In this document: positions 1 to 64,000 of the stretch, in pieces | Layout: each line of letters begins with the position of its first letter | How positions within the stretch are numbered: position 1 is the first letter of the stretch | Sequence record: LR746311 | Strand: one strand, 5' to 3' | Length of the DNA stretch: 64,000 bases | Source: Shigella phage vB_SsoM_113 | Translations under genes and position numbers: made by a program | The notes under the pieces: generated by a model | Databases searched by the model: none | What the model was told of the DNA's origin: nothing | The model's input: the letters and a program-made list of their open reading frames with translations, nothing else

Positions 1-111
1 GATTGCGGGCATGAATATGAAAAAATTAAAAAGATTTCTGAACGAGAAAATGATGTTTGCCCAAATGTCATCGTCTGTCTACTCGTCGGCCTTCTGCTCC
101 TAAGCATGTGA
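1..111 (+). CDS. 3' end of an upstream ORF (partial, starts outside window)
   Basis: Frame 1 is open from the window edge to TGA at 109-111; hydrophobic C-terminal tail. Confidence 0.25.
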   Translation, partial: DCGHEYEKIKKISERENDVCPNVIVCLLVGLLLLSM

Positions 112-139
112 ATGGTGGATTTTACGACTTACTTAAAGG

Positions 140-517
140 GTGATTATGTTTAAAATCGGTAAGAAATATCGCATTCGCGAAGGTGAAGAAAAGAAATATC
201 TATTTTCTGCTATTTATAGGAATGGTTCTATTAGTAATGTAATATCTACAAGCGAATTTATCGTTGAAGATATGAAAGGTAATAATGTTACAATGATTAG
301 TACAGCATCTGGAAATGACGGAAAAATTCTTCACAGTTTTCAGAGTAATGTTCTAATATATGATGAAGAATTTGACCTATTCGAAGAAGTCCCCGAAGGT
401 TTTGATTTTGAATGCACTATTACTATGAAATCCGGCGATCCTCTTTCTTTTACAGTTAAAGATGAAAGAAGTCGCTTGAGAATTATTAGTCTTCTTCAAG
501 CCATTAAATTTGAGTGA
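140..517 (+). CDS. hypothetical protein (gene 39.2 position)
   Basis: 125-aa ORF upstream of gene 39, co-directional; start may be 146. Confidence 0.45.
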   Translation: MIMFKIGKKYRIREGEEKKYLFSAIYRNGSISNVISTSEFIVEDMKGNNVTMISTASGNDGKILHSFQSNVLIYDEEFDLFEEVPEGFDFECTITMKSGDPLSFTVKDERSRLRIISLLQAIKFE

Positions 518-521
518 AATT

Positions 522-782
522 ATGAAATATATTAATCGTTCTATCGCAGCATTAGTATTAGCAGTGTCTTTAGCAGGATGTACTGATGCTGATAATGCAA
601 CCAAAGTTTTGTCTTCAAGCGGTTTTACTAATATTGAAATCACTGGATACAATTGGTTCGGTTGCTCTGAAAATGATTTCCAACATACTGGATTTCGTGC
701 TATTGGACCTACTGGGCAGAAAGTAGAAGGAACCGTATGTTCTGGTCTATTCTTCAAGGATTCGACTATCCGTTTTAAATAA
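522..782 (+). CDS. putative lipoprotein
   Basis: N-terminus MKYINRSIAALVLAVSLAGC has signal peptide plus lipobox (LAGC); ATG at 522 inside the track ORF 510..782. Confidence 0.5.
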   Translation: MKYINRSIAALVLAVSLAGCTDADNATKVLSSSGFTNIEITGYNWFGCSENDFQHTGFRAIGPTGQKVEGTVCSGLFFKDSTIRFK

Positions 783-801
783 AAGGCCTTCGGGCCTTTA
801 G
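783..801 (+). terminator. intergenic stem-loop (aaaggcc-ttcg-ggccttt)
   Basis: Perfect inverted repeat with UUCG-type loop right after the stop codon; weak U-run. Confidence 0.4.
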
Positions 802-851
802 CTTTATGATTACCGGAGTATAATATTCCCGAAACCAAACGAGGATAAGTG

Positions 852-2669
852 ATGATTAAGAATGAAATTAAAATTCTGAGCGATATTGAACATATCAAAA
901 AGCGTAGCGGCATGTATATTGGCTCTTCTGCTAATGAAATGCATGAGCGCTTTCTGTTTGGTAAATGGGAAAGTGTTCAGTATGTACCTGGTCTTGTTAA
1001 GCTTATTGATGAAATTATCGATAACTCAGTAGATGAAGGTATTCGTACTAAGTTTAAATTCGCGAATAAAATTAATGTTACTATCAAAAACAGCCAAGTA
1101 ACAGTTGAAGATAACGGTCGTGGTATTCCACAGGCAATGGTTAAAACACCTACCGGTGAAGAAATTCCTGGTCCTGTTGCTGCCTGGACTATTCCAAAAG
1201 CAGGTGGTAACTTTGGTGATGATAAAGAACGCGTCACTGGCGGTATGAACGGCGTTGGTTCTAGTTTAACTAACATTTTTTCTGTTATGTTTGTCGGTGA
1301 AACTGGCGACGGTCAAAATAATATTGTAGTTCGTTGTTCAAATGGCATGGAAAATAAATCATGGGAAGATATTCCTGGAAAATGGAAAGGAACTCGTGTT
1401 ACTTTCATTCCCGATTTTATGTCATTTGAAACTAATGAGCTATCTCAAGTTTATCTTGACATTACACTGGATCGTCTCCAGACACTTGCAGTAGTTTATC
1501 CTGATATTCAATTTACCTTTAATGGTAAAAAGGTTCAAGGTAATTTTAAGAAATATGCACGCCAATATGATGAGCATGCTATTGTTCAAGAACAAGAAAA
1601 TTGTTCTATTGCTGTTGGTCGTTCACCTGATGGTTTTCGTCAATTAACATACGTCAATAACATTCATACTAAGAATGGTGGCCATCATATTGACTGCGTT
1701 ATGGATGATATTTGTGAAGACCTTATTCCACAAATCAAACGTAAGTTCAAAATTGATGTAACTAAAGCACGTGTTAAAGAATGTTTGACTATCGTCATGT
1801 TTGTTCGTGATATGAAAAACATGCGATTTGATTCTCAAACTAAAGAGCGTTTGACTTCTCCATTTGGTGAAATTCGCAGTCATATTCAGCTTGATGCTAA
1901 AAAGATTTCACGTGCTATTTTAAATAATGAAGCAATTTTAATGCCAATTATTGAAGCTGCTTTGGCTCGTAAATTGGCGGCAGAAAAGGCAGCAGAAACT
2001 AAAGCAGCTAAAAAGGCTTCTAAAGCTAAGGTTCATAAACATATTAAAGCGAATCTTTGTGGTAAAGATGCTGATACTACTCTTTTCTTGACTGAGGGCG
2101 ATTCTGCTATCGGATATCTTATTGATGTTCGTGATAAAGAACTTCATGGTGGTTATCCATTGCGTGGTAAAGTTCTCAACAGTTGGGGTATGTCATATGC
2201 TGATATGCTTAAAAACAAAGAACTGTTTGATATTTGCGCAATCACTGGATTAGTTCTTGGTGAAAAGGCTGAAAACTTGAATTATCATAATATTGCTATT
2301 ATGACCGATGCTGATCACGATGGTCTAGGAAGCATTTATCCTTCTCTGCTCGGATTTTTTAGTAATTGGCCAGAACTGTTTGAACAAGGAAGAATTCGCT
2401 TCGTCAAAACTCCCGTAATCATCGCTCAGGTCGGTAAAAAACAAGAATGGTTTTATACAGTCGCTGAATATGAGAGTGCCAAAGATGCTCTACCTAAACA
2501 TAGCATCCGTTATATTAAGGGACTTGGCTCTTTGGAAAAATCTGAATATCGTGAGATGATTCAAAATCCGGTATATGATGTTGTTAAACTTCCTGAGAAC
2601 TGGAAAGAGCTTTTTGAAATGCTCATGGGGGATAATGCTGACCTTCGTAAAGAATGGATGAGCCAGTAG
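852..2669 (+). CDS. 39: DNA topoisomerase II large subunit (GyrB-like), contiguous 39+60 form
   Basis: 605 aa from ATG 852 (GAGGA RBS at 841-845; track starts at an in-frame GTG at 849); GHKL ATPase N-terminus MIKNEIKILSDIEHIKKRSGMYIGS; length matches the uninterrupted T2/T6-type gp39. Confidence 0.9.
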   Translation: MIKNEIKILSDIEHIKKRSGMYIGSSANEMHERFLFGKWESVQYVPGLVKLIDEIIDNSVDEGIRTKFKFANKINVTIKNSQVTVEDNGRGIPQAMVKTPTGEEIPGPVAAWTIPKAGGNFGDDKERVTGGMNGVGSSLTNIFSVMFVGETGDGQNNIVVRCSNGMENKSWEDIPGKWKGTRVTFIPDFMSFETNELSQVYLDITLDRLQTLAVVYPDIQFTFNGKKVQGNFKKYARQYDEHAIVQEQENCSIAVGRSPDGFRQLTYVNNIHTKNGGHHIDCVMDDICEDLIPQIKRKFKIDVTKARVKECLTIVMFVRDMKNMRFDSQTKERLTSPFGEIRSHIQLDAKKISRAILNNEAILMPIIEAALARKLAAEKAAETKAAKKASKAKVHKHIKANLCGKDADTTLFLTEGDSAIGYLIDVRDKELHGGYPLRGKVLNSWGMSYADMLKNKELFDICAITGLVLGEKAENLNYHNIAIMTDADHDGLGSIYPSLLGFFSNWPELFEQGRIRFVKTPVIIAQVGKKQEWFYTVAEYESAKDALPKHSIRYIKGLGSLEKSEYREMIQNPVYDVVKLPENWKELFEMLMGDNADLRKEWMSQ

Positions 2670-2698
2670 TTTACTTTACCACAAGGATGTGGTATAAT
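2669..2698 (+). promoter_or_regulatory. T4-type early promoter (GTTTAC -35, TATAAT -10)
   Basis: gtttac at 2669-2674, 18-bp spacer, tataat at 2693-2698, upstream of rIIA.1. Confidence 0.5.
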
Positions 2699-2723
2699 TA
2701 ATTGGGCAAATGAGGATATTGAA

Positions 2724-2927
2724 ATGAAATCATATAGAGTAAATTTAGAACTTTTTGATAAAGCAGTTCATCGAGAATATAGAATCATTCAACGCTTTTT
2801 CGATATGGGAGAAGCCGAAGAGTTTAAAAACCGCTTTAAGGATATTAGAGATAAAATTCAATCCGACACTGCAACTAAAGATGAACTACTAGAAGTTGCT
2901 GAAGTTATTAAACGTAATATGAATTAA
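2724..2927 (+). CDS. rIIA.1-like small protein
   Basis: 67-aa ORF immediately upstream of rIIA, same position and size as T4 rIIA.1. Confidence 0.5.
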
Positions 2928-2937
2928 TGAGGAAATT

Positions 2938-5115
2938 ATGATTATCACCACTGAAAAAGAAACAATTCTTGGTAATGGTTCTAAATCAAAAGCATTTAGC
3001 ATCACAGCATCTCCTAAAGTATTTAAAATTCTGTCATCTGATTTGTATACAAACAAGATTCGCGCAGTAGTCCGTGAATTGATTACCAACATGATTGATG
3101 CCCATGCTCTCAATGGAAATCCTGAAAAATTTATCATTCAAGTTCCAGGACGATTAGATCCGCGATTTGTTTGTCGAGATTTTGGTCCGGGTATGAGCGA
3201 TTTTGATATTCAAGGTGATGATAATTCTCCTGGGTTGTATAATTCATACTTTAGTTCATCTAAGGCTGAATCTAACGATTTCATTGGCGGATTTGGTTTA
3301 GGTTCTAAATCTCCGTTTAGTTATACTGATACATTTAGTATTACTTCATATCATAAAGGCGAAATTCGTGGTTATGTAGCTTACATGGATGGTGATGGTC
3401 CGCAGATTAAACCTACATTCGTAAAAGAAATGGGTCCAGATGATAAAACTGGTATTGAAATCGTAGTTCCAGTTGAAGAAAAAGACTTTAGAAACTTTGC
3501 TTATGAAGTTTCTTATATCATGCGACCATTCAAAGATTTAGCTATCATTAATGGTCTTGACCGCGAAATTGATTATTTTCCAGATTTTGATGACTATTAC
3601 GGCGTAAATCCAGAAAGATACTGGCCAGATCGTGGTGGATTGTATGCTATCTATGGTGGTATTGTTTATCCTATCGATGGTGTTATTAGAGACCGTAACT
3701 GGTTAAGCATCCGCAATGAAGTGAATTACATTAAGTTTCCAATGGGTTCACTTGATATTGCTCCATCACGCGAAGCTCTTTCATTGGATGATCGTACTCG
3801 TAAAAATATTATTGAGCGTGTTAAAGAGCTTAGTGAGAAGGCATTCAATGAAGATGTAAAACGATTTAAAGAATCTACATCTCCTCGTCATACATACCGT
3901 GAATTGATGAAGATGGGATATTCTGCTCGAGATTATATGATTAGTAATTCAGTCAAATTTACGACTAAAAATCTGTCATATAAGAAGATGCAAAGCATGT
4001 TTGAACCCGACAGTAAGTTATGCAATGCAGGAGTTGTGTATGAAGTAAATCTTGACCCTCGACTGAAACGCATTAAGCAAAGTCATGAAACTTCGGCCGT
4101 TGCATCAAGTTATCGTCTATTTGGTATTAATACAACAAAAATTAATATTGTTATTGATAATATTAAAAATCGTGTTAATATTGTCCGTGGATTAGCACAT
4201 GCATTAGATGATAGTGAATTTAATAACACTTTGAATATTCATCACAATGAGCGTCTTCTGTTTATTAATCCGGAAGTAGAATCGCAGATTGATTTACTCC
4301 CTGATATTATGGCAATGTTTGAAAGTGATGAAGTTAACATTCATTATTTGTCAGAAATTGAAGCTTTAGTTAAAAGTTATATTCCGAAGGTAGTTAAAAG
4401 TAAAGCTCCTCGTCCTAAAGCTGCTACTGCATTTAAGTTTGAAATTAAAGACGGACGCTGGGAAAAAGAGGAACTGTTTACACTCACATCAGAAGCAGAT
4501 GAAATTACTGGTTATGTAGCATATATGCATCGTTCTGATATTTTCTCTATGGATGGTACTACATCGCTTTGTCATCCATCTACGAGTATTTTGACTCGTA
4601 TGGCTAATCTTATTGGCATTAATGAATTTTATGTTATTCGTCCGCTTTTGCAGAAAAAGGTAAAAGAACTTGGTCAGTGCCAATGTATTTTTGAAACTCT
4701 GCGTGATTTATATGTAGATGCTTTTGATGATGTAGATTATGATAAGTATGTAGGTTATTCAAGTTCAGCTCAGCGATATATTGATAAAATTATTAAGTAT
4801 CCTGAACTCGATTTTATGATGAAATATTTTAGTACAGATGAAGTTTCCGAAGAATATACACGACTCGGTAATATGGTTAGTTCATTGCGGGGGATATATT
4901 TCAACGGTGGAAAAGATACCATCGGTCATGACATCTGGACAGTAACTAATCTTTTTGATGTATTATCAAATAATGCTTCAAAAAACAGTGATAAAATGGT
5001 TGCTGAGTTTACCAAGAAATTCCGTATTGTTTCCGACTTCATCGGTTATCGCAACTCTTTAAGTGATGATGAAGTTTCCCAAATCGCTAAAACTATGAAG
5101 GCCCTTGCGGCCTAA
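2938..5115 (+). CDS. rIIA: rIIA protein
   Basis: 725 aa (same as T4 rIIA), GHKL-like N-terminal region, followed by rIIB. Confidence 0.9.
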
Positions 5116-5126
5116 TAAGGAAAATT

Positions 5127-6065
5127 ATGTACAATATTAAATGCCTGACCAAAAACGAACAAGCTGAAATCGTCAAACTGTATTCAAGCGGTAATTATAC
5201 CCAGCAGGAATTGGCTGATTGGCAAGGTGTATCGGTTGACACAATCCGTCGTGTTTTGAAAAATGCTGAAGAAGCTGAGCGCTCCAAAGTTATTATTAGC
5301 GGTGATATTACAGTTAAAGTTAATAGCGATGCAGTTATTGCTCCAGTTGCTAAATCTGACATTATTTGGAATGCATCTAAAAAATTCATTTCAATTACTG
5401 TTGACGGTGTAACTTATAACGCAACTCCTAATACTCATTCAAACTTCCAGGAAATTCTTAATCTGCTTGTTGCAGATAAATTGGAAGAAGCGGCGCAAAA
5501 AATTAACGTTCGTCGCGCTGTTGAAAAATATATTTCCGGTGATGTTCGAATTGAAGGTGGAAGCTTGTTCTATCAAAATATTGAATTGCGATCTGGTCTG
5601 GTTGATCGTATTCTCTATTCGATGGAAAAAGGCGAAAACTTTGAATTTTATTTTCCGTTCTTGGAAAATCTGTTGGAAAACCCGAGCCAAAAAGCGGTAT
5701 CTCGACTCTTTGATTTCTTGGTAGCAAACGATATTGAAATTACAGAAGATGGCTACTTCTATGCTTGGAAAGTAGTTCGCAGCAATTACTTTGACTGTCA
5801 TTCAAATACTTTTGATAACAGTCCTGGTAAAGTAGTTAAAATGCCACGTACTCGTGTGAATGACGATGATACACAAACTTGTTCTCGTGGTCTGCATGTG
5901 TGTTCTAAATCTTATATTCGTCACTTTGGTAGTTCAACCAGTCGAGTTGTAAAAGTTAAAGTGCATCCGCGTGATGTAGTATCAATTCCGATTGATTACA
6001 ACGATGCTAAAATGCGTACCTGCCAATACGAAGTAGTTGAAGACGTTACTGAACAATTTAAATAA
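5127..6065 (+). CDS. rIIB: rIIB protein
   Basis: 312 aa (same as T4 rIIB), directly downstream of rIIA. Confidence 0.9.
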   Translation: MYNIKCLTKNEQAEIVKLYSSGNYTQQELADWQGVSVDTIRRVLKNAEEAERSKVIISGDITVKVNSDAVIAPVAKSDIIWNASKKFISITVDGVTYNATPNTHSNFQEILNLLVADKLEEAAQKINVRRAVEKYISGDVRIEGGSLFYQNIELRSGLVDRILYSMEKGENFEFYFPFLENLLENPSQKAVSRLFDFLVANDIEITEDGYFYAWKVVRSNYFDCHSNTFDNSPGKVVKMPRTRVNDDDTQTCSRGLHVCSKSYIRHFGSSTSRVVKVKVHPRDVVSIPIDYNDAKMRTCQYEVVEDVTEQFK

Positions 6066-6093
6066 GGGCTTCGGCCCTTAACTAAGGAAAATT

Positions 6094-6288
6094 ATGTTAG
6101 GTTATCAAGCACGAGTAAAAGAAGAATACGATCAATTAATGCTCAAAATTAATGCACTGAGCAAATTTTTAGAAAGTACAAAGTTTCTAACGATTAATGA
6201 AGTTGAGCAAGAATTACTGCTTTCACAGTTCATCTCAATGAAATCTTACGCAGATTGTTTAGAAAAAAGAATTGCACAATTCAAATAA
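6094..6288 (+). CDS. hypothetical protein (denB.1 position)
   Basis: 64-aa ORF flanked by GGGC-TTCG-GCCC hairpins at 6066-6077 and 6294-6306. Confidence 0.45.
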   Translation: MLGYQARVKEEYDQLMLKINALSKFLESTKFLTINEVEQELLLSQFISMKSYADCLEKRIAQFK

Positions 6289-6293
6289 AATAA

Positions 6294-6315
6294 GGGGCTT
6301 CGGCCCTTTTGTTTT
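6294..6315 (+). terminator. rho-independent terminator-like hairpin
   Basis: ggggcttcggccc followed by ttttgtttt. Confidence 0.5.
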
Positions 6316-6326
6316 AAGGAAAAATT

Positions 6327-6656
6327 ATGATTTATTGTATGAATATCGGTGATTCCGACACAAAAGAGATTAAACTGCATGGAAATCATCATGCTAATAT
6401 TGTGTACTGTAATAAATTTGAGTTTGGCCATGAAAAACTTGGGTTTCTTTACTGCAATGATGTTATAGTCATGGATAAAAAGGAACTCGATGAACTCGAC
6501 CATAAGTCTTTAGATGAAAATGATCGAATTTATTATGGCACTCTTAAAGTATATAACGCTTATCTCAGCGGTAAAAAGGAAAGTCTAAATGCAGAAAACG
6601 AATCCGGGTTTACAGAGACTATTTCAGATTCCGACATTTACCCTATCGAACAGTGA
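6327..6656 (+). CDS. hypothetical protein
   Basis: 109-aa ORF with RBS; 3' end overlaps the putative denB start by 68 nt. Confidence 0.4.
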   Translation: MIYCMNIGDSDTKEIKLHGNHHANIVYCNKFEFGHEKLGFLYCNDVIVMDKKELDELDHKSLDENDRIYYGTLKVYNAYLSGKKESLNAENESGFTETISDSDIYPIEQ

Positions 6657-7146
6657 CTTGACTAGTGAAATGAAGGTCAAAATTGCTGATACAGCAAGAT
6701 ACTCTTTAAAACAAGACCCGAACCAGGATAAAGCAGAAGTTATCGAAAGATGCCGTATCGCGGTGTACGCAGAGTTTTTTGTAGCAGATTGGCTGAGCGG
6801 GTATGTTAACAAAGGCCAAGAGGATGTTAATGACCCGTATACATACGCATGGGATGTATTGGCGCATCCAAGATACTGTGGGCTTCGTGTAGAAGTTAAG
6901 ACACACCAAACTGACTCACGTTGGATTTCGGTAACAACAGGATGCAGCGGGGAGTATCCATACGGTTCTGGAATAAATCTAGGGCCCATTCTGAATCACC
7001 AAGTCGCTGATTGTATAATTATATTCAACACTAAAGAAATTCATCCAGGTGTCATCCAGTACACTCCGAAGTTCATCGGTGACAGAGAAGACCTTCGTAA
7101 GGTTGTAAGAAAAAGCAACTACAATGGATGGTATCTTTCCATTTAA
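6589..7146 (+). CDS. denB: endonuclease IV (denB-like)
   Basis: 185 aa, same length as T4 EndoIV, at the conserved position between rIIB and ndd; alternative start at 6670. Confidence 0.55.
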   Translation: MQKTNPGLQRLFQIPTFTLSNSDLTSEMKVKIADTARYSLKQDPNQDKAEVIERCRIAVYAEFFVADWLSGYVNKGQEDVNDPYTYAWDVLAHPRYCGLRVEVKTHQTDSRWISVTTGCSGEYPYGSGINLGPILNHQVADCIIIFNTKEIHPGVIQYTPKFIGDREDLRKVVRKSNYNGWYLSI

Positions 7147-7200
7147 AAATTTTCACAAAACGGTTTACATACCACAAGGACTGTGGTACTATACAACTAT
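7146..7200 (+). promoter_or_regulatory. early promoter cassette (PeS-like repeat, copy A)
   Basis: aaaattttcacaaaacggtttacataccacaaggactgtggtactatacaactatc; -35 gtttac 7163-7168; spacer hairpin ccacag/ctgtgg; near-identical copies at 11165 and 28551. Confidence 0.6.
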
Positions 7201-7226
7201 CAACTGATACGGATTTGGAGAATAAA

Positions 7227-7433
7227 ATGTTTACTACGGCTGAATTAAAACGAGCAAAAGCTAAGAAAGGGCAAGGAAAATATAAAGCTGAATTAGTTAA
7301 AGAACTTCAGTTTGCTGAGGCTGAATTGAATTCGATGATTATTCAAAATGTTCCAGAAACTGAAATTGCTCTTAAACGTATTGCGAATAAATGTCTTCGT
7401 GATACAATCGTCGATCTTTTAGCGGATTATTGA
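7227..7433 (+). CDS. hypothetical protein
   Basis: 68-aa ORF starting downstream of the promoter; track ORF 7128..7433 begins inside the promoter so the ATG at 7227 is preferred. Confidence 0.45.
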   Translation: MFTTAELKRAKAKKGQGKYKAELVKELQFAEAELNSMIIQNVPETEIALKRIANKCLRDTIVDLLADY

Positions 7434-7702
7434 GTAAAATGAAATTTAAATTTTATTACGCTAAACATAAAATAACTGATGAGTTTGTGTCAGTTGAATA
7501 TTCTAGCGATGATGAAGGTATGATTTATACTCGTTTGGGATTATCACACTGGGAGTCTGATACGCCTTATTTTTCAACTCCCGAAGAAATTATACGCTTA
7601 GTTAATGGTCATATGAATGACCACTGGGATGTAATTCTTTCAGATAGTCTTAAAGCGGCTATTAATAGTAATGAAATGAAAATCGCTGAGATTGAACTAT
7701 GA
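7430..7702 (+). CDS. hypothetical protein
   Basis: 90-aa ORF, ATGA overlap with the upstream ORF. Confidence 0.45.
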   Translation: MSKMKFKFYYAKHKITDEFVSVEYSSDDEGMIYTRLGLSHWESDTPYFSTPEEIIRLVNGHMNDHWDVILSDSLKAAINSNEMKIAEIEL

Positions 7703-7785
7703 GTTCATTATGGTGGTGTTTTGTTTGGTTAATTAGTATTCCATTGATTTGTTTAGTATTTACTTTTGTGATGAGGTTATTATGA
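7699..7785 (+). CDS. small hydrophobic peptide (28 aa)
   Basis: MSSLWWCFVWLISIPLICLVFTFVMRLL; ATGA overlap with the upstream stop. Confidence 0.3.
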   Translation: MSSLWWCFVWLISIPLICLVFTFVMRLL

Positions 7786-7880
7786 AAATTTTGAATTCTG
7801 TACTTATTGCTTGTGCGTGGTGGATTGCGCAAGTTTCAGCGGTAGTGATTGGTATTCACATTTATTACGAATATTTTTAA
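7782..7880 (+). CDS. small hydrophobic peptide (32 aa)
   Basis: MKILNSVLIACAWWIAQVSAVVIGIHIYYEYF; start overlaps the previous stop. Confidence 0.3.
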   Translation: MKILNSVLIACAWWIAQVSAVVIGIHIYYEYF

Positions 7881-7887
7881 AAAAGTT

Positions 7888-7917
7888 GTTTACAAGACTG
7901 TTCCTCTGTGGTACTAT
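7888..7917 (+). promoter_or_regulatory. early promoter (PeS-like, copy D)
   Basis: gtttac 7888-7893 ... ctgtggtactatacaactatcaact, sharing its 3' half with copy A. Confidence 0.55.
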
Positions 7918-7945
7918 ACAACTATCAACTACGGAGGAACAGAAA

Positions 7946-8059
7946 ATGAAAAAGATTGTTAAAGCTATATGGAATGTAGTTATAATACTAGTAGTTTTGA
8001 GTATATTCCCAATCGTTTTAATGATTGATGTATTAAACGCTTACTTTGGATTTATGTGA
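7946..8059 (+). CDS. small membrane peptide (37 aa)
   Basis: GGAGGA RBS then MKKIVKAIWNVVIILVVLSIFPIVLMIDVLNAYFGFM. Confidence 0.35.
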   Translation: MKKIVKAIWNVVIILVVLSIFPIVLMIDVLNAYFGFM

Positions 8060-8066
8060 GGAAAAT

Positions 8067-8264
8067 ATGAAGCGTAAACGCAGTGCTTTTATATTTGTTG
8101 AATGGTTTTTTGATAATATTTTTCCGGCTTTATTCATTTTCATGCTGATTTTCGCCTTAGGTTCAGTTGTAGTTGGAATTTATTTGATGGCAGTTGTCGG
8201 AATGGATATTCACCAAAATGGCTTAAAATCTGTTGTTGAAACAATTTGGAATGGTGTAAAATGA
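8067..8264 (+). CDS. small membrane protein (65 aa)
   Basis: GAGGA RBS, two predicted TM segments. Confidence 0.4.
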   Translation: MKRKRSAFIFVEWFFDNIFPALFIFMLIFALGSVVVGIYLMAVVGMDIHQNGLKSVVETIWNGVK

Positions 8265-8371
8265 TGAATTTATTGAGTGGTTGGTTTTATATTCTCATGT
8301 TTTACGTCGGTGCAAATTTTCCGTATTGGATGGGATGGTCAACAACTGCATTTGGATTTTATACTCCCTGA
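8261..8371 (+). CDS. small hydrophobic peptide (36 aa)
   Basis: ATGA overlap; MMNLLSGWFYILMFYVGANFPYWMGWSTTAFGFYTP. Confidence 0.3.
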   Translation: MMNLLSGWFYILMFYVGANFPYWMGWSTTAFGFYTP

Positions 8372-8379
8372 GGTGAATT

Positions 8380-8595
8380 ATGAAAATTTTTAAAGATGTA
8401 AAAGTTGGCGAAATTTTTTGCTTAGATAGTGGTGATCAGTTAATTCGTATTTCACCTCTTAAGAGCACTAGCGAGAAAATGACAGTTAATGCTACTTTAG
8501 CAAACAACAGTAATGAACGTTTCTGTATTGAAAATGATACTGAAACTTATACCGTAGAAGAGTTCTGGGAATTGAGCGTCGACTGCGACGATTAA
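8380..8595 (+). CDS. hypothetical protein (ndd.1 position)
   Basis: 71-aa ORF with RBS upstream of ndd. Confidence 0.45.
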   Translation: MKIFKDVKVGEIFCLDSGDQLIRISPLKSTSEKMTVNATLANNSNERFCIENDTETYTVEEFWELSVDCDD

Positions 8596-8654
8596 TTTAT
8601 CGGCCGTGTGTATTCATGCGGCCTTGGAGTAGAAAATAATTAGAGGAAATTAAT

Positions 8655-9107
8655 ATGAAATACATGACTGTTACTGATCTGAATAATGCAGGTGCTACTG
8701 TTATTGGTACAATCAAGGGCGGTGAATGGTTTTTGGGAACTCCGCACAAAGATATTTTATCTAAACCTGGATTTTACTTTTTAATAAGTGAATTCGATGG
8801 TTCATATGGTTCATGCGTATCTGCACGATTTTATGTAGGTAATCAGCGTTCTAAGCAAGGGTTTAGTGCAGTTCTAAGTCATATTCGTCAACGTCGGTCT
8901 CAGCTCGCGCGCACTATTGCAAATAATAATGTTCCATACGCAGTATTTTATTTGCCTGCTTCTAAGATGAAACCTTTGACGACAGGATTTGGAAAAGGTC
9001 AGTTAGCTTTAGCGTTTACTCGTAATCATCATTCTGAGTATCAAACACTTGAAGAAATGAACCGTATGTTGGCTGATAACTTTAAATTTGTTTTGCAGGT
9101 ATACTAA
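8655..9107 (+). CDS. ndd: nucleoid disruption protein Ndd
   Basis: 150 aa, sequence matches recalled T4 Ndd, conserved position upstream of stp. Confidence 0.7.
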
Positions 9108-9187
9108 TGAGTAATTTCCATAACGAACATGTGATGCAGTTCTATCGTAACAATCTTAAAACTAAAGGCGTCTTCGGACGCCAGTGA
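9107..9187 (+). CDS. stp: Stp peptide (activator of the host PrrC anticodon nuclease / anti-restriction peptide)
   Basis: Translation [26 protein letters not shown] is the 26-aa T4 Stp; start overlaps the ndd stop (TAATG); not in the ORF track because under 60 aa. Confidence 0.9.
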
Positions 9188-9194
9188 GGAAAAT

Positions 9195-9350
9195 ATGAAA
9201 TTTGTTCACGGTATAACCTTTTTCTGTTGGTTCTTTTTATGCATCGGAACAGTAATAACTGGAGAAACTTCAGTATTTTTGCAAGCATCAGCTCAGGGCG
9301 TATTAGCGATTTTATCATTATTCGCGTACATTGGTTCTAAAAATAGTTGA
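9195..9350 (+). CDS. ac: small membrane protein (ac-like, acridine sensitivity)
   Basis: 51-aa hydrophobic ORF directly after stp, position and size of T4 ac. Confidence 0.55.
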   Translation: MKFVHGITFFCWFFLCIGTVITGETSVFLQASAQGVLAILSLFAYIGSKNS

Positions 9351-9360
9351 GGAGAATATT

Positions 9361-9519
9361 ATGAATATCGCAAAATTATTAGGAGTTATTTCATTTATTT
9401 GTTGGATAGTAGCATGTGTTTTAACTATCTGTATCGATGCTAGCAGTGTGTTTTCACAAGCTTTAGCCCAGGGTATGTGTGCATATTTAACATTTGTGTT
9501 GTTATCTACTAATGATTAA
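9361..9519 (+). CDS. small membrane protein, paralog of ac (52.1 position)
   Basis: 52 aa; shares a SVF-QA-AQG motif with the ac-like ORF. Confidence 0.45.
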   Translation: MNIAKLLGVISFICWIVACVLTICIDASSVFSQALAQGMCAYLTFVLLSTND

Positions 9520-9652
9520 GAAAATCTTGGGCTATTCATTAGCCCTTGCTACTTTATTGGTAGCACTATATTATGGAGTAATGTTCGGATTAATTCAAGT
9601 CGTGCTTTTCATTTCTGATGTTATTATGGCACTACATTCACTAGTATGGTAA
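9512..9652 (+). CDS. small membrane peptide (46 aa)
   Basis: Hydrophobic ORF overlapping the previous stop and ending 4 nt before gene 52. Confidence 0.3.
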   Translation: MIKKILGYSLALATLLVALYYGVMFGLIQVVLFISDVIMALHSLVW

Positions 9653-9656
9653 ATTT

Positions 9657-10985
9657 ATGCAACTGAATAATCGCGATTTAAAAAGTATCATTGATAATGA
9701 AGCATTGGCTTATGCTATGTACACGGTTGAAAATCGTGCTATCCCAAATATGATTGACGGATTTAAGCCAGTTCAACGATTTGTTATTGCTCGAGCTCTT
9801 GATTTAGCACGAGGAAATAAAGATAAGTTTCACAAACTCGCTTCTATTGCAGGTGGTGTAGCAGACCTTGGATATCATCATGGTGAAATCTCTGCACAAG
9901 ACGCAGGTGCTTTGATGGCTAACACTTGGAATAATAACTTTCCTTTGTTAGATGGTCAAGGAAACTTTGGTTCTCGTACCGTTCAAAAAGCAGCGGCAAG
10001 TCGTTATATTTTTGCTCGTGTAAGTAAAAATTTCTATAACGTATATAAAGATACTGAATATGCTCCGGTACATCAAGATAAAGAACACATTCCGCCTGCT
10101 TTCTATTTGCCTATTATTCCTACTGTTCTTCTTAATGGTGTTTCCGGTATTGCAACTGGTTATGCAACTTACATTCTTCCTCATAGTGTTTCTTCTGTCA
10201 AGAAAGCTGTATTGCAAGCTCTTCAAGGAAAGAAAGTAACTAAACCTAAGGTAGAATTCCCAGAATTTCGTGGTGAAGTCGTTGAAATTGACGGTCAATA
10301 TGAAATTCGTGGAACGTACAAGTTTACTTCACGAACTCAAATGCATATCACTGAGATTCCGTATAAGTATGATCGTGAAACTTATGTGAGTAAAATCTTA
10401 GACCCGCTTGAAGATAAAGGCTTCATTACATGGGATGATGCTTGTGGTGAGCATGGTTTTGGCTTCAAAGTTAAATTCCGTAAAGAATATTCCTTGAGCG
10501 ATAACGAAGAAGAACGCCATGCAAAAATTATGAAAGACTTCGGGTTGATTGAGCGTCGTTCCCAGAATATTACCGTTATTAATGAGAAAGGAAAACTACA
10601 AGTTTACGATAACGTAGTTGATTTAATCAAAGACTTCGTTGAAGTTCGTAAAACTTATGTCCAAAAACGAATTGATAACAAAATCAAAGAAACTGAATCA
10701 GCATTTCGTTTAGCCTTTGCCAAGGCACATTTCATTAAGAAAGTAATTTCAGGTGAAATTGTTGTACAAGGTAAAACTCGTAAAGAACTGACCGAAGAAC
10801 TTTCTAAAATTGATATGTATTCTTCTTATGTTGATAAACTAGTTGGAATGAACATTTTTCATATGACTTCCGACGAAGCAAAGAAACTTGCTGAAGAAGC
10901 TAAAGCTAAAAAAGAAGAAAACGAATATTGGAAAACTACTGATGTAGTTACCGAATACACTAAAGATTTAGAGGAAATCAAATGA
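9657..10985 (+). CDS. 52: DNA topoisomerase II medium subunit (GyrA-like)
   Basis: 442 aa (same as T4 gp52), N-terminus with GyrA-like motifs, upstream of motA as in T4. Confidence 0.9.
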   Translation: MQLNNRDLKSIIDNEALAYAMYTVENRAIPNMIDGFKPVQRFVIARALDLARGNKDKFHKLASIAGGVADLGYHHGEISAQDAGALMANTWNNNFPLLDGQGNFGSRTVQKAAASRYIFARVSKNFYNVYKDTEYAPVHQDKEHIPPAFYLPIIPTVLLNGVSGIATGYATYILPHSVSSVKKAVLQALQGKKVTKPKVEFPEFRGEVVEIDGQYEIRGTYKFTSRTQMHITEIPYKYDRETYVSKILDPLEDKGFITWDDACGEHGFGFKVKFRKEYSLSDNEEERHAKIMKDFGLIERRSQNITVINEKGKLQVYDNVVDLIKDFVEVRKTYVQKRIDNKIKETESAFRLAFAKAHFIKKVISGEIVVQGKTRKELTEELSKIDMYSSYVDKLVGMNIFHMTSDEAKKLAEEAKAKKEENEYWKTTDVVTEYTKDLEEIK

Positions 10986-11131
10986 GTCCATTCATTGGTA
11001 TTACAAGCGCTGCGTTAGTATCCGGTGGCATTTTACTGGCGGGTTTAGGTGTTGTTCCTGCTGTAGCAGGAGGTCTTCTTGCGTTCGGAATTCAACGTGT
11101 TATCATGACAGTTATCACAGTCATGCAGTAA
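10982..11131 (+). CDS. small membrane peptide (49 aa)
   Basis: ATGA overlap with the gene 52 stop; Gly/Ala-rich TM peptide. Confidence 0.35.
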   Translation: MSPFIGITSAALVSGGILLAGLGVVPAVAGGLLAFGIQRVIMTVITVMQ

Positions 11132-11136
11132 TTTTA

Positions 11137-11164
11137 GGGAGAGCCGAGGCTCTCCCTTTTTTTA
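11137..11164 (+). terminator. rho-independent terminator
   Basis: gggagagc-cgag-gctctccc followed by ttttttt. Confidence 0.6.
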
Positions 11165-11218
11165 TTTCAAAAATTTTTTCACAAAACGGTTTACAAGCAT
11201 AAAGCCTTATGGTACTAT
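11165..11218 (+). promoter_or_regulatory. early promoter cassette (PeS-like, copy B)
   Basis: aaaattttttcacaaaacggtttaca...tggtactatacaactatc; -35 gtttac at 11189-11194. Confidence 0.6.
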
Positions 11219-11266
11219 ACAACTATCAAATAAATGAACTGAAACAAACAACCCGGAGATACAAAA

Positions 11267-11494
11267 ATGAAATTTAAAATCGAAAACGAAATCGTTAAAG
11301 CTAAAAATGCTCTGACTGCTAACAAACTGGTTGTAGATGGTATTGAATATGATATCTGTGGAGTTCGTGAAGAAAAACCCGGTGTTCTGACTTTCTTCAC
11401 AATGATTTTTAAATTTAAAGGTGACACAGAATTCAAACAGTTTGATTTTGCCCATGAAGACGAAATCGAAGTTCGTAATCTGAACATTAAGTAA
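11267..11494 (+). CDS. hypothetical protein (motA.1 position)
   Basis: 75-aa ORF between gene 52 and motA. Confidence 0.45.
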   Translation: MKFKIENEIVKAKNALTANKLVVDGIEYDICGVREEKPGVLTFFTMIFKFKGDTEFKQFDFAHEDEIEVRNLNIK

Positions 11495-11533
11495 GTACTT
11501 TATTAGAGCTCTTGAAAAAGAGTGCAAAAAAGT

Positions 11534-11562
11534 GTTTACTTCTGCTTTAAACATGATACTAT
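11534..11562 (+). promoter_or_regulatory. early promoter upstream of motA
   Basis: gtttac 11534-11539, 17-bp spacer, tactat; downstream leader ctatcaaataaatgaactgaaac is identical to the leader after copy B. Confidence 0.5.
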
Positions 11563-11599
11563 AGACCTATCAAATAAATGAACTGAAACGGAGATTAAA

Positions 11600-12235
11600 A
11601 TGTCTAAAGTAACTTACATCATCAAAGCTTCTAACGATGTTCTGAATGAAAAAACTGCTGCGATTTTAATTACCATTGCTAAGAAAGATTTCATTACAGC
11701 CGCAGAAGTTCGTGAGGTGCATCCAGATTTAGGTAACGCAGTAGTTAATAGTAATATTGGGGTATTGATTAAAAAAGGCCTGGTGGAGAAATCTGGTGAT
11801 GGATTAATCATTACAGGCGAAGCTCAGGATATTATTTCAAATGCAGCAACTTTATACGCGCAGGAAAATGCTCCTGAACTACTGAAAAAACGAGCAACTC
11901 GTAAAGCTCGCGAGATTACTTCCGATATGGAAGAAGATAAAGACTTCATGTTAAAACTTTTAGATGAAAATGGATTTGTTCTTAAAAAGGTTGAAACTTA
12001 CCGCAGTAACTATCTTGCTATTTTAGAAAAACGCACTCACGGAATTCGTAATTTTGAAATTAATAACAATGGAAATATGCGAATTTTTGGATACAAAATG
12101 ATGGAACACCATATTCAGAAATTTACTGATATTGGAATGTCATGTAAAATCGCTAAAAACGGCAATGTGTATCTTGACATTAAACGCTCGGCAGAAAACA
12201 TTGAAGCAGTAATCACCGTAGCATCTGAACTGTGA
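11600..12235 (+). CDS. motA: middle-transcription activator MotA
   Basis: 211 aa; N-terminus MSKVTYIIKASNDVLNEKTAAILITIAKKDF matches T4 MotA. Confidence 0.9.
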   Translation: MSKVTYIIKASNDVLNEKTAAILITIAKKDFITAAEVREVHPDLGNAVVNSNIGVLIKKGLVEKSGDGLIITGEAQDIISNAATLYAQENAPELLKKRATRKAREITSDMEEDKDFMLKLLDENGFVLKKVETYRSNYLAILEKRTHGIRNFEINNNGNMRIFGYKMMEHHIQKFTDIGMSCKIAKNGNVYLDIKRSAENIEAVITVASEL

Positions 12236-12245
12236 GGAATAAATA

Positions 12246-12590
12246 ATGAACAAGTTAGAAATTGTTAATGAACTTCGTCGTTGTGCAGAACCCACTCAAG
12301 AGGGGTGGGACATCTGGTACCATGGAGCTTATCTTGGAACTATTGTTAAAGTTAGAACTGGGCTATATTTAATTATTCGTGAAAATTCTGAATTACCCAA
12401 CGGAGTAGCTCCTGGCGGTGTACGTAAAAACTTCATGGCAGCGATTAGTACCTTTGTTCAATCGGCTTACGAAATTTACCTTGCTGATTATAAAGAATTC
12501 CAGGAATCTCAACCAGTTATTCGCTCAATTGGTGTTAACAAAGCTCGACAGAAAACTTTGTGGCAGCGTATTAAAGGATGGTTTAAATGA
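12246..12590 (+). CDS. hypothetical protein (arn.x region)
   Basis: 114-aa ORF with RBS. Confidence 0.45.
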
Positions 12591-13048
12591 ACCCATTTAT
12601 TAATCGTTTAAAAATGCTGAGTGTTCCTTTATCTCGCGAAACTCCAGAAAGTCTTGTTGAAAAATTTAAAGCGCATGGTTATAAATGCACAGAAGAAGAT
12701 ATTCTGAAAGAAGTTCCTGAAATCTGTTGGCAGTCTGCATATTGGGACGAAAATCAAAAATATCAACGACGAATTGTTTGCGCAGCCAACCGTTTTAAAT
12801 TAAAAGATGGACGAACTCTTGTTATTCCAGGTGCTCGTCATTATTCTAAAGATATGGCAGAAGTTTTAGATGTAGTTAAACCCCAATTAGTTACTCAGCA
12901 AGTTTGTGATGATGACCAAGGGTTTATTGATCAGTATAGTAATTATTGGACACGTGAAGAAGCAATGATTATTGCAACTTACGCAGGACAAGTACGTATT
13001 GAACGCGGTGGTAGTGAAAAAGAACTTTACTCTGAGGACCTTTACTAA
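12587..13048 (+). CDS. hypothetical protein (arn.x region)
   Basis: 153-aa ORF, ATGA overlap. Confidence 0.45.
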
Positions 13049-13344
13049 TGAATATTAAAAAGTTTCAAATTGATGGAATTAAGAATCAAATCCAGGCGTT
13101 GGAATATGCCAATAAAATGATGTCATCTAATTGGGGAATTTATGCCAATGAACCGGCATTTCAGTTCTGTGATATGGAATTCACCAAAAAGCTCGTAGGA
13201 AAAGATTATGTATGTCCATTTAGTTCTATAATAAATGACATGTTAAAACCTGCTTTACGCGATCTTTATATTGCGATGAACGAAGAAATGATAAAAGAAC
13301 TAAAACGTCAACTGAAGGTGATTCAATTTGGCCAGGGAAATTAA
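13048..13344 (+). CDS. hypothetical protein (arn.x region)
   Basis: 98-aa ORF, TAATG overlap. Confidence 0.45.
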   Translation: MNIKKFQIDGIKNQIQALEYANKMMSSNWGIYANEPAFQFCDMEFTKKLVGKDYVCPFSSIINDMLKPALRDLYIAMNEEMIKELKRQLKVIQFGQGN

Positions 13345-13546
13345 TTCAAAATCCGATTATTTTAATTCTCTCAATGATAAAGATAAAAATCTAATACGGC
13401 ATTTTATCGTTGAGATGGGATATACTGATACACGTGATTTAAGAGAACATATATTTGAATGTGGTGTAGCTAAAAAGTTTTCATTCACGTGCAATTGTTT
13501 AAGAGAGGTAATTCAGCACTATGAACAATTTAGTCGCAAAACATAA
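13328..13546 (+). CDS. hypothetical protein
   Basis: 72-aa ORF; start uncertain, overlaps upstream ORF by 17 nt. Confidence 0.35.
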   Translation: MAREINSKSDYFNSLNDKDKNLIRHFIVEMGYTDTRDLREHIFECGVAKKFSFTCNCLREVIQHYEQFSRKT

Positions 13547-13629
13547 TTTTAATAAAGCTTCTGTCCATAAGGATAAGAAGAAAGCGTTTAAAGAATCTAA
13601 TCGCAAACAGAAACATAAGGGGAAGGTCT

Positions 13630-13908
13630 ATGATTATTGATTCTCAGTCTGTGGTTCAATACACAATCAAAATTGATATTCTAGAAAAGCTATACAAGTT
13701 TCTACCAAATTTATACCACTCAATTGTTAATGAATTAGTTGAAGAACTACATCTTGGGAATAATGATTTCTTGATTGGAACTTATAAAGATAACTCAAAG
13801 GCGGGATATTTTTACGTAATTCCAGCTCCAGGAAAAAGTATTGATGATGTATTAAAAACTATAATGATTTATGTCCTTGATTATGAAATTGAAGATTATT
13901 TCGAATGA
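13630..13908 (+). CDS. arn: anti-restriction nuclease Arn (McrBC inhibitor, DNA mimic)
   Basis: 92-aa acidic protein at the conserved position upstream of asiA; sequence resembles recalled T4 Arn. Confidence 0.7.
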   Translation: MIIDSQSVVQYTIKIDILEKLYKFLPNLYHSIVNELVEELHLGNNDFLIGTYKDNSKAGYFYVIPAPGKSIDDVLKTIMIYVLDYEIEDYFE

Positions 13909-14057
13909 GTCATAATCTTGAAAAAGTAATCGAGCATAATGTAGCTCAGGAACGTAAGTCGTTCAAGGAATTCGTAGAAAAAATTTTTGAAGAAAATACC
14001 ACAGACCAGTTTACAAATCAAGCGTCTGATGATATTATAACAAAGTCAACTAATTGA
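13905..14057 (+). CDS. hypothetical small protein (50 aa)
   Basis: ATGA overlap with the arn stop. Confidence 0.3.
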   Translation: MSHNLEKVIEHNVAQERKSFKEFVEKIFEENTTDQFTNQASDDIITKSTN

Positions 14058-14069
14058 GTGGTATAGTTA

Positions 14070-14342
14070 ATGAATAAAAATATTGATACAGTTCGTGAAA
14101 TTATTACTGTTGCGTCTATTTTGATTAAATTTTCCAGAGAAGATATTGTTGAGAATCGCGCTAATTTTATTGCATTTCTGAATGAGATTGGAGTAACGCA
14201 TGAAGGTAGAAAGTTAAATCAGAATTCATTCCGTAAAATTGTTTCTGAATTAACTCAAGAAGATAAGAAAACCCTCATCGACGAATTCAACGAGGGTTTT
14301 GAGGGTGTATATCGATATCTAGAGATGTATACGAACAAATAA
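14070..14342 (+). CDS. asiA: anti-sigma70 factor AsiA
   Basis: 90 aa; MNKNIDTVREIITVASILIKFSREDIVENRANFIAFLNEIGVTHEGRKLNQNSFRKIV matches T4 AsiA. Confidence 0.95.
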   Translation: MNKNIDTVREIITVASILIKFSREDIVENRANFIAFLNEIGVTHEGRKLNQNSFRKIVSELTQEDKKTLIDEFNEGFEGVYRYLEMYTNK

Positions 14343-14999
14343 TTATTTAGCCCTTCCTAATATTCTGGCCGCCTGAGCACATATTGATTCAAGGCGGTCA
14401 TTACTTATATGATCATTTCTATACCAGTACATGGTTATTGTTCCAGCATAGATATTATCCAAATTAAAATATGGACAACTGTACATGTAATTTATTTCGG
14501 GAGTAGGCTTTTTAGTTGGTAAAAAAGCAAATTTTGAGTTTGAATAATAATGACGTCCATTTAAATGAACTGCATATTCATCCATAGTTTTATCAACAGG
14601 ATATCCTCCAAGTGATTTTTCACTTATTGTTGAAGGTAGTTTTCCTTCGTATGCTATAATATCAACAAAATAGTTTAAGTTTTTAGGGCGGAAAGAATAC
14701 ACCGCACTAAAGTCTGCCTCAGATGATATATGAACTATCTGGAGTTGTTCCAGGGCGACAGATTCAAAGCGTGCATTTCTTTCCTTTTCAATAATTTCAC
14801 TGTATGTTTCATACTTTGATTGCTTATAGTACTCAAAGAAACTATCTCCCCTATACCAAACAATCGCCATTATAAACAAAAGAATTACGACAGCTACCCG
14901 GGAAGCAAGAACTTTCCCGGTAGCATTATCTTTGAACAAGCGATCTAGAACACCAAACAGAATATCAGAGGGCGAAAATGATATTCTAGGTGCTGCCAT
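14343..14999 (-). CDS. t: holin T
   Basis: 218 aa; MAAPRISFSPSDILFGVLDRLFKDNATGK with an N-terminal TM segment; convergent with asiA as in T4. Confidence 0.9.
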   Translation of the reverse strand: MAAPRISFSPSDILFGVLDRLFKDNATGKVLASRVAVVILLFIMAIVWYRGDSFFEYYKQSKYETYSEIIEKERNARFESVALEQLQIVHISSEADFSAVYSFRPKNLNYFVDIIAYEGKLPSTISEKSLGGYPVDKTMDEYAVHLNGRHYYSNSKFAFLPTKKPTPEINYMYSCPYFNLDNIYAGTITMYWYRNDHISNDRLESICAQAARILGRAK

Positions 15000-15029
15000 A
15001 GACCCTCCTTTTAAGGGTATTTATTTAAA

Positions 15030-15812
15030 TTATACTCTTGGACCATATATTGCTCCAACGTTTTGCCATGTCGGTGTAGACCCTATGACGGCATAACCAG
15101 CAGCTCCGCCATCGTATTCATATCCTTGACCACGAATATTACATCTACCTCCTGCGGAGCCAACTTCACCACCAGACCCGCCGTTGTAGATACCGTTCAC
15201 AGACCCTGCGCCTGGCGCAGAAATAGTACCAGCAGTTGCTCCTGATTGCATATCAATAGATCCGCCCGGTGCGCCAAACGGACGACCGCCGCCACCGCCA
15301 AAGGTCAATCTCATTTGTGAAAAAGGAGAATAATACCCGCCGCCACCGCCGCCACCGCCGCCAGCAATAGCTCCACCATTATTAATTCTTAGTCTCCCAC
15401 CAATATCATTTTGAATACAATGACCCCCAGCTGAGCCAGGACTATTGCTACCGCCATTCCCGCCACGGCCATACATCGTTACACCATGTATGTTCAACTG
15501 AACATATTCATTCGGTGTATCTCCGTACATGAAGAATAAAGGAACATCTTTAGAATATGATACTAAATCTCCAGTGATATTAAACACTATAGGTGCACTA
15601 CCTGCCTCAAAACATCTATCTCGGAACCATTGACCATTGAAGTTATGGTCTGCTCCAAGTGTATGAATAATTTCTCTTGAGCGACCTGCAAATTGACTCA
15701 TCCAGCAAGGAACACCCAATCTTAATTGACCAGCTGCTTGACTCATCCAGCGCTGACCCGTTTCATTTACGGCTGAACTTCCAATCCAACCAGGAACACC
15801 AACTACTGCCAT
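15030..15812 (-). CDS. 38: long tail fibre tip adhesin gp38 (T2/T6 type, glycine-rich motifs)
   Basis: 260 aa; conserved N-terminus [40 protein letters not shown]; several poly-Gly stretches including G9. Confidence 0.85.
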
Positions 15813-15845
15813 AATTTATCTCCAAAGGGGCAATGCCCCTTGTTA

Positions 15846-18800
15846 TTAGAATTTAAAGTATTTACCAATTTTGCGAGCAATTTTAGTGAAGAAAGGCGTT
15901 TTCAATTCTTTAATTTCTTCACTCATTTCCTGAATGGCCTTAATTAAAAGAGCATTCACAGCAGAGTTAGAAATTGTTAAAATTTCTTCTGGGTTATCCT
16001 GAGATCCGACACTAGAAGTGCTAACAGCTTCCGGTAATACTTCTTGCAAATCCTGTGCGATAATACCAATCTCATGGCCGATAACTTCGCGGTCAGAAAG
16101 AGATTTAACTTTATCATAGGTTTTAACTTTGAGTTTATTTACCTTATCCACCGCATTCTCTTCGTAGTCTTCAACATTAATTTTCAGACGACGGTCAGAA
16201 CGAATATAAACGTCGTTACAATATACAGCAGCACCAGCAGTAAAATCACCGTTAAATGAAAATCCAAAATCATTCCCACCCACATGCAATACAACATAAG
16301 GATTACCACCTCCAGCATGAGCACCCATCGCCGCAATGTGCTGTTCGCCCCAATGAGTAGCTTTCCAAATGTTATATGCTTGATTTCGTGAGTCCTGACA
16401 GTCTACTAACAATCCAGCCGGACGATCTCGCCAGTCTACCCATGCACCACCGGAAATATTACCACGGATAAGAGCGTATTCACCATTATATGGAACACGC
16501 TCTCCCGCTTTAATCATTGCACCCTGGAAGTGATGACTAAATGAACCCCCATGATTATTGCGAATATGTAAAATACCCTCATCTGTAGCCCAGATAACAG
16601 CCTTTTCCGTATCGCTATCATCTCTAAACCAGATATGGCGTGCGCCAGAGGTTTTGACGGTTATTCCGTTAGGTCCATGCACGGTCAAAGCACCAGATAC
16701 ATCAAATAAAACGGTGTCATCTGTCCTACGTTCAGTATAGAAGTGATAACCTTTGGAATCACCGACTTCCATCACTGCCGCGCGACCAACTTCTGAATTT
16801 CCCCAATTATTGATATGGAATCGTTCAGAGCTATTATTCATCTGATTTAGGTATAATGTACCATCAGTGAATGTTTCGCCAAAGAAACGAGTTTTAATTG
16901 CACCAGTCGCTAAAGTACGTTCAGTAGAAAAATGAACTCCTTTGCTGTCTTCTAACTGAATAATGTTATCACGCGCATTATTACTATCACCCCAATGGTT
17001 AAATTTAAAATAATCTCGTGATCCTAAACGTCCAGCGTCAAAAGTCATCAAGCCTTTTATATTAATATCACCACCAAAAAATGCGGTGAGAGAATCACGT
17101 TTTAATTTTAAAACGTTAGCACCACTAGTACCACCTAAAGTAACATCACCAGTTCTCAATTCATAACGGAAAGGTCTATTTGTATTAAAGTTTCCATCTT
17201 GATCATCTTCGTCGGTGGAAAGAATATAAAGACTCTCTCCATCATTACGGAAAATTGCGCCAAACTTACCGCCGTACATTTTAAATGCATTCAATGAGCG
17301 GAATTTAACTTCTGTTTTAAAAGTGGTAGTGTTATTAAGGTTAACAGTAGAGTTAAAATTGGTAGGAGCACCGAAGTTAACTGCGCCATTAAAATCTTGC
17401 TGCGCTGTCCATTTGTGGCGACCATCTTCAAGAACAACACGACGAACTGTGCAAGTTCTATTTCCTGAATTACCGAATACACGAACGACAAAATAACGGT
17501 AGTTTGTCTGGGATACAGTACCACGCCAAACCTGAACAGTACGCCCTGTGCTAGTATGTTCGCTAGGACCGACGGAAAACATAACCAAGTTTCCATCAAT
17601 CGTCCCCCAATTCATATTTGCTGGCATGTTCTTTATTTTGTTCAAAGGAACGCTAAACATACTACCAGGGACAAAATCAAAGGTTTGCCAATCTAACTCC
17701 GCTAATTGAGCTTTAATACCACCCATACCCAAAGTAATTGGCAGAGAATAAGATGTATATACTTCGTTCCATGTACCCCAAACACCATTAGTGTATGCAC
17801 GCTCAAAAATACGTCCGCGAGTAGTTGTACCTGTTCCGGCAGTAGTAAATTTTTGGAAAATAGCACCACCAGAAGCACGCTGTTTAACTTCTAGCAAACC
17901 AATAATAACGGCTGGTAAACCTTCACCTGTAGGGCAGTTAATAACGGCATCAGTGCCTAAAATATTATATAACCCAGGAGTTTTAAAATCATTCAGGTTT
18001 CCATCATAGAAAGTCGCTGGTGTGACATTACCGACTTGTTGCCACGGTCCCCATTTAGGAGCAGTAGCATTCCACGCGGCAGTAAGACAGCGAGTATAAA
18101 CAACACCAAACATGGTTGTATATCTTTGCGTACGAGAATAGCTTCCCCCTTCATATACTTCCAAAAGACCTTTAGCTGACGATCCCTCTTCTGGGAAATT
18201 TCTGTCAAAGGTGGCAATGGAATTTGAACTATTCCTCCACAAGCCAAAGTGTTCAGCACCTCCTAGATCATTAAGATCAATTGTTGTTGACAGTGGACGA
18301 GTACCGGATTGAATATTTCGCCACACACTCCACGGACCATTTACTCCGTTCCATGTAGCAGTCAAGGAACGAATATAAACATTTCCGTATCTGGTTGTAT
18401 ATCTCTGAGTACCAGCAAATTGACCGGCCACAAATACTTCTAGCACACCTACAGCATTTTCTTCTGGAAATTTATTTGCTGGTTGAGCGTTGGTTGAAGT
18501 TGCTTTCGACCAAACTCCAAGATATTCTTCAACAGGCCCATACTCATCTAAATTAGCATCAACCGGTAATTCGCCGTTATTTTTTATAAACGTTGTGCTA
18601 TTGACATTTATGTCAGATGGAGTTAGCGTGATATCTTTTGACCCATCAAAGGATATACCATTAATTTTTCGTGCTGTTTTTAATTTCGTTGCAGTTGCAG
18701 CGTTACCTGTTAAATTTCCAACTATACTTCCATTAACAGTTAAAGAACCATCAATTGTTCCTCCATATTTTAAACCTAATTCTATAACACTGCCTGAGTC

Positions 18801-18926
18801 ATCTTTTGTGAAAATTGTTTTATCTTTTAAATTAATAGCCAATTCACCTTCGGCTAATACTGAAGCAGCAGGACGTTGACCTGCAGTTTTGCTTCTTTTA
18901 AATTGTATTTGTTTTAAAGTAGCCAT
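15846..18926 (-). CDS. 37: long tail fibre distal subunit gp37
   Basis: 1026 aa; conserved N-terminus [35 protein letters not shown]; C-terminal region resembles an intramolecular chaperone domain, not the T4 His-box needle. Confidence 0.9.
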
Positions 18927-18934
18927 AAGTCCTC

Positions 18935-19585
18935 TTAATAATAGCCGAAATCTTGAACAGAATCCTTAATCACGATTTGGTCAAATCGTGGAACATGTGA
19001 GGGTTGAGATGCAGGATTCTGCGAGAAAAAGTTTGGCGCTGTTAAATTACCTGTCATGGTGTCACCTTTACGCAAAACTCTAGAATTCGCATTTGCCGTA
19101 ACAGTATTTATTGCTCCATCGACATAATCTTTACGAGTAACATCAGACGCTGCTGAAGGAGTAGATGTAACAGTTACAGATGGAGCCGTTACAGCCCTAG
19201 TAAATGTTGTCAAACCTTCTGGCGTAATAGTAATTTGTCCAGTAGTGATTTCACTACCTGCAGGTCTAAAACTAATACCACCAGAAGAGCCACCAACTAC
19301 AAGAGTATTACCGGTACCGCCACCAGAACGAATTCGAATGGGGGTTTCATTATTACTTAATTGAAGATAACTATTTACCCCGTAATTAATAGTAATTGGA
19401 CCGGTGTAAGTACCACCATTAGCTTTAGAAACGAAATCGTTATCAGCTGCCTGTGGTTTGTTATATTCTGAATATATTTTAAATGATTTGTAGAGTACAT
19501 CGTCACCGGCTGAATTCAATGGAAAATTTCCTTGATGCCAAATGACAGATCCACCCACAGTTGAACCTACTTTTAAATCAGCCAT
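18935..19585 (-). CDS. 36: long tail fibre distal connector gp36
   Basis: 216 aa; conserved N- and C-termini (MADLKVGST...SVQDFGYY). Confidence 0.85.
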
Positions 19586-19608
19586 TATATGCCCCTTTAT
19601 TTTAATAT

Positions 19609-19616
19609 TATTTATA
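19609..19616 (-). promoter_or_regulatory. late promoter (TATAAATA) for gene 36
   Basis: TATAAATA on the - strand about 25 nt upstream of the gene 36 start. Confidence 0.45.
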
Positions 19617-19623
19617 AAGAAAA

Positions 19624-19646
19624 AGGGAACCCGAAGGCTCCCTCAG
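19624..19646 (-). terminator. stem-loop/terminator after gene 35
   Basis: - strand GGGAGCC-UUCG-GGUUCCC followed by a U-run. Confidence 0.4.
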
Positions 19647-19647
19647 T

Positions 19648-20763
19648 TTAAACTTCTCTAAATTCTTGCCCAAACACTTTGCCAGTTTTAGAAGAGGATT
19701 GTGTAGGAAGTACCATTATATCTGGAGGTGAAGCCGATTCACAGACATAATTAACGCGAATACCGTTGACGCCAAATTCGGCAGGTTTTGAAATGCCGCC
19801 ATTTCTTGATACTTCAGAAAAGCTTAAATTCCTCAGTCCGCCTTGACCAGCTTGAGCAGTTCTCTGCGCATATATAGTAAATCCGACTGCATTTTCAGGA
19901 ACAACTACATAATCTTCCTTTAATTCCCATGACCCAGCTTGCCCAGTAAACTCAGATTGGGTCGAGGAAATATATCCATTTGATTCATTATAAAAACGGA
20001 TAGATATATTTGTAGTTCCAAGATCAAGTAAATCAGCATCAGCATATAACTGTGCTTTAAGATAAAGAACATCACCAGGAATTAAATTATAATCAGATAG
20101 TTTACTTATAGCAGCTGAAGTTGGCAATCGCGCAATTTCGTTATTAGTTCCACCAACCGCTGACATAAATTGCTCGGCACTTTCATATGTTCTTTTAGGA
20201 AATCCCGTAGCTCCGACGTCTTCTAAACTATCAAATACAACATCTAAAATAGTTTGATAATCATCTGTGCTTTTTCTATTACTTAGTTTAACATGCTCTA
20301 ATGCAATAGCTCTTTTAGAAGAAGTATAAAAAGCAGCATATGATACGTCAAATCTTGACAATACTGAATCTGATGGAAAAACTGAAGTTCCTGCTTTCCT
20401 TAGCCAAGATACCACTTCAGGAGGAAAATTAACCTTTCCGCTAGTCAATATAGCAGCAAGTCTATTGTTTGACAAAGAATTCATGAAACTAACAAAAGCA
20501 GCTGATGTAGTATTATTTGAAGTAGAAAAAGCATATGACTTACTATCAACTAATGCTCCCGTAGAAGGATCAAAAACTCTTAAATGAAGACCTGCACTAA
20601 ATGTTTGATTTCCAACGGGGTTATCCTGAAATTTAACATACGGTCCTGCTGTGGAAAGCGGGCAAGAACCCGCTATACTTATTTTGTATCTTACTGAATT
20701 ACTTTCCGATAAAAATGGCGTTTGGACATATCCTTGTCCAAACTCTGCCATAAATTTTTCCAT
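19648..20763 (-). CDS. 35: long tail fibre hinge gp35
   Basis: 371 aa (T4 gp35 is about 372), between 34 and 36. Confidence 0.8.
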   Translation of the reverse strand: MEKFMAEFGQGYVQTPFLSESNSVRYKISIAGSCPLSTAGPYVKFQDNPVGNQTFSAGLHLRVFDPSTGALVDSKSYAFSTSNNTTSAAFVSFMNSLSNNRLAAILTSGKVNFPPEVVSWLRKAGTSVFPSDSVLSRFDVSYAAFYTSSKRAIALEHVKLSNRKSTDDYQTILDVVFDSLEDVGATGFPKRTYESAEQFMSAVGGTNNEIARLPTSAAISKLSDYNLIPGDVLYLKAQLYADADLLDLGTTNISIRFYNESNGYISSTQSEFTGQAGSWELKEDYVVVPENAVGFTIYAQRTAQAGQGGLRNLSFSEVSRNGGISKPAEFGVNGIRVNYVCESASPPDIMVLPTQSSSKTGKVFGQEFREV

Positions 20764-20771
20764 AATACCTC

Positions 20772-23700
20772 TTATTCAATCCACTCAAATTTAACAGTTT
20801 TATTCACTGGGTCAGGAATAATGCGAACATTACCAATTCGTAAGAAATCGCGAATAGTAAGATTACCTATTATTCCGTTATCAGATGGGATCGCTCCTAT
20901 ATCTGAAGGTTGAGGAGGGTTACCTCCGTCAAATACCTGAACAAAACTTGACCAAGAGTTTTTGGTTTTCTGCCATGTACGTGTCCAGCGAGTGGTACGT
21001 GCTTCTGGAGTCGTTGGATAAGTAATCCAATCTTGGTAAAGTGAATCAAGTGTGTTACCAAACTGAGTCAATGTACCAGGAGATTTAACTTCTTCGCCAC
21101 GTTCTAAGTATGGAAGTCCAGTCACTTCATTAGTTTTTTCAACCATTTTAAAATAACCCGGGAACTGGTTATAAGTGGCTGAATCATTAATATCGATTGA
21201 CCAGAATCCTACAGTATCAGATGTTGGCGCACGGGTATATAAATCAGGTGTTTTAACACCTTGAGAACGAATTCTCGAGTTAACAGTTAAACCACCTGAA
21301 TTTATAGTAGCACCTTTAGCAATGATCAAGCTTTCACCAATCGTTACTTGACCGGACTGATTATTAATTGATAATGGACGTAATGCATTAAATCCACCAG
21401 TTTGGTCACCGGCTGCAGTGAGCATAAAATAGGTGTCATTACCAGCGTTACGAATAATGAAACCATAATTTCCATTAATAGCACGGAAAGCATTTGCGCT
21501 TCGAGAAATAATTTCACCAGTTGCAGTGACTGAATTACCAAATGTTGCAACACCATTCGCATTCAATGTTCCTGAAGCATTCACATTTATCGGTGTTACT
21601 GTACCGTTGATATTAAATGTTATATTACCAGCTTTATTACGCTGAGAATAAAAATGACTAGAAGTTTCATCACTAACTTCAAATACAGTAGAACGTGTTG
21701 TGTCTGACTCCCCACTAAATTGATTTCCCCACACTTTTACAGTCATTGTTTGAGTCGGGTTTGTTCCAGTTTGAGGTCCTTTCTCAAAAATTAATTGAGT
21801 TGCCATTCCAGTATTAGAAATAGTTAGTGTACTATTTGCTGAAACTGATCCACCAAACGTAGCAGTACTAGATGATACAAGAGGGGCACTCAGGTTCGTT
21901 TGTTTGGTTAAGGTTAGTGAACCATTAACTGTCTGGGCAATATCCCTACGAATGAACTGAGATGAATCTAGACCATCTAATAAATTTGCGTCAGCAGCTT
22001 TTGCTTTTAACGGCAAATAATTTGCTAATACACGGTTTAATTCATATGGTGATACTGCATAACTATTTTTCTCGTATAGCTCTAAGTCCTGCGTAGAACC
22101 AGCTGTATCATTACCAACGAATGTAATTGAACCGGATGAAGTTTTAACAAATCCTCTTATGGCTGGAGTGGCTGCCCAAGTAGGTTCACTCTGCACAATC
22201 CATTTTAAATTTTTTGGAGATACAGCAGTATTTGCTGACGTTCCAGTCACGGTTTCAGACTGAGTTGCAACTTTAATAACACCTTCTTGCGATTCGGTAG
22301 ATTTAGTACCTAAAAGCTTTTTAGGAGTTATTAAAACATTATCTAATTTTCCTGCAGCAGCTTCAACTTGTGTAGCTACACGAAGTGTACCACGTTGTGT
22401 CTCATTTGCTTCAAGAATATTAAGGGTATAATGGTCCCAGAGAGTTCCTGATTCAACTAATCCAGATAGAGCAACAACAGAAGTACGATCAGTACTATTA
22501 AATCTAGTTTTAATTTTTAATGGTGTAGAGATACGAGTATCGTCGACGCCTGCGTCGAATTCAACTTGCGTAGCAATTTCAGCTATACCACTTAAACTTT
22601 CAGTTGCTCTACGGTCATTTAAAGTTTTAGGAGTGACTGCACGAGTATAATCAGTTCCTGTATTAACTTCACTTTGCGTAGCAATTTCAATTAAACCAAT
22701 TCTTCCATCAGTTGATGTCTTTTTATGTAACGTTTCTGGTGTTACAACCGCATTTGCCCATCCTTCTTGGCTTTGTCCAGCAATTACTTCACTTTCAACT
22801 GCTAAAATTACTGCACCTTGTTGCGTTGGAGTAGCTTTATACTGATCCAAAGCTTTAGGCGAAACAACTAAATTATTAGTATTTTTATTATAAACATTTG
22901 TACCATTTAATTCACGACTAGAGGCTGGAGTAGCTCCTGCGGTAGATACAAAAGTTACAATACCCGATAATGTTTCAGAACCTTGACGAGCTTGAAGCTT
23001 TTTAGGAGTGATGATTGTAGTATCATCAGTACCTGTATTAGTTTCCTGCTGCGTAGCAATTTCAGCAACACCTCTGCGAGTTTCTGTAGCAGTTCTTTCA
23101 TTCAGCTTTTTAGGAGTGATGATAAGGTCATCAGCAAAAGAGAATGTAGTGTTCTGATTTACTTGAGCAGTAGTTGCTATTCTTGCGATACCTCTACGAG
23201 TTTCTGTAGCAGTACGGTTAGCTAATGTTTCTGGAGTAATTGCTAATTCTTTTTGTGGAGAATTTTCTAAATCGACGTTAGCTTGAGCTTGTGTAGCTAA
23301 AGCAATTACGCCTAATCTTGCTCTAGTAGAATTATTTAAAGAATCGACTCTTTCAACTGTTGGAACGTTTTGCTGTACAACCCAGTATTTTCCGTCAGAA
23401 TCTTCTATATAAGCAAGTTGTAAAACTGGAACATAATTAGTTTCACCGTTAAAAACTAATTCTTGAACAGTCACCCATTCAGCTTCAGGTGGATATTCTG
23501 AGCGTTTTGGGAATTGCAGCAATTGAACTGAAGAAGCAATTTTATCTTCACCGGCAGCTTTGATTTTAACTGTTTGTCCTTTTCTCATGTAATTCATGGA
23601 AATTTTAACAGTATCACCAACAGAAATATTGGTTGGAAGCTGAAGTTCAATCGTTTGAGTTGTTCCGTTATTTGCACCAAATACCATAACTTCTTCATTT

Positions 23701-24641
23701 GGACGAATGTTTGAATTAGTTGTTATGATACGTAAACGTGCTTTACTATCCCCGTCAAACAATCTCCATAATTTTTCACTATCATCAAACATCAAGAAAC
23801 CGTCAATCGATGTACGGCCTTCAATGGAATGAGTTCCAACTTCTTGTACTGAAGTTGTTTCATCATATGTCGTGACAATTGTATGATAAAGTGGATTTAA
23901 TTTATCTAAATCAACGAAATTAATAATATCGCCATGATTAGCAAATCTTGGAAGTTTAATATTAATCGGCGCTGCGGAAGTAAATCTACGCACGATAAAA
24001 TCATTAGATTGTGCTTGATATGCAGTCGATGGAGTAACAATTGCAGCTTCTCTGCTATAATCAGCAACATACATTTGCCACAAACGATTATTAAAAATGA
24101 ATATCATCTGTGACTTTGGATGAGTCATTAAAACTGAACGTACTTGTTCACCTCTAAAATTAACAATGCTCTGATTTGAAGAACTTATTTTAACCTGATT
24201 TATACCAGGTTTTCCACCGATATCTTGAATTATTACTGTTTCTCCATCGAGCGGAGAAGGTGGTAAAGTAAACTCAATGTCATTACCAACTGACGTATCT
24301 ACTGAAATTGCTTCTCCGGATTTTAATTGATACGGTCCAGATGATACGGTTGTATATACAGCATCAGTACGTAATGCTTTCCAACGAATTCTATTAAAAC
24401 TTCCAGCAGGTTTTGGAATATTATCCGTTGCTGCCCAAAAACGATTATTATAAATGATTACAAAATCTTTTAAATATCCACGAGTTGGATCATATTGTTG
24501 AACTGTGTTTTCTTGAATTAAGTAATCAACGTTAACACCGTCAGTTCCTACGGTACGATCAGCTAAAGCTACGTTGATTATTTTATCGCCACCTGCGTCC
24601 AGACCATCTTCTGCTCTGAACTTTCTTTTAATCTCGGCCAT
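20772..24641 (-). CDS. 34: long tail fibre proximal subunit gp34
   Basis: 1289 aa (same as T4 gp34); internal repeats of the form ITPKKL..TATETRRG..IAT. Confidence 0.85.
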   Translation of the reverse strand: MAEIKRKFRAEDGLDAGGDKIINVALADRTVGTDGVNVDYLIQENTVQQYDPTRGYLKDFVIIYNNRFWAATDNIPKPAGSFNRIRWKALRTDAVYTTVSSGPYQLKSGEAISVDTSVGNDIEFTLPPSPLDGETVIIQDIGGKPGINQVKISSSNQSIVNFRGEQVRSVLMTHPKSQMIFIFNNRLWQMYVADYSREAAIVTPSTAYQAQSNDFIVRRFTSAAPINIKLPRFANHGDIINFVDLDKLNPLYHTIVTTYDETTSVQEVGTHSIEGRTSIDGFLMFDDSEKLWRLFDGDSKARLRIITTNSNIRPNEEVMVFGANNGTTQTIELQLPTNISVGDTVKISMNYMRKGQTVKIKAAGEDKIASSVQLLQFPKRSEYPPEAEWVTVQELVFNGETNYVPVLQLAYIEDSDGKYWVVQQNVPTVERVDSLNNSTRARLGVIALATQAQANVDLENSPQKELAITPETLANRTATETRRGIARIATTAQVNQNTTFSFADDLIITPKKLNERTATETRRGVAEIATQQETNTGTDDTTIITPKKLQARQGSETLSGIVTFVSTAGATPASSRELNGTNVYNKNTNNLVVSPKALDQYKATPTQQGAVILAVESEVIAGQSQEGWANAVVTPETLHKKTSTDGRIGLIEIATQSEVNTGTDYTRAVTPKTLNDRRATESLSGIAEIATQVEFDAGVDDTRISTPLKIKTRFNSTDRTSVVALSGLVESGTLWDHYTLNILEANETQRGTLRVATQVEAAAGKLDNVLITPKKLLGTKSTESQEGVIKVATQSETVTGTSANTAVSPKNLKWIVQSEPTWAATPAIRGFVKTSSGSITFVGNDTAGSTQDLELYEKNSYAVSPYELNRVLANYLPLKAKAADANLLDGLDSSQFIRRDIAQTVNGSLTLTKQTNLSAPLVSSSTATFGGSVSANSTLTISNTGMATQLIFEKGPQTGTNPTQTMTVKVWGNQFSGESDTTRSTVFEVSDETSSHFYSQRNKAGNITFNINGTVTPINVNASGTLNANGVATFGNSVTATGEIISRSANAFRAINGNYGFIIRNAGNDTYFMLTAAGDQTGGFNALRPLSINNQSGQVTIGESLIIAKGATINSGGLTVNSRIRSQGVKTPDLYTRAPTSDTVGFWSIDINDSATYNQFPGYFKMVEKTNEVTGLPYLERGEEVKSPGTLTQFGNTLDSLYQDWITYPTTPEARTTRWTRTWQKTKNSWSSFVQVFDGGNPPQPSDIGAIPSDNGIIGNLTIRDFLRIGNVRIIPDPVNKTVKFEWIE

Positions 24642-24675
24642 TCTCCCGGGCTCCTATTGTGTTTTCAATAATAAG

Positions 24676-24683
24676 TATTTATA
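24676..24683 (-). promoter_or_regulatory. late promoter (TATAAATA) for gene 34
   Basis: TATAAATA on the - strand about 35 nt upstream of the gene 34 ATG. Confidence 0.5.
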
Positions 24684-24686
24684 CTT

Positions 24687-24714
24687 GTTTACTTTAAGAT
24701 TTGGAGTATATAAT
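24687..24714 (+). promoter_or_regulatory. early promoter for rnh
   Basis: gtttac 24687-24692, 16-bp spacer, tataat 24709-24714. Confidence 0.5.
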
Positions 24715-24743
24715 AGAAATCTCACTAATTGAACGAGGTTCAT

Positions 24744-25661
24744 ATGGATTTAGAAATGATGCTGGATGAAGATTACAAAGAAGGAATTTGCTTAATTGAC
24801 TTTAGTCAGATTGCGCTTTCAACTGCTCTGGTAAACTTCCCAGATAAAGAAAAAATTAATTTATCAATGGTTCGTCATTTGATATTGAACTCAATTAAGT
24901 TTAATGTCAAAAAAGCAAAAACTCTTGGATACACTAAAATTGTGCTGTGTATTGATAACGCGAAATCTGGATACTGGCGCCGTGATTTCGCTTATTATTA
25001 TAAGAAAAACCGCGGAAAAGCACGAGAAGAATCTACTTGGGACTGGGAAGGTTATTTTGAATCCAGTCATAAAGTTATAGATGAATTGAAAGCTTATATG
25101 CCATACATCGTTATGGATATTGATAAGTATGAAGCAGATGACCATATTGCTGTTCTTGTTAAAAAGTTCTCTTTAGAAGGACATAAGATTTTAATCATTT
25201 CGTCGGATGGTGACTTTACTCAACTTCACAAATACCCAAATGTTAAGCAATGGTCACCGATGCACAAGAAATGGGTTAAAATTAAAAGCGGTTCTGCTGA
25301 AATTGACTGTATGACTAAAATCCTTAAAGGTGATAAAAAGGATAACGTTGCTTCAGTTAAAGTACGGTCTGACTTTTGGTTTACTAGAGTTGAAGGTGAA
25401 CGAACTCCTTCAATGAAAACCTCTATTGTTGAAGCTATTGCTAATGACCGTGAGCAAGCTAAGGTGCTTCTCACAGAATCTGAATATAATCGTTATAAAG
25501 AAAATTTAGTTCTAATTGATTTTGATTATATTCCTGATAATATTGCTTCAAACATTGTGAATTACTATAATTCATATAAATTACCACCGCGTGGCAAAAT
25601 TTATTCATATTTTGTAAAAGCGGGTCTTTCTAAATTAACTAATAGCATTAATGAATTTTGA
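24744..25661 (+). CDS. rnh: RNase H (5'-3' exonuclease / flap endonuclease)
   Basis: 305 aa from ATG 24744 (MDLEMMLDEDYKEGICLIDFSQIAL), matches T4 RNase H; track ORF starts 5 codons upstream. Confidence 0.9.
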   Translation: MDLEMMLDEDYKEGICLIDFSQIALSTALVNFPDKEKINLSMVRHLILNSIKFNVKKAKTLGYTKIVLCIDNAKSGYWRRDFAYYYKKNRGKAREESTWDWEGYFESSHKVIDELKAYMPYIVMDIDKYEADDHIAVLVKKFSLEGHKILIISSDGDFTQLHKYPNVKQWSPMHKKWVKIKSGSAEIDCMTKILKGDKKDNVASVKVRSDFWFTRVEGERTPSMKTSIVEAIANDREQAKVLLTESEYNRYKENLVLIDFDYIPDNIASNIVNYYNSYKLPPRGKIYSYFVKAGLSKLTNSINEF

Positions 25662-25669
25662 GGTGAATA

Positions 25670-25939
25670 ATGGCTAAAAAAGAAATGGTTGAATTTGATG
25701 AAGCTATCCATGGCGAAGACTTGGCTAAATTTATTAAAGAAGCATCTGATCATAAACTGAAAATTTCTGGTTATAATGAATTGATTAAAGATATTCGAAT
25801 TCGTGCCAAAGATGAACTTGGCGTTGATGGTAAGATGTTTAATCGTCTGTTAGCTTTGTATCATAAAGATAACCGTGATGTGTTTGAAGCTGAAACTGAA
25901 GAGGTAGTTGAACTTTATGACACAGTTTTCTCTAAATGA
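25670..25939 (+). CDS. dsbA: dsDNA-binding protein DsbA
   Basis: 89 aa, conserved position between rnh and 33. Confidence 0.7.
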   Translation: MAKKEMVEFDEAIHGEDLAKFIKEASDHKLKISGYNELIKDIRIRAKDELGVDGKMFNRLLALYHKDNRDVFEAETEEVVELYDTVFSK

Positions 25940-26255
25940 TATTCGTCCGGTCGATGAGACCGGTCTTTCAGAAAAAGAACTTTCAATTAAGAAAGAAAAG
26001 GATGAAATTGCAAAGCTTCTTGACCGCCAAGAAAATGGATTTATTATTGAAAAAATGGTAGAAGAGTTTGGAATGAGTTATCTTGAAGCTACAACAGCAT
26101 TCTTAGAAGAAAATTCTATTCCTGAAACTCAATTTGCTAAATTTATTCCTTCGGGTATAATTGAAAAAATTCAGTCAGAAGCTATTGACGAAAATCTTTT
26201 ACGTCCTTCTGTTGTTCGTTGTGAAAAAACTAATACATTAGATTTTCTACTATGA
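25917..26255 (+). CDS. 33: late transcription co-activator gp33
   Basis: 112 aa from ATG 25917, acidic, conserved position. Confidence 0.7.
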   Translation: MTQFSLNDIRPVDETGLSEKELSIKKEKDEIAKLLDRQENGFIIEKMVEEFGMSYLEATTAFLEENSIPETQFAKFIPSGIIEKIQSEAIDENLLRPSVVRCEKTNTLDFLL

Positions 26256-26905
26256 TTAAACTCCGCATGCCTGCTGGTGGTGAAAGATACATTGATGGTA
26301 AATCAGTTTATAAATTATACTTAATGATAAAACAACATATGAATGGAAAGTATGATGTAATTAAGTATAATTGGTGCATGCGGGTGTCTGATGCCGCTTA
26401 TCAAAAGCGAAGGGATAAGTATTTTTTCCAGAAGTTATCAGAAAAATATAAATTAAAGGAACTTGCTTTAATCTTTATAAGCAATCTTGTTGCTAACCAA
26501 GATGCTTGGATTGGTGACATCTCTGACGCTGATGCACTTGTGTTTTATCGTGAATATATCGGACGCTTAAAGCAAATTAAATTTAAGTTTGAAGAAGATA
26601 TTCGCAACATTTATTATTTTAGTAAAAAAGTTGAAGTTTCTGCTTTTAAAGAAATCTTTGAGTATAATCCAAAAGTCCAATCAAGTTATATTTTTAAACT
26701 ACTTCAATCGAATATAATTTCGTTTGAGACGTTTATCTTGCTTGATTCGTTTTTAAATATAATCGATAAACATGATGAACAGACTGATAATTTAGTCTGG
26801 AATAATTATTCTATAAAGTTAAAGGCTTATAGAAAAATTTTAAATATTGATTCACAGAAAGCCAAAAGTGTTTTTATTGAAACTGTGAAATCTTGCAAGT
26901 ATTAA
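26252..26905 (+). CDS. 59: helicase loader gp59
   Basis: 217 aa (same as T4 gp59), immediately upstream of the gene 32 region. Confidence 0.75.
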   Translation: MIKLRMPAGGERYIDGKSVYKLYLMIKQHMNGKYDVIKYNWCMRVSDAAYQKRRDKYFFQKLSEKYKLKELALIFISNLVANQDAWIGDISDADALVFYREYIGRLKQIKFKFEEDIRNIYYFSKKVEVSAFKEIFEYNPKVQSSYIFKLLQSNIISFETFILLDSFLNIIDKHDEQTDNLVWNNYSIKLKAYRKILNIDSQKAKSVFIETVKSCKY

Positions 26906-26906
26906 T

Positions 26907-27539
26907 ATGAATATAGTATATTGGTTTACATTTGAAGACCGTGTCAAAAATAAGACTCCGCCATACTACTATATCGGTAGTAAATTAAATTGCTCATTTG
27001 AGAACGGAATAATATATGACTCTTCCGGAAAGGAATACTGGAGCTCATGTAAACAAAAAAGATTTTTGAATGCGGTAATGCTTCAAAAACCGAGCGTTAA
27101 AATAATTCAAATTGATGATGACTTGGATGTTATTGAAGCAGAACGAAAATACCAACTTGAAGTAAATGCCAGAGATAATCCAGATTATTTCAATCTGGTA
27201 TATGCTGGTGGTGGATTTGGTGTGAGTGGTGAAACTCATCCAGCCAAAGACCCGGAAGTTAGAGAGCATATGAGATTGGCTAATTATATGAACCGTGACG
27301 ATTTTAGACCTTGGAAAACATCACGAGCTAATATAGAGTCTTGGAAATTATCTCATATTGCTTACGAGAATTATGTGTTATTATTATCCTCTAATCTTTA
27401 CGGTAAAACTCCTGGATGGCGAAGAGTTAAAGGTAATATAAATATAACTGATACAACTGCTAAATCGATGGTAAAGTATTTCAACTCAGGTTGGATACCT
27501 CTCGAAGACCCAGAGTATTGCGAATTATGCCAGCTATGA
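26907..27539 (+). CDS. GIY-YIG family homing endonuclease-like protein (Seg-like, possibly SegG-type)
   Basis: 210 aa; degenerate GIY..YIG pair near the N-terminus (IVYWF...PPYYYIGSK); free-standing ORF between genes 59 and 32. Confidence 0.5.
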   Translation: MNIVYWFTFEDRVKNKTPPYYYIGSKLNCSFENGIIYDSSGKEYWSSCKQKRFLNAVMLQKPSVKIIQIDDDLDVIEAERKYQLEVNARDNPDYFNLVYAGGGFGVSGETHPAKDPEVREHMRLANYMNRDDFRPWKTSRANIESWKLSHIAYENYVLLLSSNLYGKTPGWRRVKGNINITDTTAKSMVKYFNSGWIPLEDPEYCELCQL

Positions 27540-27588
27540 GGTAAAGTGTCATAGCACCAACTGTTAATTAAATTAAAAAGGAAATAAA
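27530..27588 (+). promoter_or_regulatory. gene 32 autoregulatory translational operator (pseudoknot plus AU-rich tract)
   Basis: gctatga-ggtaaagtg-tcatagc hairpin with downstream acc able to pair the loop, then ttaattaaattaaaaaggaaataaaATG. Confidence 0.6.
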
Positions 27589-28497
27589 ATGTTTAAACGT
27601 AAATCTACTGCTGAACTTGCTGCACAAATGGCTAAACTGAATGGCAATAAAGGTGGTTTTTCTTCTGAAGATAAAGGCGAGTGGAAACTGAAACTCGATA
27701 ATGCGGGTAACGGTCAAGCAGTAATTCGTTTTCTTCCGTCTAAAAATGATGAACAAGCACCATTCGCAATTCTTGTAAATCACGGTTTCAAGAAAAATGG
27801 TAAATGGTATATTGAAACATGTTCATCTACCCACGGTGATTACGATTCTTGTCCAGTATGTCAGTACATCAGTAAAAATGATTTGTACAATACTGACAAT
27901 AAAGAGTACGGTCTTGTTAAACGTAAAACTTCTTACTGGGCTAACATTCTTGTAGTAAAAGACCCGGCTGCTCCAGAAAATGAAGGTAAAGTATTTAAAT
28001 ACCGCTTCGGTAAGAAAATCTGGGATAAAATCAATGCAATGATTGCAGTTGATGTTGAAATGGGTGAAACTCCGGTTGATGTAACTTGTCCGTGGGAAGG
28101 TGCTAACTTTGTACTGAAAGTTAAACAAGTTTCTGGTTTTAGTAACTACGACGAATCTAAATTCCTGAATCAATCTGCGATTCCAAACATTGATGATGAA
28201 TCTTTCCAGAAAGAACTGTTCGAACAAATGGTTGACCTTTCTGAAATGACTTCTAAAGATAAATTCAAATCGTTTGAAGAACTGAGCACTAAATTCAGTC
28301 AAGTTATGGGAACTGCTGCTATGGGTGGTGCCGCAGCGACTGCCGCTAAGAAAGCTGATAAAGTTGCTGATGATTTGGATGCATTCAATGTTGACGACTT
28401 CAATACAAAAACTGAAGATGATTTTATGAGCTCAAGCTCCGGTAGTTCATCTAGTGCTGATGACACGGACCTGGATGACCTTTTGAATGACCTTTAA
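27589..28497 (+). CDS. 32: ssDNA-binding protein gp32
   Basis: 302 aa; [50 protein letters not shown]; acidic Ser/Asp C-terminus. Confidence 0.95.
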
Positions 28498-28519
28498 TAG
28501 ATTATATTACTAATTAATT

Positions 28520-28546
28520 GGGGACCCTAGAGGTCCCCTTTTTTTA
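28520..28546 (+). terminator. rho-independent terminator after gene 32
   Basis: ggggaccc-tag-aggtcccc followed by tttttttatttt. Confidence 0.65.
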
Positions 28547-28550
28547 TTTT

Positions 28551-28600
28551 AAAAATTTTTTCACAAAACAGTTTACATACCACAAGGACTGTGGTACTAT
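28551..28600 (+). promoter_or_regulatory. early promoter cassette (PeS-like, copy C)
   Basis: Near-identical to copy A: aaaattttttcacaaaacagtttacataccacaaggactgtggtactatacaactatc. Confidence 0.6.
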
Positions 28601-28643
28601 ACAACTATCGGCAATACTGCTGATGATTAAAGAGGAAAATAAT

Positions 28644-28871
28644 ATGGCTAAAGTTGATATTGACATCGTTGATTTTGAATATATTGAAGAAATTATTCGT
28701 AATCGTTATCCTGGACTTAGTATCACAAGCGTACAAGATTCTAAGTTTTGGAGTATTCAAATCGTTATTGAAGGTCCTCTTGAAGACCTCACTCGTTTTA
28801 TGGCTAATGAATATTGTGATGGTATGGATTCTGAAGACGCAGAATTTTACATGGGACTGATTGAACAATAA
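28644..28871 (+). CDS. hypothetical acidic protein (frd.x region)
   Basis: 75 aa from the ATG after the promoter; track ORF begins inside the promoter. Confidence 0.45.
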
Positions 28872-28915
28872 TTATCAAGGGGCTATAAAGCCCCTATTAA
28901 AATGAGGAAAACATA

Positions 28916-29296
28916 ATGTATATTGGCAAAAAGTATGAACTTGTTCCAAGACTTATTGATACATTTATTAATTATAGCCCACGATCCAACGCGTCAATAG
29001 TTAAAATTATTCGAGAAAATGGCGGGTGGTTTGAAGTTAAAGAAGTTTTCTTTGCTAATGGATTTAAAGCGGTAAAACACATTGAATGCGCTAATGGAAA
29101 GCATTTTTACCTTAAAGATAGACTTTTAGAAATTTGCGAAGATGAATTTCATTGTTTCCGTGAGTATAAAGAACCGACTTCTGAAGAAGATGAAATCGAA
29201 GACAAGGTTTCTGGCGTAACAAAAATTCACTGCATTGTTGACGAAAACAACGTAGACGAAATCATTGAACTTTTGCGAAAAACTTTTAAGGCCTAA
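28916..29296 (+). CDS. hypothetical protein (frd.x region)
   Basis: 126-aa ORF with RBS. Confidence 0.45.
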   Translation: MYIGKKYELVPRLIDTFINYSPRSNASIVKIIRENGGWFEVKEVFFANGFKAVKHIECANGKHFYLKDRLLEICEDEFHCFREYKEPTSEEDEIEDKVSGVTKIHCIVDENNVDEIIELLRKTFKA

Positions 29297-29297
29297 T

Positions 29298-29558
29298 ATG
29301 ACTAAAGATGATTTCCTGGATGCGGTAGAAAAAGCTAGTGAGAAATTTGAAGTGATGGGTGTACGGGTCCATAAAGACAGAAATTACGGACTCGATATTC
29401 AAACGTATTCGTTATGGCTTGTGGGTGAACACAGTCTTGTAACCAGTTTAGTTATGGGTGTCGATACCTATCCTCTATTGGTTAAGTTCAGAAGTATGGA
29501 AAAGGCTACTAAAGAAATGATTAAGCTTGGTAAGTGGCTCGATAAAATTCAAAAATAA
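29298..29558 (+). CDS. hypothetical protein (frd.x region)
   Basis: 86 aa from the ATG just after the upstream stop. Confidence 0.4.
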   Translation: MTKDDFLDAVEKASEKFEVMGVRVHKDRNYGLDIQTYSLWLVGEHSLVTSLVMGVDTYPLLVKFRSMEKATKEMIKLGKWLDKIQK

Positions 29559-29560
29559 TT

Positions 29561-29590
29561 GTTTACAACAGGCTATAGTAGTGATACTAT
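29561..29590 (+). promoter_or_regulatory. early promoter with palindromic spacer
   Basis: gtttac 29561-29566; ggctatagta...tactatagcc inverted repeat spans the -10. Confidence 0.5.
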
Positions 29591-29615
29591 AGCCTTATTA
29601 ACTAAGGAGAATAAA

Positions 29616-29858
29616 ATGAGATTACAACGTCAGAGCATTAAAGATTCAGAAGTTAGAGGTAAATGGTATTTTAATATCATCGGTAAAGATTCTGAACTTG
29701 TTGAAAAAGCTGAACGTCTTTTGCGTGATATGGGATGGGAAGATGAATGTGATGGATGCTCTCTTTATGAGGATGGAGAAAGCGCAGGATTCTGGATTTA
29801 TCATTCTGATGTTGATCAGTTTAAAGCTGATTGGAAAATTGTGAAAAAGTCTGTTTGA
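29616..29858 (+). CDS. hypothetical protein (frd.x region)
   Basis: 80 aa, AGGAGA RBS, Cys-rich acidic. Confidence 0.45.
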   Translation: MRLQRQSIKDSEVRGKWYFNIIGKDSELVEKAERLLRDMGWEDECDGCSLYEDGESAGFWIYHSDVDQFKADWKIVKKSV

Positions 29859-29868
29859 GAAAAATATT

Positions 29869-30224
29869 ATGTCTAACATTCATATAACTGGAATTACCCA
29901 AGTAAAAATTCGTTGCCAACTTAAAACCGCGCCTGGGACGGCTTTTATTAATTTATCACACGACATAGATTCCCGTGAAAGCCAGTTAATGGGTGTAATT
30001 ACATTTTACGCTGGATTTGGCGGAAACGAATTTACTGTAGGCGAAATTGTCGGCCGTAAATTAAAAGTTCAGAAGAACGTATTAGAACTTTTTAATGACC
30101 TTTACGATGATAGTGACGAAGTTTTTGATGAAATCGCGCAAGCAGTTAACAGAGGAATGGTAACTTTAGTTAAAATGATTGACGCTAGCGGATATGCTCA
30201 TGACCCTTTTCAATGGGAGATAAT

Positions 30225-30228
<4 letters not shown>
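29869..30228 (+). CDS. hypothetical protein (frd.x region)
   Basis: 119-aa ORF. Confidence 0.45.
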
Positions 30229-31256
<1,028 letters not shown>

Positions 31257-31257
<1 letters not shown>

Positions 31258-32117
31258 TGAAACAATACCAATTTTTAATTAAAGATATCCTGGAAAATGG
31301 CTATGAAACCGATGACCGAACAGGCACAGGAACAATTGCTCTGTTCGGTACTAAATTACGCTGGGATTTAACTAAAGGTTTTCCTGCAGTAACGACTAAG
31401 AAGCTCGCCTGGAAAGCTTGCATTGCTGAACTAATATGGTTTTTATCGGGAAGCACAAATGTCAATGATTTGCGATTAATTCAACATGATTCATTAATTC
31501 AAGGCAAAACCGTTTGGGATGAAAATTACGAAAATCAAGCAAAAGATTTAGGATACCATAGCGGTGAACTTGGTCCAATTTATGGAAAACAATGGCGCGA
31601 TTTTGGCGGTGTAGACCAAATTATAGAAGTTGTTGATCGTATTAAAAAACTGCCAAATGATAGACGTCAAATTGTTTCTGCATGGAATCCAGCTGAACTT
31701 AAATATATGTCATTACCACCTTGTCATATGTTTTATCAATTTAATGCGCGTAATGGCTATTTGGATTTGCAGTGGTATCAACGTTCAGTAGATGTTTTCC
31801 TCGGTCTTCCATTTAATATTGCGTCATATGCTGCGTTAGTTCATATTGTAGCTAAGATGTGTAATCTTATTCCGGGAGATTTGATATTTTCTGGCGGTAA
31901 TACTCATATCTATATGAATCACGTAGAACAATGTAAAGAAATTTTGCGTCGTGAACCTAAAGAGCTTTGTGAACTGGTAATAGGCGGATTGCCTTATAAA
32001 TTCCGATATCTTTCTACTAAAGAACAATTGGAATATGTTCTTAAACTTAGGCCTAAAGATTTCGTTCTTAAAGGTTACGAATCTCACCCGCCAATTAAAG
32101 GAAAAATGGCGGTATAA
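31257..32117 (+). CDS. td: thymidylate synthase (intronless)
   Basis: 286 aa from ATG 31257 (MKQYQFLIKDILENGYETDDRTGTGT...), collinear with spliced T4 Td; no intron. Confidence 0.95.
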
Positions 32118-32123
32118 ATTTAA

Positions 32124-32399
32124 TTGCGAGGATATATGATTTTACGATTTAAAGATACTTCTGGTGTAGTTCTTTTTACACTTCCTAATCCAAGCGAGTT
32201 AGAAGTTCCAGGACCAAATCAGCCTATTATCATTTATGGCAAAAAATATTATACTCATAAAATGACTCGTGAGTATTTTGATAATAAAATTTCCACAGTT
32301 AAAACTTCTTCTGACTGTTATTATGATATTACTGTTTTAACGGAAAAACAATATGACGAATTATCACCGCGCGAGCCGTCTATGCCAGGTAGTGAATAA
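32124..32399 (+). CDS. hypothetical protein (nrdA.2 position)
   Basis: 91-aa ORF. Confidence 0.4.
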
Positions 32400-32679
32400 A
32401 TATAAATCCGACTTTGATGTTAATATTCACCGTGGTACATTTTGGGGAAATTACGTCGGTAAAGATGCTGGCAGCCGGGAGGCTGCCATTGAATTATTCA
32501 AAAAAGATTTTATACGTCGAATTAAATCCGGAGAAATAACTAAAGCACATTTAGAGCCTTTACGTGGAATGAGGCTAGGATGCACATGTAAACCAAAGCC
32601 GTGTCATGGTGATATAATAGCTCATATAGTTAACCGATTGTTTAAAGACGATTTTCAAGTTGAGGACTTATGCAATTAA
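32353..32679 (+). CDS. hypothetical protein with C-terminal Cys/His cluster (nrdA.1 position)
   Basis: 108 aa; [13 protein letters not shown] motif; 47-nt overlap with upstream ORF so start is uncertain. Confidence 0.35.
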
Positions 32680-34934
32680 TTAATGTTATCAAAAGTAGTG
32701 GTGTTTCTCAGAGCTTTGACCCGCAAAAAATTATTAAAGTTTTATCTTGGGCAGCTGAAGGAACATCTGTAGATCCTTATGAATTATATGAAAATATTAA
32801 ATCATATCTCCGTGATGGAATGACCACTGATGACATTCAAACCATTGTAATTAAGGCTGCTGCGAATTCTATTTCAGTTGAAGAGCCTGATTATCAATAT
32901 GTAGCTGCGCGCTGTTTAATGTTTGCTCTTCGTAAGCATGTTTATGGACAATATGAACCATGTTCATTTATTGACCATATTTCTTACTGTGTAAATGAAG
33001 GTAAATACGACCCTGAATTGTTGTCAAAATATTCTGCAGAAGAAATTACATTTTTAGAATCAAAAATTAAGCACGAGCGGGATATGGAATTTACTTATTC
33101 CGGGGCGATGCAATTAAAAGAAAAATATCTCGTTAAAGATAAAACCACTGGTCAAATTTATGAAACTCCCCAGTTTGCATTTATGACTATTGGAATGGCA
33201 TTGCATCAAGATGAACCTGTTGATAGACTAAAACACGTTATTCGTTTTTATGAAGCAGTATCTACTCGACAGATTTCATTGCCAACTCCTATTATGGCTG
33301 GTTGTCGTACTCCAACTCGACAGTTTAGTTCATGTGTTGTTATTGAAGCAGGTGATTCATTAAAGTCTATCAATAAGGCTTCCGCTTCAATTGTTGAATA
33401 TATCTCCAAACGCGCTGGAATTGGTATTAACGTTGGTATGATTCGTGCCGAAGGTTCTAAGATTGGCACAGGTGAAGTACGCCATACTGGCGTTATTCCT
33501 TTTTGGAAACATTTTCAGACTGCTGTTAAATCATGCTCACAGGGTGGAATTCGTGGCGGCGCTGCTACTGCTTATTATCCTATTTGGCATTTGGAAGTTG
33601 AAAATCTTCTCGTTTTGAAAAATAACAAAGGTGTAGAAGAAAACCGTATCCGTCATATGGATTATGGCGTTCAACTGAATGACCTAATGGTGGAACGATT
33701 CGGAAAGAATGATTACATTACTTTGTTCAGTCCACATGAAATGGGTGGCGAACTTTATTATTCTTATTTTAAAGACCAAGACCGTTTCCGTGAATTATAC
33801 GAAGCCGCAGAAAAAGACCCTAATATTCGTAAAAAGCGTATTAAAGCCCGTGAACTGTTTGAATTGCTCATGACTGAACGCTCAGGAACAGCAAGGATTT
33901 ATGTGCAGTTCATTGATAATACGAATAACTATACTCCATTTATTCGTGAAAAGGCGCCTATTCGTCAGAGCAACTTGTGTTGTGAAATTGCTATTCCAAC
34001 AAATGATGTGAATAGTCCTGATGCTGAAATTGGATTGTGCACGTTATCTGCATTTGTGTTAGATAACTTTGATTGGCAAGACCAAGATAAAATTAATGAA
34101 TTGGCAGAAGTCCAAGTTCGTGCTCTTGATAATCTTTTGGACTACCAAGGATATCCAGTTCCTGAAGCAGAAAAAGCTAAAAAGCGTCGAAACCTTGGCG
34201 TAGGTGTTACTAACTATGCAGCTTGGCTGGCAAGTAATTTTGCTTCTTATGAAGATGCTAACGATTTAACACATGAACTATTTGAGAGATTGCAGTATGG
34301 ACTCATTAAAGCATCCATTAAGCTCGCCAAAGAAAAAGGACCTTGCGAATATTATTCAGACACTCGTTGGTCTCGAGGCGAATTACCTATCGACTGGTAC
34401 AATAAAAAGATTGACCAAATCGCAGCTCCAAAATACGTTTGTGACTGGTCGTCGCTGCGGGAAGACCTTAAGCTCTTTGGCATCCGTAATAGCACATTAT
34501 CAGCACTTATGCCATGTGAGTCATCTTCCCAAGTTTCTAACAGTACAAACGGTATCGAGCCTCCACGTGGACCAGTCTCTGTTAAAGAATCAAAAGAGGG
34601 TTCCTTTAATCAAGTCGTGCCCAATATTGAACATAACATAGACCTGTATGATTACACTTGGAAATTAGCTAAGAAAGGCAATAAACCTTATCTTACGCAA
34701 GTAGCTATTATGCTGAAATGGGTATGTCAGTCAGCTTCAGCTAATACATATTATGACCCGCAGATTTTTCCAAAAGGAAAGGTTCCAATGTCAATAATGA
34801 TTGATGACCTTTTGTATTTTTGGTATTTTGGCGGAAAAAATTTCTATTATCATAATACCCGTGACGGTTCTGGTACTGATGATTATGAAATAGAAACTCC
34901 AAAAGCTGAAGATTGTTCATCCTGTAAATTATGA
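32670..34934 (+). CDS. nrdA: ribonucleotide reductase large subunit
   Basis: 754 aa (same as T4 NrdA); class I RNR active-site motifs. Confidence 0.9.
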   Translation: MQLINVIKSSGVSQSFDPQKIIKVLSWAAEGTSVDPYELYENIKSYLRDGMTTDDIQTIVIKAAANSISVEEPDYQYVAARCLMFALRKHVYGQYEPCSFIDHISYCVNEGKYDPELLSKYSAEEITFLESKIKHERDMEFTYSGAMQLKEKYLVKDKTTGQIYETPQFAFMTIGMALHQDEPVDRLKHVIRFYEAVSTRQISLPTPIMAGCRTPTRQFSSCVVIEAGDSLKSINKASASIVEYISKRAGIGINVGMIRAEGSKIGTGEVRHTGVIPFWKHFQTAVKSCSQGGIRGGAATAYYPIWHLEVENLLVLKNNKGVEENRIRHMDYGVQLNDLMVERFGKNDYITLFSPHEMGGELYYSYFKDQDRFRELYEAAEKDPNIRKKRIKARELFELLMTERSGTARIYVQFIDNTNNYTPFIREKAPIRQSNLCCEIAIPTNDVNSPDAEIGLCTLSAFVLDNFDWQDQDKINELAEVQVRALDNLLDYQGYPVPEAEKAKKRRNLGVGVTNYAAWLASNFASYEDANDLTHELFERLQYGLIKASIKLAKEKGPCEYYSDTRWSRGELPIDWYNKKIDQIAAPKYVCDWSSLREDLKLFGIRNSTLSALMPCESSSQVSNSTNGIEPPRGPVSVKESKEGSFNQVVPNIEHNIDLYDYTWKLAKKGNKPYLTQVAIMLKWVCQSASANTYYDPQIFPKGKVPMSIMIDDLLYFWYFGGKNFYYHNTRDGSGTDDYEIETPKAEDCSSCKL

Positions 34935-34985
34935 TATAATTTGACTCACGGACGAGTCACTATCTATTAACTAAGCGGAAAATTT

Positions 34986-36164
34986 ATGAGCACAGTTTTT
35001 AATACAAATCCAGTTGATGTTTTAAAAGAACCTATGTTCTTCGGTTCAGGTCTTGGTATTGCGCGTTATGATATTCAACGCCATAAAGTTTTTGAAGATT
35101 TAACCGAAAAGCAATTGTCATTTTTCTGGCGTCCTGAAGAAGTAAACTTGATGATGGATGCTGCACAATTTAACAAGCTTCCCCAGTATCAGCAAGATAT
35201 TTTTACTAATAACCTGAAGTATCAATCACTTTTGGATAGCATTCAGGGTCGTGCACCGTCTGCTGTACTTATGTCGTTAATTTCAGACCCAAGTCTTGAT
35301 ACATGGGTTGCTACATGGACTTTTAGTGAAACTATTCACAGCCGTTCATATACTCATATCATGCGAAATCTTTATACTGATCCGTCAAAGGTATTTGATG
35401 AGATTGTATTAGATAAAGCTATTATGAAACGTGCTGAATCTATTGGTCGTTATTATGATGATGTTATTGAGAAAACTCGTGAATGGGAAAACGCAAAAGA
35501 AATTTTTAGGTGTTTTTCAGAGAATGAATATGATTTGGACGCATATTCAAATAGCCTTATGCATGTAGAAGAATGCAAATACGAACTAATGCGTTCTCTT
35601 TACCTTTGTCTGCATGTAATCAACGCATTGGAAGCTATTCGTTTTTATGTATCTTTCGCATGTACCTTTAACTTCCATAAGAACATGGAAATCATGGAAG
35701 GTAATGCCAAGATTATGAAGTTCATTGCACGTGATGAGCAGCTTCACCTTAAAGGCACCCAATATATTATTCGTCAACTTCAACTTGGCACTGATGGTGA
35801 TGAATGGGTTAAAATCGCCCAAGAGTGTGAACAAGAAGCAGTTGATATTTTCATGGAAGTTAACCGTCAAGAAAAAGACTGGGCAGTTCATTTATTTAAA
35901 GATGGTGATGTTCCTGGATTAAATACAAATAGCATGTGGAGCTTTATTGATTACTTAACCGTATCTCGTATGAAACAGTGCGGTCTTCCATGCCCAATTA
36001 CCGATGCTCCGGTTAAACATCCGTATCCTTGGATTCGTGAATATCTTAATTCTGATAATGTTCAATCCGCGCCACAAGAAGTAGAACTGTCATCTTACCT
36101 TGTAGCACAGATTGATAATGATGTTGATGATAAAGTTATGATGAGTTTTAAAAAATATTTTTAA
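34986..36164 (+). CDS. nrdB: ribonucleotide reductase small subunit (intronless)
   Basis: 392 aa continuous ORF with di-iron/tyrosyl-radical type motifs; no intron. Confidence 0.9.
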   Translation: MSTVFNTNPVDVLKEPMFFGSGLGIARYDIQRHKVFEDLTEKQLSFFWRPEEVNLMMDAAQFNKLPQYQQDIFTNNLKYQSLLDSIQGRAPSAVLMSLISDPSLDTWVATWTFSETIHSRSYTHIMRNLYTDPSKVFDEIVLDKAIMKRAESIGRYYDDVIEKTREWENAKEIFRCFSENEYDLDAYSNSLMHVEECKYELMRSLYLCLHVINALEAIRFYVSFACTFNFHKNMEIMEGNAKIMKFIARDEQLHLKGTQYIIRQLQLGTDGDEWVKIAQECEQEAVDIFMEVNRQEKDWAVHLFKDGDVPGLNTNSMWSFIDYLTVSRMKQCGLPCPITDAPVKHPYPWIREYLNSDNVQSAPQEVELSSYLVAQIDNDVDDKVMMSFKKYF

Positions 36165-36169
36165 GGAGT

Positions 36170-36189
36170 GGGCCGCAAGGCCCATTTTA
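36170..36189 (+). terminator. stem-loop after nrdB
   Basis: gggccgcaaggccc followed by attttatt. Confidence 0.4.
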
Positions 36190-36191
36190 TT

Positions 36192-37779
<1,588 letters not shown>

Positions 37780-37782
37780 GCT

Positions 37783-37840
37783 GTTTACAAGTCCCTCGTG
37801 TTGTGTTACAGTAGTTTTACTGACATAACATGAGGACTTT
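37783..37840 (+). promoter_or_regulatory. promoter plus 5' leader hairpin covering the RBS (repeat copy 1)
   Basis: gtttac 37783-37788; arms ctcgtgttgtgtta / tgacataacatgag can pair (G-U tolerant) over the SD-like gagga; repeated at 53574. Confidence 0.45.
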
Positions 37841-37843
37841 ATG

Positions 37844-38347
37844 ATGGATTTGCAGCTTATTACTACTGAGATGGTCGTTGAAGCATACGGTGATACTACA
37901 GATGGGATTTCTGTATTTAAAGGAAATCGTCGAGTTGGATATATCACCGATCTTAAGAAAGATTTAGCTAAGCAAGTCAAGCGGAAAACGACCATTAAAG
38001 AATATCGAAATCGTCGTCTTGAGCAAGCCCGTGATATGCTTCCTGATGCAGTTGAGGAGATGAAAGTCTTTTTAGAAAATCAGCTTGCAAAATATGATTG
38101 TGATGTGTTCATTAATCAGACTCAACCTAATGTTCATATCAATAACTGTAAATGCTATATCATCGTTAATCCTTTGACTGGAAAACATCGTCTTGGAATT
38201 AGTAATCCAAATCGTAGCGCATCGGATATGGCAGAAGATGTTGAGGCATGCTTTAAAATTTCTAAATCTCCTGCTGAACATCATATTTTAATTAACGGTC
38301 TTTCTCAAGACGATATTATAGAGGTTATTAAAACTTTATGCAATTAA
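37844..38347 (+). CDS. alc: Alc (blocks transcription of cytosine-containing DNA)
   Basis: 167 aa from the second ATG, conserved position after rnlA. Confidence 0.7.
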   Translation: MDLQLITTEMVVEAYGDTTDGISVFKGNRRVGYITDLKKDLAKQVKRKTTIKEYRNRRLEQARDMLPDAVEEMKVFLENQLAKYDCDVFINQTQPNVHINNCKCYIIVNPLTGKHRLGISNPNRSASDMAEDVEACFKISKSPAEHHILINGLSQDDIIEVIKTLCN

Positions 38348-38691
38348 GTAATACGACAACAGGCTTGCTATTAATTGTAATTGCATTGGGCGGAACTTCT
38401 TTAATTTTAAAAAATAAAATTGAAAGATTAGAAACGTCTGTTGTAGAAATTACAAAAACGGCCAATGAAAACGCTTTAGCATTAAATAATTTGCGAATTC
38501 AGTATAATTATATTGATGCGATGAATAATAAAAATCGTGAGGCAATTGCTGCTATTGAGCGTGAAAATGAAAAACTGCGCAAAGACGCAAAGAAGGCGGA
38601 TGTGGTGGCTCATAAGCCAGGATTGGTTGAAAAACAAATCAACAACTCCTTCAACAAGTTCGCAGAAGACATCCAGGACCTTTCTAAATGA
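38338..38691 (+). CDS. i-spanin (pseT.3-like)
   Basis: 117 aa; N-terminal TM helix then coiled-coil periplasmic domain; followed by a lipoprotein ORF. Confidence 0.6.
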   Translation: MQLSNTTTGLLLIVIALGGTSLILKNKIERLETSVVEITKTANENALALNNLRIQYNYIDAMNNKNREAIAAIERENEKLRKDAKKADVVAHKPGLVEKQINNSFNKFAEDIQDLSK

Positions 38692-38987
38692 TTAAACTAT
38701 CAGCATTAATATTATCTATTGGTCTTCTAGTTGGTTGTTCGACAAAGCCTCTAGAAGTAAAGAAAGAAACAGTTCATCCTAATTGGCCAGTACAAATAAA
38801 GTCATATGATGAAGCTAAACTATCTTGGCAAGTTAAAGTTATTGATGGTAAAGCTTGGGTCGGTATGCCATTCGAAGATTCCCAGGAATTTCGTATTTGG
38901 CTCAATGATGTAAAACGATATGTACATGATCAGAAAACTATGATATGTTATTATCGTCAAGAGTTAAAAGAGGATAAATGTAAATGA
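38688..38987 (+). CDS. o-spanin lipoprotein (pseT.2-like)
   Basis: 99 aa; signal peptide with lipobox LLVGCS; ATGA overlap with the i-spanin. Confidence 0.6.
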   Translation: MIKLSALILSIGLLVGCSTKPLEVKKETVHPNWPVQIKSYDEAKLSWQVKVIDGKAWVGMPFEDSQEFRIWLNDVKRYVHDQKTMICYYRQELKEDKCK

Positions 38988-39208
38988 TTTCATGGCATCA
39001 ATTTGAACATCTCAAAGGATTGATTTATGAATCCGAGATGGCTGCAATGATTTACGGACGCCAGATTCAGCGGTTAGAATCTTTACCTCCAACTAATGAT
39101 GTTTTATTAGCTCAATCACGTGCTAATCTTAAAAATGAATACCAAAATAAGTGGGGTAAAGCATCTAAAGACCTACATGATTATATTCAATCATTGGTTG
39201 AGAAATAA
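38984..39208 (+). CDS. hypothetical protein
   Basis: 74-aa ORF, ATGA overlap. Confidence 0.4.
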   Translation: MISWHQFEHLKGLIYESEMAAMIYGRQIQRLESLPPTNDVLLAQSRANLKNEYQNKWGKASKDLHDYIQSLVEK

Positions 39209-39211
39209 TAA

Positions 39212-40436
<1,225 letters not shown>

Positions 40437-40437
<1 letters not shown>

Positions 40438-40634
40438 TGGCGTGGCATCATGAAACTTGGTCTATTGTTATTGTAAATAGTGGTTTAGTTGGTACTAGTG
40501 ATGGGCAATTTTGTGTATTCACTAGTGAAATCAGAGCTTGGGAGGAATGCCTTAAATTAAGAGAAAAGAATCCTGATGTTGAACTAACAGTAAAGAAAAC
40601 TAAACTGCCTTTACCATGGAAAACTTATGAATAA
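40437..40634 (+). CDS. hypothetical protein (cd.x region)
   Basis: 65 aa, TAATG overlap with the pseT stop. Confidence 0.4.
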
Positions 40635-40827
40635 CATAGAAAAGATTTATCGGCTTTGTGATAAAATTGAAAAAGAAAAGAAATATCTATTTTGTTTATG
40701 GCCTATTGTTGATGGAAGAGTAGGCTTAGATGTTCTTGATTATGAAACAGAAGACAAAGTAGATGGTTCAACTTTTGATAATGCGTTGGATGTTATTGAT
40801 TGGCTTGAAGAAAATTATGTGAGGTAA
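40627..40827 (+). CDS. hypothetical protein (cd.x region)
   Basis: 66-aa ORF. Confidence 0.4.
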   Translation: MNNIEKIYRLCDKIEKEKKYLFCLWPIVDGRVGLDVLDYETEDKVDGSTFDNALDVIDWLEENYVR

Positions 40828-40829
40828 AT

Positions 40830-41105
40830 ATGTTTCCGACTTATTCTAAAATCGTAGAAGTAGTGTTTAGCCAAATTATTGCTAATAATATGTTTGAAAA
40901 GCTTGATAACGCTGCCGAGCTTCGAATTCATGCTCAAGTGACTCATGTATTGAACACTTTGCTTCCAGACCAGGTGGATTCTATTGCCATTACGCTGTAT
41001 CCAGGTTCTGCGCATATCATTGTCGTATTCGGTCTTGATGCTGAGCTAGTCATCAAAGGCGATATTCGCTTTGAATCACAGACATCAGAATTCAAAGCAA
41101 TTTAA
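40830..41105 (+). CDS. hypothetical protein (cd.x region)
   Basis: 91-aa ORF. Confidence 0.45.
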   Translation: MFPTYSKIVEVVFSQIIANNMFEKLDNAAELRIHAQVTHVLNTLLPDQVDSIAITLYPGSAHIIVVFGLDAELVIKGDIRFESQTSEFKAI

Positions 41106-41107
41106 TA

Positions 41108-41137
41108 GTTTACTTTATGGTAGAGTTGTGATATTAT
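41108..41137 (+). promoter_or_regulatory. early promoter
   Basis: gtttac 41108-41113, 18-bp spacer, tattat. Confidence 0.5.
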
Positions 41138-41167
41138 AGCTATACCAAAACAAATGAGGAAATTGAA

Positions 41168-41695
41168 ATGAGCGAATGGTTTGAAGAAGATAAGGTTTAT
41201 CGCTTTAAAGCTGGATATAAAGATATTTTTAATGAAACTTGCGGGGCTAATAAACGAATTGCCCAGTTTATTGGGGAAAATTCATTTAAAGTAAAAATAG
41301 ATCCTGCGAAAAATGTTATTAGCATTAAACGCGAAATTGATGACCGCTGGTATAAAGCTGTTGATGTAATGGGCGAATCCTATAAAGTTAGCCCGCTATT
41401 TTCAATTGCTTATATGTTAGAATATTCTTTTTTCGAAGAAGTTCAAAAAGATGATTCTGTCAGTAAATTTGAAATTAAAACTGATAAAGAAATTAAGTGG
41501 AAAGTAGTAGGTATTACTGGTTGTATGTTTTATATCTATGCTCAAACTGATACGAAGGAAGAAGCTAAAAAGAAAGCTCTAGAATATCTTGAAGAGTATG
41601 AAGAAGGCCCGGTAATGATTACACAAGATGCTGAATTAGTTTCTGTCAAATTAGTTAAAAACGTTGAAAGTAAGGAGCTGGGATCAACATGCTAA
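41168..41695 (+). CDS. hypothetical protein (cd.x region)
   Basis: 175-aa ORF with GAGGA RBS. Confidence 0.5.
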   Translation: MSEWFEEDKVYRFKAGYKDIFNETCGANKRIAQFIGENSFKVKIDPAKNVISIKREIDDRWYKAVDVMGESYKVSPLFSIAYMLEYSFFEEVQKDDSVSKFEIKTDKEIKWKVVGITGCMFYIYAQTDTKEEAKKKALEYLEEYEEGPVMITQDAELVSVKLVKNVESKELGSTC

Positions 41696-41925
41696 GTGAA
41701 AAACCAATTACTGTTAAAGAATTCCAAGAAAAAGTTAAACTATTTGCTCAGGAATTGGTAAATAAGGTTTCTGAACGATTTCCAGAAACATCGGTTCGCG
41801 TTATTACCGAAACTCCTCGTTCAGTATTAGTAATTGTGAATCCAGGTGATGGTGACCAAATAACACATCTCAAATTGGATTTTGATGGATTAGTTGAAGC
41901 ACAAAGGGTGTATGGCGTACTATGA
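41689..41925 (+). CDS. hypothetical protein (cd.x region)
   Basis: 78-aa ORF. Confidence 0.45.
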   Translation: MLSEKPITVKEFQEKVKLFAQELVNKVSERFPETSVRVITETPRSVLVIVNPGDGDQITHLKLDFDGLVEAQRVYGVL

Positions 41926-42260
41926 TGAATTTAACTGATATAATTGATAATTGTCTTGAAAATGATACTGGCGATCATAGAGCGCTTGACTCTGAAACAG
42001 CTCAGTTCATTAGAATAACTTTAATGAATGATACTCTAGTGAATAGTATTCATCCTTCTGTGTATGATGCTATTATTGTGACGAAGTATCCAGTTGAGCT
42101 TCACAAAAAGATGGTTGGCGCAATTTTTATTGATAAGAAAAACCGCTTTAAAGATGGGCAGAATATAATTAGTTCTGTTATTAAAAGTATAACTAAACTT
42201 CGTCACGAAATTTATCGTGTTGAAACTGCTAAATCTGCTTATCTGGTGATTATGAAATGA
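41922..42260 (+). CDS. hypothetical protein (cd.x region)
   Basis: 112-aa ORF, ATGA overlaps. Confidence 0.45.
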   Translation: MMNLTDIIDNCLENDTGDHRALDSETAQFIRITLMNDTLVNSIHPSVYDAIIVTKYPVELHKKMVGAIFIDKKNRFKDGQNIISSVIKSITKLRHEIYRVETAKSAYLVIMK

Positions 42261-42838
42261 AAGCGAGTACAGTACTTCAAATTGCATATTTAGTATCACA
42301 AGAATCAAAATGTTGCTCCTGGAAGGTAGGAGCAGTAATTGAAAAGAATGGACGTATTATTTCTACTGGATATAATGGTTCACCTGCAGGTGGTGTGAAC
42401 TGCTGTGATTATGCTGCTGAGCAAGGTTGGTTGCTGAATAAGCCTAAACATACTATCATTCAAGGTCATAAGCCTGAATGTGTATCATTTGGTTCAACTG
42501 ATCGTTTTGTCTTGGCGAAAGAACATCGTAGCGCGCACTCTGAATGGTCGTCTAAAAATGAAATTCATGCTGAACTAAATGCGATTTTGTTTGCTGCACG
42601 AAACGGTTCTTCAATTGAAGGTGCTACTATGTATGTAACACTTTCTCCTTGCCCAGATTGTGCAAAAGCAATAGCTCAATCTGGTATTAAAAAGCTGGTT
42701 TATTGTGAAACATACGATAAAAATAAACCTGGCTGGGATGATATTCTGCGAAATGCAGGTATTGAAGTGTTTAATGTTCCTAAGAAAAACTTGAATAAGT
42801 TAAACTGGGAAAATATCAACGAATTCTGTGGTGAATAA
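42257..42838 (+). CDS. cd: dCMP deaminase
   Basis: 193 aa; cytidine/dCMP deaminase zinc motifs (HAE...PCxxC). Confidence 0.85.
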   Translation: MKASTVLQIAYLVSQESKCCSWKVGAVIEKNGRIISTGYNGSPAGGVNCCDYAAEQGWLLNKPKHTIIQGHKPECVSFGSTDRFVLAKEHRSAHSEWSSKNEIHAELNAILFAARNGSSIEGATMYVTLSPCPDCAKAIAQSGIKKLVYCETYDKNKPGWDDILRNAGIEVFNVPKKNLNKLNWENINEFCGE

Positions 42839-43074
42839 TGAAATTTCGTTTGGTACAGCTCACAGCAATTAGTTCTTATTCTACCGAGAACATTTCATTT
42901 GCTGTAGAGTATAAGAAATATTTTTTCTCTAGGTGGAAACAGTATTATAAATCAAACTGGGTTTGTATTGATAGACCGCATAGTTGGAAATCTGATTTAG
43001 AAAAATATCAAAAATTACTTTCCACTCTTAAAGAACGTGGAACAATTTATCATAAAACTGTAATAGGTAAATAA
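42838..43074 (+). CDS. hypothetical protein (31.x position)
   Basis: 78-aa ORF. Confidence 0.4.
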   Translation: MKFRLVQLTAISSYSTENISFAVEYKKYFFSRWKQYYKSNWVCIDRPHSWKSDLEKYQKLLSTLKERGTIYHKTVIGK

Positions 43075-43383
43075 ATGAAACTGACGACTGAACAAAAAGT
43101 AGCAATTCGTGAAATTTTGAAAACTAAATTGTCCATGGGGGTTTCAAACGTAGTTTTTGAAAAGTCTGATGGTACTATTCGTACTATGAAAGGCACTCGT
43201 GATGCGGACTTTATGCCAACCATGCAAACTGGTAAATTGACTGAATCTACTCGGAAAGAATCTACTGATATGGTTCCAGTATTTGATGTTGAACTCGGTG
43301 CATGGCGAGGTTTTTCTATTGACAAATTGATTTCCGTTAATGGTATGAAAGTTGAGCATTTGCTTCAATTTATTGGTAAATAA
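43075..43383 (+). CDS. hypothetical protein (31.x position)
   Basis: 102-aa ORF. Confidence 0.45.
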   Translation: MKLTTEQKVAIREILKTKLSMGVSNVVFEKSDGTIRTMKGTRDADFMPTMQTGKLTESTRKESTDMVPVFDVELGAWRGFSIDKLISVNGMKVEHLLQFIGK

Positions 43384-43439
43384 ATGCTTTAAGAATTATT
43401 TGTTATTATTAATTCATCTGTTAACAAAAAGGAAAAACG

Positions 43440-43775
43440 ATGTCTGAAGTACAACAGCTACCAATTCGTGCTGTCGGTGAATATGTGATTTTAGTTTCTG
43501 AACCTGCACAAGCCGGTGATGAAGAAGTTACAGAATCAGGGCTTATTATCGGTAAACGCGTCCAAGGCGAAGTTCCTGAACTGTGTGTAATTCACTCTGT
43601 TGGTCCTGATGTTCCTGAAGGTTTCTGTGAAGTTGGTGATTTGACTTCTCTTCCAGTTGGTCAAATTCGAAACGTTCCGCATCCTTTTGTAGCTCTGGGT
43701 CTTAAGCAGCCAAAAGAAATTAAACAAAAATTTGTTACCTGTCACTATAAAGCTATTCCGTGTCTTTATAAGTGA
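43440..43775 (+). CDS. 31: co-chaperonin gp31 (GroES analogue)
   Basis: 111 aa; [40 protein letters not shown] matches T4 gp31. Confidence 0.9.
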
Positions 43776-43922
43776 TATAAATAATAATATGAATTGGGTG
43801 TCGGAATAATAAGTTAACCGAACAATTCTATGTGGTAGTCTACAACTGAGAGATCTGTCGAAAGAAGATGAAATTCAGAAGAACGTGACTACCGAGTTTT
43901 AATCTCTAACGAGAATTTTTAA

Positions 43923-44171
43923 ATGATTAAACAATTACAACACGCTCTTGAACTGCAACGAAACGCATGGAATAATGGTCACGAAAACTATGGCGCATCT
44001 ATTGATGTTGAAGCCGAAGCTCTTGAAATCCTGCGTTATTTCAAACATCTGAATCCTGCTCAAACTGCATTAGCTGCTGAGCTTCAGGAAAAAGATGAAC
44101 TTAAGTATGCTAAGCCTCTGGCTTCTGCCGCACGAAAAGCAGTTCGTCACTTTGTGGTAACACTGAAGTAA
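43923..44171 (+). CDS. rIII: lysis inhibition accessory protein RIII
   Basis: 82 aa, conserved position after gene 31. Confidence 0.75.
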   Translation: MIKQLQHALELQRNAWNNGHENYGASIDVEAEALEILRYFKHLNPAQTALAAELQEKDELKYAKPLASAARKAVRHFVVTLK

Positions 44172-44567
44172 TTTATTGGAGATTCACTGCCTTAGTGTGA
44201 GCTAAAATCGAGGAGCCGTCGAACTGTCTGATTAATGATTTGCGAATCATTATAGTTTTAAGACCCCGGCAGTTTTACGGTGTACCTCTTGAATGTTATT
44301 CTTATAGCGGCAAGTGCATGCTACCCCGAGGTGATGGCCAATCGGGAGTACGCCTCAAGGCCTATATATCCATCAGTATATATCTTATCCTCGAGAAATC
44401 GAACCCGGAACCTTTAAGCTAACGGTGTGCAACAGATAAGAGTTATAAGTATGATGACGGGTTTATGGTTATCCTGTCGGTAAATACTCAAAACCTAAGT
44501 ACCCCCTTGAGGGCTTTCGCAGGCAATGCCAATAAGTCCTGCATTTTCATTTAAAAGAGAATTTATA
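44172..44567 (+). other. ORF-poor, GC-enriched structured region (candidate ncRNA or long structured leader)
   Basis: About 400 bp with no convincing ORF; hairpin taatgatt-tgcg-aatcatta at 44232-44251; long-range complement cctcaagg (44355-44362) with ccttgagg (44506-44513); terminal hairpin gcagg...cctgc 44519-44542 plus U-run. Confidence 0.3.
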
Positions 44568-44744
44568 ATGGCAAAACAAGCTAAAGCAAAGAAAGCAGTT
44601 GAAAAGAAAGTTGGTGATTCTAAACGCGCTGGTTACAAGCGTGGGTCGAACTCTCGTATCAATCAAACTGTTGAGAAGATCATGCGCCGAGCACGTGCGG
44701 TTCTTCGAGATGATGCTTCTCGTTTTGGTAAGCAGAAAGCATAA
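44568..44744 (+). CDS. small Lys/Arg-rich basic protein (58 aa)
   Basis: MAKQAKAKKAVEKKVGDSKRAGYKRGSNSRINQTVEKIMRRARAVLRDDASRFGKQKA; followed by a strong terminator. Confidence 0.45.
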   Translation: MAKQAKAKKAVEKKVGDSKRAGYKRGSNSRINQTVEKIMRRARAVLRDDASRFGKQKA

Positions 44745-44748
44745 GTTG

Positions 44749-44776
44749 AGGACTCCTTCGGGAGTCCTTTTTTATT
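44749..44776 (+). terminator. rho-independent terminator
   Basis: aggactcc-ttcg-ggagtcct followed by ttttttat. Confidence 0.65.
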
Positions 44777-44797
44777 TTCCAAAGACTGCACAAAGTT

Positions 44798-44830
44798 GTT
44801 TACAGTATGGTTCCTTTGTGATAGTATTAT
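44798..44830 (+). promoter_or_regulatory. early promoter
   Basis: gtttac 44798-44803, about 18-bp spacer, tagtattat. Confidence 0.5.
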
Positions 44831-44854
44831 CTTACACAAACAAAGGAGAATAAA

Positions 44855-45187
44855 ATGAAAACGATTAATCTGAACGCTGCAGTTAAAACTAAATGCTTCA
44901 ATGGTAAATATGATGAAACTATGTGGTTCTTAATGGCAGTTGAAGGTGATATTATTGAAGTAGAAACAACAGAAGGTATGGGAACAGATTTCACCTTTAC
45001 AATTCAAGTTCATAATTTCTTTACTGGTTGGATTTATGAATTGAATACAGTAATCGTTGGAAAAATTGAACAAAATGAATTGGGTGAATGGTATTATGTT
45101 ACAGCTCGCCAACGTGCCGAACGCTTAATTGAGAAGATGAAAAAAGTTGGTAAACTTGACATGCAGCACTGGAAAGTAGTAAAATAA
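44855..45187 (+). CDS. hypothetical protein (30.x region)
   Basis: 110 aa, AGGAGA RBS. Confidence 0.5.
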   Translation: MKTINLNAAVKTKCFNGKYDETMWFLMAVEGDIIEVETTEGMGTDFTFTIQVHNFFTGWIYELNTVIVGKIEQNELGEWYYVTARQRAERLIEKMKKVGKLDMQHWKVVK

Positions 45188-45189
45188 TT

Positions 45190-45229
45190 GTTTACTTTGG
45201 TACAGGATATGATATTATATACCTGTACC
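45190..45229 (+). promoter_or_regulatory. early promoter with palindromic spacer
   Basis: gtttac 45190-45195; ggtacagg...cctgtacc inverted repeat embraces the -10 tattat. Confidence 0.5.
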
Positions 45230-45254
45230 GCAATTAAACATCTTGGAGAATAAA

Positions 45255-45620
45255 ATGAACTACATCAACTTTGAACGTAAATATGTTTCTAACGGTATTG
45301 CAGGTTCTATTGATACTATCTGTCTTTGGAAACATCAAAATGGATCAGTATGCGAAATTGAACAGTATATGACTCCTAACTACGTTTATATGCGATTTGA
45401 AAATGGCATCACGGTTTCAATCACAATGGAAGGTTCCAACTTCAAAATCGCTTTGGATGATGATTTTCGTCAACGCGATTTAGGGACTCATCCTTGCTGG
45501 AATGGTGTTAATCGCAAGCTTCTGGTTAAAACTTGGATTCGTCATATTCTGAGTAACAGAGCTAAACCTGAGCATCTTGAAGCAATCTTTGATGTAGTTA
45601 TTAACGAATTTGATATTTAA
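45255..45620 (+). CDS. hypothetical protein (30.x region)
   Basis: 121 aa from the second ATG (MNYINFERKY...), GGAGA RBS. Confidence 0.5.
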   Translation: MNYINFERKYVSNGIAGSIDTICLWKHQNGSVCEIEQYMTPNYVYMRFENGITVSITMEGSNFKIALDDDFRQRDLGTHPCWNGVNRKLLVKTWIRHILSNRAKPEHLEAIFDVVINEFDI

Positions 45621-45661
45621 AATAAAATGAGGGGCTTCGGCCCCTTACTGAGGAAAATACT

Positions 45662-45949
45662 ATGTTTATGACTACTTATTTTGACACCCGCAAAAATTTC
45701 TGTGAAGTGGTTTTCTCTAAGGCGCCTAAAGACCTTCCTGCTCATTTGCAACCTACCAGTGAATCAATTAAAAACTACGTTAATATAGTCTGCCCTTTGG
45801 AGTTCCGTATTGTAAATGGGTGCGATACTTTAGCTATCACTAAACTCAATCGTGAAATTGACATTGACCCTTCAATTGCGCGTGAAATTAATATTTCTGA
45901 TATTGGCGGCGGTAATGTTAAATCACATGGCTTTCAGATGAGATTTTAA
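45662..45949 (+). CDS. hypothetical protein (30.x region)
   Basis: 95-aa ORF preceded by the ggggcttcggcccc hairpin at 45631-45644. Confidence 0.45.
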   Translation: MFMTTYFDTRKNFCEVVFSKAPKDLPAHLQPTSESIKNYVNIVCPLEFRIVNGCDTLAITKLNREIDIDPSIAREINISDIGGGNVKSHGFQMRF

Positions 45950-45953
45950 TAAA

Positions 45954-46169
45954 ATGTTTAAGAAATTAATCCAGAAATTACTGGGCACGGAAATGGTTGA
46001 AGTTACTTATCGTGTGACTGATGTCTCTCCGCTCACTGAAGACCATTTAGAGCCATATATTATGACAATTAAAATGCTTAAATATGATGGCGGATTATCT
46101 GTTGAAGACCGTTTACCAAGTTATGGTCATTGGGCTGATATTGAAATTATAAGTATTGAAAATGTCTGA
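45954..46169 (+). CDS. hypothetical protein (30.x region)
   Basis: 71-aa ORF. Confidence 0.4.
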   Translation: MFKKLIQKLLGTEMVEVTYRVTDVSPLTEDHLEPYIMTIKMLKYDGGLSVEDRLPSYGHWADIEIISIENV

Positions 46170-46620
46170 GCTAGAGATAAGAAGCAATTTTAAATGGCCA
46201 TCATGCGCATTAAGTAATTTTGCCCAATGGCCTTTCGTTATGGATGGTATTCAATTTGGAGGTCTAGAAGGATTCCTCCAAGGGTGTAAGGTGAAAAATG
46301 TTGAACAACAACGTCGTATATTTGGGTTATCCGGGCTTGCCGCCCAACAGGCTGGAAGGTCTTATGCTAGAGCTCAGGACCGTGGCACGTTGTTCTGGCT
46401 TGGAGTTCCGTTTTCAAGATACTCCCCGGCGTGGAAAGAATTATACACAAATGCATATTTTGAAGCAGCGTTCCAAAACAAGGGCTTTCGCGATGCATTA
46501 CAAGCCTCGAAAGGAAAAGTTTTGAAGCACAGCATGGCTAGTGGTCTAACAAAAGATGATACAATACTAACCGAAGCTGAATTTATTGATGTGTTAAACC
46601 TATTAAGAGACTCTCTATGA
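46156..46620 (+). CDS. NADAR (YbiA/DUF1768)-like protein, candidate ADP-ribose-processing enzyme
   Basis: 154 aa; motif series SNFAQWP..DG..LEGFLQGCK...AAQQAGR...FEAAFQN..FRDAL resembles the recalled YbiA/NADAR pattern (SNFA.WP..DG..E.YFQA.K...AARMGR); the His of the recalled EH motif is replaced. Confidence 0.5.
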   Translation: MKMSELEIRSNFKWPSCALSNFAQWPFVMDGIQFGGLEGFLQGCKVKNVEQQRRIFGLSGLAAQQAGRSYARAQDRGTLFWLGVPFSRYSPAWKELYTNAYFEAAFQNKGFRDALQASKGKVLKHSMASGLTKDDTILTEAEFIDVLNLLRDSL

Positions 46621-47456
46621 AGCCTACTATTTTAACTGATATTGATGGAGTGTGTTTAAGCTGGCAATCAGGTCTTCCTTATTTTGCTCAGAAATATAAT
46701 CTTCCGTTAGAACATATTTTAAAAATGATCCAAGATGAGAAATTTATTTCTCCAGGTAAACTCTTTAATTGTGATGAAGAACTTGGTGTCAAGCTAATTG
46801 AAAAATACAATCGATCAGATTTTATTCGTTACTTGTCTCCATATAAAGATGCCTTGTGCGTAATTAACAAACTAAAAGAAGATTATAATTTTGTAGCTGT
46901 TACAGCGCTGGGTGATTCTATTGACGCTCTGTTGAATCGTCAATTTAATTTGAATGCTCTTTTTCCTGGTGCCTTCTCAGAAGTAATGATGTGTGGTCAT
47001 GATTCTTCAAAAGAAGAGTTGTTCAAAAAGGCAAAAGAGAAATATAACGTAATTTGTTATATTGACGATCTTGCTCACCACTGCGACCACGCGAGTGAAA
47101 TATTAAATGTTCCGGTTTATTGGATGGCTCGAGGAGAGCGTGACAATATTCCAAAAACTGCGCAGCGAGTTTATACATGGAATGATGTAGAAAATAAGTT
47201 TTTTTCGCCGAAGGAAAATAAAGAAAGTTTTGATAGTGAAAAAGCTATAAAAGATTTAATTGAGAAGATGGTTAAAAACGATTCTTTTCCTTGGAACACT
47301 ACCTGGAAAACGCCTGGATTTAATCCTTATAATCATCTATATCATCCATATCAGACACATCCGTTTCAGACATGGAACTACATTAAACCTGGTGGCATAG
47401 AGTATTTGTATAATAGACCTACTAGCGGTGATAATATTTTCCAAGGAGCATTCTAA
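46617..47456 (+). CDS. HAD-superfamily phosphatase/nucleotidase-like protein
   Basis: 279 aa; HAD motif I ILTDIDGV at residues 5-12, Ser/Thr motif VAVTALG, Lys, and YIDDLAHH acidic motif; ATGA overlap with the NADAR-like ORF. Confidence 0.55.
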   Translation: MKPTILTDIDGVCLSWQSGLPYFAQKYNLPLEHILKMIQDEKFISPGKLFNCDEELGVKLIEKYNRSDFIRYLSPYKDALCVINKLKEDYNFVAVTALGDSIDALLNRQFNLNALFPGAFSEVMMCGHDSSKEELFKKAKEKYNVICYIDDLAHHCDHASEILNVPVYWMARGERDNIPKTAQRVYTWNDVENKFFSPKENKESFDSEKAIKDLIEKMVKNDSFPWNTTWKTPGFNPYNHLYHPYQTHPFQTWNYIKPGGIEYLYNRPTSGDNIFQGAF

Positions 47457-47725
47457 TGTTTGTTGTTCACACTATTTATGAAAATGAAGGTAATACTACA
47501 CGTGATTACGGTCACGTAAATCAATTTTTTAGATGTAATCCAGAATTCCGAGCTCAAAAAGACGAACGAATTTTTAAAAAATGTGTAGAGCAAGGTTTCA
47601 TTTACGTTAAGCACTGGATGCAAGGAAATAAAGTTAGAACTACATATCATAGGTCTTTGCCTGAGCTTAATGATGAATTGATTTATAATAGAGCTGTAAA
47701 CCAAACCTTGAAGGATGAGCAATGA
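47456..47725 (+). CDS. hypothetical protein (30.1 position)
   Basis: 89-aa ORF, overlapping stop/start on both sides. Confidence 0.45.
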   Translation: MFVVHTIYENEGNTTRDYGHVNQFFRCNPEFRAQKDERIFKKCVEQGFIYVKHWMQGNKVRTTYHRSLPELNDELIYNRAVNQTLKDEQ

Positions 47726-49182
47726 TTCTTAAAATTCTGAATGAAATAGCATCTATTGGATCAACTAAGCAGAAGCAAGCAATTCTTGAAAAGAATAAAG
47801 ATAATGAATTGCTTAAACGAGTATATCGTCTGACTTATTCTCGTGGGTTACAGTATTATATCAAGAAATGGCCTAAACCTGGTATTGCTACCCAGAGTTT
47901 TGGAATGCTGACTATTACCGATATGCTTGACTTCATTGAATTCACGTTAGCTACTCGGAAATTGACTGGAAATGCTGCAATTGAGGAATTAACTGGATAT
48001 ATCACTGATGGTAAAAAGGATGATGTTGAAGTTTTGCGTCGAGTGATGATGCGAGATCTTGAATGCGGTGCTTCAGTATCTATTGCAAATAAAGTTTGGC
48101 CAGGTTTAATTCCTGAACAACCTCAAATGTTGGCAAGTTCTTATGATGAAAAAGGCATTAGTAAGAATATCAAATTTCCAGCCTTTGCACAGTTAAAAGC
48201 AGATGGAGCTCGGTGTTTTGCTGAAGTCCGAGGCGATGAATTAGATGATGTTCGTCTTTTATCACGAGCTGGTAATGAATATCTAGGATTAGATCTTCTT
48301 AAGGAAGAGTTAATCAAAATGACCGCTGAAGCTCGCCAGATTCATCCAGAAGGCGTGTTAATTGATGGCGAATTGGTATACCATGAGCAAGTTGAAAAAG
48401 AGCCAGAAGGCCTAGATTTTCTTTTTGATGCTCCTGAAATCAGTAAAGCTAAAGAGTTTTCCGAAGTAGCTGAATCACGTACTGCTTCTAATGGAATTGC
48501 CAATAAATCTTTAAAGGGAACTATTTCAGAAAAAGAAGCTCAATGTATGAAGTTTCAGGTCTGGGATTATGTCCCGTTAGTAGAAATATACGGTCTTCCA
48601 GCATTTCGTTTGAAGTATGATGTACGTTTTTCTAAACTAGAACAAATGACATCAGGATATGATAAAGTAATTTTAATTGAAAACCAGATAGTAAATAACC
48701 TAGATGAAGCTAAGGTAATTTATAAAAAGTATATTGACCAAGGTCTTGAAGGTATTATTCTCAAAAATATCGATGGATTATGGGAAAATTCTCGTTCAAA
48801 AAATCTCTATAAATTTAAAGAAGTAATTGATGTTGATTTAAAAATTGTAGGAATTTATCCTCACCGTAAAGACCCTACTAAAGCAGGTGGATTTATTCTT
48901 GAATCAGAGTGTGGAAAAATTAAAGTAAATGCTGGGTCAGGCTTAAAAGATAAAGCCGGTGTAAAATCGCATGAACTTGACCGTACTCGCATTATGGAAA
49001 ACCAAAATTATTATATTGGAAAAATTCTAGAGTGCGAATGCAATGGTTGGTTAAAATCTGATGGCCGCACTGATTACGTTAAATTATTTCTTCCGATTGC
49101 GATTCGTTTACGTGAAGATAAAACTAAAGCTAATACATTCGAGGATGTATTTGGTGATTTTCATGAGGTAACTGGTCTATGA
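47722..49182 (+). CDS. 30: ATP-dependent DNA ligase
   Basis: 486 aa (T4 ligase is 487); conserved position upstream of alt. Confidence 0.9.
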   Translation: MILKILNEIASIGSTKQKQAILEKNKDNELLKRVYRLTYSRGLQYYIKKWPKPGIATQSFGMLTITDMLDFIEFTLATRKLTGNAAIEELTGYITDGKKDDVEVLRRVMMRDLECGASVSIANKVWPGLIPEQPQMLASSYDEKGISKNIKFPAFAQLKADGARCFAEVRGDELDDVRLLSRAGNEYLGLDLLKEELIKMTAEARQIHPEGVLIDGELVYHEQVEKEPEGLDFLFDAPEISKAKEFSEVAESRTASNGIANKSLKGTISEKEAQCMKFQVWDYVPLVEIYGLPAFRLKYDVRFSKLEQMTSGYDKVILIENQIVNNLDEAKVIYKKYIDQGLEGIILKNIDGLWENSRSKNLYKFKEVIDVDLKIVGIYPHRKDPTKAGGFILESECGKIKVNAGSGLKDKAGVKSHELDRTRIMENQNYYIGKILECECNGWLKSDGRTDYVKLFLPIAIRLREDKTKANTFEDVFGDFHEVTGL

Positions 49183-49367
49183 AAGCTTACTTAGAAACAA
49201 TTGTCGTGGCTCAAAAAGAAGGTGGAGATGTTTCTACTTCTGTATCACAAATTATGATTGAATTTATAGATGCATATGCTTATAATAAATTCACAGAAAC
49301 ATTTGATACCTATGAAAAAGGTCCAAAGTTTGAAATATATCGTACTCTCTTACCAATAGATTATTAA
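49179..49367 (+). CDS. hypothetical protein (alt.1 position)
   Basis: 62 aa, ATGA overlap with the ligase stop. Confidence 0.4.
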   Translation: MKAYLETIVVAQKEGGDVSTSVSQIMIEFIDAYAYNKFTETFDTYEKGPKFEIYRTLLPIDY

Positions 49368-49390
49368 AGGCCTTCGGGCCTTTAATTTTA
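49366..49390 (+). terminator. terminator-like hairpin
   Basis: aaaggcc-ttcg-ggccttt followed by a T-rich tract. Confidence 0.45.
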
Positions 49391-49419
49391 TAAATAGAAT
49401 AAACACTAGAGAGGATATG

Positions 49420-51513
49420 ATGGAACTCATTACAGAATTATTTGACGAAGATACTACTCTTCCGATTACAAACTTAAATCCAAAGAAGAAAATACCGCAA
49501 ATTTTTTCAGTTCATGTTGATGACGCAATTGAACAACCAGGTTTTCGTTTATGTACCTATACATCTGGAGGTGATACTAATCGCGATTTAAAAATGGGCG
49601 ATAAAATGATGCATATTGTTCCTTTTACATTAACTGCTAAAGGTTCAATTGCTAAATTAAAAGGTCTCGGTCCAAGCCCAATTAATTACATCAATTCAGT
49701 TTTTACTGTTGCGATGCAGACGATGCGTCAGTATAAAATTGATGCATGTATGCTCCGTATTCTTAAGTCTAAAACTGCTGGTCAAGCTCGTCAAATTCAA
49801 CTTATTGCTGATAGACTTATCCGTAGTCGTTCAGGTGGCAGATACGTCCTTCTTAAGGAACTCTGGGATTATGATAAAAAGTATGCATATATTCTTATAC
49901 ATCGCAAAAATGTATCATTAGAAGACATTCCAGGAGTTCCAGAAATTAGTACCGAGCTCTTTACTAAAGTTGAATCGAAGGTCGGTGATGTTTATATCAA
50001 TAAAGATACTGGAGCTCAAGTAACTAAAAATGAGGCAATTGCTGCATCTATTGCGCAAGAAAATGATAAACGTTCTGACCAAGCGGTAATCGTTAAAGTT
50101 AAAATTTCCCGTAGAGCAATTGCACAAAGTCAGTCATTGGAATCTTCTAGATTTGAAAGTGAATTATTCCAGAAGTATGAATCTACCGCAGCTAATTTCA
50201 ATAAACCTGCTACAGCTCCTTTAATTCCCGAAGCAGAAGAAATGAAGCTTGGAATTAATTCATTAGCTTCTAAAACTAAGGCAGCAAAAATTATTGCTGA
50301 AGGAACTGCAGATGAACTTCATTATGACTATAAATTCTTTTCAAAAAGTGAGGTTAATGAAGTTTCTGAAAAAATTAAAGATGTAATTCTTAATGCGATT
50401 AAAAATGAACCAACTACTTCAATAAAATGTTTAGAGAAATACGCAGCAGCTGTTAATCAATTATTTGAAGAATATAAAGATAACTGGCTTGATAAACATA
50501 ATAAAACTCGTAAAGGACAAACAGATGAAGTCTGGGAAGAAATAACTAAAAATTCCTGGAACGCAGCAAAAACTAAATTCCTCAAACGAATGATTTATAG
50601 CTTTTCCGGAATTGGTGCAGGTCCAATGATTGATATTACTATTGCCCGTGATGGTTCTAAATATACTCCATCACAAAAGCGCGGCATTAGAGAGTATTGT
50701 GGTTCAGGATATACTGACATCAATAATCTTCTTTTGGGTCGTTACAATCCAGAACGATATGATGTAATGAGTGAAAAAGAAATTGAATCTGCTATAAATA
50801 ACTTAGATTCAGCTTTTGAAAACGGTGACCGTATACCAGAAGGCATTACAGTTTATCGTGCTCAAAGCATGACTGCTCCTATATACGAAGCATTAGTTAA
50901 AAATAAAGTATTCTATTTCAGAAATTTTGTATCTACTTCTTTAACTCCTATCATTTTTGGACGTTTTGGAATTACACATGCTGGTATTGGTCTTTTAGAA
51001 CCAGAAGCTCGTAATGAATTGACAGTTGATAAAAATGAAGAAGGAATAACTATTAATCCAAACGAAATAAGAGCATATAAAGAAAATCCTGAATACGTTA
51101 AAGTTCAAATAGGATGGGCAATTGATGGAGCTCATAAAGTTAATGTTGTATATCCAGGAAGTCTCGGAATAGCAACAGAAGCTGAAGTTATTCTACCACG
51201 CGGATTGATGGTCAAAGTTAATAAAATAACTGATGCTTCTAATAATGACGGAACAACATCTAATAATACAAAACTCATTCAAGCTGAAGTTATGACTACG
51301 GAAGAACTCACCGAATCAGTAATTTATGACGGTGATCGTCTAATGGAAACTGGTGAAGTAGTTGCAATGACAGGTGATATTGAAATAGAAGACAGAGTTG
51401 ATTTTGCATCATTTGTTTCATCAAATGTTAAACAAAAAGTAGAATCATCTCTTGGAATTATTGCGTCTTGCATAGATATTGCAAACATGCCTTACAAGTT
51501 CGTTCAAGGATAA
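49420..51513 (+). CDS. alt: Alt-type ADP-ribosyltransferase, paralog 1
   Basis: 697 aa; N-terminus MELITELFDE...; C-terminal R-S-E ART triad: VYRAQS, FVSTSL, TEAEVILPRG. Confidence 0.75.
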   Translation: MELITELFDEDTTLPITNLNPKKKIPQIFSVHVDDAIEQPGFRLCTYTSGGDTNRDLKMGDKMMHIVPFTLTAKGSIAKLKGLGPSPINYINSVFTVAMQTMRQYKIDACMLRILKSKTAGQARQIQLIADRLIRSRSGGRYVLLKELWDYDKKYAYILIHRKNVSLEDIPGVPEISTELFTKVESKVGDVYINKDTGAQVTKNEAIAASIAQENDKRSDQAVIVKVKISRRAIAQSQSLESSRFESELFQKYESTAANFNKPATAPLIPEAEEMKLGINSLASKTKAAKIIAEGTADELHYDYKFFSKSEVNEVSEKIKDVILNAIKNEPTTSIKCLEKYAAAVNQLFEEYKDNWLDKHNKTRKGQTDEVWEEITKNSWNAAKTKFLKRMIYSFSGIGAGPMIDITIARDGSKYTPSQKRGIREYCGSGYTDINNLLLGRYNPERYDVMSEKEIESAINNLDSAFENGDRIPEGITVYRAQSMTAPIYEALVKNKVFYFRNFVSTSLTPIIFGRFGITHAGIGLLEPEARNELTVDKNEEGITINPNEIRAYKENPEYVKVQIGWAIDGAHKVNVVYPGSLGIATEAEVILPRGLMVKVNKITDASNNDGTTSNNTKLIQAEVMTTEELTESVIYDGDRLMETGEVVAMTGDIEIEDRVDFASFVSSNVKQKVESSLGIIASCIDIANMPYKFVQG

Positions 51514-51516
51514 ATC

Positions 51517-53574
51517 ATGGAACTTATTACAGAATTATTTGACGGCGCTTCGGCGCCGGTTGTTAACTTAAATCCTAAGCATAAAATACCTCAAATTTTT
51601 GCTATTCAAGCCGGTGAAGAAAGCGTGCTTCCTGGATTTAGATTTTGTACATACACCTCTGGTGGTGATACAAATAAAAACGTTAAGCCAGGCGATAAAA
51701 TGATGCATATCGTAATGATAGGTGTCAATGAGAAACTATCATTAGTTAAACTTAAAAACTTGGGTGGAAATCCAATTGGTGTCATTAATGCCGTTTTTGA
51801 TACTGCTCTTCAAACAATGAAACAGTATAAAATTGACGCATGCCTATTCCGCGTACTAAAGAGTAAAACAAATGGCGCAGCTCGTCAAATGCAAGTTATT
51901 GCTGACCGTTTAGTACGTACTAAAGGAGCAGGTCGATATGTTCTTTTAAAAGAAATCTGGGATTATGATAAAAAGTATGCATATATTATGGTTTACCGTA
52001 AAAATGCCAATTTAGAAGACATTCCAGGTGTACCTCCTATTTCAACTGAGTTATTCACAAAAGTTGAATCAAAGGTTGGTGATGTTTATGTAGATGTTAA
52101 AACAGGTAATGCTGTTCCTAAAGCCGTTGCTGTGGCTGCTTCTATTGCTTTAGAAAATGATAAGCGCACGGATCAAGCTGTTATTCAGAAAACTAAAATT
52201 AGCCGTCGATTAGCAGCACAAGCTCAATATTCTACTGTCGATGCTTCACTTCAGGGTGATAGCTTCGCTGCCAAGAAATATCAAGAGTTTGAATCTAAAG
52301 TTCCGGTATATAAAGCAGAAGGACCAATGAACTCTGGTGTTATTCAGATTGGTTCCAACTTCAGCAAAGGAGCTATCGGTGGTATGAGAAGTGCTTCTCG
52401 TTTTAAATCTAACGATTATGAACTAGAAAGCTTCCGAAATCATATTGCATTGGCCCATGCACGTTTACGTGATCCGTCTATCAGACTGCAGAGCGATATA
52501 ACATATCAAGGTTCTCAAGAATATTTAAAGAATAAAGAATTTTTTGATTATAAAACCGATAAAATTTTGAGCGATCTCGCTGACATTAATATTTCTAATA
52601 GCTTTGATGTTATTAAGAAAATTGTCAATGATTTAGTTAAAGGTTCTAAAGCCGCACCAGACGAAAAGGTAGCTATTATTCAATTTGTCATGAATAGCAT
52701 TTATAAATTGATTAATGAATCTGCTGCTCAGGCATATGAATACGCAAGCACCGAAGTAACTCCAAAAGGATTAACTCAGTCTGAGTCTGATGTAATTGAA
52801 GATTATTGTGCAGATTCATATGTTGAAATGAACTCGTTCCTCTTGGGTAAACCAGATTCTACCCGTGAAGAATACATGGAACGAGCTATTAAACACATCG
52901 AGACGCTGGATTCTGCATTCGCCAAAGGATCAGTTCTTCCTCCAGGAACTACGCTTTATCGTGGGCAAGAAGTTACTTTTAAAACTTTACGTCATAATAT
53001 TGAAAATAAAATGTTCTATTTTAAGAACTTCGTATCAACATCGCTTAAACCAAATATCTTCGGTGAGCATGGTAAAAACTATATGGCTCTAGATGATTCA
53101 GGTGCAGTATTTTCTGGTGAAGGAGAAGGTTCTGTTGATGCTGAAGATTTAATGCATATGGGTAGTCATTCTGCATATGCTAATGAAGATGCTGAAGCTA
53201 GCGTAGGTATGGTAATTAAAGGGGCTGAGCGAATCAAAGTTATCGTTCCAGGTCATTTATCAGGATTTCCATCAGAAGCTGAAGTTATTCTACCACGTGG
53301 AATTTTGTTAAAGATTAATAAAGTAAGCACGTACATGATGAAAGAAACTGCTTATAACAAGTATCTAATCGAAGGCACAATCGTTCCTCCTTCTGAACAA
53401 TTAGAAGAATCAGTATATGATGGCGATCATCTAATGGAAACTGGTGAAGTTCGTCCAATGGCTAGGTTTAATCAATTCCTTGTAGAAGAATCAAAAGAAG
53501 AGGAAAACGAAGTTTCTCAAATCTTGGCTTCTTTGGTTAACATCAATGGAATGTCTAAAAAGTTCAAGATGTAG
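51517..53574 (+). CDS. Alt-type ADP-ribosyltransferase, paralog 2
   Basis: 685 aa; same N-terminus MELITELFDG and C-terminal ART motifs (LYRGQE, FVSTSL, SEAEVILPRG); divergent central region. Confidence 0.75.
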   Translation: MELITELFDGASAPVVNLNPKHKIPQIFAIQAGEESVLPGFRFCTYTSGGDTNKNVKPGDKMMHIVMIGVNEKLSLVKLKNLGGNPIGVINAVFDTALQTMKQYKIDACLFRVLKSKTNGAARQMQVIADRLVRTKGAGRYVLLKEIWDYDKKYAYIMVYRKNANLEDIPGVPPISTELFTKVESKVGDVYVDVKTGNAVPKAVAVAASIALENDKRTDQAVIQKTKISRRLAAQAQYSTVDASLQGDSFAAKKYQEFESKVPVYKAEGPMNSGVIQIGSNFSKGAIGGMRSASRFKSNDYELESFRNHIALAHARLRDPSIRLQSDITYQGSQEYLKNKEFFDYKTDKILSDLADINISNSFDVIKKIVNDLVKGSKAAPDEKVAIIQFVMNSIYKLINESAAQAYEYASTEVTPKGLTQSESDVIEDYCADSYVEMNSFLLGKPDSTREEYMERAIKHIETLDSAFAKGSVLPPGTTLYRGQEVTFKTLRHNIENKMFYFKNFVSTSLKPNIFGEHGKNYMALDDSGAVFSGEGEGSVDAEDLMHMGSHSAYANEDAEASVGMVIKGAERIKVIVPGHLSGFPSEAEVILPRGILLKINKVSTYMMKETAYNKYLIEGTIVPPSEQLEESVYDGDHLMETGEVRPMARFNQFLVEESKEEENEVSQILASLVNINGMSKKFKM

Positions 53575-53632
53575 TTTACAAGTCCATCGTGTTGTGTTAT
53601 AATAATCTTACTGACATAACATGAGGAACACA
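53574..53632 (+). promoter_or_regulatory. promoter plus 5' leader hairpin covering the RBS (repeat copy 2)
   Basis: gtttac 53574-53579 overlapping the alt-2 stop; tataat 53598-53603; same stem arms as the element at 37783 with a different loop. Confidence 0.45.
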
Positions 53633-53634
53633 AA

Positions 53635-53925
53635 ATGAAATCTTCTTTACGCTTTTTAGGTCAAGAACTTATAGTTGAAGGCGTTATTCCTGCTGATAAT
53701 GCTTTTAATGAAGCAGTTTATGATGAATTTATCAAAATTTTTGGAATAGATAAAAAGTTCGGAATTTTTCCTTCTGAAAATTTTTCAAAGCCAGAGCAGA
53801 CTGAAAGCATTTTCCAAGGTGTAGTAACAGGTAAATTCGAGTCAGAAGCTCCGGTAAAAATTGAAGTTTATATTGAAGACAGTTTAGTTGCTTCAGTTGC
53901 TGCTTTTATTTCATTCCGTAAATAA
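53635..53925 (+). CDS. hypothetical protein (alt.-1 position)
   Basis: 96-aa ORF after the repeated leader element. Confidence 0.5.
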   Translation: MKSSLRFLGQELIVEGVIPADNAFNEAVYDEFIKIFGIDKKFGIFPSENFSKPEQTESIFQGVVTGKFESEAPVKIEVYIEDSLVASVAAFISFRK

Positions 53926-53931
53926 AAATAT

Positions 53932-53949
53932 GGGGACCAAAAGGTCCCC
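53932..53949. terminator. bidirectional terminator between convergent units
   Basis: ggggacc-aaaa-ggtcccc perfect hairpin between the + ORF ending 53925 and - strand gene 54 ending 53954. Confidence 0.55.
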
Positions 53950-53953
53950 ATTG

Positions 53954-54919
53954 TTATATTGCTCCTAATATTTTACTTTGCGAATTGACAATTCCCGTCA
54001 TAGTATTAATGTTTGAAATGCTTCCAGCAGTTCCCCCTAATCTACTAAGTCGTGAAAGCGAATTAGATAATCCAGTAACACCTCCACTATTTCCGAGAAC
54101 GCTTTGAATGCCATTTATAGCAGCAGATTCAAGCCACTCAAGCGCAGCTTGTCTATCAACTGACCCAGCTTGCATGACTCTATACGCAAAAGTAACATCA
54201 AATGTAGTTATTTGGTTATCTCCATCATATGATAACTCAGGAGCGCTCACTGACACTGGAATGCATCCGGTGAACATCACTGCAGTATGAGGTAATCCAT
54301 TACGAGCATGAAGATTAACCTGAATATCTGCCTCGACATCTTGTGGCAAAGCGCGCAGTCCAGTTACTGGGTCTTGAACAGCGTTAACCCAGTCTTGCAT
54401 TGCACGATAGTTACAAGCTTCTGAATCCATTCTAAATGAAATAACCAAAGGGTCTAATTCTCTCCCAGTTATACGAATATTAGGAGAGTTATAGTTCCAG
54501 TCAGTTTCATAGGATAATCTATTCTCTGGCATTTTTACAGAATATATCATCAATCCAGACGAGTTATATGCCATGTTAAAGAAGTCAATTAAATATGTAC
54601 CGACGGTAAATGAGCCCAATAAACTTTGAACTGTACGTTGACTCATGGCACCAATAAGATATTTACTAACCCCTGATTTTCTTATCAGTTTTTGTGTGCC
54701 AGCAGTAATTAGCGTGGTAATTCCCTGATTAATATCGCCTTGAGACAATCCTAACCAGTCTGAATTTAAACCCAAATTATTATAAGAAAAGTTGCTAATT
54801 GAACTTATCAACGAAGAGCTTTTAGTTGATGGAGTTGTCGCAAAAACACAGCTAAACATATTATTACGTTGAAAATCTGCGTTTATTGCTTGATTATTAA
54901 ATTCCTCTAAAGAATACAT
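53954..54919 (-). CDS. 54: baseplate tail tube initiator gp54
   Basis: 321 aa (T4 gp54 is 320), last gene of the 51-27-28-29-48-54 block. Confidence 0.8.
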   Translation of the reverse strand: MYSLEEFNNQAINADFQRNNMFSCVFATTPSTKSSSLISSISNFSYNNLGLNSDWLGLSQGDINQGITTLITAGTQKLIRKSGVSKYLIGAMSQRTVQSLLGSFTVGTYLIDFFNMAYNSSGLMIYSVKMPENRLSYETDWNYNSPNIRITGRELDPLVISFRMDSEACNYRAMQDWVNAVQDPVTGLRALPQDVEADIQVNLHARNGLPHTAVMFTGCIPVSVSAPELSYDGDNQITTFDVTFAYRVMQAGSVDRQAALEWLESAAINGIQSVLGNSGGVTGLSNSLSRLSRLGGTAGSISNINTMTGIVNSQSKILGAI

Positions 54920-56013
54920 TAAAAAGTCCCCGCATATAAAGAAGCACGATTTAACGTGATAATTTCTCTCATAGTAATCTCAAGAGTAAATGTACTAGGG
55001 AGGTTTGGAGCAATAGCTAATCCGTTAAAATTACCATTCGGAGTTTTATCAAATCTAATACTTTGAATTTGACACGGTCCAAACACTTCTGTTTTTCCGT
55101 CAAATTTAGAAGTTGCGCCAAAGTTTTTAACCATCCAAATTGTCGGGTTTGAAACTACAAGAACGTTAGTTAAACTCGATGTCATTTTCTCAAATAACGT
55201 CTTATTTTTAACTGCATCTTCTGGAGTTAATGGCTCAATAAAAGTAGAGCGATACCACTCATCTAAATATCCTTTTATTTCAGCAGCATATTGAGATTTA
55301 CCCGTTTCACCATAAGAAAAATAGTTAAAATATTGATAGATATTAATAATAGCCATTAAATCTTCTGTGGAACGCGGAGTCAAATCCCAAGTGAACACTT
55401 TAGTTCTATTCTCAGCACCACCATACATACTTCTGGCTGTCGTATAAATCTGTTCATTATTATCAGCCATTATACCTTGTGTTATACTTTCCAGTGCTCC
55501 AAATACTGCAGTTGAAGCCATATTGCTTAACACGCCAGTAGCAGTACCTCCACCTTTTGTAATAAGACTATCTTGAACATCGTTAAATCTATGTGATGAT
55601 GTATCAACATCGGATTTAGATCTCGGTAAAAGAATATTTGCAACAGGAACTTTACTTATTGTTCCTGAATTATTATCTGATATTAATCCATTTGACAGTT
55701 TTGATACTGTATTACTGATAGTGTTTCTGGCTGTACGTAAAATACTAGAAGATGAAGAAGAGTAGTTAGATCTCATCGTTCTGAGACTTCCAGAATCCCT
55801 AGATGACATATTGTATGCAGTAAATAATAATCCATTCTTATATAGATCTGTTACCTGGAAGTCCCCTGTAGTGTCATTCCCACTAGCACGCCCAGTTGGA
55901 AACTGGGCTGTGTATGTTTTAGTTCCTACTTCTGATTTAGTACTCTGTCCGGCTGAAATTTTCTCACCGGACTTTTTAATTAAATCAGCAGTTATTTCTT
56001 TAACAATTGCCAT
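54919..56013 (-). CDS. 48: baseplate tail tube cap gp48
   Basis: 364 aa (same as T4 gp48), conserved position. Confidence 0.8.
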   Translation of the reverse strand: MAIVKEITADLIKKSGEKISAGQSTKSEVGTKTYTAQFPTGRASGNDTTGDFQVTDLYKNGLLFTAYNMSSRDSGSLRTMRSNYSSSSSSILRTARNTISNTVSKLSNGLISDNNSGTISKVPVANILLPRSKSDVDTSSHRFNDVQDSLITKGGGTATGVLSNMASTAVFGALESITQGIMADNNEQIYTTARSMYGGAENRTKVFTWDLTPRSTEDLMAIINIYQYFNYFSYGETGKSQYAAEIKGYLDEWYRSTFIEPLTPEDAVKNKTLFEKMTSSLTNVLVVSNPTIWMVKNFGATSKFDGKTEVFGPCQIQSIRFDKTPNGNFNGLAIAPNLPSTFTLEITMREIITLNRASLYAGTF

Positions 56014-56021
56014 ATTATTCC

Positions 56022-57794
56022 TTAATTAACTCCAGTCGCGCCAAATACACCAGGAGCAGTTGTGCTCGTTACGGGTGTCATATTATGAACGACAGTATTT
56101 TTCTTAATAACATTATTAGTATTATTGATCGAAGGAGATGCTTGTTGAACAGGAGCCTGTTGTGCTTTGTTCTTTTCTATTACCTGGACTTGTTTTGCTT
56201 CTGGCGATTTAGCAGAAGTTTCAGGTTTGGCATTAGGCTGATTTTTCTTGAGCTCTTGATAAGTAGCATCAATTTTAGAAAATCTAGCAGCAAGTTCTTT
56301 TTTAACTGCTGGTGAATTATTTAAATCCGGGTCATCCATCCGTTTTTTAAGGTCTTCATAGGCAGCTTCAACTGATTTAACCGTTGAGTCTTTACTCATA
56401 TCAGCCGAATCAGCGTATTTTTCAAAACGAATCATCGCAGCACGAGCTTCATTAGCCTTCATTAAAGCGTTTTTTCTTTCTTCTGGTGAAAGTTGCTTTA
56501 ATTTTTCTTCTTCTGCTGCGCGTTCTTCATCAGTTGTCAATGCTTCTTTATTATCAACACCACGAATCCAGTTAGATGCACGGGTTTTCCAATTAGCAAT
56601 TTTATCTAATCCTTTTGCTATTGGACCAAGATCGTCATTCATTCGTTTATCTTGATAATTTGCTACTTTTTCTTGGTCTTCTTTATTGAGAGATGCTCCA
56701 GTAGAATTTTGGAAATTTTCTAATGCTCTTCCTTCTACTTCATCAGCAGTATCTTTCATACCAGGAATAACTCGAAGAATTGCTGCTGATAATTTAGCCA
56801 TTCCAAGTTGAATAAGTTCTCCTAAATTATAAAGAACACTTCCAAGTCCTTCCACAATAGCTACTGTCAATCCACCCCAGTCTCCAGCTTCCCAGAACTT
56901 TTTAATTTTATCAATAGATTTAAAGATGCTCTGTAATAAAGGACCCCAAGTTCCGGTTTCGCTTGAAAAAGTTTTAAAATCAGTGCTAAACAAATCCCAG
57001 GCTTTTGAAAATTTATCTGACCAATATTTAAAATGAACCATCAGTAGGTCTATTCCAATAACAACAGCCATTATTAATGCAACCATTTTAGCAGCTTCAA
57101 TAGCAGCACTGACAGTATACTTAAATAGCATGCTTGATATTTTATCAGTAATTGAAATGGATTTTTTAAATCCAAAATCAACAGTCTTTGTTAATTTATC
57201 TAAAGCTTGAGATAATTTTAAATTAAATGCTTCTTTTTTCTGTTTTTCTTCCGGTGACTCTCGCTTAGGTTCAACTGGTTGAGGGGCAGGGAAAAAATCA
57301 GCGTCAGGATCATTATTAACTGCTTCAGGAGCTGGTAATAATGGACCAACAAATTCAGCTGTATCATCCTCAACAACTTTAACGGGAATAGCACTTTCGA
57401 CTACAGCTAAGCTGGTTCCTGTCTGTTGAATTCCAGCTGTTTGAATTTTTTGTTCTAGTAAACTCGTTAATTTATCTAATTTACTTCCGAGTGATTCACC
57501 GATTTCTTTATTAATATTGTTGCCAATTTCTACAGTTTCAGCAATTAACTCAGAACCAGCAGTAGTATCACTCACTGCGCTTTCGACATTGTCAATTGCT
57601 CCAATTATTTCATTCGATTTTTCTTCAACAGTTTGAGCTATTAATTCAGAAGCAGCTTGAGCATCATCCAATTTTGTAGAAATGTCATTAAGCCCAGATA
57701 AAGTGTTAGAAGCGGATTTAGCCGCTTCCTGAACTGGTTTATTATCTGAAATAACTTTTCTACGCATCGTTTGCATTTCTTGTGGCTTTTTCAT
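56022..57794 (-). CDS. 29: baseplate hub / tail-length determining protein gp29
   Basis: 590 aa (same as T4 gp29), conserved position. Confidence 0.8.
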   Translation of the reverse strand: MKKPQEMQTMRRKVISDNKPVQEAAKSASNTLSGLNDISTKLDDAQAASELIAQTVEEKSNEIIGAIDNVESAVSDTTAGSELIAETVEIGNNINKEIGESLGSKLDKLTSLLEQKIQTAGIQQTGTSLAVVESAIPVKVVEDDTAEFVGPLLPAPEAVNNDPDADFFPAPQPVEPKRESPEEKQKKEAFNLKLSQALDKLTKTVDFGFKKSISITDKISSMLFKYTVSAAIEAAKMVALIMAVVIGIDLLMVHFKYWSDKFSKAWDLFSTDFKTFSSETGTWGPLLQSIFKSIDKIKKFWEAGDWGGLTVAIVEGLGSVLYNLGELIQLGMAKLSAAILRVIPGMKDTADEVEGRALENFQNSTGASLNKEDQEKVANYQDKRMNDDLGPIAKGLDKIANWKTRASNWIRGVDNKEALTTDEERAAEEEKLKQLSPEERKNALMKANEARAAMIRFEKYADSADMSKDSTVKSVEAAYEDLKKRMDDPDLNNSPAVKKELAARFSKIDATYQELKKNQPNAKPETSAKSPEAKQVQVIEKNKAQQAPVQQASPSINNTNNVIKKNTVVHNMTPVTSTTAPGVFGATGVN

Positions 57795-58324
57795 TCAAAT
57801 AATCCAATAATATTGCCAATTCCAGTTATTGGACCATTAGGGCCAGGAATTGCTAAAGTTGTAGAAATATCATTTGCCCATTTTAATACAAATGCTGGCA
57901 TCTCAAGAAAATTAATTTCTTTAACTTCATCATTGACCTTAAGCAAGCATTTAGATAACATATCGCTTACTGTCAAAAATTGCTCAAATTTTCCAGGAGG
58001 TCTAAAATAAAATGTATTTCCTTGGTATTGAAATTCTAATCTTTGGCATACATAAACGTCATTTATGTCATAAGTATAACCATCTATTTCTTTACGAGAT
58101 TTAATCTTTCCATTAAATTCCAATAAATGAATGGAAACGAAATCAACTTCTGCTGGTGATAAATTCGGACAAATAGAATCGATCAAAAGTTTTAAATTTT
58201 CATCAGGACCTTTAACATCTTTTAAAATGTTATAATGTTTAAGACCCATTTTAGGAATAGAAACTTCTTTATTGCTTATTGGAAGAACTACTTTCTTCAG
58301 TGGTAGTATCAGATTTAAATTCAT
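57791..58324 (-). CDS. 28: baseplate hub distal subunit gp28
   Basis: 177 aa (same as T4 gp28); start overlaps the gene 27 end. Confidence 0.75.
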
Positions 58325-59444
58325 TTTTAACCTTAACTGGGTCTATTGTTTCCAGTTTCGTTGCATTAGTGAACATATATAGATGAGTTACTGAATTATT
58401 ATTGGATAATTCATGGATAACTTCATCAACGTAAAATTCTGTTTTAAATTGGTTTTTACTATCATTAAAAATAATTTTAACGCCAGGAGTCAAGTTAAAA
58501 TTACCGACAGTAGAACATTTAGCATAGCCATCGTATTGCGCCATAGTTTGAAGACGAATAGCTTCTTCATATCCATTCCTATAAGTCATTTCAGAATAAG
58601 CACCCGACCTTGACACTACAATAGAGTTTTCTCCCTTTCCTGTAGTAATCATTGGCAATGAAGAGTCTAAAAATGAATGCGCATAGATAGTAGCGTTTTT
58701 CATTGGGTCACGTTTGTGAGGATTCGATTTAGTCAACCAAATGAAATCATATGCTAATGGATATTTTAATTCTTGGATGAATTGACCTATTAAAGATGGC
58801 TCACCGACAATCATTGGATATGGTTCTTGATTTATCATCATATCATAGTCCATCATGTTAACTCCCATGATGTCTTGCCATACAAATACAAATTTGTCAC
58901 TTCCTACAGCTAGAGCAACTTCTCTGACATACGACAAATAGTTTTCAAATGTGCTAGTCCATGGAATATCAGGAACATAAGCATTTATAGCATTTATTGC
59001 TGGAGTTAATAACGTGCGATCCTGATAAATGACACCAAGCATTTCCTTTATAGATTCACCTGCATCAGGGAAAAACGGTCTGCCAAATTTAAGATTTTCT
59101 ATAGAATGAATAGTTCCCAATTCAATAGCAATGATGTTATCACCCTTTGAATCTACCGATACGGAAAAGTGCTTACATCCATAAATTCGTGTTTTAACAT
59201 TATTAATATCGTTTGCATTAGCTACAGAAATCTGAATTATTTCATTTCCATCCATTTTTGTATGGATATTTTTAGAATCATAAAACTGCAGCATTCCTTC
59301 ATTTCGACCATAAAGAGAATCCCGCATAGTTAATGTGGTAATAGTAGCAGCTAATTCAACAAATCTATTATTACTCCAAGCGTCATAACTCTCAAATAAT
59401 TTAACGCTGAGATTTGGATATCCGGGGCGTTGCAACATACTCAT
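58269..59444 (-). CDS. 27: baseplate hub subunit gp27
   Basis: 391 aa (same as T4 gp27). Confidence 0.8.
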
Positions 59445-60193
59445 TGTTGTTTATCCTTCTCAATCAGTTTTAATACGAATCCGCGCTCAGCAGGAATCAT
59501 TTTCATTATTGAATTTAAGCTATAATTACTTTTTACGAGCGTGTGATTGATTTGATAAAAAGTAAATATTTCATCTGGGTTAACTAATAGCTTAAACACA
59601 TCTACTATATCAGTGTATTTTTTTACATACTTATTACAACACGACATATGCAGTGTTAAATTAATAGGATTCATTGCATCGAGAATTTTTTCTAATGTTT
59701 CTATCTCGATGGCGTCAACAAGTTCTATTTGACTCGATTCGCTAATTTCCTTCCAATCATACCACATTTCATCTACTTGAACAGAATGAATATTTTCAGT
59801 AATCATCTTTGCTTTATTTTCATAAAACTCAGAAGGAAACTTTAATTTAATTTTAACATTAGCTACATCAAAAACAGGTTCCTTTAATTCTTTTTGATAT
59901 ATTTCAAATGGAACTGTCTTTTCTTTTTTGCATTTTGGACATACAAATGTGACCGGTACTTTAGTTTTACCTATTGACCCTACAAATACCTGCAAAAATA
60001 TAAATGGTTGCCAAGTCTTCGGATAGTCTCCAAAATAATCGGCAATTAAATCAGCAATTATTTCTTTTTGTTCTTGCGGTGACCGATGTTCTATATCGTT
60101 TCGAACTAACAAAAAATCTCGATAATCTTCTACCGTAAATGGTTTAAAACGATGAACACCATCTGGTAATTTACAACGAATAATGTTTGCCAT
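59441..60193 (-). CDS. 51: baseplate hub assembly catalyst gp51
   Basis: 250 aa (T4 gp51 is 249), divergent from gene 26. Confidence 0.75.
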
Positions 60194-60208
60194 AGATGCT
60201 CCTTTTAT

Positions 60209-60216
60209 TCTATTTA
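60209..60216 (-). promoter_or_regulatory. late promoter (TATAAATA) for the gene 51 block
   Basis: TATAAATA on the - strand 16 nt upstream of the gene 51 start. Confidence 0.5.
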
Positions 60217-60220
60217 TAAA
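60213..60220 (+). promoter_or_regulatory. late promoter (TATAAATA) for genes 26-25
   Basis: TATAAATA on the + strand 24 nt upstream of the gene 26 ATG; overlaps the - strand late promoter. Confidence 0.5.
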
Positions 60221-60243
60221 TATGATAAATAAAGGAGCTAAAT

Positions 60244-60870
60244 ATGTATGAATACAAATTTGACGTGAGAGTTGGTTCTAAAATAATCAACTGTCGCGCA
60301 TTTACTCTTAAAGAATATCTAGAACTTATTACTGCTAAAAAGAACGGTTCAGTAGAAGAGATCGTTAAAAAGCTAATCAAAGACTGTACAAATGCAAAAG
60401 ATTTAAACCGTCAAGAATCAGAACTACTATTGATTCATTTATGGGCGCATTCTCTTGGAGAAGTTAATCACGAAAACTCCTGGAAGTGCACCTGTGGAAC
60501 TGAAATACCAACCCATATAAATCTATTACATACACAAATAGATGCACCAGAAGACCTCTGGTATACACTGGGTGACATTAAAATTAAGTTCCATTACCCT
60601 AAAATTTTTGATGATAAAAACATAGCCAACATGATAGTATCATGTATAGAAACGATTCATGCTAACGGTGAAAGCATTCCAATTGAAGACTTAAATGAAA
60701 AAGAGTTGGAAGATTTATATTCTATCATCACAGAGTCAGATATTGTAGCTATAAAAGATATGCTTTTAAAGCCTACTATTTATTTGGCTGTTCCAATTAA
60801 GTGTCCAGAGTGTGGAAAAACTCACGCTCATGTAATAAGAGGACTCAAAGAATTCTTTGAGCTATTGTAA
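60244..60870 (+). CDS. 26: baseplate hub subunit gp26
   Basis: 208 aa (same as T4 gp26). Confidence 0.75.
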
Positions 60871-61268
60871 TGGCAAATATTAATAAGCTTTATTCTGACA
60901 TTGACCCAGAAATGAAAATGGATTGGGATAAAGATGTTTCTAGATCCCTTGGATTAAGGTCAATTAAAAATAGCCTTTTAGGAATTATTACAACCAGGAA
61001 AGGGTCAAGACCATTTGACCCAGAATTTGGATGCGATTTATCTGACCAGCTTTTTGAGAATATGACTCCTCTTACTGCTGATACTGTTGAGCGTAACATT
61101 GAAAGCGCAGTAAGAAACTACGAGCCACGTATTGATAAATTAGCAGTTAATGTAATACCAGTTTATGATGATTATACTCTGATAGTAGAAATACGCTTTT
61201 CAGTCATCGATAACCCTGATGATATTGAGCAGATAAAACTGCAACTGTCTTCTAATAACAGAGTATAA
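60870..61268 (+). CDS. 25: baseplate wedge subunit gp25
   Basis: 132 aa (same as T4 gp25), TAATG overlap with gene 26. Confidence 0.8.
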   Translation: MANINKLYSDIDPEMKMDWDKDVSRSLGLRSIKNSLLGIITTRKGSRPFDPEFGCDLSDQLFENMTPLTADTVERNIESAVRNYEPRIDKLAVNVIPVYDDYTLIVEIRFSVIDNPDDIEQIKLQLSSNNRV

Positions 61269-61294
61269 TGCTTCACGTATAAACGTGGTATAAT
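61269..61294 (+). promoter_or_regulatory. MotA-dependent middle promoter for uvsY
   Basis: MotA box tgcttca at 61269-61275, 13-nt gap, tataat at 61289-61294. Confidence 0.5.
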
Positions 61295-61334
61295 GAATCT
61301 AAGTCCATCCAATAACAATTGAATAGAGAACAAC

Positions 61335-61748
61335 ATGAAATTAGAAGATCTTCAAGAAGAATTGAAGAAAGATGTGTTTATAGATTCGACTAAATTACAG
61401 TATGAAGCAGCTAATAATGTGATGTTATATAGTAAATGGCTCAATAAGCATTCAAGTATTAAAAAGGAAATGCTTAGAATTGAAGCACAGAAAAAAGTTG
61501 CTCTTAAAGCTAAATTAGACTACTACTCGGGACGAGGAGATGGTGATGAATTTAGTATGGACCGTTATGAGAAATCAGAAATGAAGACAGTTCTATCAGC
61601 TGATAAGGATGTTTTAAAAGTTGATACTTCATTGCAATATTGGGGAATTTTATTGGATTTCTGTAGCGGAGCTCTTGATGCTATTAAATCACGCGGATTT
61701 GCTATTAAGCATATTCAAGACATGCGAGCATTTGAGGCTGGAAAATAA
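61335..61748 (+). CDS. uvsY: recombination mediator UvsY
   Basis: 137 aa (same as T4 UvsY), downstream of gene 25. Confidence 0.85.
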   Translation: MKLEDLQEELKKDVFIDSTKLQYEAANNVMLYSKWLNKHSSIKKEMLRIEAQKKVALKAKLDYYSGRGDGDEFSMDRYEKSEMKTVLSADKDVLKVDTSLQYWGILLDFCSGALDAIKSRGFAIKHIQDMRAFEAGK

Positions 61749-61972
61749 TGAAATATAGCATTGATGATGCTTTTAATTATGAAGAAGAATTCGAAACGGA
61801 AATTCAATTCTTAATGAAAAAGTATAATCTCAAGCGTCAGGATATTCGTATCCTGGCCGACCACCCATGCGGTGAAGATGTACTTTATGTTAAAGGAAAA
61901 TTTGCCGGATATCTTGATGAATATTTTTATTCTAAAGATATGGGCATTGATATGCATATGAGAGTTATATAA
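61748..61972 (+). CDS. hypothetical protein (uvsY.-1 position)
   Basis: 74 aa, ATGA overlap with uvsY. Confidence 0.45.
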   Translation: MKYSIDDAFNYEEEFETEIQFLMKKYNLKRQDIRILADHPCGEDVLYVKGKFAGYLDEYFYSKDMGIDMHMRVI

Positions 61973-62000
61973 ATAGATATATAATTTAGAGGAGACAATC

Positions 62001-62168
62001 ATGTCAGATAAGATTTGTGTTGTCTGTAAAACTCCAATCGATTCTGCATTGGTTGTTGAAACAGACAAAGGTCCTGTACATCCTGGGCCTTGTTATAATT
62101 ACATTAAAGAACTACCAGTTTCAGAAAGTTCGGAAGAACAATTAAATGAAACACAACTTTTGCTATAG
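62001..62168 (+). CDS. small Cys-containing protein (uvsY.-2 position)
   Basis: 55 aa with GGAGA RBS; CVVC...HPGPC suggests a zinc ribbon. Confidence 0.4.
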   Translation: MSDKICVVCKTPIDSALVVETDKGPVHPGPCYNYIKELPVSESSEEQLNETQLLL

Positions 62169-62191
62169 TGTGACCTTTAGTCTATAGTTTT

Positions 62192-62220
62192 GGCCCTTCC
62201 TTTTTGGTTGGGCCTTTTTT
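62192..62220. terminator. bidirectional terminator between convergent units
   Basis: ggccc...gggcc inverted repeat followed by tttttt, between + and - strand genes. Confidence 0.45.
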
Positions 62221-62223
62221 AAT

Positions 62224-62466
62224 TTAAAAGCTTTCTTCTACTTCATCGTCTGAATCTTCTAATTCAGCTCTTTTTCCTGCCAAAGCATCTCTCACAGAGA
62301 TGTCATCAGTATCTTTTAATTCAGTTTCTTTAACTCTTTTCTTGTAATAAGCTTCAAGTTCTTCTAGACCTTCTATCGTTTGACAAGAGGCAATTTTACC
62401 CATAAATTCATCAATAGAAGCTTCATAAAGAAATTGTTTAAATTCTAGTAACATCTTTTTCTCCAA
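62224..62466 (-). CDS. UvsW.1-like small acidic protein
   Basis: 80-aa ORF in the position where T4 uvsW.1 follows uvsW. Confidence 0.5.
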   Translation of the reverse strand: MEKKMLLEFKQFLYEASIDEFMGKIASCQTIEGLEELEAYYKKRVKETELKDTDDISVRDALAGKRAELEDSDDEVEESF

Positions 62467-62479
62467 AGGGCCGAAGCCC

Positions 62480-63172
62480 TTATAAATTAACTGTTTTTCT
62501 AAGTATTCTTAGTTTGTACATTGATAATCCAGTAGCTTTAGAAGCATCTTTCATACATTTATACTTAACACCATTTACTTCTATAGGTTTAGCAGCTGGG
62601 TTATTAGCTCCTGAATTATCTGGCATGTTATCTTTAATTTTCTGAATAGATTTAGCGGAATGCTTCCTTCCATACATGCCGTTATTTTTACCCGATTGAT
62701 TGATTGAATGTAATCTTTTAGCTTCTTCAGTCCATTTCGTTGGGTTCATTCTTTTAGTTTTACTAATTTTATTTCCCCATGTAATTGGACGGCTTTTCAT
62801 GAGTTTTGACATATATTGTTTATGTTCTTCCGTATGATGTTTTCCGTAAAATGGATTACCTTCGCCGGATTGAAGTTCTGCCATTTTACGACGTTCCCAT
62901 GCGTAAGATTTATTGACGTGTCTTTCATGAGTATTTGAATTCATTCCCATACATATAACGGCTTTAATTATACCGTAATGATTTGGATGAATTTTAGCTA
63001 AAAGTTTATGGGCTATAAAATGTTCTTCAGCCGTTAGTTCTACTAAATTACACTTATCATCTGTACCACCCATACATCTAGGAATTATATGATGAGTTTC
63101 AGTGTATCCATTAAGGCGAGCCCGATTCTGGGCTCTATTAATTAAATTATCATATATTAATTTATAATTCAA
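62480..63172 (-). CDS. HNH homing endonuclease with NUMOD3 repeats
   Basis: 230 aa; HNH core ETHHIIPRCMGGTDDKCNLVELTAEEHFIAH; three NUMOD3-like repeats (GEGNPFYGKHHTEEHK, GKNNGMYGRKHSAKS, DNSGANNPAAKPIEVNG); basic C-terminus. Confidence 0.75.
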   Translation of the reverse strand: MNYKLIYDNLINRAQNRARLNGYTETHHIIPRCMGGTDDKCNLVELTAEEHFIAHKLLAKIHPNHYGIIKAVICMGMNSNTHERHVNKSYAWERRKMAELQSGEGNPFYGKHHTEEHKQYMSKLMKSRPITWGNKISKTKRMNPTKWTEEAKRLHSINQSGKNNGMYGRKHSAKSIQKIKDNMPDNSGANNPAAKPIEVNGVKYKCMKDASKATGLSMYKLRILRKTVNL

Positions 63173-64000
63173 AGTTTAACCTCTTTCATCACATAATTAA
63201 ACTTTTCATCAGCATAACGCTGAATACGATCAAGTCCATGTTTTAAAAGATAGTTTAAATGCGAGTATTTTTTAGAAGATGTTTTTGATTTAGAAACTAC
63301 GCCCGCGTCATCTATAAGATCCCAGACCGTTGCGATTGTTTTAGAACCATGCTTACGTAATACGCGACCTATTGTTTGCAATACAATAATTTTAGATTTA
63401 ACACCGTGTGCTAAAACAACGTGATGCAGATTTTTAACTGAAATACCAGTAGAAAATACACCATAACTAGCTACTATAATTATTCCTTTACCGTTTTCAG
63501 CTAAGGTTTTCATTACATTGCGGGTTTCGGTATCAACTTCCCCTGATACGTAATAAACTTTATCGTATTCATTTTTAATTAAATCGAAAATAGCTTTACC
63601 GTGCGATACGTGTTTAAACATGACAAAAGCATTTTCATCTTTTTGCGCAAGCTTAATAGCTAATTTAGCGATCCATTTATTTCTTTTACTGAGCCCAGTA
63701 ATAATTTTTATTTCTTCTTGGTAAGTTTTTCCCTTTAATTTAGTAGTGAACTCATCGGGATAGCGAAGAAAAATACTATTAATTTTTAACTCAGTTACTT
63801 GTCCATCTTCCATTAATTTAGAGGTCGTTACTGGCTTAAATATTTCACCGAACATTCCAACATACTGCATGATATTAGCTTTGCCATCGCGCAATGAACC
63901 AGACAAACCAAATTTAAACATACAGTTATTTAAACCTGATATGATAGATGAAATACTTTTTCCTGTAGCAAGATGACATTCATCATTCATCATCATTCCA
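63169..64000 (-). CDS. uvsW: UvsW helicase, C-terminal part (partial; N-terminus beyond window end)
   Basis: Helicase C-terminal domain motifs; open frame runs to the window edge; convergent with uvsY as in T4. Confidence 0.8.
   Translation of the reverse strand, partial: GMMMNDECHLATGKSISSIISGLNNCMFKFGLSGSLRDGKANIMQYVGMFGEIFKPVTTSKLMEDGQVTELKINSIFLRYPDEFTTKLKGKTYQEEIKIITGLSKRNKWIAKLAIKLAQKDENAFVMFKHVSHGKAIFDLIKNEYDKVYYVSGEVDTETRNVMKTLAENGKGIIIVASYGVFSTGISVKNLHHVVLAHGVKSKIIVLQTIGRVLRKHGSKTIATVWDLIDDAGVVSKSKTSSKKYSHLNYLLKHGLDRIQRYADEKFNYVMKEVKL

Follow-up and report, generated by a model that had tools for sequence, protein, structure and literature searches.

Early membrane-peptide genes and an adjacent pair of ac alleles between denB and gene 52 of the T4-like phage vB_SsoM_113

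A run of eight very small, mostly hydrophobic open reading frames (ORFs) around ndd, stp and ac in Shigella phage vB_SsoM_113 raises two questions: are they genes, and what might their products do to the host? An earlier note on the 64,000-nucleotide stretch of record LR746311 analysed here (the window) had flagged them as candidate membrane peptides. The phage is a Tequatrovirus (T4-like), with 93-96% DNA identity to Tequatroviruses, and all eight ORFs are present as plus-strand ATG ORFs at the flagged starts. Their T4 counterparts are ndd.6, ndd.5, ndd.4, ndd.3/2a, ndd.2, ac and 52.1, together with an additional ac paralogue; each ORF of the cluster could be assigned a PHROG or Pfam family, and T4 proteins were matched one-to-one. 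The cluster is the already known, long-annotated set of ndd.6–ndd.2, ac and 52.1 early membrane-peptide genes of T4-like phages. Less usual in vB_SsoM_113 is the presence of two adjacent versions of the acridine-sensitivity gene ac.

We propose, with a probability of about 0.8, that this is the denB-to-52 hyperplastic region, holding real, non-essential early inner-membrane peptide genes, an Ac that inhibits efflux and an ancestral ac tandem. This T-even region, shown here in the direction of early transcription, encodes Ndd.6, Ndd.5, Ndd.4, a 65-aa DUF7248 protein, Ndd.2, two Ac paralogues and 52.1, with soluble Ndd.1, Ndd and Stp encoded in between; the peptides would enter the cytoplasmic membrane in the first minutes after infection and there adjust how the host envelope works. 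T4 (NC_000866, map 165.2-167.0 kb, 'predicted membrane proteins') shares the gene order, orientation and neighbours, with denB upstream and gene 52 downstream, and its peptides are each 93-100% identical in amino acid sequence and fall in the same PHROG/Pfam families. vB_SsoM_113 differs from T4 in two additional soluble ORFs behind denB (7227-7433 and 7439-7702, the second RB69ORF270c-like), in the additional ac paralogue at 9195-9350 and in a whole 65-aa gene where T4 RefSeq has 'ndd.3' and a truncated 'ndd.2a'.

Coding evidence for the small frames

Measured as the best 19-residue Kyte-Doolittle window per ORF, with a threshold of 2.0, seven of the eight ORFs are hydrophobic (2.0-3.05). The exception is ndd.2 (8261), which is aromatic-rich, lacks charged residues, scores 1.16 and is only weakly TM-like. 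Hydrophobicity and charge distribution, with an AF2 model of moderate confidence, suggest that the peptides insert into the membrane and in which topology. In a genome this rich in AT and in T, frames open by chance could look similar: 12% of the window's 270 small ATG ORFs (25-70 aa, six frames) reach 2.0, and T4 shotgun proteomics detected none of 52.1, Ac, Stp and Ndd.2 to Ndd.6 (PMC9697503 Table S2). Against this stand strong, frame-specific purifying selection, with in-frame pN/pS within the genus of 0.04-0.14 versus 0.7-5.7 off frame (ndd.6, ndd.5, the 65-aa ORF, ndd.2 and stp); the conservation of residues and synteny across several T4-like genera, even where Ndd identity is down to 45-63%; curated family models for the peptides; and genetic evidence that backs ac and stp as genes. 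Homologues with conserved motifs occupy matching positions in 18-35 of 36 IMG/VR loci, and 7 of the 21 plus-strand small ORFs that reach 2.0 fall in the cluster's 2-kb stretch (3% of the window). We give chance frames next to no probability, the substitution pattern effectively refuting them. The frames are thus conserved across T4-like phages, as the earlier note had asked to be checked. T4 transcripts of all cluster genes are classed as early, and Ndd.1 was detected as an early protein (PMC9697503 Table S2); the literature yielded no ribosome-profiling study of T4.

All features described below lie on the plus strand. ndd.6 (7699..7785) encodes 28 aa with one hydrophobic helix, of which 26 match T4 Ndd.6 (phrog_8851, 59.1 bits). 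Its pN/pS is 0.14 in frame and 0.73 and 2.59 off frame, and homologues at 24 loci conserve W-C..W..IP..C; between genera constraint is weak (pN/pS 0.6-1.6 over 28 codons). The start codon of ndd.5 (7782..7880; 32 aa, one helix) overlaps the ndd.6 stop as ATGA. Thirty of its 32 residues are those of T4 Ndd.5 (phrog_5011, 89.7 bits), pN/pS is 0.12 in frame and 1.9 and 2.4 off frame, and among the IMG/VR loci examined its homologues are limited to Tequatrovirus. For ndd.4 (7946..8059), the upstream ATG annotated in T4 is ACG here, so the ATG at 7946 is likely the true start. The 37-aa product has an N-terminal KK-x-x-K, one TM helix and then a conserved Asp (phrog_3098, 76.1 bits); homologues in 35 loci share a KAIWN..FP..ID motif, and pN/pS across genera (0.30-0.41) is comparable to that of Ndd.

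The next gene (8067..8264) unites T4 'ndd.3' and 'ndd.2a' in one frame and encodes a 65-aa DUF7248 protein with a basic N-terminus, a long hydrophobic segment and a conserved C-terminal GLKSVVE-x-IWNG (PF23906, 70.2 bits against a cut-off of 27; phrog_2401, 101.5 bits). Its pN/pS is 0.08 in frame and 2.15 and 1.13 off frame. Eleven of 12 Tequatrovirus loci keep the gene unbroken; T4 RefSeq carries a 1-nt deletion at codon 3 that the T4 assembly OZ209057 does not show. Sequence comparison identifies the ndd.3/ndd.2a split of T4 RefSeq as a 1-nt indel inside this single gene. ndd.2 (8261..8371; 36 aa) has a GxNxPYW(L/M)GW motif, shares 34 of 36 residues with T4 Ndd.2 (phrog_4135, 85.1 bits), shows pN/pS of 0.14 in frame and 0.70 and 2.04 off frame, and was found in 18 loci. 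It is followed by ndd.1 (8380..8595), which encodes a 71-aa soluble, non-hydrophobic protein, by ndd (8655..9107), which encodes the nucleoid disruption protein, and by stp (9107..9187), whose 26-aa hydrophilic product activates the host PrrC anticodon nuclease. Stp is identical to T4 Stp (PF08133, 75.3 bits; pN/pS 0.04), and its gene contains a UUCG-tetraloop hairpin at 9167-9182 (-12.3 kcal/mol, z = -2.8).

Transcription and translation of the unit

Packing is tight, as expected of the translationally coupled strings that had been proposed. ATGA stop/start overlaps occur at 7699, 7782 and 8261 and a TAATG overlap at 9107, ac and 52.1 share 8 nt (9512-9519), and the remaining gaps are 4-10 nt. 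Shine-Dalgarno sequences are weak or absent at 52.1, ndd.6 and ndd.2, so these genes probably need translational coupling. Two sigma-70 early-promoter-like sites with an identical 25-nt core, each TTTACA-17-TACTAT and TG-extended, precede the genes. The first, behind denB (7164..7192), heads a unit with the two additional ORFs (o7227, o7439), ndd.6 and ndd.5. The second (7889..7917), conserved in T4, RB32 and PST, heads ndd.4 through motA.1, a unit closed by a strong intrinsic-terminator-like hairpin at 11136..11157 (9 bp, 6 GC, T-run); in the wV7 record the corresponding position is annotated as a rho-independent terminator. The picture of small hydrophobic ORFs in a compact early transcription unit is thereby upheld. 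Beyond the ORFs flagged earlier, a motA.1-like ORF (10982..11131; 49 aa, hydrophobic) matches the cluster pattern, its start overlapping the gene 52 stop as ATGA in the position equivalent to T4 motA.1.

A 15-bp hairpin (7898..7942; -23.2 kcal/mol, z = -6.2) holds the GGAGG Shine-Dalgarno of ndd.4 in its 3' arm, and RNA from about 7924 is unstructured. Its 5' arm lies inside the promoter spacer, so it would form in read-through RNA only, where it is predicted to bury the ndd.4 ribosome-binding site. Across eight distinct Tequatrovirus sequences 98.3% of cells are paired, and all stem changes are wobble-compatible with no double compensatory change, which makes the covariation support weak. In T4 gene e, soc and I-TevI, hairpins that occlude translation of read-through RNA sequester the Shine-Dalgarno in transcripts from upstream promoters. 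The ndd.4 Shine-Dalgarno likewise pairs upstream of the proximal start, and only proximal RNA would be open. Both promoters here are early-type, unlike those systems, so the effect would be one of promoter choice rather than early/late timing.

The PST/T4 PeSL promoter consensus given in PMC4122927, TTTACW-N17-TAYWAT, describes both sites, which a Shine-Dalgarno and an ATG follow as in PeSL cassettes (Arbiol 2010; Comeau 2014, PMC4122927). The latter paper illustrates this very locus, where the sites flank the indel that separates vB_SsoM_113 and PST from T4. At 7889, however, the stem-loop shares sequence with both promoter and Shine-Dalgarno, whereas the PeSL stem-loop lies upstream. An 'exchange of ndd.4/.5 for ORF268/269' was published for PST (PMC4122927); PST retains intact ndd.6, ndd.5 and ndd.4 frames, and the exchange therefore looks partly like an annotation effect.

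Two ac alleles side by side

Downstream of stp lie two ac genes. The first, acP (9195..9350; 51 aa), is an RB32/RB69-type allele that T4 lacks; it is 69-96% identical to 'acridine resistance' proteins of RB33, RB68 and T4_ev151, its type is the sole ac in RB51, wV7 and RB32, and its pN/pS is 0.34 in frame and 0.92 and 1.03 off frame. The second (9361..9519; 52 aa) is the T4-type orthologue. The earlier labels are thus interchanged: the T4 ac orthologue is the second ORF and not, as had been assumed, the first. Its product matches 50 of 51 T4 Ac residues, the sole difference being a Thr inserted near the C-terminus, and pN/pS among nine distinct alleles is 0.04. In phage PP01, Ac with the same insertion leaves acriflavine sensitivity unchanged (bioRxiv 10.1101/2025.06.30.662393).

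The suggestion that the pair arose by duplication holds in that the two are paralogues with a common S-V-F-x-Q-A-x-A-Q-G motif and PHROG (phrog_2501, 88.6 bits each; PF26944 'Phage_T4_Ac' is recorded for members of the family), but not in the sense of a recent event. The copies are adjacent, co-oriented and equal in length, which would suit a recent in-situ tandem duplication in the vB_SsoM_113 lineage. They are nevertheless only about 40% identical in amino acid sequence (38-41% by alignment) and 53% in nucleotides, with saturated synonymous sites (pS 0.67); each is 95-100% identical to alleles found singly elsewhere; and the upstream copy resembles the form of other genera (TGETSV...Q..AQ in three loci). 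A recent duplication is thus very improbable, already contradicted by the divergence between the copies.

T4-type ac occurs in 459 phage records, the acP type in 92 and the tandem junction in 50, counts that include GenBank/RefSeq duplicates; about 50 of roughly 500 ac-carrying records (about 10%) hold both copies in tandem. Each allele occurs alone in other Tequatroviruses, as in the single-allele genomes RB51, wV7 and RB32. When single and tandem layouts are aligned, the flanks are common and microhomologies mark the junctions: ATGAA...ATGAA yields the T4 layout from the tandem, and AAAAAT...CTAAT yields that of RB51, with GSKND at its end. Since both single layouts can be derived by simple microhomology deletions, the tandem order, RB32/RB69-type then T4-type, is probably ancestral, a reading based on junction logic rather than on a dated phylogeny. 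Most relatives would then have lost one copy through microhomology-mediated deletion. The tandem could instead be secondary, its alleles stacked when a T4-type and an RB32-type phage infected the same cell and underwent illegitimate or unequal recombination. Both alleles fill exactly the same slot between identical flanks, recombination among T4-like phages is heavy across this hyperplastic region, PeSL-mediated shuffling is on record for the same locus in PST (PMC4122927), and the tandem is confined to that tenth of the records. This origin is possible but doubtful, because the inter-copy spacer TAGTTGAGGAGAATATT occurs only in the tandem, the acP C-terminus ..GSKNS-stop is likewise missing from both single-allele layouts, and the tandem yields those layouts so simply.

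Functions of the membrane peptides

Ac is the only membrane peptide of the cluster with functional evidence, which comes from the literature. It raises acridine accumulation and is needed for acridine sensitivity (bioRxiv 10.1101/2025.06.30.662393; PMC13250531), and expressed alone it sensitises uninfected E. coli to acriflavine and ampicillin (bioRxiv 10.1101/2025.06.30.662393). An AF2 model of the 9195 paralogue (helices 2-22 and 25-49, pLDDT 79) suggests a two-helix hairpin, its termini probably both cytoplasmic, in which the conserved acidic/polar motif E/D-x-S-V-F-x-Q-A-x-A-Q-G would sit where helix 2 begins on the periplasmic side. W12, T19, V27, F28, Q30, Q34, G35 and A38 are invariant. 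The Gly changed in acridine-resistant T4 (G38R; bioRxiv 10.1101/2025.06.30.662393; PMC13250531) falls inside this motif. The 9195 copy shares with T4 Ac its length, two-helix architecture and motif core, this Gly included, but TGE replaces IDA ahead of the motif and the C-terminus differs; the literature reports no phenotype for RB32/RB69-type Ac or for the two copies together. Most likely Ac acts by binding a host transporter of the inner membrane and inhibiting the efflux of drugs, which lets acridines accumulate. Its published candidate target is AcrB, a block of AcrAB-TolC efflux being the hypothesis of the preprint (bioRxiv 10.1101/2025.06.30.662393; PMC13250531), with which the transporter inhibition suggested in the earlier note agrees.

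Alternatively, Ac and 52.1 may serve gp52, for example as a membrane tether, with the topoisomerase, and not permeability or efflux, as the route to acridine sensitivity. 52.1 (9512..9652; 46 aa, hydrophobic, no Shine-Dalgarno; PF24129, DUF7396, 81.9 bits) ends 4 nt ahead of gene 52 (9657..10985), which encodes the topoisomerase II medium subunit in the same transcription unit. In 35 of 38 scored loci, and in 4 more by record annotation, it immediately precedes gene 52, and its conservation far exceeds that of its neighbours, with 87-93% identity within a clade whose Ndd is about 61% identical (pN/pS 0.09-0.16). The RB32 record labels gp52 'membrane-associated', and mutations in the topoisomerase genes 39 and 60 also confer acriflavine resistance (Miller 2003, as cited in bioRxiv 10.1101/2025.06.30.662393). 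The sensitisation of uninfected E. coli, which has no T4 topoisomerase, and the reduced dye uptake of ac/pr mutants in classical work cited by the same preprint make this quite improbable.

The T4 deletion saΔ9, from 52.1 through denB, shows the whole block to be dispensable, with about a 50% burst, and abolishes the post-infection stimulation of phospholipid synthesis, including phosphatidylglycerol (PMC6071114). Its authors note that several products of the region are predicted membrane proteins, and at least one of ndd.6, ndd.5, ndd.4, the DUF7248 gene, ndd.2 and 52.1 might drive the stimulation. We think this rather unlikely: saΔ9 also removes ndd, denB, stp and ndd.1, single-gene mapping is absent, and Pfam and PHROG searches found no homology to lipid enzymes or regulators. 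Mutants in dCTPase, EndoIV and Alc lose the stimulation too (PMC6071114), which points to DNA/nucleotide metabolism rather than to these peptides.

Superinfection exclusion, or the triggering or evasion of membrane-associated host defence, had also been put forward. Like T4 Imm, the peptides are small, early and directed to the membrane, and the product of the neighbouring gene stp is known to trigger abortive infection through PrrC. Such roles nevertheless seem unlikely, as PADLOC models gave no similarity beyond a 13.8-bit compositional match, the PHROG families have no functional category and the literature searched held no experimental hint. The known T4 exclusion genes, imm and sp, map outside this cluster. 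Coordinates of sp and imm.1 are given in PMC9697503 Table S2.

Efflux inhibition by Ac, the reading we prefer, has works-like counterparts in E. coli. AcrZ, MgtS and SgrT, among others, are inner-membrane peptides that reach at most about 50 aa and modulate a large transporter. The partner of AcrZ is AcrB, the very pump that Ac has been proposed to target. AcrZ and Ac have no sequence relationship, and the Ac family profile matched no PDB chain at E <= 10, AcrZ included. The model of Ac has two TM helices against the single one of AcrZ. AcrZ tunes the substrate specificity of the pump and does not block it; Ac, whose binding is hypothetical, would be an inhibitor.

A known cluster of small membrane-peptide genes

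The dense run of small hydrophobic ORFs around ndd, stp and ac that an earlier note picked out at 7699-9652 is the known T4 membrane-peptide cluster, as its one-to-one T4 counterparts and existing protein families show. The 2.6 kb around it has matches in 580 phage records, almost all of them Tequatroviruses of Escherichia, Shigella or Yersinia; Yersinia phage PST, ADUt, JLBYU22 and Shigella phage sb4 are closest (95-97% identity). The + strand corresponds to the leftward, early direction of transcription in T4, and along it denB is followed by the small ORFs, ndd.1, ndd, stp, the ac genes, 52.1, gene 52 (for the medium subunit of topoisomerase II) and motA.1. Every start listed by the earlier note belongs to an ATG-initiated + strand ORF, and translated T4 RefSeq features were matched to these frames: 7699-7785 (28 aa; 26/28 identical to T4 Ndd.6), 7782-7880 (32 aa; 30/32 to Ndd.5), 7946-8059 (37 aa; 34/37 to Ndd.4, numbered from the second Met of the T4 protein), 8067-8264 (65 aa), 8261-8371 (36 aa; 34/36 to Ndd.2), 9195-9350 (51 aa), 9361-9519 (52 aa; T4 Ac with one inserted Thr as the sole difference) and 9512-9652 (46 aa; 45/46 to gp52.1). 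Stp, encoded from 9107, is identical to T4 Stp.

Each ORF of the cluster matches an existing PHROG family (59-101 bits). The 65-aa ORF belongs to DUF7248 (PF23906, the T4 Ndd.2a family; 70.2 bits, cut-off 27; residues 13-63 aligned to 8-57 of the 58 profile positions), 52.1 to DUF7396 (PF24129, the T4 gp52.1 family; 81.9 bits, cut-off 27; residues 1-46 on profile 1-46 of 46), and the 26-aa peptide directly after ndd to the Stp anticodon-nuclease activator family (PF08133; 75.3 bits, cut-off 25). Close homologues of both ac-like ORFs carry PF26944 'Phage_T4_Ac', presumably missing from the Pfam version scanned here, in which no model matched Ac, ndd.6, ndd.5, ndd.4 or ndd.2; an NCBIfam scan of ten ORFs gave sub-threshold noise only. 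The ac gene has been assigned to one of three T4 clusters of predicted membrane-protein genes (bioRxiv 10.1101/2025.06.30.662393). The cluster is already known and annotated: T4 maps have shown it for decades and every peptide has a family model, and as a discovery it matters little. What is mildly new is confined to the occurrence of ac as two alleles and in tandem, the ndd.3/ndd.2a reference artefact and a hairpin that occludes a Shine-Dalgarno sequence; the residual value is practical, lying in annotation, the two ac types and ndd.3/ndd.2a.

The hydrophobic character of the run is well beyond chance. In 7 of the 8 ORFs the best 19-residue window has a mean Kyte-Doolittle value of 2.0-3.05; the exception, at 8261, reaches only 1.16, is aromatic-rich and has no charged residues. 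Values of at least 2.0 occur in 12% of the 270 ATG ORFs of 25-70 aa in six frames across the whole window, and 7 of the 21 + strand small ORFs at that level fall within a 2-kb stretch making up 3% of the window, a density that exceeds compositional expectation. Mutual overlap among those seven is confined to start and stop codons. The tight packing described by the earlier note is present as ATGA overlaps at 7699, 7782 and 8261 and a TAATG at 9107; ac and 52.1 overlap by 8 nt, and the remaining gaps in the cluster are 4-10 nt. Since 52.1, ndd.6 and ndd.2 have no good Shine-Dalgarno sequence, they are probably translated through coupling to the upstream gene.

Substitution patterns indicate that the sub-60-aa ORFs are real genes under selection. 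We aligned twelve Tequatrovirus versions (the window, PST, ime09, T4, RB51, wV7, RB32 and five IMG/VR contigs) and scored differences as synonymous or non-synonymous, both in the annotated frame and in the other two. In-frame pN/pS was 0.14 for ndd.6 and ndd.2, 0.12 for ndd.5, 0.11 for ndd.1, 0.10 for ndd, 0.08 for the 65-aa ORF and 0.04 for stp, against 0.70-5.67 off frame for the same genes. Because ndd.4 and 52.1 are too invariant within the genus, 36 IMG/VR loci anchored on Ndd at 45-93% identity were used for these two. There, 52.1 is 87-93% identical in comparison with a clade whose Ndd is about 61% identical (pS 0.34-0.45, pN/pS 0.09-0.16), and ndd.4 has a pN/pS of 0.30-0.41 at 54-59% identity, a range equal to that of Ndd itself. 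In other T4-like lineages, iterated profile searches recovered homologues at matching map positions for ndd.6 (24 loci), ndd.4 (35), DUF7248 (22), ndd.2 (18) and 52.1 (35), with the conserved motifs W-C..W..IP..C in ndd.6, KAIWN..FP..ID in ndd.4, a C-terminal GLKSVVExIWNG in DUF7248, GxNxPYWLGW in ndd.2 and YYG..VLFISDVI..SLxW in 52.1. By pN/pS, motif and position, the frames are thus kept in related phages; their loss there was one of the outcomes that the earlier note had named as refuting. A few frames of ndd.5, stp and ndd were flagged 'not intact' because of alignment edges or local insertions and are not broken genes, and an off-frame ORF over the promoter at 7889, called 'ndd.4' by iterated HMMs on longest ORFs, was traced to untranslated leader in the profiles.

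In T4 time-course omics, 52.1, ac, stp and ndd.2 to ndd.6 all fall in the early class by transcript; none of their proteins was detected, and the soluble Ndd and Ndd.1 were (PMC9697503 Table S2). Our literature searches found no T4 ribosome-profiling study and nothing relevant on T4 small membrane proteins.

Functional pointers for the peptides other than Ac are few. The T4 deletion saΔ9, which spans 52.1 through denB, about halves burst size and does away with the stimulation of phospholipid synthesis, phosphatidylglycerol included, that normally follows infection; the deletion is large, and the same study names nucleotide and DNA-metabolism genes as alternatives for the lost lipid stimulation (PMC6071114). 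By far the most conserved member is 52.1, which directly precedes gene 52 in 35 of 38 scored loci and in four more by record annotation, so that a role linked to the topoisomerase is conceivable. A part in superinfection exclusion or defence, which had also been suggested, found no support: a PADLOC scan of the peptides gave only a 13.8-bit KwaA match for ndd.4 (E 0.0085, attributable to TM composition), and PHROG has no exclusion category for any of them. What stands of the earlier note is that the peptides are real and membrane-type, that the ac genes are paralogous and that, for Ac, inhibition of a transporter is the idea in the lead.

Several features of the neighbourhood are recorded alongside. 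Beyond the coordinates of the earlier note, a motA.1-like ORF at 10982-11131 (49 aa, hydrophobic, rich in Gly, Ala and Val) follows the same small-membrane-peptide pattern, with an ATGA overlap with the gene 52 stop and a strong terminator-like hairpin at 11136-11157 directly 3'. Separating denB from ndd.6 are two soluble ORFs absent from T4, 7227-7433 (68 aa) and 7439-7702 (87 aa); the second is the ORF named RB69ORF270c-like in ime09, RB51 and wV7, and relatives have both, one or neither (RB32 the first only, RB51 and wV7 the second only). In some relatives about 120 bp are inserted after ndd and before stp (ime09, 3012-3258; loci L013 and L037, about 2941-3190); a 57-aa ORF is annotated there in ime09, and in such relatives the longest stp-containing ORF is 41-42 aa. 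In phage AugustSocin, ndd is annotated as two parts.

Reference and annotation corrections

Sub-60-aa ORFs are often dropped or mislabelled by automated annotation, and the substitution analysis confirms those of this cluster as genes. The T4 reference itself appears to need revision. In NC_000866 the 65-aa DUF7248 gene (4433-4629 of the compared locus) is split into 'ndd.3', a 26-aa product of the +1 frame, and 'ndd.2a', which begins at an internal Met and is 40 aa long, because codon 3 lacks one G (ATGAAGCGT to ATGAACGT). Of 12 Tequatrovirus loci, 11 keep the frame unbroken, among them the window (8067-8264), and so does the recent T4 assembly OZ209057 (598-795 of its locus); ndd.3 is therefore almost certainly not a gene. 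The split is most likely a sequencing error or a stock polymorphism, which makes the RefSeq entries ndd.3 and ndd.2a an artefact or variant of a single gene. A full-text literature search for 'ndd.2a' returned zero papers.

The annotated T4 start of ndd.4 (MEEQKMKK..., 42 aa) overlaps the gene's own GGAGG Shine-Dalgarno sequence. The upstream T4 ATG reads ACG in the window (7943-7948), RB32 and PST, so that the conserved start is likely the downstream ATG and the product 37 aa.

In the PST record, ndd.6, ndd.5, stp, T4-type ac and 52.1 are unannotated yet intact (1597-1778, 3007-3087 and 3261-3549 of that locus). PST is said to have exchanged ndd.4/.5 for ORF268/269 (PMC4122927, Fig. 6A legend). 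The intact omitted genes weaken that reading: ORF268/269 appear to be additions and not replacements, and the published exchange to be partly an annotation effect. Product names have been corrupted as well, Ndd.4 having become 'naphthalene 1,2-dioxygenase' and MotA.1 'flagellar motor protein MotA', and hydrophobic peptides of 28-36 aa 'outer membrane protein' or 'periplasmic protein' in public records. Such names spread by propagation, and the sequence supports none of them.

Two types of ac gene and the action of Ac

The earlier note gave the ac label to the upstream of two ORFs sharing an SVF-QA-AQG motif and suggested a duplication. The T4 Ac orthologue is in fact the downstream ORF, 9361-9519; the upstream copy, 9195-9350 (here acP), has no counterpart in T4 and is 69-96% identical to 'acridine resistance' proteins of RB33, RB68 and T4_ev151. 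Their equal scores on phrog_2501 (88.6 bits each, E about 3.5e-25) identify the two as paralogues, and the paralogy claimed for them stands. A recent duplication is ruled out by the divergence: protein identity in the window is about 40% (38-41% by alignment), DNA identity 53%, and synonymous sites are saturated (pS 0.67). Both types are under purifying selection, with a pN/pS of 0.04 for T4-type ac and, for the acP type, of 0.34 in frame versus 0.92 and 1.03 off frame.

Ac-family ORFs are located between stp (or ndd) and 52.1 or gene 52 in the early unit. In RB51, wV7 and RB32 the acP type is the sole ac gene and sits exactly in the stp-52.1 slot; the RB32 record remarks that its gene is 'more similar to RB69'. 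Across the phage collection, counting GenBank/RefSeq duplicates, T4-type ac occurs in 459 records, the acP type in 92 and the acP-ac junction in 50, or roughly 80% T4-type alone, 8% acP alone and 10% tandem. Both copies already carry the name 'acridine resistance' in some records (ADUt, ESh33, vB_Eco_EL). Positional 'ac' matches in loci L025, L026, L028 and L038 (E about 1e-7) have no motif and were assigned to another hydrophobic family. The T2 record AP018813 has no annotated ac, and a regular-expression motif search found no intact Ac-family ORF in it; in the alignment of a recent preprint T2 appears twice, with a stop codon marked by an asterisk (bioRxiv 10.1101/2025.06.30.662393, Figure 5 legend).

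In alignment, the same flanks bound all three ac layouts: stp-GAGGAAAATATGAA on the upstream side and, on the downstream side, AATGATTAAGAAAATC, where 52.1 starts. Taking the stretch between the two ATGAA starts out of the tandem gives the T4 layout, and taking out the AAAAAT-to-CTAAT stretch gives the RB51 layout, its ..GSKND end included; the inter-copy spacer is limited to tandem genomes. The tandem may be a secondary stacking through illegitimate recombination. Because both single layouts can be derived by deletion and the spacer is unique to the tandem, we infer that it is probably ancestral, one or other copy having been lost in most lineages. An acP-like turn in Ac-like genes of other genera (TTGETSVISQAIPQ, TKESSVASQFLAQ, TGEATVISQSVAQG) and a metagenomic form, P0008, intermediate between the acP and T4 types, make the T4-type gene look like the derived copy.

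Both ac products are peptides of about 50 aa with two hydrophobic helices and a short polar turn (Kyte-Doolittle windows 2.02 and 2.74). An AF2 model of acP built on a 12-sequence family alignment has helices at 2-22 and 25-49 (mean pLDDT 79), and an ESMfold model of T4 Ac agrees with this picture (bioRxiv 10.1101/2025.06.30.662393). Residues W12, T19, V27, F28, Q30, Q34, G35 and A38 are invariant across the 12 family members and A31 nearly so (at least 90%); the invariant residues gather at the end of helix 1 and in the first turns of helix 2, and the core S-V-F-x-Q-A-x-A-Q-G is present in both window copies, its Gly being G38 of T4. With Lys near both ends, the positive-inside rule would make both termini cytoplasmic and have the acidic/polar motif face the periplasm.

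T4 lacking ac is resistant to acriflavine (bioRxiv 10.1101/2025.06.30.662393; PMC13250531), as is the mutant G38R, altered in the Gly of the AQG motif, and the extra Thr seen in the window's T4-type ac is neutral in phage PP01 (both bioRxiv 10.1101/2025.06.30.662393). E. coli supplied with Ac from a plasmid becomes more sensitive to acriflavine (a 3-log drop) and also to ampicillin, and the authors propose that Ac blocks AcrAB-TolC (bioRxiv 10.1101/2025.06.30.662393; PMC13250531). Acridine sensitivity conferred on the infected cell is published for T4-type Ac only (bioRxiv 10.1101/2025.06.30.662393). Transporter inhibition, raised in the earlier note, is thus the leading idea for Ac as the hypothesis of that preprint, and we adopt a block of AcrAB-TolC as the likeliest mechanism, at a probability of only about 0.4, partly because the Ac family has no detectable relatives among solved structures or outside T4-like contexts. 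Sequence homology to AcrZ-like RND pump partners is absent: the Ac-family profile matched no PDB chain at E of 10 or below, AcrZ or any other small pump subunit included, and a literature search on AcrZ and phage returned no paper tying phage peptides to AcrB. Against 1.84 billion representative proteins the profile found six small clusters only, of which those checked lie on T4-like contigs, and no relatives outside such contexts; two long proteins with short repeated matches were regarded as spurious.

Taken as a whole, a broader joint reading strikes us as improbable. The two Ac types would be diverged inhibitors of different host inner-membrane targets, such as RND pumps or pump variants; host-dependent selection would keep the single/single/tandem polymorphism among Tequatroviruses, with tandem carriers disabling a broader set of efflux systems; and one anonymous peptide of the cluster would be the effector of T4's unexplained phosphatidylglycerol stimulation. 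Should Ac eventually prove to bind AcrB, the natural ac allelic series would be a ready structure-function panel. In practice, 'ac' in databases covers two types, about 40% identical and sometimes co-occurring, which users of acriflavine selection or Ac/efflux work should know because recent Ac work surveyed the T4 type only.

Expression signals and RNA elements

Sigma-70-like matches are no more frequent in the region than in shuffled sequence (21 versus 18.1 ± 4.2). Only two promoter-like sites resemble T4 early promoters, both TG-extended TTTACA-17-TACTAT, at 7164-7192 and 7889-7917. They fit the PST/T4 consensus TTTACW-N17-TAYWAT of the promoter-early stem-loop (PeSL) cassette (PMC4122927), and the promoter, Shine-Dalgarno and ATG parts of the cassette are present at both. 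The PeSL cassette has an AT-rich leader and a stem-loop just upstream of the promoter; no upstream stem-loop was found at 7164, and at 7889 the stem differs in overlapping the promoter. A 25-nt core, CTGTGGTACTATACAACTATCAACT, is identical at 7181-7205 and 7906-7930. The second copy differs in T4, RB32 and PST (...TACTATTACCCTATCAACT), and one other compared locus (L004) has the identical pair. The two cores thus appear to have been homogenised in the window lineage, consistent with PeSL-type recombination.

Three further elements were noted. An identical 16-nt stop/Shine-Dalgarno/start cassette, GTGAGGAAAATATGAA, lies at 8056-8071, before the DUF7248 gene, and at 9184-9199, before acP; it also precedes ac in T4 and RB32. 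In the last stp codons, just 5' of the next Shine-Dalgarno sequence, a GC-rich UUCG-tetraloop hairpin at 9167-9182 (GGCGUC-UUCG-GACGCC; -12.3 kcal/mol, z = -2.8) is invariant in T4, RB32, RB51 and wV7 and could be an mRNA stability or processing element. A strong terminator-like hairpin at 11136-11157 follows motA.1; an Rfam scan of 6500-11300 matched no family, with only a sub-threshold terminator-like match at 11131-11179.

An inverted repeat of 15 bp (7898-7912 / 7928-7942), which lies after the -35 of the second promoter and before the start of ndd.4, forms a hairpin of -23.2 kcal/mol (z = -6.2) that buries the GGAGG of ndd.4. By folding, RNA started at the 7889 promoter lacks the 5' arm and is unstructured, and only read-through RNA forms the hairpin. 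Among eight distinct Tequatrovirus sequences 98.3% of stem positions are paired, all internal substitutions are wobble-compatible and no double compensatory change occurs. T4 e, soc and I-TevI have known read-through occlusion hairpins. The ndd.4 hairpin resembles them, a likeness that points to RNA of the proximal promoter as the main template from which ndd.4 and its coupled genes would be translated.

Follow-up and report, generated by a model that had tools for sequence, protein, structure and literature searches.

The segG gene of Shigella phage vB_SsoM_113, a free-standing homing endonuclease gene whose 3' end overlaps the gene 32 operator pseudoknot

In bacteriophage T4, segG is an active and mobile free-standing GIY-YIG endonuclease gene located between genes 32 and 59, and in phages that do not carry segG the target of its product is gene 32, as listed in a 2010 review of the T4 mobile elements (PMC2988022, Table 1). 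According to the same review, the promoter from which segG is transcribed is situated towards the 3' end of the gene upstream, the segG-32 transcript is processed by RNase E, and segG contains promoters of the essential gene 32, both middle and late, a situation which favours retention of the endonuclease (PMC2988022). In crosses between T4 and T2, SegG has been held responsible for excluding the gene 32 markers of T2 (PMC2330249). Borjac-Natour et al. (2004) pointed out that the segG frame is overlapped by the 5' part of the 28-nt gene 32 pseudoknot, and suggested that segG is a chimera, the frame of which was extended into the pseudoknot of the recipient (PMC535899). The UUAAA/UAAA elements of the operator have a role in the cooperative binding of gp32 (PMC535899).

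The window analysed here is a stretch of 64,000 nt from Shigella phage vB_SsoM_113 (sequence record LR746311). As a whole, it corresponds to a mosaic Tequatrovirus and is 96-99% identical to many deposited genomes.

Identity and genomic setting of segG

The initial annotation of this DNA had placed an ORF of 210 aa between genes 59 and 32, and both the coordinates and the flanks of this ORF were confirmed by the ORF list (Table 1). Its ATG is located one base past the gene 59 stop codon TAA (26903-26905), and gene 32 starts 49 nt past its TGA. At the base composition of the window (GC 0.357), a stop-free run of 210 codons is expected by chance with a probability of about 1.3e-7. The order gene 59, segG, gene 32 is that of T4 (NC_000866), and the terminator-like hairpin detected 3' of gene 32 is annotated as a terminator in phage SA20RB.

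The alignment with T4 SegG (NP_049855), which the same annotation had proposed as a check, was clear-cut: 209 of the 210 residues are identical, without gaps (E 2e-164), and the two genes occupy the same locus position. The sole amino acid change is L57V; in the relatives, V, L and I occur at this position with about equal frequency. At the DNA level, segG is about 99% identical to its T4 counterpart, and an end-to-end match to phrog_7504, 'homing endonuclease', was obtained in PHROGs (E 1.9e-133). Furthermore, phages HY01 and PsgM02F encode a protein identical to that of the window, with 14 and 12 silent DNA differences, respectively. Judged by this degree of identity, the ORF is SegG itself.

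Several other T4 mobile elements are absent from this phage (31245-32117, 32670-36164), and segG is kept. The td gene is one uninterrupted ORF over which the whole thymidylate synthase profile was matched; because td is uninterrupted, the window contains neither the td intron nor I-TevI. In the same way, nrdA and nrdB are uninterrupted in the window and adjacent, with a gap of 51 nt, and thus neither mobE nor the nrdB intron is present there. In pSe_SNUABM_01, the relative that comes closest in the segG region, td is split and an endonuclease gene lies inside it. The denA product of the window (EndoII, 36168-36602) was recognised as a GIY-YIG protein. Downstream of gene 32, the stretch leading to frd (28644-30470) looks variable: it holds six small ORFs, which correspond to FRD3, FRD2, a 97-aa ORF without match, DUF5417, DUF7247 and an 85-aa ORF without match, and T4 has three ORFs there.

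Table 1. Features of the segG-gene 32 region (positions in the window)
Feature	Position	Strand	Basis
Middle-promoter-like GCTT-N14-TATAAT, 3' end of gene 59	26740..26763	+	Motif scan; T4-type middle promoter at equivalent SA20RB position
Gene 59 (helicase loader), upstream neighbour	26252..26905	+	ORF list; T4 order
segG CDS, free-standing homing endonuclease, 210 aa	26907..27539	+	ORF list; T4 SegG identity; phrog_7504
N-terminal catalytic domain, aa 1-100, treated as a divergent GIY-YIG fold	26907..27206	+	Conserved Y5, R12, Y22-I23-G24-S25-K26, Y44, S47, E79, N96
Gly-rich flexible linker, ~aa 101-120	27207..27266	+	pLDDT 57-75; relatives diverge from here onward
C-terminal helical domain, ~aa 121-210, presumed DNA-binding	27267..27536	+	
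Gene 32 middle-promoter-like GCTT-N15-TATTAT, inside segG	27360..27384	+	Motif scan; SA20RB promoter annotation at same position
T4 late-promoter consensus TATAAATA, inside segG	27437..27444	+	Exact match; annotated at equivalent SA20RB position
Gene 32 operator pseudoknot, T4 type, 28 nt	27528..27555	+	Pairing, covariation, PMC535899
Unstructured part of the operator	27556..27588	+	UUAAA x2 (27568-77), Shine-Dalgarno AAGGAAA (27578-84), UAAA (27585-88)
Gene 32 (ssDNA-binding protein, 302 aa)	27589..28497	+	ORF list; T4 annotation
Dinucleotide CA (codon ACA, Thr), gene 32 nt 230-231	27818..27819	+	Linked to segG presence
Intrinsic-terminator-like hairpin 3' of gene 32	28520..28538	+	Scan: 7-bp stem, 6 GC pairs, T-run

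The N-terminal domain of SegG

The N-terminus of the protein reads MNIVYWFTFEDRVKNKTPPYYYIGSK, that is M-N-I-V-Y followed at some distance by Y-Y-Y-I-G-S, and the degenerate GIY...YIG start (IVY / YYYIGS) described by the initial annotation is therefore present in the translation.

Sequence profiles gave little for this domain. When the window SegG was scanned against Pfam and NCBIfam, no match was obtained at E<=10, and precomputed Pfam domains were found in none of 29 homologues. Searches of the PDB sequences, by phmmer and by hmmsearch with the family profile, returned chance-level matches only, and no nuclease among them. When the SegG family was compared by hhalign with I-TevI alone, its N-terminal domain remained without a match. 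After T4 SegA, B, D, E and F had been added to I-TevI, a weak match was obtained (probability 9.5%, pairwise E 0.0034), the register of which was nevertheless sensible, since YIGS was placed on YVGS and N96 on I-TevI N90.

A profile search against the GIY-YIG families had been proposed at the outset, with the lack of a hit taken as a refutation of the assignment. Formally, the Pfam and NCBIfam scans gave that very result, but the rule is too strict. T4 SegF is an experimentally established GIY-YIG homing endonuclease; nevertheless, no Pfam match was found for it at E<=0.01 (locus L021:1607-2281), whereas matches were obtained for SegA, B, D, E and I-TevI. Because the proven SegF likewise goes without a Pfam match, the same miss is not diagnostic for SegG. 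For genes of this kind, 'no Pfam hit' should not be equated with 'not a nuclease', as the curated profiles miss both SegG and SegF.

In the AlphaFold model, built with 26 homologues, the mean pLDDT is 91 and residues 1-100 are modelled at 92-98; a GIY-YIG-like alpha/beta fold is seen in this model. When the model was compared with the PDB by Foldseek, I-TevI was ranked first, at a level that is not significant (E 1.1). Among the predicted viral structures of BFVD, 27 matches were found at E<=1e-3, and these include proteins annotated as Seg-like, GIY-YIG domain-containing or NUMOD3-bearing endonucleases.

Relatives were collected with a profile covering the first 108 residues (E<=1e-3), which retrieved 294 representative proteins; the domain is N-terminal in nearly all of them, and their total lengths vary. 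When the best 146 of these 294 relatives were examined with Pfam, 86 had NUMOD3 motifs, 10 matched SegE_GIY-YIG PF19835 (best 3.3e-4) and one matched GIY-YIG PF01541 (1.4e-3). In the same 146 relatives, Y5, Y22, I23, G24, K26, Y44, S47, E79 and N96 are 95-100% conserved, conservation being at least 98% for Y5, Y22, G24, K26, Y44, S47, E79 and N96. Y5 (144/144) and the Y-I-G tripeptide (Y22 in 146/147, I23 and G24 in 147/147) lie on the adjacent beta-strands 2-8 and 21-26 of the model. E79 is found in 140 of 141 relatives and is carried by helix 75-85, its register relative to I-TevI E75 being uncertain by two residues; N96 is present in 141 of 142.

In the founding GIY-YIG members, the connector between the two motifs has 10-11 residues, and in I-TevI the glutamate, the asparagine and the helix arginine are E75, N90 and R27. 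In SegG, the Tyr-Tyr connector comprises 16 residues and forms a short helix with the conserved R12. No clear equivalent of I-TevI R27 was located, and no arginine of T4 SegA-E was aligned at that place either (MAFFT). R52 is present on helix 51-59, where R or K occurs in 9% of the relatives; the conserved basic residues of the relatives are R12 (89%) and K26 (99%). The catalytic Arg and Glu positions, on which the assignment had also been made to depend, thus gave a split answer: the glutamate is there as the near-invariant E79, accompanied by N96, and the canonical helix arginine has no located counterpart. It is a possibility that the SegG-type N-terminal domain, with its 294 clusters, constitutes a GIY-YIG subclass which is largely missed by the Pfam and NCBIfam profiles, and that in this subclass the basic residue is re-wired, R12 or K26 replacing the helix arginine.

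The gene 32 operator and the promoters inside segG

The region upstream of gene 32 has, by its sequence, the features of a gene 32 translational operator, namely an H-type pseudoknot upstream of a repeat-rich tract. Stem 1 (4 bp) pairs UGCC (27528-31) with GGUA (27540-43), and stem 2 (7 bp) pairs GCUAUGA (27533-39) with UCAUAGC (27549-55); loop 1 is A (27532) and loop 2 is AAGUG (27544-48). Stem 2 was found in the minimum-free-energy fold. When the pairs of four pseudoknot types were listed from arms defined by hand, every stem pair was standard, and compensatory changes were present in both stems (four sequence types, three genera). In Rfam, the gene 32 operator is not represented by any family and chance-level matches only were obtained, and a scan of IMG/VR with the exact pseudoknot pattern found two contigs only, too few for statistics.

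It had been noticed beforehand that the segG stop codon falls in the 5' arm gctatga, and this is the case: the TGA (27537-27539) is the end of GCTATGA (27533-27539), the heptamer that pairs with TCATAGC (27549-27555). What had been called a tight packing against the operator is in fact a true overlap, larger than stated, as TGCC (27528-27531) and the loop A (27532) are also coding. The last four segG codons and the stop codon make up 12 nt of the 28-nt pseudoknot, to which they supply loop 1 and the 5' arms of both stems.

Upstream of this overlap, the gene 32 middle-promoter-like motif and the late-promoter consensus both lie inside the segG frame (Table 1), and the middle-promoter-like motif at the 3' end of gene 59 is likely, from its sequence and position, the source of segG-containing transcripts. 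A scan for sigma-70 promoters was uninformative here (14 sites for 11.6 expected). Since its 3' half holds middle as well as late promoters of gene 32, and since its last codons and stop form the 5' arms of the pseudoknot on which gp32 nucleates when it represses its own translation, segG is hard to lose.

Twenty loci were compared, 11 carrying segG and nine from Tequatroviruses without it (L006-L008, L015-L020). The type of pseudoknot tracks segG: the T4 type was present in 11 of 11 carriers, and the T2 type, with UGACC/GGUCA as stem 1 and UACAUCG as loop 2, in all nine segG-less loci. Joint inheritance of the element with the 5' arm of stem 1 would produce such tracking. The nine segG-less spacers that come after gene 59 are about 99 nt long and contain a compact MotA-box/late-promoter block and the T2-type pseudoknot. 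Between the T4 and T2 types, stem 1 shows one compensatory change (G-C to U-A) and one one-sided change (A-U to G-U); in Potts1 (Marfavirus) and LHE83 (Dhakavirus), more compensatory changes were seen, in both stems. The TAAATT unit of the downstream tract occurs once in the window, in all nine segG-less phages, in HY01 and in others, twice in T4 and three times in SA20RB. Its variation is an ordinary length polymorphism, given these counts among the 20 loci. The A-run before the AUG has 3 or 4 residues among T4-type phages. In Kelasse, which lacks segG, the run before the Shine-Dalgarno sequence is one A shorter.

Within gene 32, nt 230-231 are CA in 11 of 11 segG-carrying loci and AC, giving an Asn codon, in 7 of 9 segG-less ones; the dinucleotide (27818-27819) directly precedes the Cys of a gp32 motif. 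This association may reflect linkage through co-conversion, or it may be a candidate SegG-resistance polymorphism. Gene 32 positions 52, 53 and 57 seemed segG-specific in six phages and failed when more phages were included. These gene 32 comparisons were made on MAFFT alignments, as T4 gene 32 has one codon fewer.

The position of the stop codon inside stem 2 raises the idea that SegG translation and gp32 repression might be mutually exclusive on one polycistronic mRNA, because a ribosome ending SegG synthesis would have to unwind the structure on which gp32 nucleates. We regard this coupling as unlikely. If it were true, SegG output would be tied to the level of free gp32, or gene 32 would be transiently de-repressed; the coupling would moreover be specific to T4-type phages, because the SegG-like genes of Potts1 and LHE83 end upstream of the pseudoknot. 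A literature search of limited reach found no earlier test of a SegG/gp32 coupling.

Activity, homing and relation to known systems

Taking these data together, we consider that the segG of this phage is an intact free-standing GIY-YIG homing endonuclease gene which is almost certainly active (probability about 0.93). The initial annotation had left its catalytic competence in doubt. From the sequence alone this was reasonable; the doubt is answered by the published activity of the near-identical T4 SegG (PMC2988022, PMC2330249), and we infer that the one-residue variant L57V would behave like the T4 protein. In a set of nine full-length segG alleles, polymorphism is synonymous at 19 codons and non-synonymous at 4, which argues for purifying selection on the protein itself, beyond any constraint from the promoters or RNA within the gene. 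Of about 480 close phage records (at least 95% identity), about 140-150 carry segG, and the others have a 99-nt spacer between genes 59 and 32. Such a patchy distribution is typical of a homing element.

During a mixed infection, SegG would make a site-specific double-strand break in gene 32 of a relative that lacks segG. The break would be located a few hundred bases from the segG insertion point, a distance that we take to be roughly 330 bp. It would then be repaired by recombination, with the segG-carrying genome as template, and the repair would carry segG into the recipient, together with the operator and the 5' portion of gene 32 (intronless homing). In this way, homing would keep the gene 32 markers of the recipient out of the progeny.

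Two other readings of the locus have to be weighed against an active endonuclease. The element could be domesticated and frozen, the ORF being retained only for the promoters of gene 32 and the pseudoknot half that it contains, and the protein having lost its nuclease function. As the ORF includes the promoter motifs and 12 pseudoknot nucleotides, loss of segG would indeed be harmful whatever the protein does, and decayed copies are known elsewhere: segG is cut to 64 aa in an IMG/VR contig, and the VR7 homologue is shortened, with C-terminal remnants in the spacer. In the window, however, the whole 210-codon frame is intact and all the residues conserved across the family are present. Furthermore, a constraint exerted by promoters and RNA in the 3' part would not produce the ratio of 19 to 4 codons across the N-terminal domain, and the near-identical T4 SegG is active and mobile (PMC2988022, PMC2330249). 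A frozen element is therefore very improbable.

Still less credible is the reading in which the N-terminal domain would be no GIY-YIG nuclease and would adopt an unrelated fold, with IVY and YIG tripeptides that occur by chance. Such a view draws on the missing Pfam and NCBIfam matches, on the lack of a PDB sequence match, on the weakness of the hhalign and Foldseek results (E 1.1 for the PDB), and on the unusual 16-residue connector together with a helix Arg that is not identifiable. On the other side stand the order and the structural context of the conserved residues (strand-Tyr, strand-TyrIleGly, helix-Glu, Asn), which fit the GIY-YIG family, and we regard the domain as a divergent member of this family.

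The endonuclease gene retained here is real but ordinary, as the gene, its activity, the embedded promoters and the pseudoknot overlap are all already in print. The locus adds little that is new: it is that of a T4-type phage with a textbook selfish element. It nevertheless illustrates clearly how a homing endonuclease gene becomes bound up with an essential gene, through the promoters and regulatory RNA of the latter, and this entanglement protects the endonuclease gene against deletion.

The closest described system is T4 SegG (formerly ORF 32.1), with which the window gene shares the length of 210 aa, the slot between genes 59 and 32, the stop codon inside a pseudoknot arm and the T4-type pseudoknot itself. 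The window differs from T4 by L57V, a conservative change common to HY01, PsgM02F and pSe_SNUABM_01, by the gene 59 stop codon (TAA, in contrast to TGA in T4), and by an operator tract that is 6 nt shorter, with one TAAATT unit less and one A less before the AUG. In its general plan, the operator is that of the T-even gene 32, an H-type pseudoknot with stems of 4 and 7 bp, downstream of which lie the UUAAA/UAAA repeats and the ribosome-binding site. The unstructured tract of the window (33 nt) is of the short form found in the segG-less T2-type phages, whereas it measures 39 nt in T4 and 44 nt in SA20RB.

With T4 SegA-SegF and I-TevI, the likeness resides in the layout, an N-terminal catalytic domain followed by a C-terminal DNA-binding domain, and in the order Tyr, Tyr-Ile-Gly, Glu, Asn; I-TevI is the best structural match of the model, and the Y-x-G-S that follows YIG in SegG (Y44, S47) resembles the 'GYMGSG' of SegA-E. 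In contrast to these proteins, the sequence similarity of SegG is below Pfam/HMMER detection, its connector is longer, and YIG is followed by an inserted beta-hairpin (residues 30-37). Its C-terminal domain is helical and HTH-like, whereas that of I-TevI consists of a zinc finger and NUMOD modules.

The SegG-like genes of Klebsiella phage Potts1 and of Escherichia phages LHE83 and VR7 occupy the same gene 59-32 slot and share the conserved N-terminal domain (for example MNIVYW..RxxNKTPPYYYIGSK), and in these phages, as in the window, a pseudoknot with covarying stems is found upstream of gene 32. Their C-terminal domains differ from that of the window SegG. The VR7 copy has 182 aa, and Cys/His zinc-finger-like C-terminal remnants lie in its 187-nt spacer, which suggests a decayed gene. 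In the metagenomic T4-type contig IMGVR_UViG_3300045988_128797, segG stops after 64 codons and the T4-type pseudoknot is kept; from its sequence, this copy appears to be degenerate. In Potts1 and LHE83, the frames end upstream of the pseudoknot-like element of the spacer and do not overlap it, unlike in the window. The overlap between stop codon and pseudoknot is thus particular to the T4-type element, which fits the chimera proposed by Borjac-Natour et al. (PMC535899).

Follow-up and report, generated by a model that had tools for sequence, protein, structure and literature searches.

In phage T4, a textbook case of temporal gene control, some genes are masked by RNA secondary structure. For e, soc, 49 and I-TevI the Shine-Dalgarno (SD) sequence or the AUG is sequestered in long transcripts. 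A promoter is so placed that its transcript lacks the 5' strand of the structure and is translatable, and related phages keep these structures (PMC3014915, section 29). The same section also places I-TevII, I-TevIII, Aeh1 mobE and T4 segB in this class. The genes alc, alt.-3 and ndd.4 are not among the masked genes listed in that 2010 review (PMC3014915). A second described system is the PeSL, a repeated cassette of early promoter, stem-loop and SD found in RB49 and phi1 (Arbiol et al., PMC2839356) and extended to the T4/PST pair (Comeau et al., PMC4122927). The RB49 stem-loops often lie in the stretch that separates the -35 from the -10 or over the -10 (PMC2839356). SD pairing is not discussed in the two PeSL papers, and the words "sequester" and "translation" occur 0 times in the text of PMC2839356.

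Here we describe an element in which a sigma-70-type T4 early promoter appears to be enclosed by the arms of an RNA hairpin pairing with the SD. The element occurs twice in the window, i.e. the whole analysed stretch of 64,000 nucleotides from Shigella phage vB_SsoM_113 (LR746311). Judged by its sequence, the window is Tequatrovirus DNA: the region near 37.8 kb has 98% identity to many Tequatrovirus (T4-like) genomes. The plus strand of the window is the direction of early transcription in T4. Copy 1 (37783-37840) lies within the 61-nt gap between alc and rnlA, whose stop codon is at 37777-37779. Copy 2 (53574-53632) lies between alt and alt.-3, and the TAG stop codon of alt overlaps the G of its GTTTAC, see Table 1. 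The alc frame begins with ATGATG, and the start annotated in T4 is the second ATG (37844). The rnlA of T4 is 1125 nt long, which places the true start of rnlA in the window probably near 36655.

On the 3' side of alt.-3 there is a terminator-like hairpin at 53930-53951, followed by the convergent baseplate genes 54 and 48. This is a perfect 9-bp G+C-rich hairpin between alt.-3 and 54, flagged on both strands, with a U-rich tail only on the minus-strand copy. From gene order and the size of their ORFs, td (31245-32117) and nrdB (34986-36164) both appear uninterrupted, and the window thus seems to lack the group I introns of T4 with I-TevI and I-TevIII.

Table 1. Features of the two copies, their neighbouring genes and two further instances of the same design, in window coordinates.
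Feature	Position	Strand	Basis
rnlA (RNA ligase 1), gene upstream of copy 1	36619..37779	+	ORF; rnlA annotation in relatives
Copy 1, -35 region G+TTTACA, T4-type early promoter	37783..37789	+	promoter motif
Copy 1, 5' arm (AAGUCC, bulged C37795, UCGUGUUGUGU, then CAGUA)	37789..37813	+	fold
Copy 1, extended -10 TGT TACAGT	37804..37812	+	promoter motif
Copy 1, 3' arm including Shine-Dalgarno GAGGA (37832-37836)	37818..37839	+	fold
Copy 1, predicted transcription start (A), 7 nt past the -10 hexamer	37819	+	T4 early promoter geometry
alc (inhibitor of host transcription)	37841..38347	+	ORF; annotation in T4 and relatives
alt (ADP-ribosyltransferase), gene upstream of copy 2	51517..53574	+	ORF
Copy 2, early promoter (G+TTTACA 53574-53580, TGT TATAAT 53595-53603)	53574..53603	+	promoter motif
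Copy 2, 5' arm, inside the promoter	53583..53602	+	fold
Copy 2, 3' arm including Shine-Dalgarno GAGGA (53623-53627)	53608..53627	+	fold
Copy 2, predicted transcription start (A)	53610	+	T4 early promoter geometry
alt.-3 (96 aa, conserved hypothetical protein)	53635..53925	+	ORF = T4 alt.-3
Same design, unrelated sequence; homologue of the T4 ndd.4 promoter, upstream of a 37-aa ORF	7889..7948	+	fold
Weaker instance upstream of gene 30.8	44799..44857	+	fold -12.1 kcal/mol, duplex -11.3 kcal/mol

The original prediction spoke of a repeated promoter with a leader hairpin. The promoter is there in both copies, TTTACA-17-TACAGT at alc and TTTACA-17-TATAAT at alt.-3, each with a TGn motif, and both have the form of a T4 early promoter. 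At the alc site the -10 of T4 is TATAGT, and the homologous site in phage fPS-65 is annotated as "predicted early promoter". The repetition also holds. Each of the shared blocks occurs exactly twice in the window, where 0 occurrences are expected by chance, and the tracts 37783-37836 and 53574-53627 form a gapless alignment of 54 nt, from GTTTAC to GAGGA, with five mismatches. The first of these, C37795/A53586, is the first base of the 5' arm as it was originally drawn, and the other four (37809, 37811, 37814 and 37816) fall in the 10-nt loop. By sequence, no further copy was found in the window.

Both copies are predicted to be more stable than shuffled sequence. Copy 1 folds at -25.7 kcal/mol (z = -6.3, 0/200 shuffles as good) and copy 2 at -17.8 kcal/mol (z = -2.7), with a 42-nt core of -13.8 kcal/mol (z = -4.2). 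GAGGA is fully paired in both predicted folds, i.e. the hairpin covers the SD as suggested. The proposed stem is present, but its length of about 14 bp was underestimated for copy 1, which reaches about 22 bp through added pairs at the base (AAGUCC/GGACUU) and at the top (CAGUA/UACUG).

The term leader hairpin is, on the other hand, a misnomer for an RNA made by the promoter itself. In T4 early promoters the -10 is located at -12..-7 (PMC9161530), so the start, whose exact site we infer from this geometry, should be an A between the arms in both copies, see Table 1. The predicted +1 lies about 2 nt ahead of the 3' arm (the 3' arms begin at 37818-37821 and 53608-53612), and the 5' arm consists of the 17-nt promoter spacer plus the -10, spanning -30 to -6. 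As the 5' arm is upstream of +1, the mRNA of the promoter itself lacks it and is predicted to be open. The hairpin is thus predicted to form only in read-through RNA coming from rnlA or alt. Folding agrees with this picture. RNA beginning near the predicted +1 has no significant structure (z = +1.5 for alc and +0.5 for alt.-3), and the cost of opening the region from the SD to AUG+5 is 4.3 kcal/mol in the own-promoter transcript of alc versus 14.8 kcal/mol in read-through RNA. For alt.-3 the corresponding costs are 4.2 and 10.2-11.8 kcal/mol.

This geometry bears directly on the idea of a hairpin that acts in the leader of the promoter's own mRNA, with temperature or an RNA-binding factor opening it. 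In favour of that idea, the SD is indeed covered, and the loop varies both between the copies and among Tequatroviruses. However, the 5' arm at -30 to -6 is absent from that mRNA, and the proposed coupling of translation to a factor or to temperature is not supported. A factor would also need something to recognise, and among the compared clades there is no conserved sequence or loop motif; an Rfam search gave no family at gathering score, its sole match being a chance miRNA precursor with 16 bits against a threshold of 135 bits. An RNA thermometer, i.e. a weak and mismatched SD hairpin in the gene's own 5' UTR, was considered and rejected, given the 5' arm upstream of the predicted +1 and alc stems of -14 to -26 kcal/mol across the masked clades. 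Known RNA thermometers look different from stems that are this stable and perfectly paired over long stretches. We regard the own-leader model as almost certainly wrong.

Selection on the structure had been proposed from the stem being kept and the loop changed between the two copies. The conclusion stands, but on other grounds. The alc and alt.-3 copies of T4 are 1 nt apart, and one IMG/VR genome has two identical copies. Because the copies are identical or one base apart in T4 and other relatives, comparing the two is weak evidence for selection, and a covariation test on the two window copies was dropped for this reason. Tequatrovirus variants that touch the stem change G.U to A-U or U.G to U-A (loci L008 and L017, and the T4 alt.-3 copy).

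The evidence comes instead from other genera. The rnlA-alc intergenic set consists of 12 loci from annotated phages and 38 IMG/VR loci (Alc protein alignment), and the gap is 57-65 nt almost everywhere in the compared Straboviridae loci. A masked architecture is found at alc in Tequatro-, Dhaka-, Karam-, Moon-, Gelderland-, Jiaoda-, Braga- and Winklervirus as well as in further IMG/VR clades. At least nine Straboviridae clades have the same architecture upstream of alc, with differing, co-varying arms. In the masked clades the anti-SD arm begins 0-2 nt past TTTACA, with the -10 and +1 in the loop and the SD at the end of the 3' arm. The arms change together (TCTCC/GGAGA, TCCTC/GAGGA, CCTCTC/GAGAGG, CCCC/GGGG and CCTCG/CGAGG), and within the stems the changes across clades are of the type A-U to G-C and similar.

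When all 23 masked sequences were aligned with MAFFT, the pairing register differed between clades. For this reason pairs were formally counted in just the 12 sequences that share a register, in a sequence-based MAFFT alignment, and an alignment-free test was added. In the 12-sequence alignment 90.8% of the cells are paired compared with 82.7% in shuffles (0/500), double-sided changes are seen at 5 of 13 pairs, and the covariation score is 0.288 versus 0.144 (0/500); slid controls have at most 54.6% of the cells paired. RNAalifold independently predicts the same helix. In the alignment-free test, using ten clade representatives, the cognate spacer-leader duplex has a mean of -19.7 kcal/mol and the non-cognate one -9.9 kcal/mol, and none of 20000 permutations gave a mean as low as the observed one. 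The cognate duplex ranks first in its column in 10/10 cases and in its row in 9/10. Taking these compensatory changes across genera as the basis, the alc structure is, as far as sequence comparison can tell, under selection.

The device is dispensable, as some lineages lack masking of the alc SD: it is missing in Mosigvirus and in the IMG/VR loci L071-L073, and in PSTCR6 and L060 the alc hairpin stops short of the SD. Gaprivervirus (VR7 type; L021 88-404, L047, L048 and L074) has an extra 77-aa Alc-like ORF between rnlA and alc. The insert also carries a G-rich terminator-like hairpin, and its ORF has an SD that lies under another hairpin (GGUUCCAUCA/UGAUGAGGACC).

The same comparison weighs on a DNA-level or neutral explanation, in which the inverted repeat acts on the promoter or on DNA structure, or is a by-product of gene conversion and of the consensus sequences of promoter and SD, with no role in RNA. 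Outside Tequatrovirus the stems are almost all Watson-Crick, and sense and antisense RNA, or DNA, fold equally well. The end of the spacer (TGn) and the start region are moreover constrained by the promoter; the innermost stem, GTG/CAC, overlaps both, and its conservation may thus be due in part to the promoter. Yet the arms differ in sequence between clades and stay complementary, most early promoters have no such complementarity, and in Tequatrovirus the stems fold at -24 kcal/mol in sense and -15 kcal/mol in antisense RNA, with G.U pairs favouring the sense RNA by 5-9 kcal/mol. We give this explanation very little weight.

According to the PeSL reading, the stem-loop would be a terminator, an attenuator or a 3'-end stabiliser of upstream transcripts, coupled to a fresh promoter. 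It would insulate transcription units and provide homology for the shuffling of cassettes, and the pairing with the SD would be incidental. Such cassettes are on record in RB49, phi1 and the T4/PST pair, and here too there is homogenisation of the copies in a genome, while copy 2 borders on the alt.-1/alt.-2 indel. However, the tails that follow the two stems in the window, CUUUAUGAUG and ACACAAAAUG, have no U run, and a terminator scan of the window flagged neither copy. The U-tract is missing after the stem in every clade (tails CUUUAUG, AAAACGAA, UUAACA, UAUUGAA and similar), and on these grounds an intrinsic terminator was rejected. What is conserved across clades is the pairing of SD and anti-SD and its fixed position after the -35, and a terminator or stabiliser needs neither. 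The PeSL reading is in our judgement unlikely for these stems.

Translational coupling would also use a hairpin that covers the SD. The ribosome finishing rnlA would melt the 5' arm and so open an alc ribosome site that is otherwise closed on polycistronic RNA, and the output of Alc would be a low, fixed proportion of that of RnlA. Coupling through hairpins is well established for polycistronic mRNAs of phages and bacteria, which counts in favour of this explanation. The upstream gene of several clades shares bases of its stop codon with the -35 (TAGTTTACA), only some 6 nt ahead of the 5' arm. In the window, however, 10 nt separate the rnlA stop from the base of the stem and 16 nt from its core, and given the size of the ribosome footprint a terminating ribosome should open at most the first pair. 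The distance from stop to arm also varies (6-16 nt), whereas the distance from the -35 to the arm is conserved. Coupling to rnlA is for us quite improbable.

Two nucleases were also considered. An RNase III site was set aside, as most clade stems have just 13-17 bp, which is short for RNase III. Secondary structure protects GGAG from RegB (PMC3014915). Protection from RegB was rejected as a general explanation, since the SD of Tequatrovirus (GAGGA) does not contain GGAG; it could add to the effect in those clades that have GGAG as SD.

The reading that we favour, and consider somewhat more probable than its negation, is that an early promoter located between the arms of the hairpin masks the SD on read-through RNA and frees it on its own transcript. 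The promoter motifs, the predicted hairpins, the compensatory conservation and the missing terminator tail were computed, and from these we infer the existence and amount of read-through RNA and its effect on translation. A polymerase arriving via rnlA (for alc) or alt (for alt.-3) would transcribe both arms, and the long RNA would fold and hide the ribosome-binding site. From such RNA, initiated at upstream early, middle or late promoters, alc and alt.-3 would be translated poorly or not at all. RNA from the embedded promoter would lack the 5' arm, have an open leader of 22-25 nt and be translated, i.e. the promoter of origin would decide whether the ribosome site is open. Synthesis of Alc would in this way be tied to its own immediate-early promoter, and would end at early-promoter shut-off despite continuing transcription through the gene. 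Alc is an immediate-early product (PMC2988021). Between 29.6 kb and alc, the window contains no terminator-like sites beyond chance, and PI-TevIII, PnrdB and PnrdA are the closest middle promoters of T4 on the upstream side (Table 1 of PMC2988021), which makes read-through plausible.

The stop of alc (38338-38347) overlaps the start of pseT.3, an i-spanin-like gene, and pseT.3 overlaps pseT.2. Because of these overlaps, a masked alc ribosome site could also cut coupled downstream translation on read-through RNA.

The masking hairpin is found at some other early promoters, but it is not general to them. The spacer is complementary to its own leader in four of the 12 early promoters of the window. 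In the ordinary ones, among them another eight of the window and alt.-3 promoters from six other genera, the spacer-leader duplex is -1.7 to -8.3 kcal/mol, compared with -17 to -24 kcal/mol in the masked ones, and it is from this gap that the hairpin is seen to be confined. Besides the two copies there is the ndd.4 promoter homologue (Table 1), in which the spacer arm 7898-7912 pairs with 7928-7942 (SD GGAGGA). This element folds at -23.2 kcal/mol (z = -6.8), with a spacer-leader duplex of -23.8 kcal/mol, and the three stem differences between the window and the T4 ndd.4 promoter (at ~166807 in T4) are all compatible with pairing. In the gene 30.8 instance, UUCCUUUGU (44811-44819) pairs with ACAAAGGAG (44840-44848, AAAGGAG). 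The ndd.4 and 30.8 instances suggest a gate common to a subset of early genes. The corresponding general statement, that T4-like phages maintain such a gate in evolution and that Alc, Ndd.4, gp30.8 and the Alt.-3 of Tequatrovirus would be translatable only from their own promoter-proximal transcripts, is tentative, and our confidence in it is less than even.

Two other types of structure were seen at early promoters. In many early promoters across genera the spacer contains the whole of a small hairpin (CCACAAGGAnTGTGG and variants), which leaves the SD untouched. Its sites include 2670, 7164 and 28572 in the window, the alt.-3 promoters of loci L032-L037 and the Mosigvirus alc promoter (L020 and L026). 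The early promoters at 29562-29600, 45191-45230 and 41109-41150 of the window have a palindrome centred on the -10 (e.g. GGCTATAGTAGTGATACTATAGCC), resembling the PeSL stem-loops described as "overlapping the -10".

The copy at alt.-3 has a different history from the one at alc. Six other genera were examined (Dhaka-, Karam-, Gelderland-, Mosig-, Gapriver- and Moonvirus), and none has the mask there: their alt.-3 promoter is of the ordinary early kind, its leader (ACATGAGGA) open and its only hairpin a small one in the spacer. The masked version of alt.-3 is thus specific to Tequatrovirus. From the alignment, the alt.-3 copy is a duplicate of the alc cassette, running from GTTTAC to GAGGA, and it arose most likely, to judge from the sequences, by recombination or gene conversion between early-promoter cassettes, a process already put forward for PeSLs (PMC2839356, PMC4122927). 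Since the homology ends at GAGGA, copy 2 has no basal extension and its fold is weaker. It may be a passenger of recombination without a selected function at this site.

In T4 (locus L019 6060-6460) alt.-1/alt.-2 is a partial duplication of the 5' part of alt, located between alt and the alt.-3 promoter. It is absent from the window (53540-53580) and from the IMG/VR locus L016, and the junction is at a shared CTAAAAAGT. The T4 alt.-2 reading frame continues into the alt.-3 promoter and ends within the -10.

The abrupt stop in the synthesis of early proteins in T4 is ascribed to the shut-off of early promoters, through a mechanism not fully understood, and to cleavage by RegB (PMC3014915). If the proposed masking is true, silencing of read-through RNA by the hairpin would be a third, purely cis-acting contribution to early shut-off. 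As a general gate, it would help to explain why production of many early proteins collapses at promoter shut-off despite middle and late transcription through the same genes. The 17-nt spacer would double as an anti-Shine-Dalgarno RNA arm, i.e. a single DNA segment would have two levels of reading. For the annotation and engineering of T4-like therapeutic phages, translation would change if a gene were moved but its promoter spacer left behind, or if a strong promoter were put upstream. The repeated 54-nt cassette in turn points to recombination or gene conversion between distant early promoters.

Several parts of the element are already known, namely the T4 early promoters, the broad PeSL cassette and the T4 masking principle. 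In the openly searchable literature we found neither a description of the alc hairpin nor a mapping of T4 transcription starts specific to it; an older account in the subscription literature is possible. With the early promoters of T4 (Pe) the element shares the GTTTACA -35, the 17-nt spacer, TGn and the TAnnnT -10. RNA thermometers and protein-operated leaders likewise have a hairpin that pairs with the SD, but the one described here is located outside the 5' UTR that the regulated promoter itself produces, its stems are long and stable, and it has no recognition motif.

The PeSL is closer. Like it, the element is a repeated intergenic early promoter (TTTACW-N17-TAYWAT in T4/PST) with a stable stem-loop, an SD and a start codon, and its copies appear to exchange sequence; the homogenised copies, the different alt.-3 promoter of six other genera and the alt.-1/alt.-2 indel are indirect evidence of such exchange here. 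PeSL stem-loops are read as terminators or attenuators, and those of T4/PST are described as "just upstream of the promoter" (PMC4122927). Unlike the PeSL as described, the element has the SD as its 3' arm and no U-tract, and it extends from the spacer to the SD, a position nearer to those in RB49.

The closest likeness is to the e, soc, 49 and I-TevI class of T4. As in these genes, the SD is paired, here by prediction, in RNA from upstream promoters, the internal promoter starts between the arms, here by geometry, and the arrangement is conserved in relatives. The promoters differ, as the masked genes of T4 have a late (gp55, TATAAATA) or middle promoter, whereas the one here is an early sigma-70 promoter, GTTTACA-17-TAnnnT. 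Unlike in that class, the 17-nt spacer of the promoter is itself the 5' arm. The timing would also be reversed: the gate of e, soc, 49 and I-TevI delays expression to the late period, and the alc gate would restrict it to the immediate-early period. From this comparison, the element is most likely an early-promoter version of the control known for T4 late genes.

Follow-up and report, generated by a model that had tools for sequence, protein, structure and literature searches.

Several systems described in T4 and elsewhere offer points of comparison for the locus reported here. Species 1 and 2 of T4 (rnaC and rnaD) arise by processing of a longer transcript and carry no annotation in that phage beyond that of small stable RNAs, and the SAM-I (S-box) riboswitch is a four-way junction. 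Among T4 messages, the gene 32 leader contains a pseudoknot that is bound by the gene's own product, gp32, and RegB has specificity for the sequence GGAG (PMC3014915). T4-type phages further carry PeSL (promoter-early stem-loop) cassettes, short conserved non-coding boundary units that accompany modular shuffling (PMC2839356, PMC4122927).

The locus that we compare with these systems lies in a 64,000-nucleotide stretch of Shigella phage vB_SsoM_113 (record LR746311; hereafter the window). The source phage is a Tequatrovirus, with positions 43900-44800 being 99.3% identical to Escherichia phage vB_EcoM_ACG-C40 and matched by 979 phage records. Gene 31 (43440-43775), rIII, a 396-bp spacer, a 30.9 homologue, a terminator, a promoter-like site and gene 30.8 follow one another on the + strand, the spacer (44172-44567) extending from the rIII stop codon to the 30.9 ATG at 44568:

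43779..43786, + strand: putative late-promoter-type motif TATAAATA, read in the sequence, just 3' of gene 31 and 5' of rIII
43923..44171, + strand: rIII, 82 aa, an ORF with rIII annotation in 99%-identical phages
44568..44744, + strand: 30.9 homologue, 58 aa, Lys/Arg-rich (phrog_1427, E 2.3e-31, residues 1-58)
44748..44779, + strand: intrinsic terminator, called by terminator scan and annotated as a terminator in phage NBG2
44799..44827, + strand: sigma-70/early-type promoter-like site TTTACA-17-TAGTAT for 30.8, by consensus match only

The rIII product is a lysis-inhibition accessory protein. The motif TATAAATA, of the type seen in the T4 late-promoter consensus, is a likely source of transcripts that would cross the spacer. 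At the other end, the terminator (9-bp stem at 44748-44769 with 5 G-C pairs, a 4-nt UUCG loop and TTTTTATTTT as its U-run tail) and the promoter-like site form a terminator-promoter boundary, and the scan called neither a sigma-70-type promoter nor an intrinsic terminator within the spacer itself.

An earlier note, made from this DNA alone, had described 44172-44567 as ORF-free and GC-enriched and as followed by a basic 58-aa ORF and a strong terminator, all of which our analysis upheld. The spacer is the window's largest gene-free gap after discounting spurious ORFs, and its GC content of 41.9%, against a window mean of 35.7%, places it at the 95th percentile of 396-nt windows. Its only ORFs, a 60-aa TTG ORF (44240-44422) and a 45-aa GTG ORF, are spurious, and some GenBank records annotate them as small 'hypothetical proteins'; several records also place the label 'glycogen branching enzyme' on the 30.9 ORF or the spacer region. 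No reading frame is conserved across the spacer homologues (in Serratia phages no frame exceeds 27 aa), variable sites are distributed 21/21/22 over the three codon phases with no phase bias, and the product of the 60-aa TTG ORF matched no PHROG family. A coding or decayed gene was rejected on these three grounds, and the small ORFs annotated over the domain described below are not genes. The RefSeq T4 record carries no annotation in its 244-bp version of the spacer. Literature searches found no description of the rIII-30.9 spacer: PMC3014915 and PMC5737381 do not mention it, and PMC4122927 mentions neither rIII nor 30.9.

BLAST comparisons revealed that the spacer is a mosaic. Two T4 segments match, together covering just 61% of the spacer. 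For spacer query positions 137-273, identity is 91-96% in phages of Klebsiella and Enterobacter and 86% in one Serratia phage, with no match to the remainder of the spacer in those phages. Aligning T4, Marfa and Serratia 4S exposed a block of ~150 nt that is lacking in T4, conserved elsewhere and marked by compensatory changes visible by eye. This block, here called domain B, comprises seven helices in a closed four-way junction (RNAalifold and covariance model):

44304..44446, + strand: domain B, structured RNA of 143 nt (covariance model R1 and comparative pair counts)
44304-08 with 44442-46, + strand: helix P1
44309-11 with 44360-62, + strand: helix P2
44320-32 with 44337-53, + strand: helix P3
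44363-69 with 44376-82, + strand: helix P4
44383-89 with 44435-41, + strand: helix P5
44391-94 with 44399-402, + strand: helix P6, with a GAAA (GNRA) loop
44403-07 with 44423-28, + strand: helix P7, with a conserved 15-nt loop
44429-34, + strand: linker GCAACA, near-invariant

The junction of P1, P2, P4 and P5 has zero unpaired linker bases, and P1 closes the domain as a self-contained unit whose flanking sequence varies freely. The unpaired segments are strongly constrained, with both the internal loop between P2 and P3 (AAGUGCAU, also given as AAGNGCAU, opposite CUCAAG) and the P7 loop (consensus GAMCCUUUAAGCUAA) near-invariant. GC content in the domain B core is 48.5%.

We found consistent comparative evidence for this fold. 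RNAalifold applied to a MAFFT alignment of 23 distinct domain B sequences yielded 44 pairs, 21 of them compensatory, and a covariance model built from this alignment (R1) scored 179.5 bits at 44299-44451, detected no second copy in the window, and recovered two divergent copies, in EcS1 (125 bits) and L148 (108 bits). We then counted pairs in the R1 model alignment (35 distinct sequences, covering about ten T4-like phage genera), where standard pairs occupy 99.0% of cells vs. 91.3% in shuffles and changes on both sides occur in 25 of 44 pairs vs. 10.6 +/- 1.8 in shuffles, in an alignment that is fitted to R1 and so favors structure, the independent MAFFT result agreeing in direction. None of 500 shuffles reached the observed value on any measure, and sliding the partners by 1-3 columns left 26-43% paired and 3-6 pairs with both-side changes. 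Each of the seven helices carries at least one double change; L148, for instance, replaces GGC:GCC with GGU:ACC in P2 and G-C with A-U in P7.

These data also assign the strand, since the abundant G-U pairs of the + strand would be A-C mismatches on the other; a minus-strand RNA was rejected for that reason and for its folding z-score of +0.27. The case for domain B is comparative, not thermodynamic, with single-sequence folding unexceptional (z = -1.27), and a scan for tertiary or pseudoknot covariation inside the domain returned mostly single-lineage coincidences and nothing that could be used. Because compensatory changes and strand-specific G-U pairs indicate that selection has acted on an RNA fold, we conclude with high confidence that domain B is a real, selected, structured RNA. 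The earlier note's suggestion of a discrete structured RNA is thereby strengthened by strong covariation on the + strand, and neither of the findings that it had named as refuting, an intact ORF in relatives or a lack of conserved structure, was seen in the homologues.

Conservation relative to the neighboring genes bears on whether domain B could instead be a decayed gene or intron remnant, or an element acting at the DNA level such as a recombination or protein-binding site. Several GenBank records do annotate small 'hypothetical proteins' over it, and its cassette position is recombination-prone, both of which would suit such an origin. In nine comparisons, identity to the window was 79-98% for the domain B core, 66-84% for rIII and 59-90% for 30.9, with the core more conserved than rIII in 9/9 comparisons and than 30.9 in 8/9, the exception being Muldoon (83.9% for domain B vs. 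84.1% for 30.9). Such a ranking, compensatory changes with strand-specific G-U pairs, and the lack of a conserved frame, codon-phase bias, PHROG family or intron match all argue against a remnant or DNA element, a reading that we consider hardly credible and largely refuted.

Domain B is one of several structures here, as comparing 56 distinct spacers revealed a series of closed RNA modules, which come and go and change their order from genus to genus. Apart from domain B, the window's spacer contains:

44178..44207, + strand: A1 (GGAGAUUCACUGCCUUAGUGUGAGCUAAAA), small hairpin with a possible pseudoknot, identified by eye in alignments
44209..44221, + strand: small hairpin CGA-GGAGCCG-UCG, read in the sequence, with GGAG (RegB-type motif) in its loop
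44233..44252, + strand: A2, perfect 8-bp hairpin with a UGCG (UNCG-type) tetraloop, then UAGUUUU, read in the sequence
44449..44499, + strand: X, H-type pseudoknot (alignments and pair count)
44455-61 with 44473-79, + strand: stem S1 of X
44467-70 (loop GGUU) with 44492-95 (AACC), + strand: stem S2 of X
44499..44517, + strand: Y1, hairpin GUACCC-loop-GGGCUU, widely conserved in alignments
44519..44552, + strand: Y2, hairpin GCAGG-(14-nt loop CAAUGCCAAUAAGU)-CCUGC, then AUUUUCAUUU, read in the sequence
44544..44561, + strand: small hairpin UUUUC-AUUUAAAA-GAGAA, read in sequences

None of these modules was found dispersed elsewhere in the window. The pseudoknot X, in which two stems joined by an A-rich linker pair hairpin-loop bases with bases downstream, occurs in almost all spacers including that of T4, lying 5' or 3' of domain B by genus. 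Its pairing holds in 82% of cells vs. 38-55% when slid, its covariation score is 0.37 vs. 0.14 with 0/500 shuffles reaching the observed score, and 4 of 7 S2 pairs show double changes; the compensatory variants of this second stem are GUUGGUU/AACCAAC, AGUAGUU/AACUACU, CAAGGUU/AAUCUUG, GAUGG/CCAUC and GUGAG/CUCAC; support is only moderate owing to two sequences that are out of register in the alignment.

The smaller modules vary in kind. A1 occupies varying spacer positions in other genera with a CAC/GUG, CGC/GCG or UGC/GCA stem, and Y1 sits directly 3' of the rIII stop codon in some genera. The GGAG loop at 44209-44221 is a candidate RegB-type motif. Y2 (stem 44519-44523 with 44538-44542), the terminal hairpin with U-run that the earlier note had pointed out, is present, its stem changing in compensatory fashion in relatives (GCAGG/CCUGC vs. 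GAACUGG/CCAGUUC) around a conserved loop; with a loop of ~14 nt it was not called by the terminator scan. The hairpin at 44544-44561, which has a counterpart UCUCC...GGAAGA at the same site in other genera, would pair the 30.9 Shine-Dalgarno region, suggesting putative sequestration.

Two further pairings emphasized in the earlier note did not prove to be what makes the region special. Its 8-bp hairpin does exist as A2 (TAATGATT-TGCG-AATCATTA) and is kept in T4 and JS98 relatives, but as a special feature it is not beyond chance and shows zero covariation; perfect 8-bp hairpins number 24 in the window vs. 13 +/- 4 in simulations. The 8-nt long-range complementarity exists as well, but joins 44353-44360 (CCTCAAGG) with 44505-44512 (CCTTGAGG) and not the positions originally given, lacks covariation across genera, and uses a 3' partner belonging to a hairpin that is also found in phages without the 5' partner, such as T4; it is probably a chance pairing. 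The key structure of the region is domain B.

Domain B is a new structured RNA family, with no catalogued RNA family matching it. Of the checks proposed in the earlier note, the Rfam search gave no family and the comparison with relatives gave compensatory changes. Using the 4227 covariance models of Rfam 15, we obtained nothing in 44172-44567 when searching 3 kb at E<=5, zero matches in the whole window at the gathering threshold, and, when searching 399 nt at E<=10, only a 14.6-bit DUF2815 match over Y2 that did not recur in the ten relatives scanned. The SAM-I/IV, yybP-ykoY and Moco riboswitch families had no match at E<=10, and ARAGORN detected 0 tRNA or tmRNA genes in the whole window. 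A tRNA-like structure was rejected, the GGTTCGA-like string being on the non-RNA strand, as was homology to T4 rnaC/rnaD, R1 with filters off reaching at most 7 bits in the 5-kb T4 tRNA region. The intron remnant proposed in the earlier note likewise fell away, since no group I or II intron family matched at E<=10, no gene is split, and rIII and 30.9 are complete.

The four-way junction and conserved internal loops of domain B recall those of hairpin and twister-sister ribozymes, which would fit a self-cleaving ribozyme or a processing signal that divides the rIII message from that of 30.9. Heavy processing of T4 mRNAs (PMC3014915) would also be in keeping with such a reading. We nevertheless regard it as very improbable, considering that no ribozyme family matched, that T4 does without domain B, and that a single fixed genomic context is unlike that of most self-cleaving ribozymes.

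Next, we examined how domain B is distributed. We counted 407 phage records with a single copy each, and the carriers span about ten genera among the T4-like phages of Enterobacterales; by first word of the organism name the records are led by Klebsiella (161), Escherichia (131), Enterobacter (27), Shigella (26) and Yersinia (18), with further labels including Salmonella, Citrobacter, Serratia, Raoultella, Erwinia and others. The order rIII, domain B, 30.9 homologue was kept in every annotated relative examined (Tequatro-, Dhaka-, Moon-, Karam-, Kanagawa-, Marfa-, Muldoon- and Roskildevirus, plus EcS1). More distant rIII-bearing phages had no domain B, and in L156 a 30.9-like ORF nearly abuts rIII with no spacer between them, suggesting that the structured spacer is a lineage-specific elaboration of which domain B is an optional part. 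Pattern scans of metagenomes, of one genome per bacterial species and of IMG/VR returned only T4-like contexts plus chance matches, and 5,426 E. coli genomes contained no domain B match, so no host mimicry was detected.

Within the spacer, domain B behaves as a cassette with exact boundaries that is present, absent or replaced. The site directly after CUCUUGAAUGU is occupied by domain B here and by a different hairpin (Z), with no relation to it, in T2-like phages; in T4 it is empty, and the junction reads CTCTTGAATGT/GAATGATG. Domain B lies 5' of X in the window phage, Moon, Cronus and COW86c and 3' of X in Klebsiella and Serratia phages, and by our own reading of the spacers its distance ranges from ~3 to 130 nt to the rIII stop and from ~65 to 175 nt to the 30.9 start, with other closed modules intervening before the latter. 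These variable distances with other modules between, the placement before or after X depending on genus, and the retention of 30.9 without domain B in T4 and many relatives, along with distant phages that have no spacer, are observations that run against a cis-acting role.

The same behavior is what might be expected if domain B were a trans-acting stable RNA excised from the rIII-30.9 transcript, in the manner of T4 tRNAs and species 1 and 2, and serving on its own as a decoy, sponge or ribonucleoprotein component that targets a conserved host factor or an anti-phage defense. Closure by P1 into a self-contained unit with freely varying flanks, exchange at exact boundaries and an unfixed position within the spacer all agree with this possibility, and near-invariant loops and junctions across phages of E. 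coli, Klebsiella, Serratia, Erwinia, Yersinia and other hosts would fit a conserved target. Its patchiness (131 Escherichia-labelled records with domain B vs. 568 matching the spacer) is likewise reminiscent of accessory or counter-defense genes. However, domain B was not found to have its own promoter or terminator, which also makes the classical sRNA entertained in the earlier note a weak proposal, and neither host DNA nor known decoy RNAs, CRISPR repeats or T4 rnaC/rnaD show detectable similarity to it. On balance, we judge a trans-acting RNA, though the strongest competitor of the cis-acting reading, to be rather unlikely.

A profile search identified the 58-aa basic ORF as a homologue of T4 gp30.9 (phrog_1427), with 68 homologues of which all with a source name come from T4-like phages, and an alignment showed an invariant motif SKRA-YKR-SN-R. 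The protein has no Pfam match and no credible PDB match; its low-confidence AlphaFold (AF2) model (pLDDT 68) comprises a disordered Lys-rich N-terminus and one helix (residues 29-53), which fits a nucleic-acid binder and proves nothing. T4 retains 30.9 without domain B, and so the protein can be taken only as a candidate for the nucleic-acid-binding partner suggested in the earlier note.

The explanation that we favor, tentatively and with a little less than even confidence, is that domain B is a cis-acting, partner-binding leader or 3'-UTR module of the rIII-30.9 message. Domain B, which lies on the same strand as rIII and 30.9, would be transcribed within a message that starts at promoters 5' of rIII and ends at the terminator 44748-44779, as suggested by TATAAATA upstream and by the lack of a called promoter or terminator in the spacer. 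It would fold independently of its neighbors and may offer a conserved macromolecular partner a specific platform to bind. Candidates include the basic 30.9 protein, ribosomal protein S1 together with RIII, which binds S1 (PMC9409239), or a further RNA-binding factor of host or phage origin. Domain B could then act with pseudoknot X and the Shine-Dalgarno hairpin to tune message stability or translation in cis, as an accessory, non-essential module. We favor cis action given the resemblance of its neighbors (X, the A/U-rich tails and the Shine-Dalgarno hairpin) to T4 translational operators and the gene 32 precedent.

A related possibility is that 30.9 is controlled by a riboswitch of a new class, with domain B serving as its aptamer for a metabolite or ion. 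Aptamers are typically of this size, with a multi-helix junction and highly conserved unpaired nucleotides; domain B always lies upstream of 30.9 on the same strand, as a structured aptamer would, and a putative Shine-Dalgarno-sequestering hairpin follows downstream. However, we found no expression platform coupled to P1, the spacer alignments revealing no conserved alternative pairing that links the two and no covariation in the candidate pairing of 44353-60 with 44505-12; independent modules intervene at variable spacing, domain B may precede X, and many phages that retain 30.9 lack domain B. With no riboswitch family matching at E<=10 and no metabolic clue from the downstream gene 30.9, we consider a riboswitch quite improbable.

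A bolder reading, possible but somewhat doubtful, is that domain B belongs to a novel class of functional RNA that recognizes a specific ligand, whether as a riboswitch or ribozyme of new fold or as a decoy against a host factor or defense system, and that the spacer is a swap locus for RNA cassettes. If so, this would be a 'beads-on-a-string' locus whose alleles (B, Z or none) are exchanged like accessory protein genes, and the empty allele of the reference phage T4 would explain why domain B went unnoticed for decades.

Regardless of its function, domain B is a large constrained RNA fold that is unannotated or mis-annotated in more than 400 genomes of well-studied T4-like phages, a likely reason being its absence from T4, and our analysis corrects the annotation of small ORFs over it and the 'glycogen branching enzyme' labels. 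The near-invariance of its loops across phages of many enterobacterial hosts suggests that it would recognize something conserved, and the partner could reveal a layer of rIII/30.9 control, a new RNA-ligand pair or RNA-based counter-defense. The existence of natural alleles with B, Z or neither makes the question of function directly testable.

Finally, we return to the described systems. Domain B resembles the S-box consensus of SAM-I only in short strings, namely its P5 strands CUUAUC and GAUAAG and the strings CCCGG.AACC and GGUG.GCAAC, but the order of motifs differs and no K-turn or pseudoknot was identified in domain B; SAM-I membership was rejected, as the covariance model gave no match at E<=10 in the 399-nt search. 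With Rfam orphan motifs and riboswitch candidates, including phage-associated ones, it shares a GC-rich ORF-free gap, covariation, conserved unpaired junction bases and a fixed neighborhood, yet no coupled expression platform was seen for it, and it behaves as a shuffling cassette among closed modules. T4 species 1 and 2 are likewise structured phage RNAs, of ~120-140 nt, but sit in the tRNA cluster and are unrelated to domain B. The likeness to PeSL lies in the terminator and promoter-like site after 30.9 (44748-44827); unlike PeSL, which are promoter-terminator DNA signals, domain B folds as a large RNA, shows compensatory evolution and contains no promoter motif. Compared with the T4 gene 32 operator, there is no sequence relationship and the analogue is X only, domain B being an optional 143-nt four-way junction; module X is, however, like that operator in being an H-type pseudoknot followed by A/U-rich sequence in a leader upstream of a start codon, in the same phage group and upstream of the gene for a small, putatively nucleic-acid-binding product for which a logic of autogenous control would be plausible.

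Among the closed RNA modules of the spacer between rIII and gene 30.9, the one we designate module X is kept in nearly all such spacers, that of T4 among them, and covariation is seen in its second stem.

Window 44449-44499, + strand; in T4, at about 925-975 of locus L003: module X, an H-type pseudoknot.

This pseudoknot appears to have no earlier description and may act as the real operator of 30.9. For the 30.9 gene itself (window 44568-44744), several public GenBank records (those behind database matches H9, H24, H25, H37 and H57) carry the feature label "1,4-alpha-glucan (glycogen) branching enzyme, GH-13" under the match to the 30.9 ORF and spacer, and a 68-aa homologue (P0018) is likewise named glycogen branching enzyme. 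This name looks like an annotation error that has propagated; the old UniProt name of the 97-aa T4 30.9 protein is "11.1 kDa protein in Gp30-rIII intergenic region". In one relative (L152, 2749-3350), the 30.9 ORF has a normal basic N-terminus but no SKRAGYKR motif, and apparently continues into different downstream sequence; the gene may hence be disrupted or replaced there.

Just downstream of rIII lies a further small structure.

Window 44209-44221, + strand: small hairpin with GGAG in its loop.

GGAG is the motif of the RegB endoribonuclease (PMC3014915), whose S1-dependent activation is reportedly inhibited by RIII (PMC9409239).

Gene-free DNA also occurs at two other places in the window.

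Window 43776-43922: gap from gene 31 to rIII, 147 nt, 32% GC.
Window 13345-13629: AT-rich stretch, 285 nt, 31% GC.

The first opens with a late-promoter-type TATAAATA at 43779. The second has no ORF of at least 45 aa on either strand, and no longer stretch of this kind is listed in the window scan, a rank it holds because spurious ORFs divide the rIII-30.9 spacer. It may represent regulatory DNA or the remains of a decayed gene.

Within the conserved RNA domain B, the 3' strand of the internal loop together with helix P2 (GCCUCAAGGCC, 44353-44362) resembles the Y1 hairpin (CCCCUUGAGGG, 44499-44517) and could fold locally into a small hairpin in place of P2. CCUAUGG is present at both places in COW86c (L008), with GU-UACG-AC there in L148. 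These very few sequences hint at an alternative fold.

The site of B in the window is exactly that of a different element, cassette Z, in T2-like and JS98-like phages.

L125 2749-3038 (also in L123, L129 and L134): cassette Z, a closed hairpin (UACUAUCAUGCG...GUAAGUCUUGGUGGUA).

Other genera (L140, L163 and EcS1) carry a shorter form of this cassette.

Follow-up and report, generated by a model that had tools for sequence, protein, structure and literature searches.

The region 46162-47456 of the DNA that we analyzed (the window, 64,000 nucleotides of Shigella phage vB_SsoM_113, sequence record LR746311) very probably comprises the phage T4 early genes 30.3, which encodes a NADAR protein, and 30.2, which encodes a HAD phosphatase. 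The NADAR identity of the first gene product and its role in counter-defence are already published, and in this respect the window contributes only a further allele. The remaining value lies in the HAD partner, T4 gene 30.2, for which a testable function can be proposed: fusions of NADAR and HAD domains in NAD/ADP-ribose gene neighbourhoods make gp30.2 a concrete candidate for the T-even factor that the NADAR enzyme AdfN is reported to require. A pairing of AdfN with gp30.2 is possible but doubtful.

The window is a T4-like (Tequatrovirus) genome. When positions 45900-47800 were compared by megablast, 685 records of T4-like phages matched, the top one at 97%, and the gene order in the window is that of T4, running from gp31 and rIII through 30.9 down to 30.1 and on to the ligase (gene 30), alt.1, and alt (Table 1). 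The first-pass annotation had described two ORFs here, a NADAR(YbiA)-like ORF and a HAD phosphatase translationally coupled to it. Both ORFs are real and lie on the plus strand, at 46156-46620 and 46617-47456 as it had listed them, and the motifs that it quoted are present. The start of ORF 1 at the TTG of position 46156, which adds 2 residues, is probably wrong. We prefer the ATG at 46162, because it gives the 152-aa length of the protein annotated in T4 and brings the catalytic residues into the published numbering, E36 and K43.

Table 1. Features around genes 30.3 and 30.2 in the window.
Feature	Position	Strand	Basis
Gene 30.4 (71 aa)	45954..46169	+	phrog_2042 E=6.9e-35; T4 annotation; sequence
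Gene 30.3 = adfN, NADAR-superfamily DNA ADP-ribosylglycohydrolase (152 aa)	46162..46620	+	
ORF 30.3' (75 aa), out of frame within 30.3	46298..46525	+	ORF list; T4 RefSeq: internal translation
ATGA start/stop overlap 30.3/30.2	46617..46620	+	Direct sequence reading
Gene 30.2, predicted C1-capped HAD-superfamily phosphatase, NT5C (5'(3')-deoxyribonucleotidase)-like (279 aa)	46617..47456	+	
Gene 30.1 (DUF3045, 89 aa)	47456..47725	+	Pfam PF11243 E=1.6e-63
Gene 30, ATP-dependent DNA ligase	47722..49182	+	Pfam PF01068 E=2.6e-32; T4 synteny
Alt-type ADP-ribosyltransferase copy 1 (698 aa)	49417..51513	+	Pfam PF03496 E=1.5e-37
Alt-type ADP-ribosyltransferase copy 2 (685 aa)	51517..53574	+	Pfam PF03496 E=3.1e-20

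The order of genes 30.3 and 30.2 and their junctions are likewise those of T4. The stop of 30.4 and the ATG of 30.3 overlap by 8 nt (ATGTCTGA), the ATGA consists of the 30.2 ATG (46617-46619) and the 30.3 TGA (46618-46620), and gene 30.1 shares 1 nt with the 30.2 stop and 4 nt with the ligase start, so that the overlaps at 30.4/30.3, 30.3/30.2, 30.2/30.1, 30.1/30, and 30/alt.1 are 8, 4, 1, 4, and 4 nt. Because all five junctions in the gene string overlap, the ATGA overlap carries little information. Thus, the overlap behind the proposed translational coupling is real, but its specificity is lost, and we ruled out the ATGA as a sign of specific coupling between 30.3 and 30.2. A scan of positions 43000-50000 for consensus promoters and terminators returned sites no more frequently than in shuffled sequence, and therefore leaves the transcription unit undefined. 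The DNA ligase (PF01068) and the two Alt-type ADP-ribosyltransferases (PF03496) that had been placed downstream are found there. Co-location of the NADARs of T4-like phages with early ADP-ribosyltransferase genes has been noted by Iyer et al. 2022 (PMC9503650). In the window, the proximity of alt to 30.3 and 30.2 is conserved T4 synteny, and their membership of a shared functional module is only a possibility.

ORF 1 contains the motif strings LSNFAQWPFVMDGIQFGGLEGFLQGCK, AAQQAGR, and FEAAFQNKGFRDAL, and matches Pfam PF08010 (Phage_30_3) with E=1.4e-69 and 232.7 bits (cut-off 36) and phrog_652 with 1.2e-51. Its product, gp30.3, is identical to the T4 orthologue at 149 of 152 positions (98%) over the full length, TEAEFIDVLNLLRDSL included, and the substitutions relative to T4 (K11R, F104I, and M125I) are all conservative. 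The C-terminal helix is intact in the window allele, as are all catalytic residues. We then searched PDB sequences with a gp30.3 family profile of nine members, for which YbiA (2b3w) was the top, although weak, match (E=0.06), in an alignment that spans SNFA...E..FQ..K and sets LEGFLQGCK opposite YbiA SEHYFQAQK. In the family alignment E36, K43, and H123 (E38, K45, and H125 when numbered from the TTG) are invariant. The first two are the residues mutated in T4 AdfN, so the catalytic positions for which conservation had been called for are in place, and H123 (in LKHS) is the phage-type variant described in PMC11125620.

Other searches gave little for gp30.3: phmmer with either gp30.3 or gp30.2 as a single sequence found only chance matches in PDB sequences (E about 1), and NCBIfam and PADLOC had no match for gp30.3. 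The Pfam NADAR profile PF08719, against which a search had been suggested, misses the window protein at E<=1; on the other hand, the window protein falls in PF08010 with the E-value given above, and several PF08010 members do match PF08719, at E 5e-6 to 4e-4 and under the gathering score. Pfam models the gp30.3 clade apart from the NADAR family, as PF08010. With YbiA as the top PDB match and with Glu36, Lys43, and His123 all invariant, the NADAR(YbiA)-like call on ORF 1 stands and, as judged from sequence, its assignment to the NADAR superfamily (YbiA fold) is correct.

T4 gene 30.3 is adfN, the gene to which the DarTG1 resistance of T-even phages maps (Johannesman et al., Nat Commun 2025, PMC11825919). 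[quoted passage not shown] The in vitro removal of ADP-ribose from guanine in DNA has also been reported for T4 gp30.3 (Toxins 2024, PMC11125620). Phage RB69, in which a frameshift deletes the last helix of AdfN, is sensitive to DarTG1 (PMC11825919). In uninfected cells, AdfN-T4 fails to relieve the toxicity of DarT1; its full activity is found only in T-even infection, and a phage co-factor has been postulated (PMC11825919). In the NADAR classification of De Souza and Aravind, as far as it is outlined in PMC11125620, the gp30.3 proteins form the phage branch, with a His in the last strand.

Because the window allele is 98% identical to the T4 orthologue, we assign the activity and the phenotype of AdfN to it. 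By analogy, the window enzyme would act on DNA that the host toxin DarT1 has modified and hydrolyze the N-glycosidic bond that joins ADP-ribose to guanine. Glu36 and Lys43 would bind and activate the ADP-ribose, His123 would take the place of the Glu or Asp that other NADARs have in the last strand, and restoration of the phage template would allow replication to go on in DarTG1-carrying cells. The first-pass annotation had suggested counter-defence against ADP-ribosylating immunity; this has been demonstrated for the 98% identical T4 orthologue (PMC11825919, PMC11125620), and the role that it proposed for window 30.3 should be correct on the strength of that orthologue. The adfN product would then be an orphan antitoxin-like enzyme with which the phage repairs DNA of its own that a bacterial ADP-ribosyltransferase has attacked.

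ORF 2 opens with MKPTILTDIDGV, which contains the DIDGV motif, and matches phrog_420 (E=1.6e-92); its product is identical to T4 gp30.2 at 269 of 279 positions (96%). T4 RefSeq labels gp30.2 hypothetical, and a literature search found no paper that mentions it. The proposed Pfam check for a HAD family failed for the window protein, which no model of Pfam (E<=1), NCBIfam, or PADLOC matched; among 31 homologues, Pfam Hydrolase matched 8, HAD_2 matched 5, and NT5C matched 4, the first two mostly weakly. In the alignment of these 31 homologues, with identity down to 35%, the HAD motifs I (D8-x-D10-G), III (K132), and IV (D150-D151) are invariant, and T96 of motif II is replaced in only one sequence, by Ser. 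AlphaFold2 predicted a Rossmannoid HAD core over residues 1-195 (about 46617-47201; pLDDT mostly >90), in which helices 16-65, inserted between motifs I and II, form a C1 cap. The C-terminal tail (about residues 200-279, about 47214-47453) is predicted to be disordered, and in the AlphaFold2 model this applies to residues 225-279. The HAD call made from the DIDGV start is thus borne out by the conserved motifs and the modeled core, on both of which we take gp30.2 to be a HAD-superfamily phosphatase.

We propose that gp30.2, translated from the same early transcript as adfN, would be a Mg-dependent HAD phosphatase whose motif I region (DxDGVxxxW.SGL) follows the pattern of 5'(3')-deoxyribonucleotidases. 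Because a helical C1 cap lies between motifs I and II, its substrate is expected to be a small molecule, not a DNA end, and may be a 5'- or 3'-phosphomonoester of a nucleotide or sugar. The cap also bears on a possible role of gp30.2 as a 3'-phosphatase of polynucleotide ends, making nicks ready for the DNA ligase encoded nearby. Macromolecule-acting HADs are typically capless in the HAD classification, and in T4 the end-phosphatase job is already done by PseT; we therefore hold this function to be highly improbable, even with the conserved synteny of gp30.2 and gene 30 in its favour.

The markers that we used for the NT5C family (PF06941) were sequence membership, a helical C1 cap, and a base-stacking aromatic residue 8 positions past the nucleophile. 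When searched against PDB sequences, the gp30.2 family profile had a mitochondrial 5'(3')-deoxyribonucleotidase as its top match, with DvDGvlvkWqsGL opposite MDGVLADFESGL; the NT5C scores of gp30.2 are weak, marginal for the profile (E=0.016) and 1.2e-4 for the best member. The structural neighbours of gp30.2 in BFVD are phage 5' nucleotidases and HADs. That 5'(3')-deoxyribonucleotidases are among the top sequence and fold matches, and that some gp30.2 homologues are annotated as 5' nucleotidase, is consistent with gp30.2 being an independent (deoxy)nucleoside monophosphate nucleotidase which owes its position to inherited T4 gene order and has no tie to AdfN. NT5C-like HADs also occur in many phages without a NADAR link. 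We give this explanation somewhat less than an even chance. An unspecific dNMP nucleotidase would work against the phage, given that T4 salvages dNMPs of the host, and the recurrence of gp30.3-type NADARs fused to or neighbouring NT5C-type HADs speaks against pure coincidence.

The other explanation joins gp30.2 and AdfN in a functional two-enzyme module, or makes gp30.2 the T-even protein on which AdfN depends for full activity in vivo. In one form of it, the HAD enzyme would remove or dephosphorylate what de-ADP-ribosylation produces or leaves behind, with AMP or ribose-5-phosphate derived from ADP-ribose, ADP-ribosylated dGMP released by DNA degradation, or signals derived from NAD as the proposed substrates. 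We consider this explanation as a whole possible but doubtful. The co-factor postulated for AdfN-T4 (PMC11825919) would fit it, as would the published host systems that couple ADP-ribose-removing enzymes to phosphatases, HAD 5' nucleotidases included. Against it, DNA is de-ADP-ribosylated in vitro by AdfN on its own, and adfN complements in trans (PMC11825919); moreover, the ATGA junction, one overlap in a string of overlaps, says little in its favour.

To compare gene neighbourhoods, we sampled 79 phage loci of gp30.2 over +/-6 kb. In 37 of the 79 loci a gp30.3 gene precedes gp30.2 on the same strand at a distance of at most 1.2 kb, and in 22 of those 37 the two are directly adjacent; in one phage contig (L098) the order of the two genes is reversed and both still belong to one gene string. 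Such same-strand closeness argues for a module. In Erwinia phage Cronus, Salmonella phage STML-198, and Roth-type phages of Klebsiella, on the other hand, the NADAR gene sits within a tRNA cluster about 60-95 kb from gp30.2, which counts against a module; gp30.2 stays beside the ligase and alt in these phages, and that it keeps its place by 30.1, ligase, and alt where the NADAR has moved is what an independent nucleotidase would show. The +/-6 kb view also suggested that gp30.2 often occurs without gp30.3. We ruled this out, as the genome-level counts are similar and the genes are sometimes far apart: homologues of gp30.3 were found in 1510 phage genome records and those of gp30.2 in 1439, with near-identical host distributions. 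These almost equal numbers and matching hosts would fit a two-enzyme module. Both genes are quasi-core in Straboviridae, and for that reason their co-occurrence is expected anyway.

A motif in the disordered tail of gp30.2, GIEY[LW]..QPT, was considered as an AdfN-docking peptide and ruled out, since it is equally common with and without an adjacent gp30.3. That this conserved motif does not track gp30.3 adjacency is a further point against the module.

Further evidence for a link between the two enzymes came from fused relatives of gp30.3. The gp30.3 profile, run against 1.84 billion representatives, returned 1454 relatives, many of them multi-domain. In one architecture that recurs among them, an NT5C-type HAD (Pfam NT5C E=1.6e-16) follows a gp30.3-clade NADAR, and in a follow-up search all of the 120 best matches carried this fusion of PF08010 and PF06941. 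The fusions come from Prevotella and Bacteroidaceae (Bacteroidales), on contigs of up to 2.6 Mb, and one is on a viral contig of IMG/VR (L108). Their NADAR half belongs to the gp30.3 clade (hhalign probability 100%, E=6e-46), with the His conserved. Their HAD half is distant from gp30.2 (hhalign probability 68% over 70 columns), a remoteness that weakens the case for a module. When the extra domains of 150 gp30.3-family representatives were searched with the gp30.2 family profile, no orthologous gp30.2 domain was found, and the top match, P0133, reached E=0.002 in what is a tiny database. Therefore, the HAD of the fusions is of a related type and belongs to another family.

Two gene neighbourhoods of the fusions illustrate their NAD/ADP-ribose context. 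In the first, a SIR2 gene, three small ORFs, and an ADP-ribosylglycohydrolase gene precede the NADAR-NT5C fusion; in the second, the fusion follows genes for a TIR protein and a RyR-domain protein. PADLOC matched no gene of the Bacteroidales operon with SIR2, ADP-ribosylglycohydrolase, and the fusion. The fusion of gp30.3-clade NADARs, N-to-C, to NT5C-type HADs in a large Bacteroidales family, and the position of these fusions beside SIR2 and an ADP-ribosylglycohydrolase or beside a TIR protein, both suggest a functional connection between the two activities. We found no discussion, in the literature examined, of the NADAR-NT5C fusion as Rosetta-stone-type support for the gp30.2 hypothesis.

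Weighing these points, we see a place for gp30.2 in the same pathway as AdfN as a tentative option. The narrower claim that gp30.2 is the missing T-even-specific partner, which would either potentiate AdfN in vivo or complete a two-step clean-up of ADP-ribose products, is unlikely. If this partner reading were true, it would explain why AdfN-T4 is fully active only in T-even infection, and the Bacteroidales fusions would represent this two-enzyme module in its cellular form. A link between AdfN and gp30.2, if true, would also define a NADAR-phosphatase module common to phages and Bacteroidales, and would provide a function for one of the roughly 100 unassigned T4 genes.

Among the known systems, T4 AdfN matches window gp30.3 in length, in E36/K43/H123, in the intact C-terminal helix, and in where its gene lies and which genes flank it. 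Three residues differ, and nothing suggests a functional difference. The NADAR antitoxins associated with DarT1 (DarG1; BC4488 family; G. lovleyi NADAR, PDB 8bat) are linked to their toxin, while phage gp30.3 is an orphan: no DarT gene lies near window 30.3, whose neighbours are 30.4 and 30.2. DarG1-type antitoxins have an N-terminal extension and an Asp in the last strand, whereas gp30.3 is a bare 152-aa domain with a His there, and unlike them gp30.3 is not an antitoxin in uninfected cells. In its action gp30.3 resembles DarG1, but it stands outside the operon type of DarT1 and NADAR. E. coli YbiA (PDB 2b3w), a housekeeping NADAR and N-glycosidase of riboflavin intermediates with a reported role in riboflavin metabolism, has a Glu in the last strand. 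Members of the NT5C family (human mdN/cdN, PDB 2jao and 6g2n; Staphylococcus epidermidis 3bwv) share with gp30.2 a HAD fold that carries a helical cap, a DxDGVLxx[F/W]xSGL motif I, and a full set of motifs II-IV; gp30.2 differs in an extra disordered tail of about 80 residues, the similarity is marginal, and Pfam NT5C misses the window protein. Finally, the Bacteroidales NADAR-NT5C fusions (such as P0133 and P0359) are chromosomal single polypeptides encoded beside SIR2/ADP-ribosylglycohydrolase or TIR genes, with a HAD half only distantly like gp30.2, and their domains run from NADAR to HAD, in the same order as 30.3 and then 30.2 in the phage.

In Bacteroidales chromosomes, the NADAR-NT5C fusion, a single polypeptide in which a gp30.3-clade NADAR domain precedes an NT5C-type HAD domain, was found in two types of conserved neighbourhood, one containing SIR2 and an ADP-ribosylglycohydrolase and the other a TIR protein and a RyR-domain protein (see the table below). 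When PADLOC models were compared with the genes of the SIR2/ADP-ribosylglycohydrolase/NADAR-NT5C operon, no gene was matched. Both neighbourhoods may represent uncharacterised NAD/ADP-ribose conflict systems. Further fusion partners of gp30.3-type NADAR domains, found in six representative proteins (P0196, P0223, P0197, P0150, P0183 and P0230), were BspA-type leucine-rich repeats, prolipoprotein diacylglyceryl transferase, GDSL lipase, an alpha/beta hydrolase (UPF0227) and an FtsW/RodA-like membrane domain; part of these fusions may be gene-calling artefacts.

A different context was observed in the T4-like genera of Erwinia phage Cronus and Klebsiella phage Roth01, where tRNA genes lie on either side of the gp30.3-type NADAR gene, and in Cronus a DUF7768 protein is encoded next after it. 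The location of a NADAR gene inside a tRNA cluster recalls the proposed link between NADAR and RNA repair.

The C-terminal tail of the HAD phosphatase gp30.2 is variable and predicted to be disordered, except for one short stretch in which the motif G-I-E-Y-[LW]-x-x-Q/R-P-T is conserved and is common to several genera (Tequatro-, Mosig- and Klebsiella/Cronobacter phages). The presence of the motif had no correlation with an adjacent NADAR gene, and the motif looks like a docking peptide for some partner.

Upstream of adfN/30.3, a terminator-like hairpin and a promoter-like site were identified on the plus strand; the numbers of such sites in the scan of window 43000-50000 were not above those in shuffled sequence.

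Features of the window and of the retrieved loci (L-handles) that carry relatives
Feature	Location	Strand	Details
Terminator-like hairpin	44748-44769	+	strong, 9 pairs then T-run; just 3' of ORF 44526-44744
Promoter-like site	45156-45185	+	near-consensus, TTGACA-18-TAAAAT; upstream of gene 30.7
30.3' counterpart	46298-46525	+	75-aa ATG ORF, frame other than adfN/30.3; ORF list, T4 annotation
gp30.2 tail motif	about 47380-47420		residues about 255-270
Small ORF between ligase and alt	49179-49367	+	T4 alt.1 position; Pfam PF24647 'Phage blade protein', E=5.4e-29
Alt-type ADP-ribosyltransferase, copy 1	49417-51513		698 aa; PF03496
Alt-type ADP-ribosyltransferase, copy 2	51517-53574		685 aa; PF03496
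NADAR gene, Cronus	L115 3498-3941		within tRNA gene cluster
NADAR gene, Roth01	L116 3501-3950		within tRNA gene cluster
Fusion neighbourhood 1	L110 4846-9661; also L111-L113		SIR2, 3 small ORFs, ADP-ribosylglycohydrolase, NADAR-NT5C fusion, 223-aa protein
Fusion neighbourhood 2	L118 5721-7987; also L119		TIR(+Sel1/TPR), RyR-domain protein, NADAR-NT5C fusion

Inside adfN/30.3, the window has a counterpart of T4 30.3', which the T4 annotation describes as 'internal translation in a different reading frame'. Beyond the ligase gene and the small ORF that follows it, the two Alt-type ADP-ribosyltransferase genes are arranged in tandem and both are full-length, whereas T4 has a single alt together with alt.-1 and alt.-2, the remnants of an old duplication.
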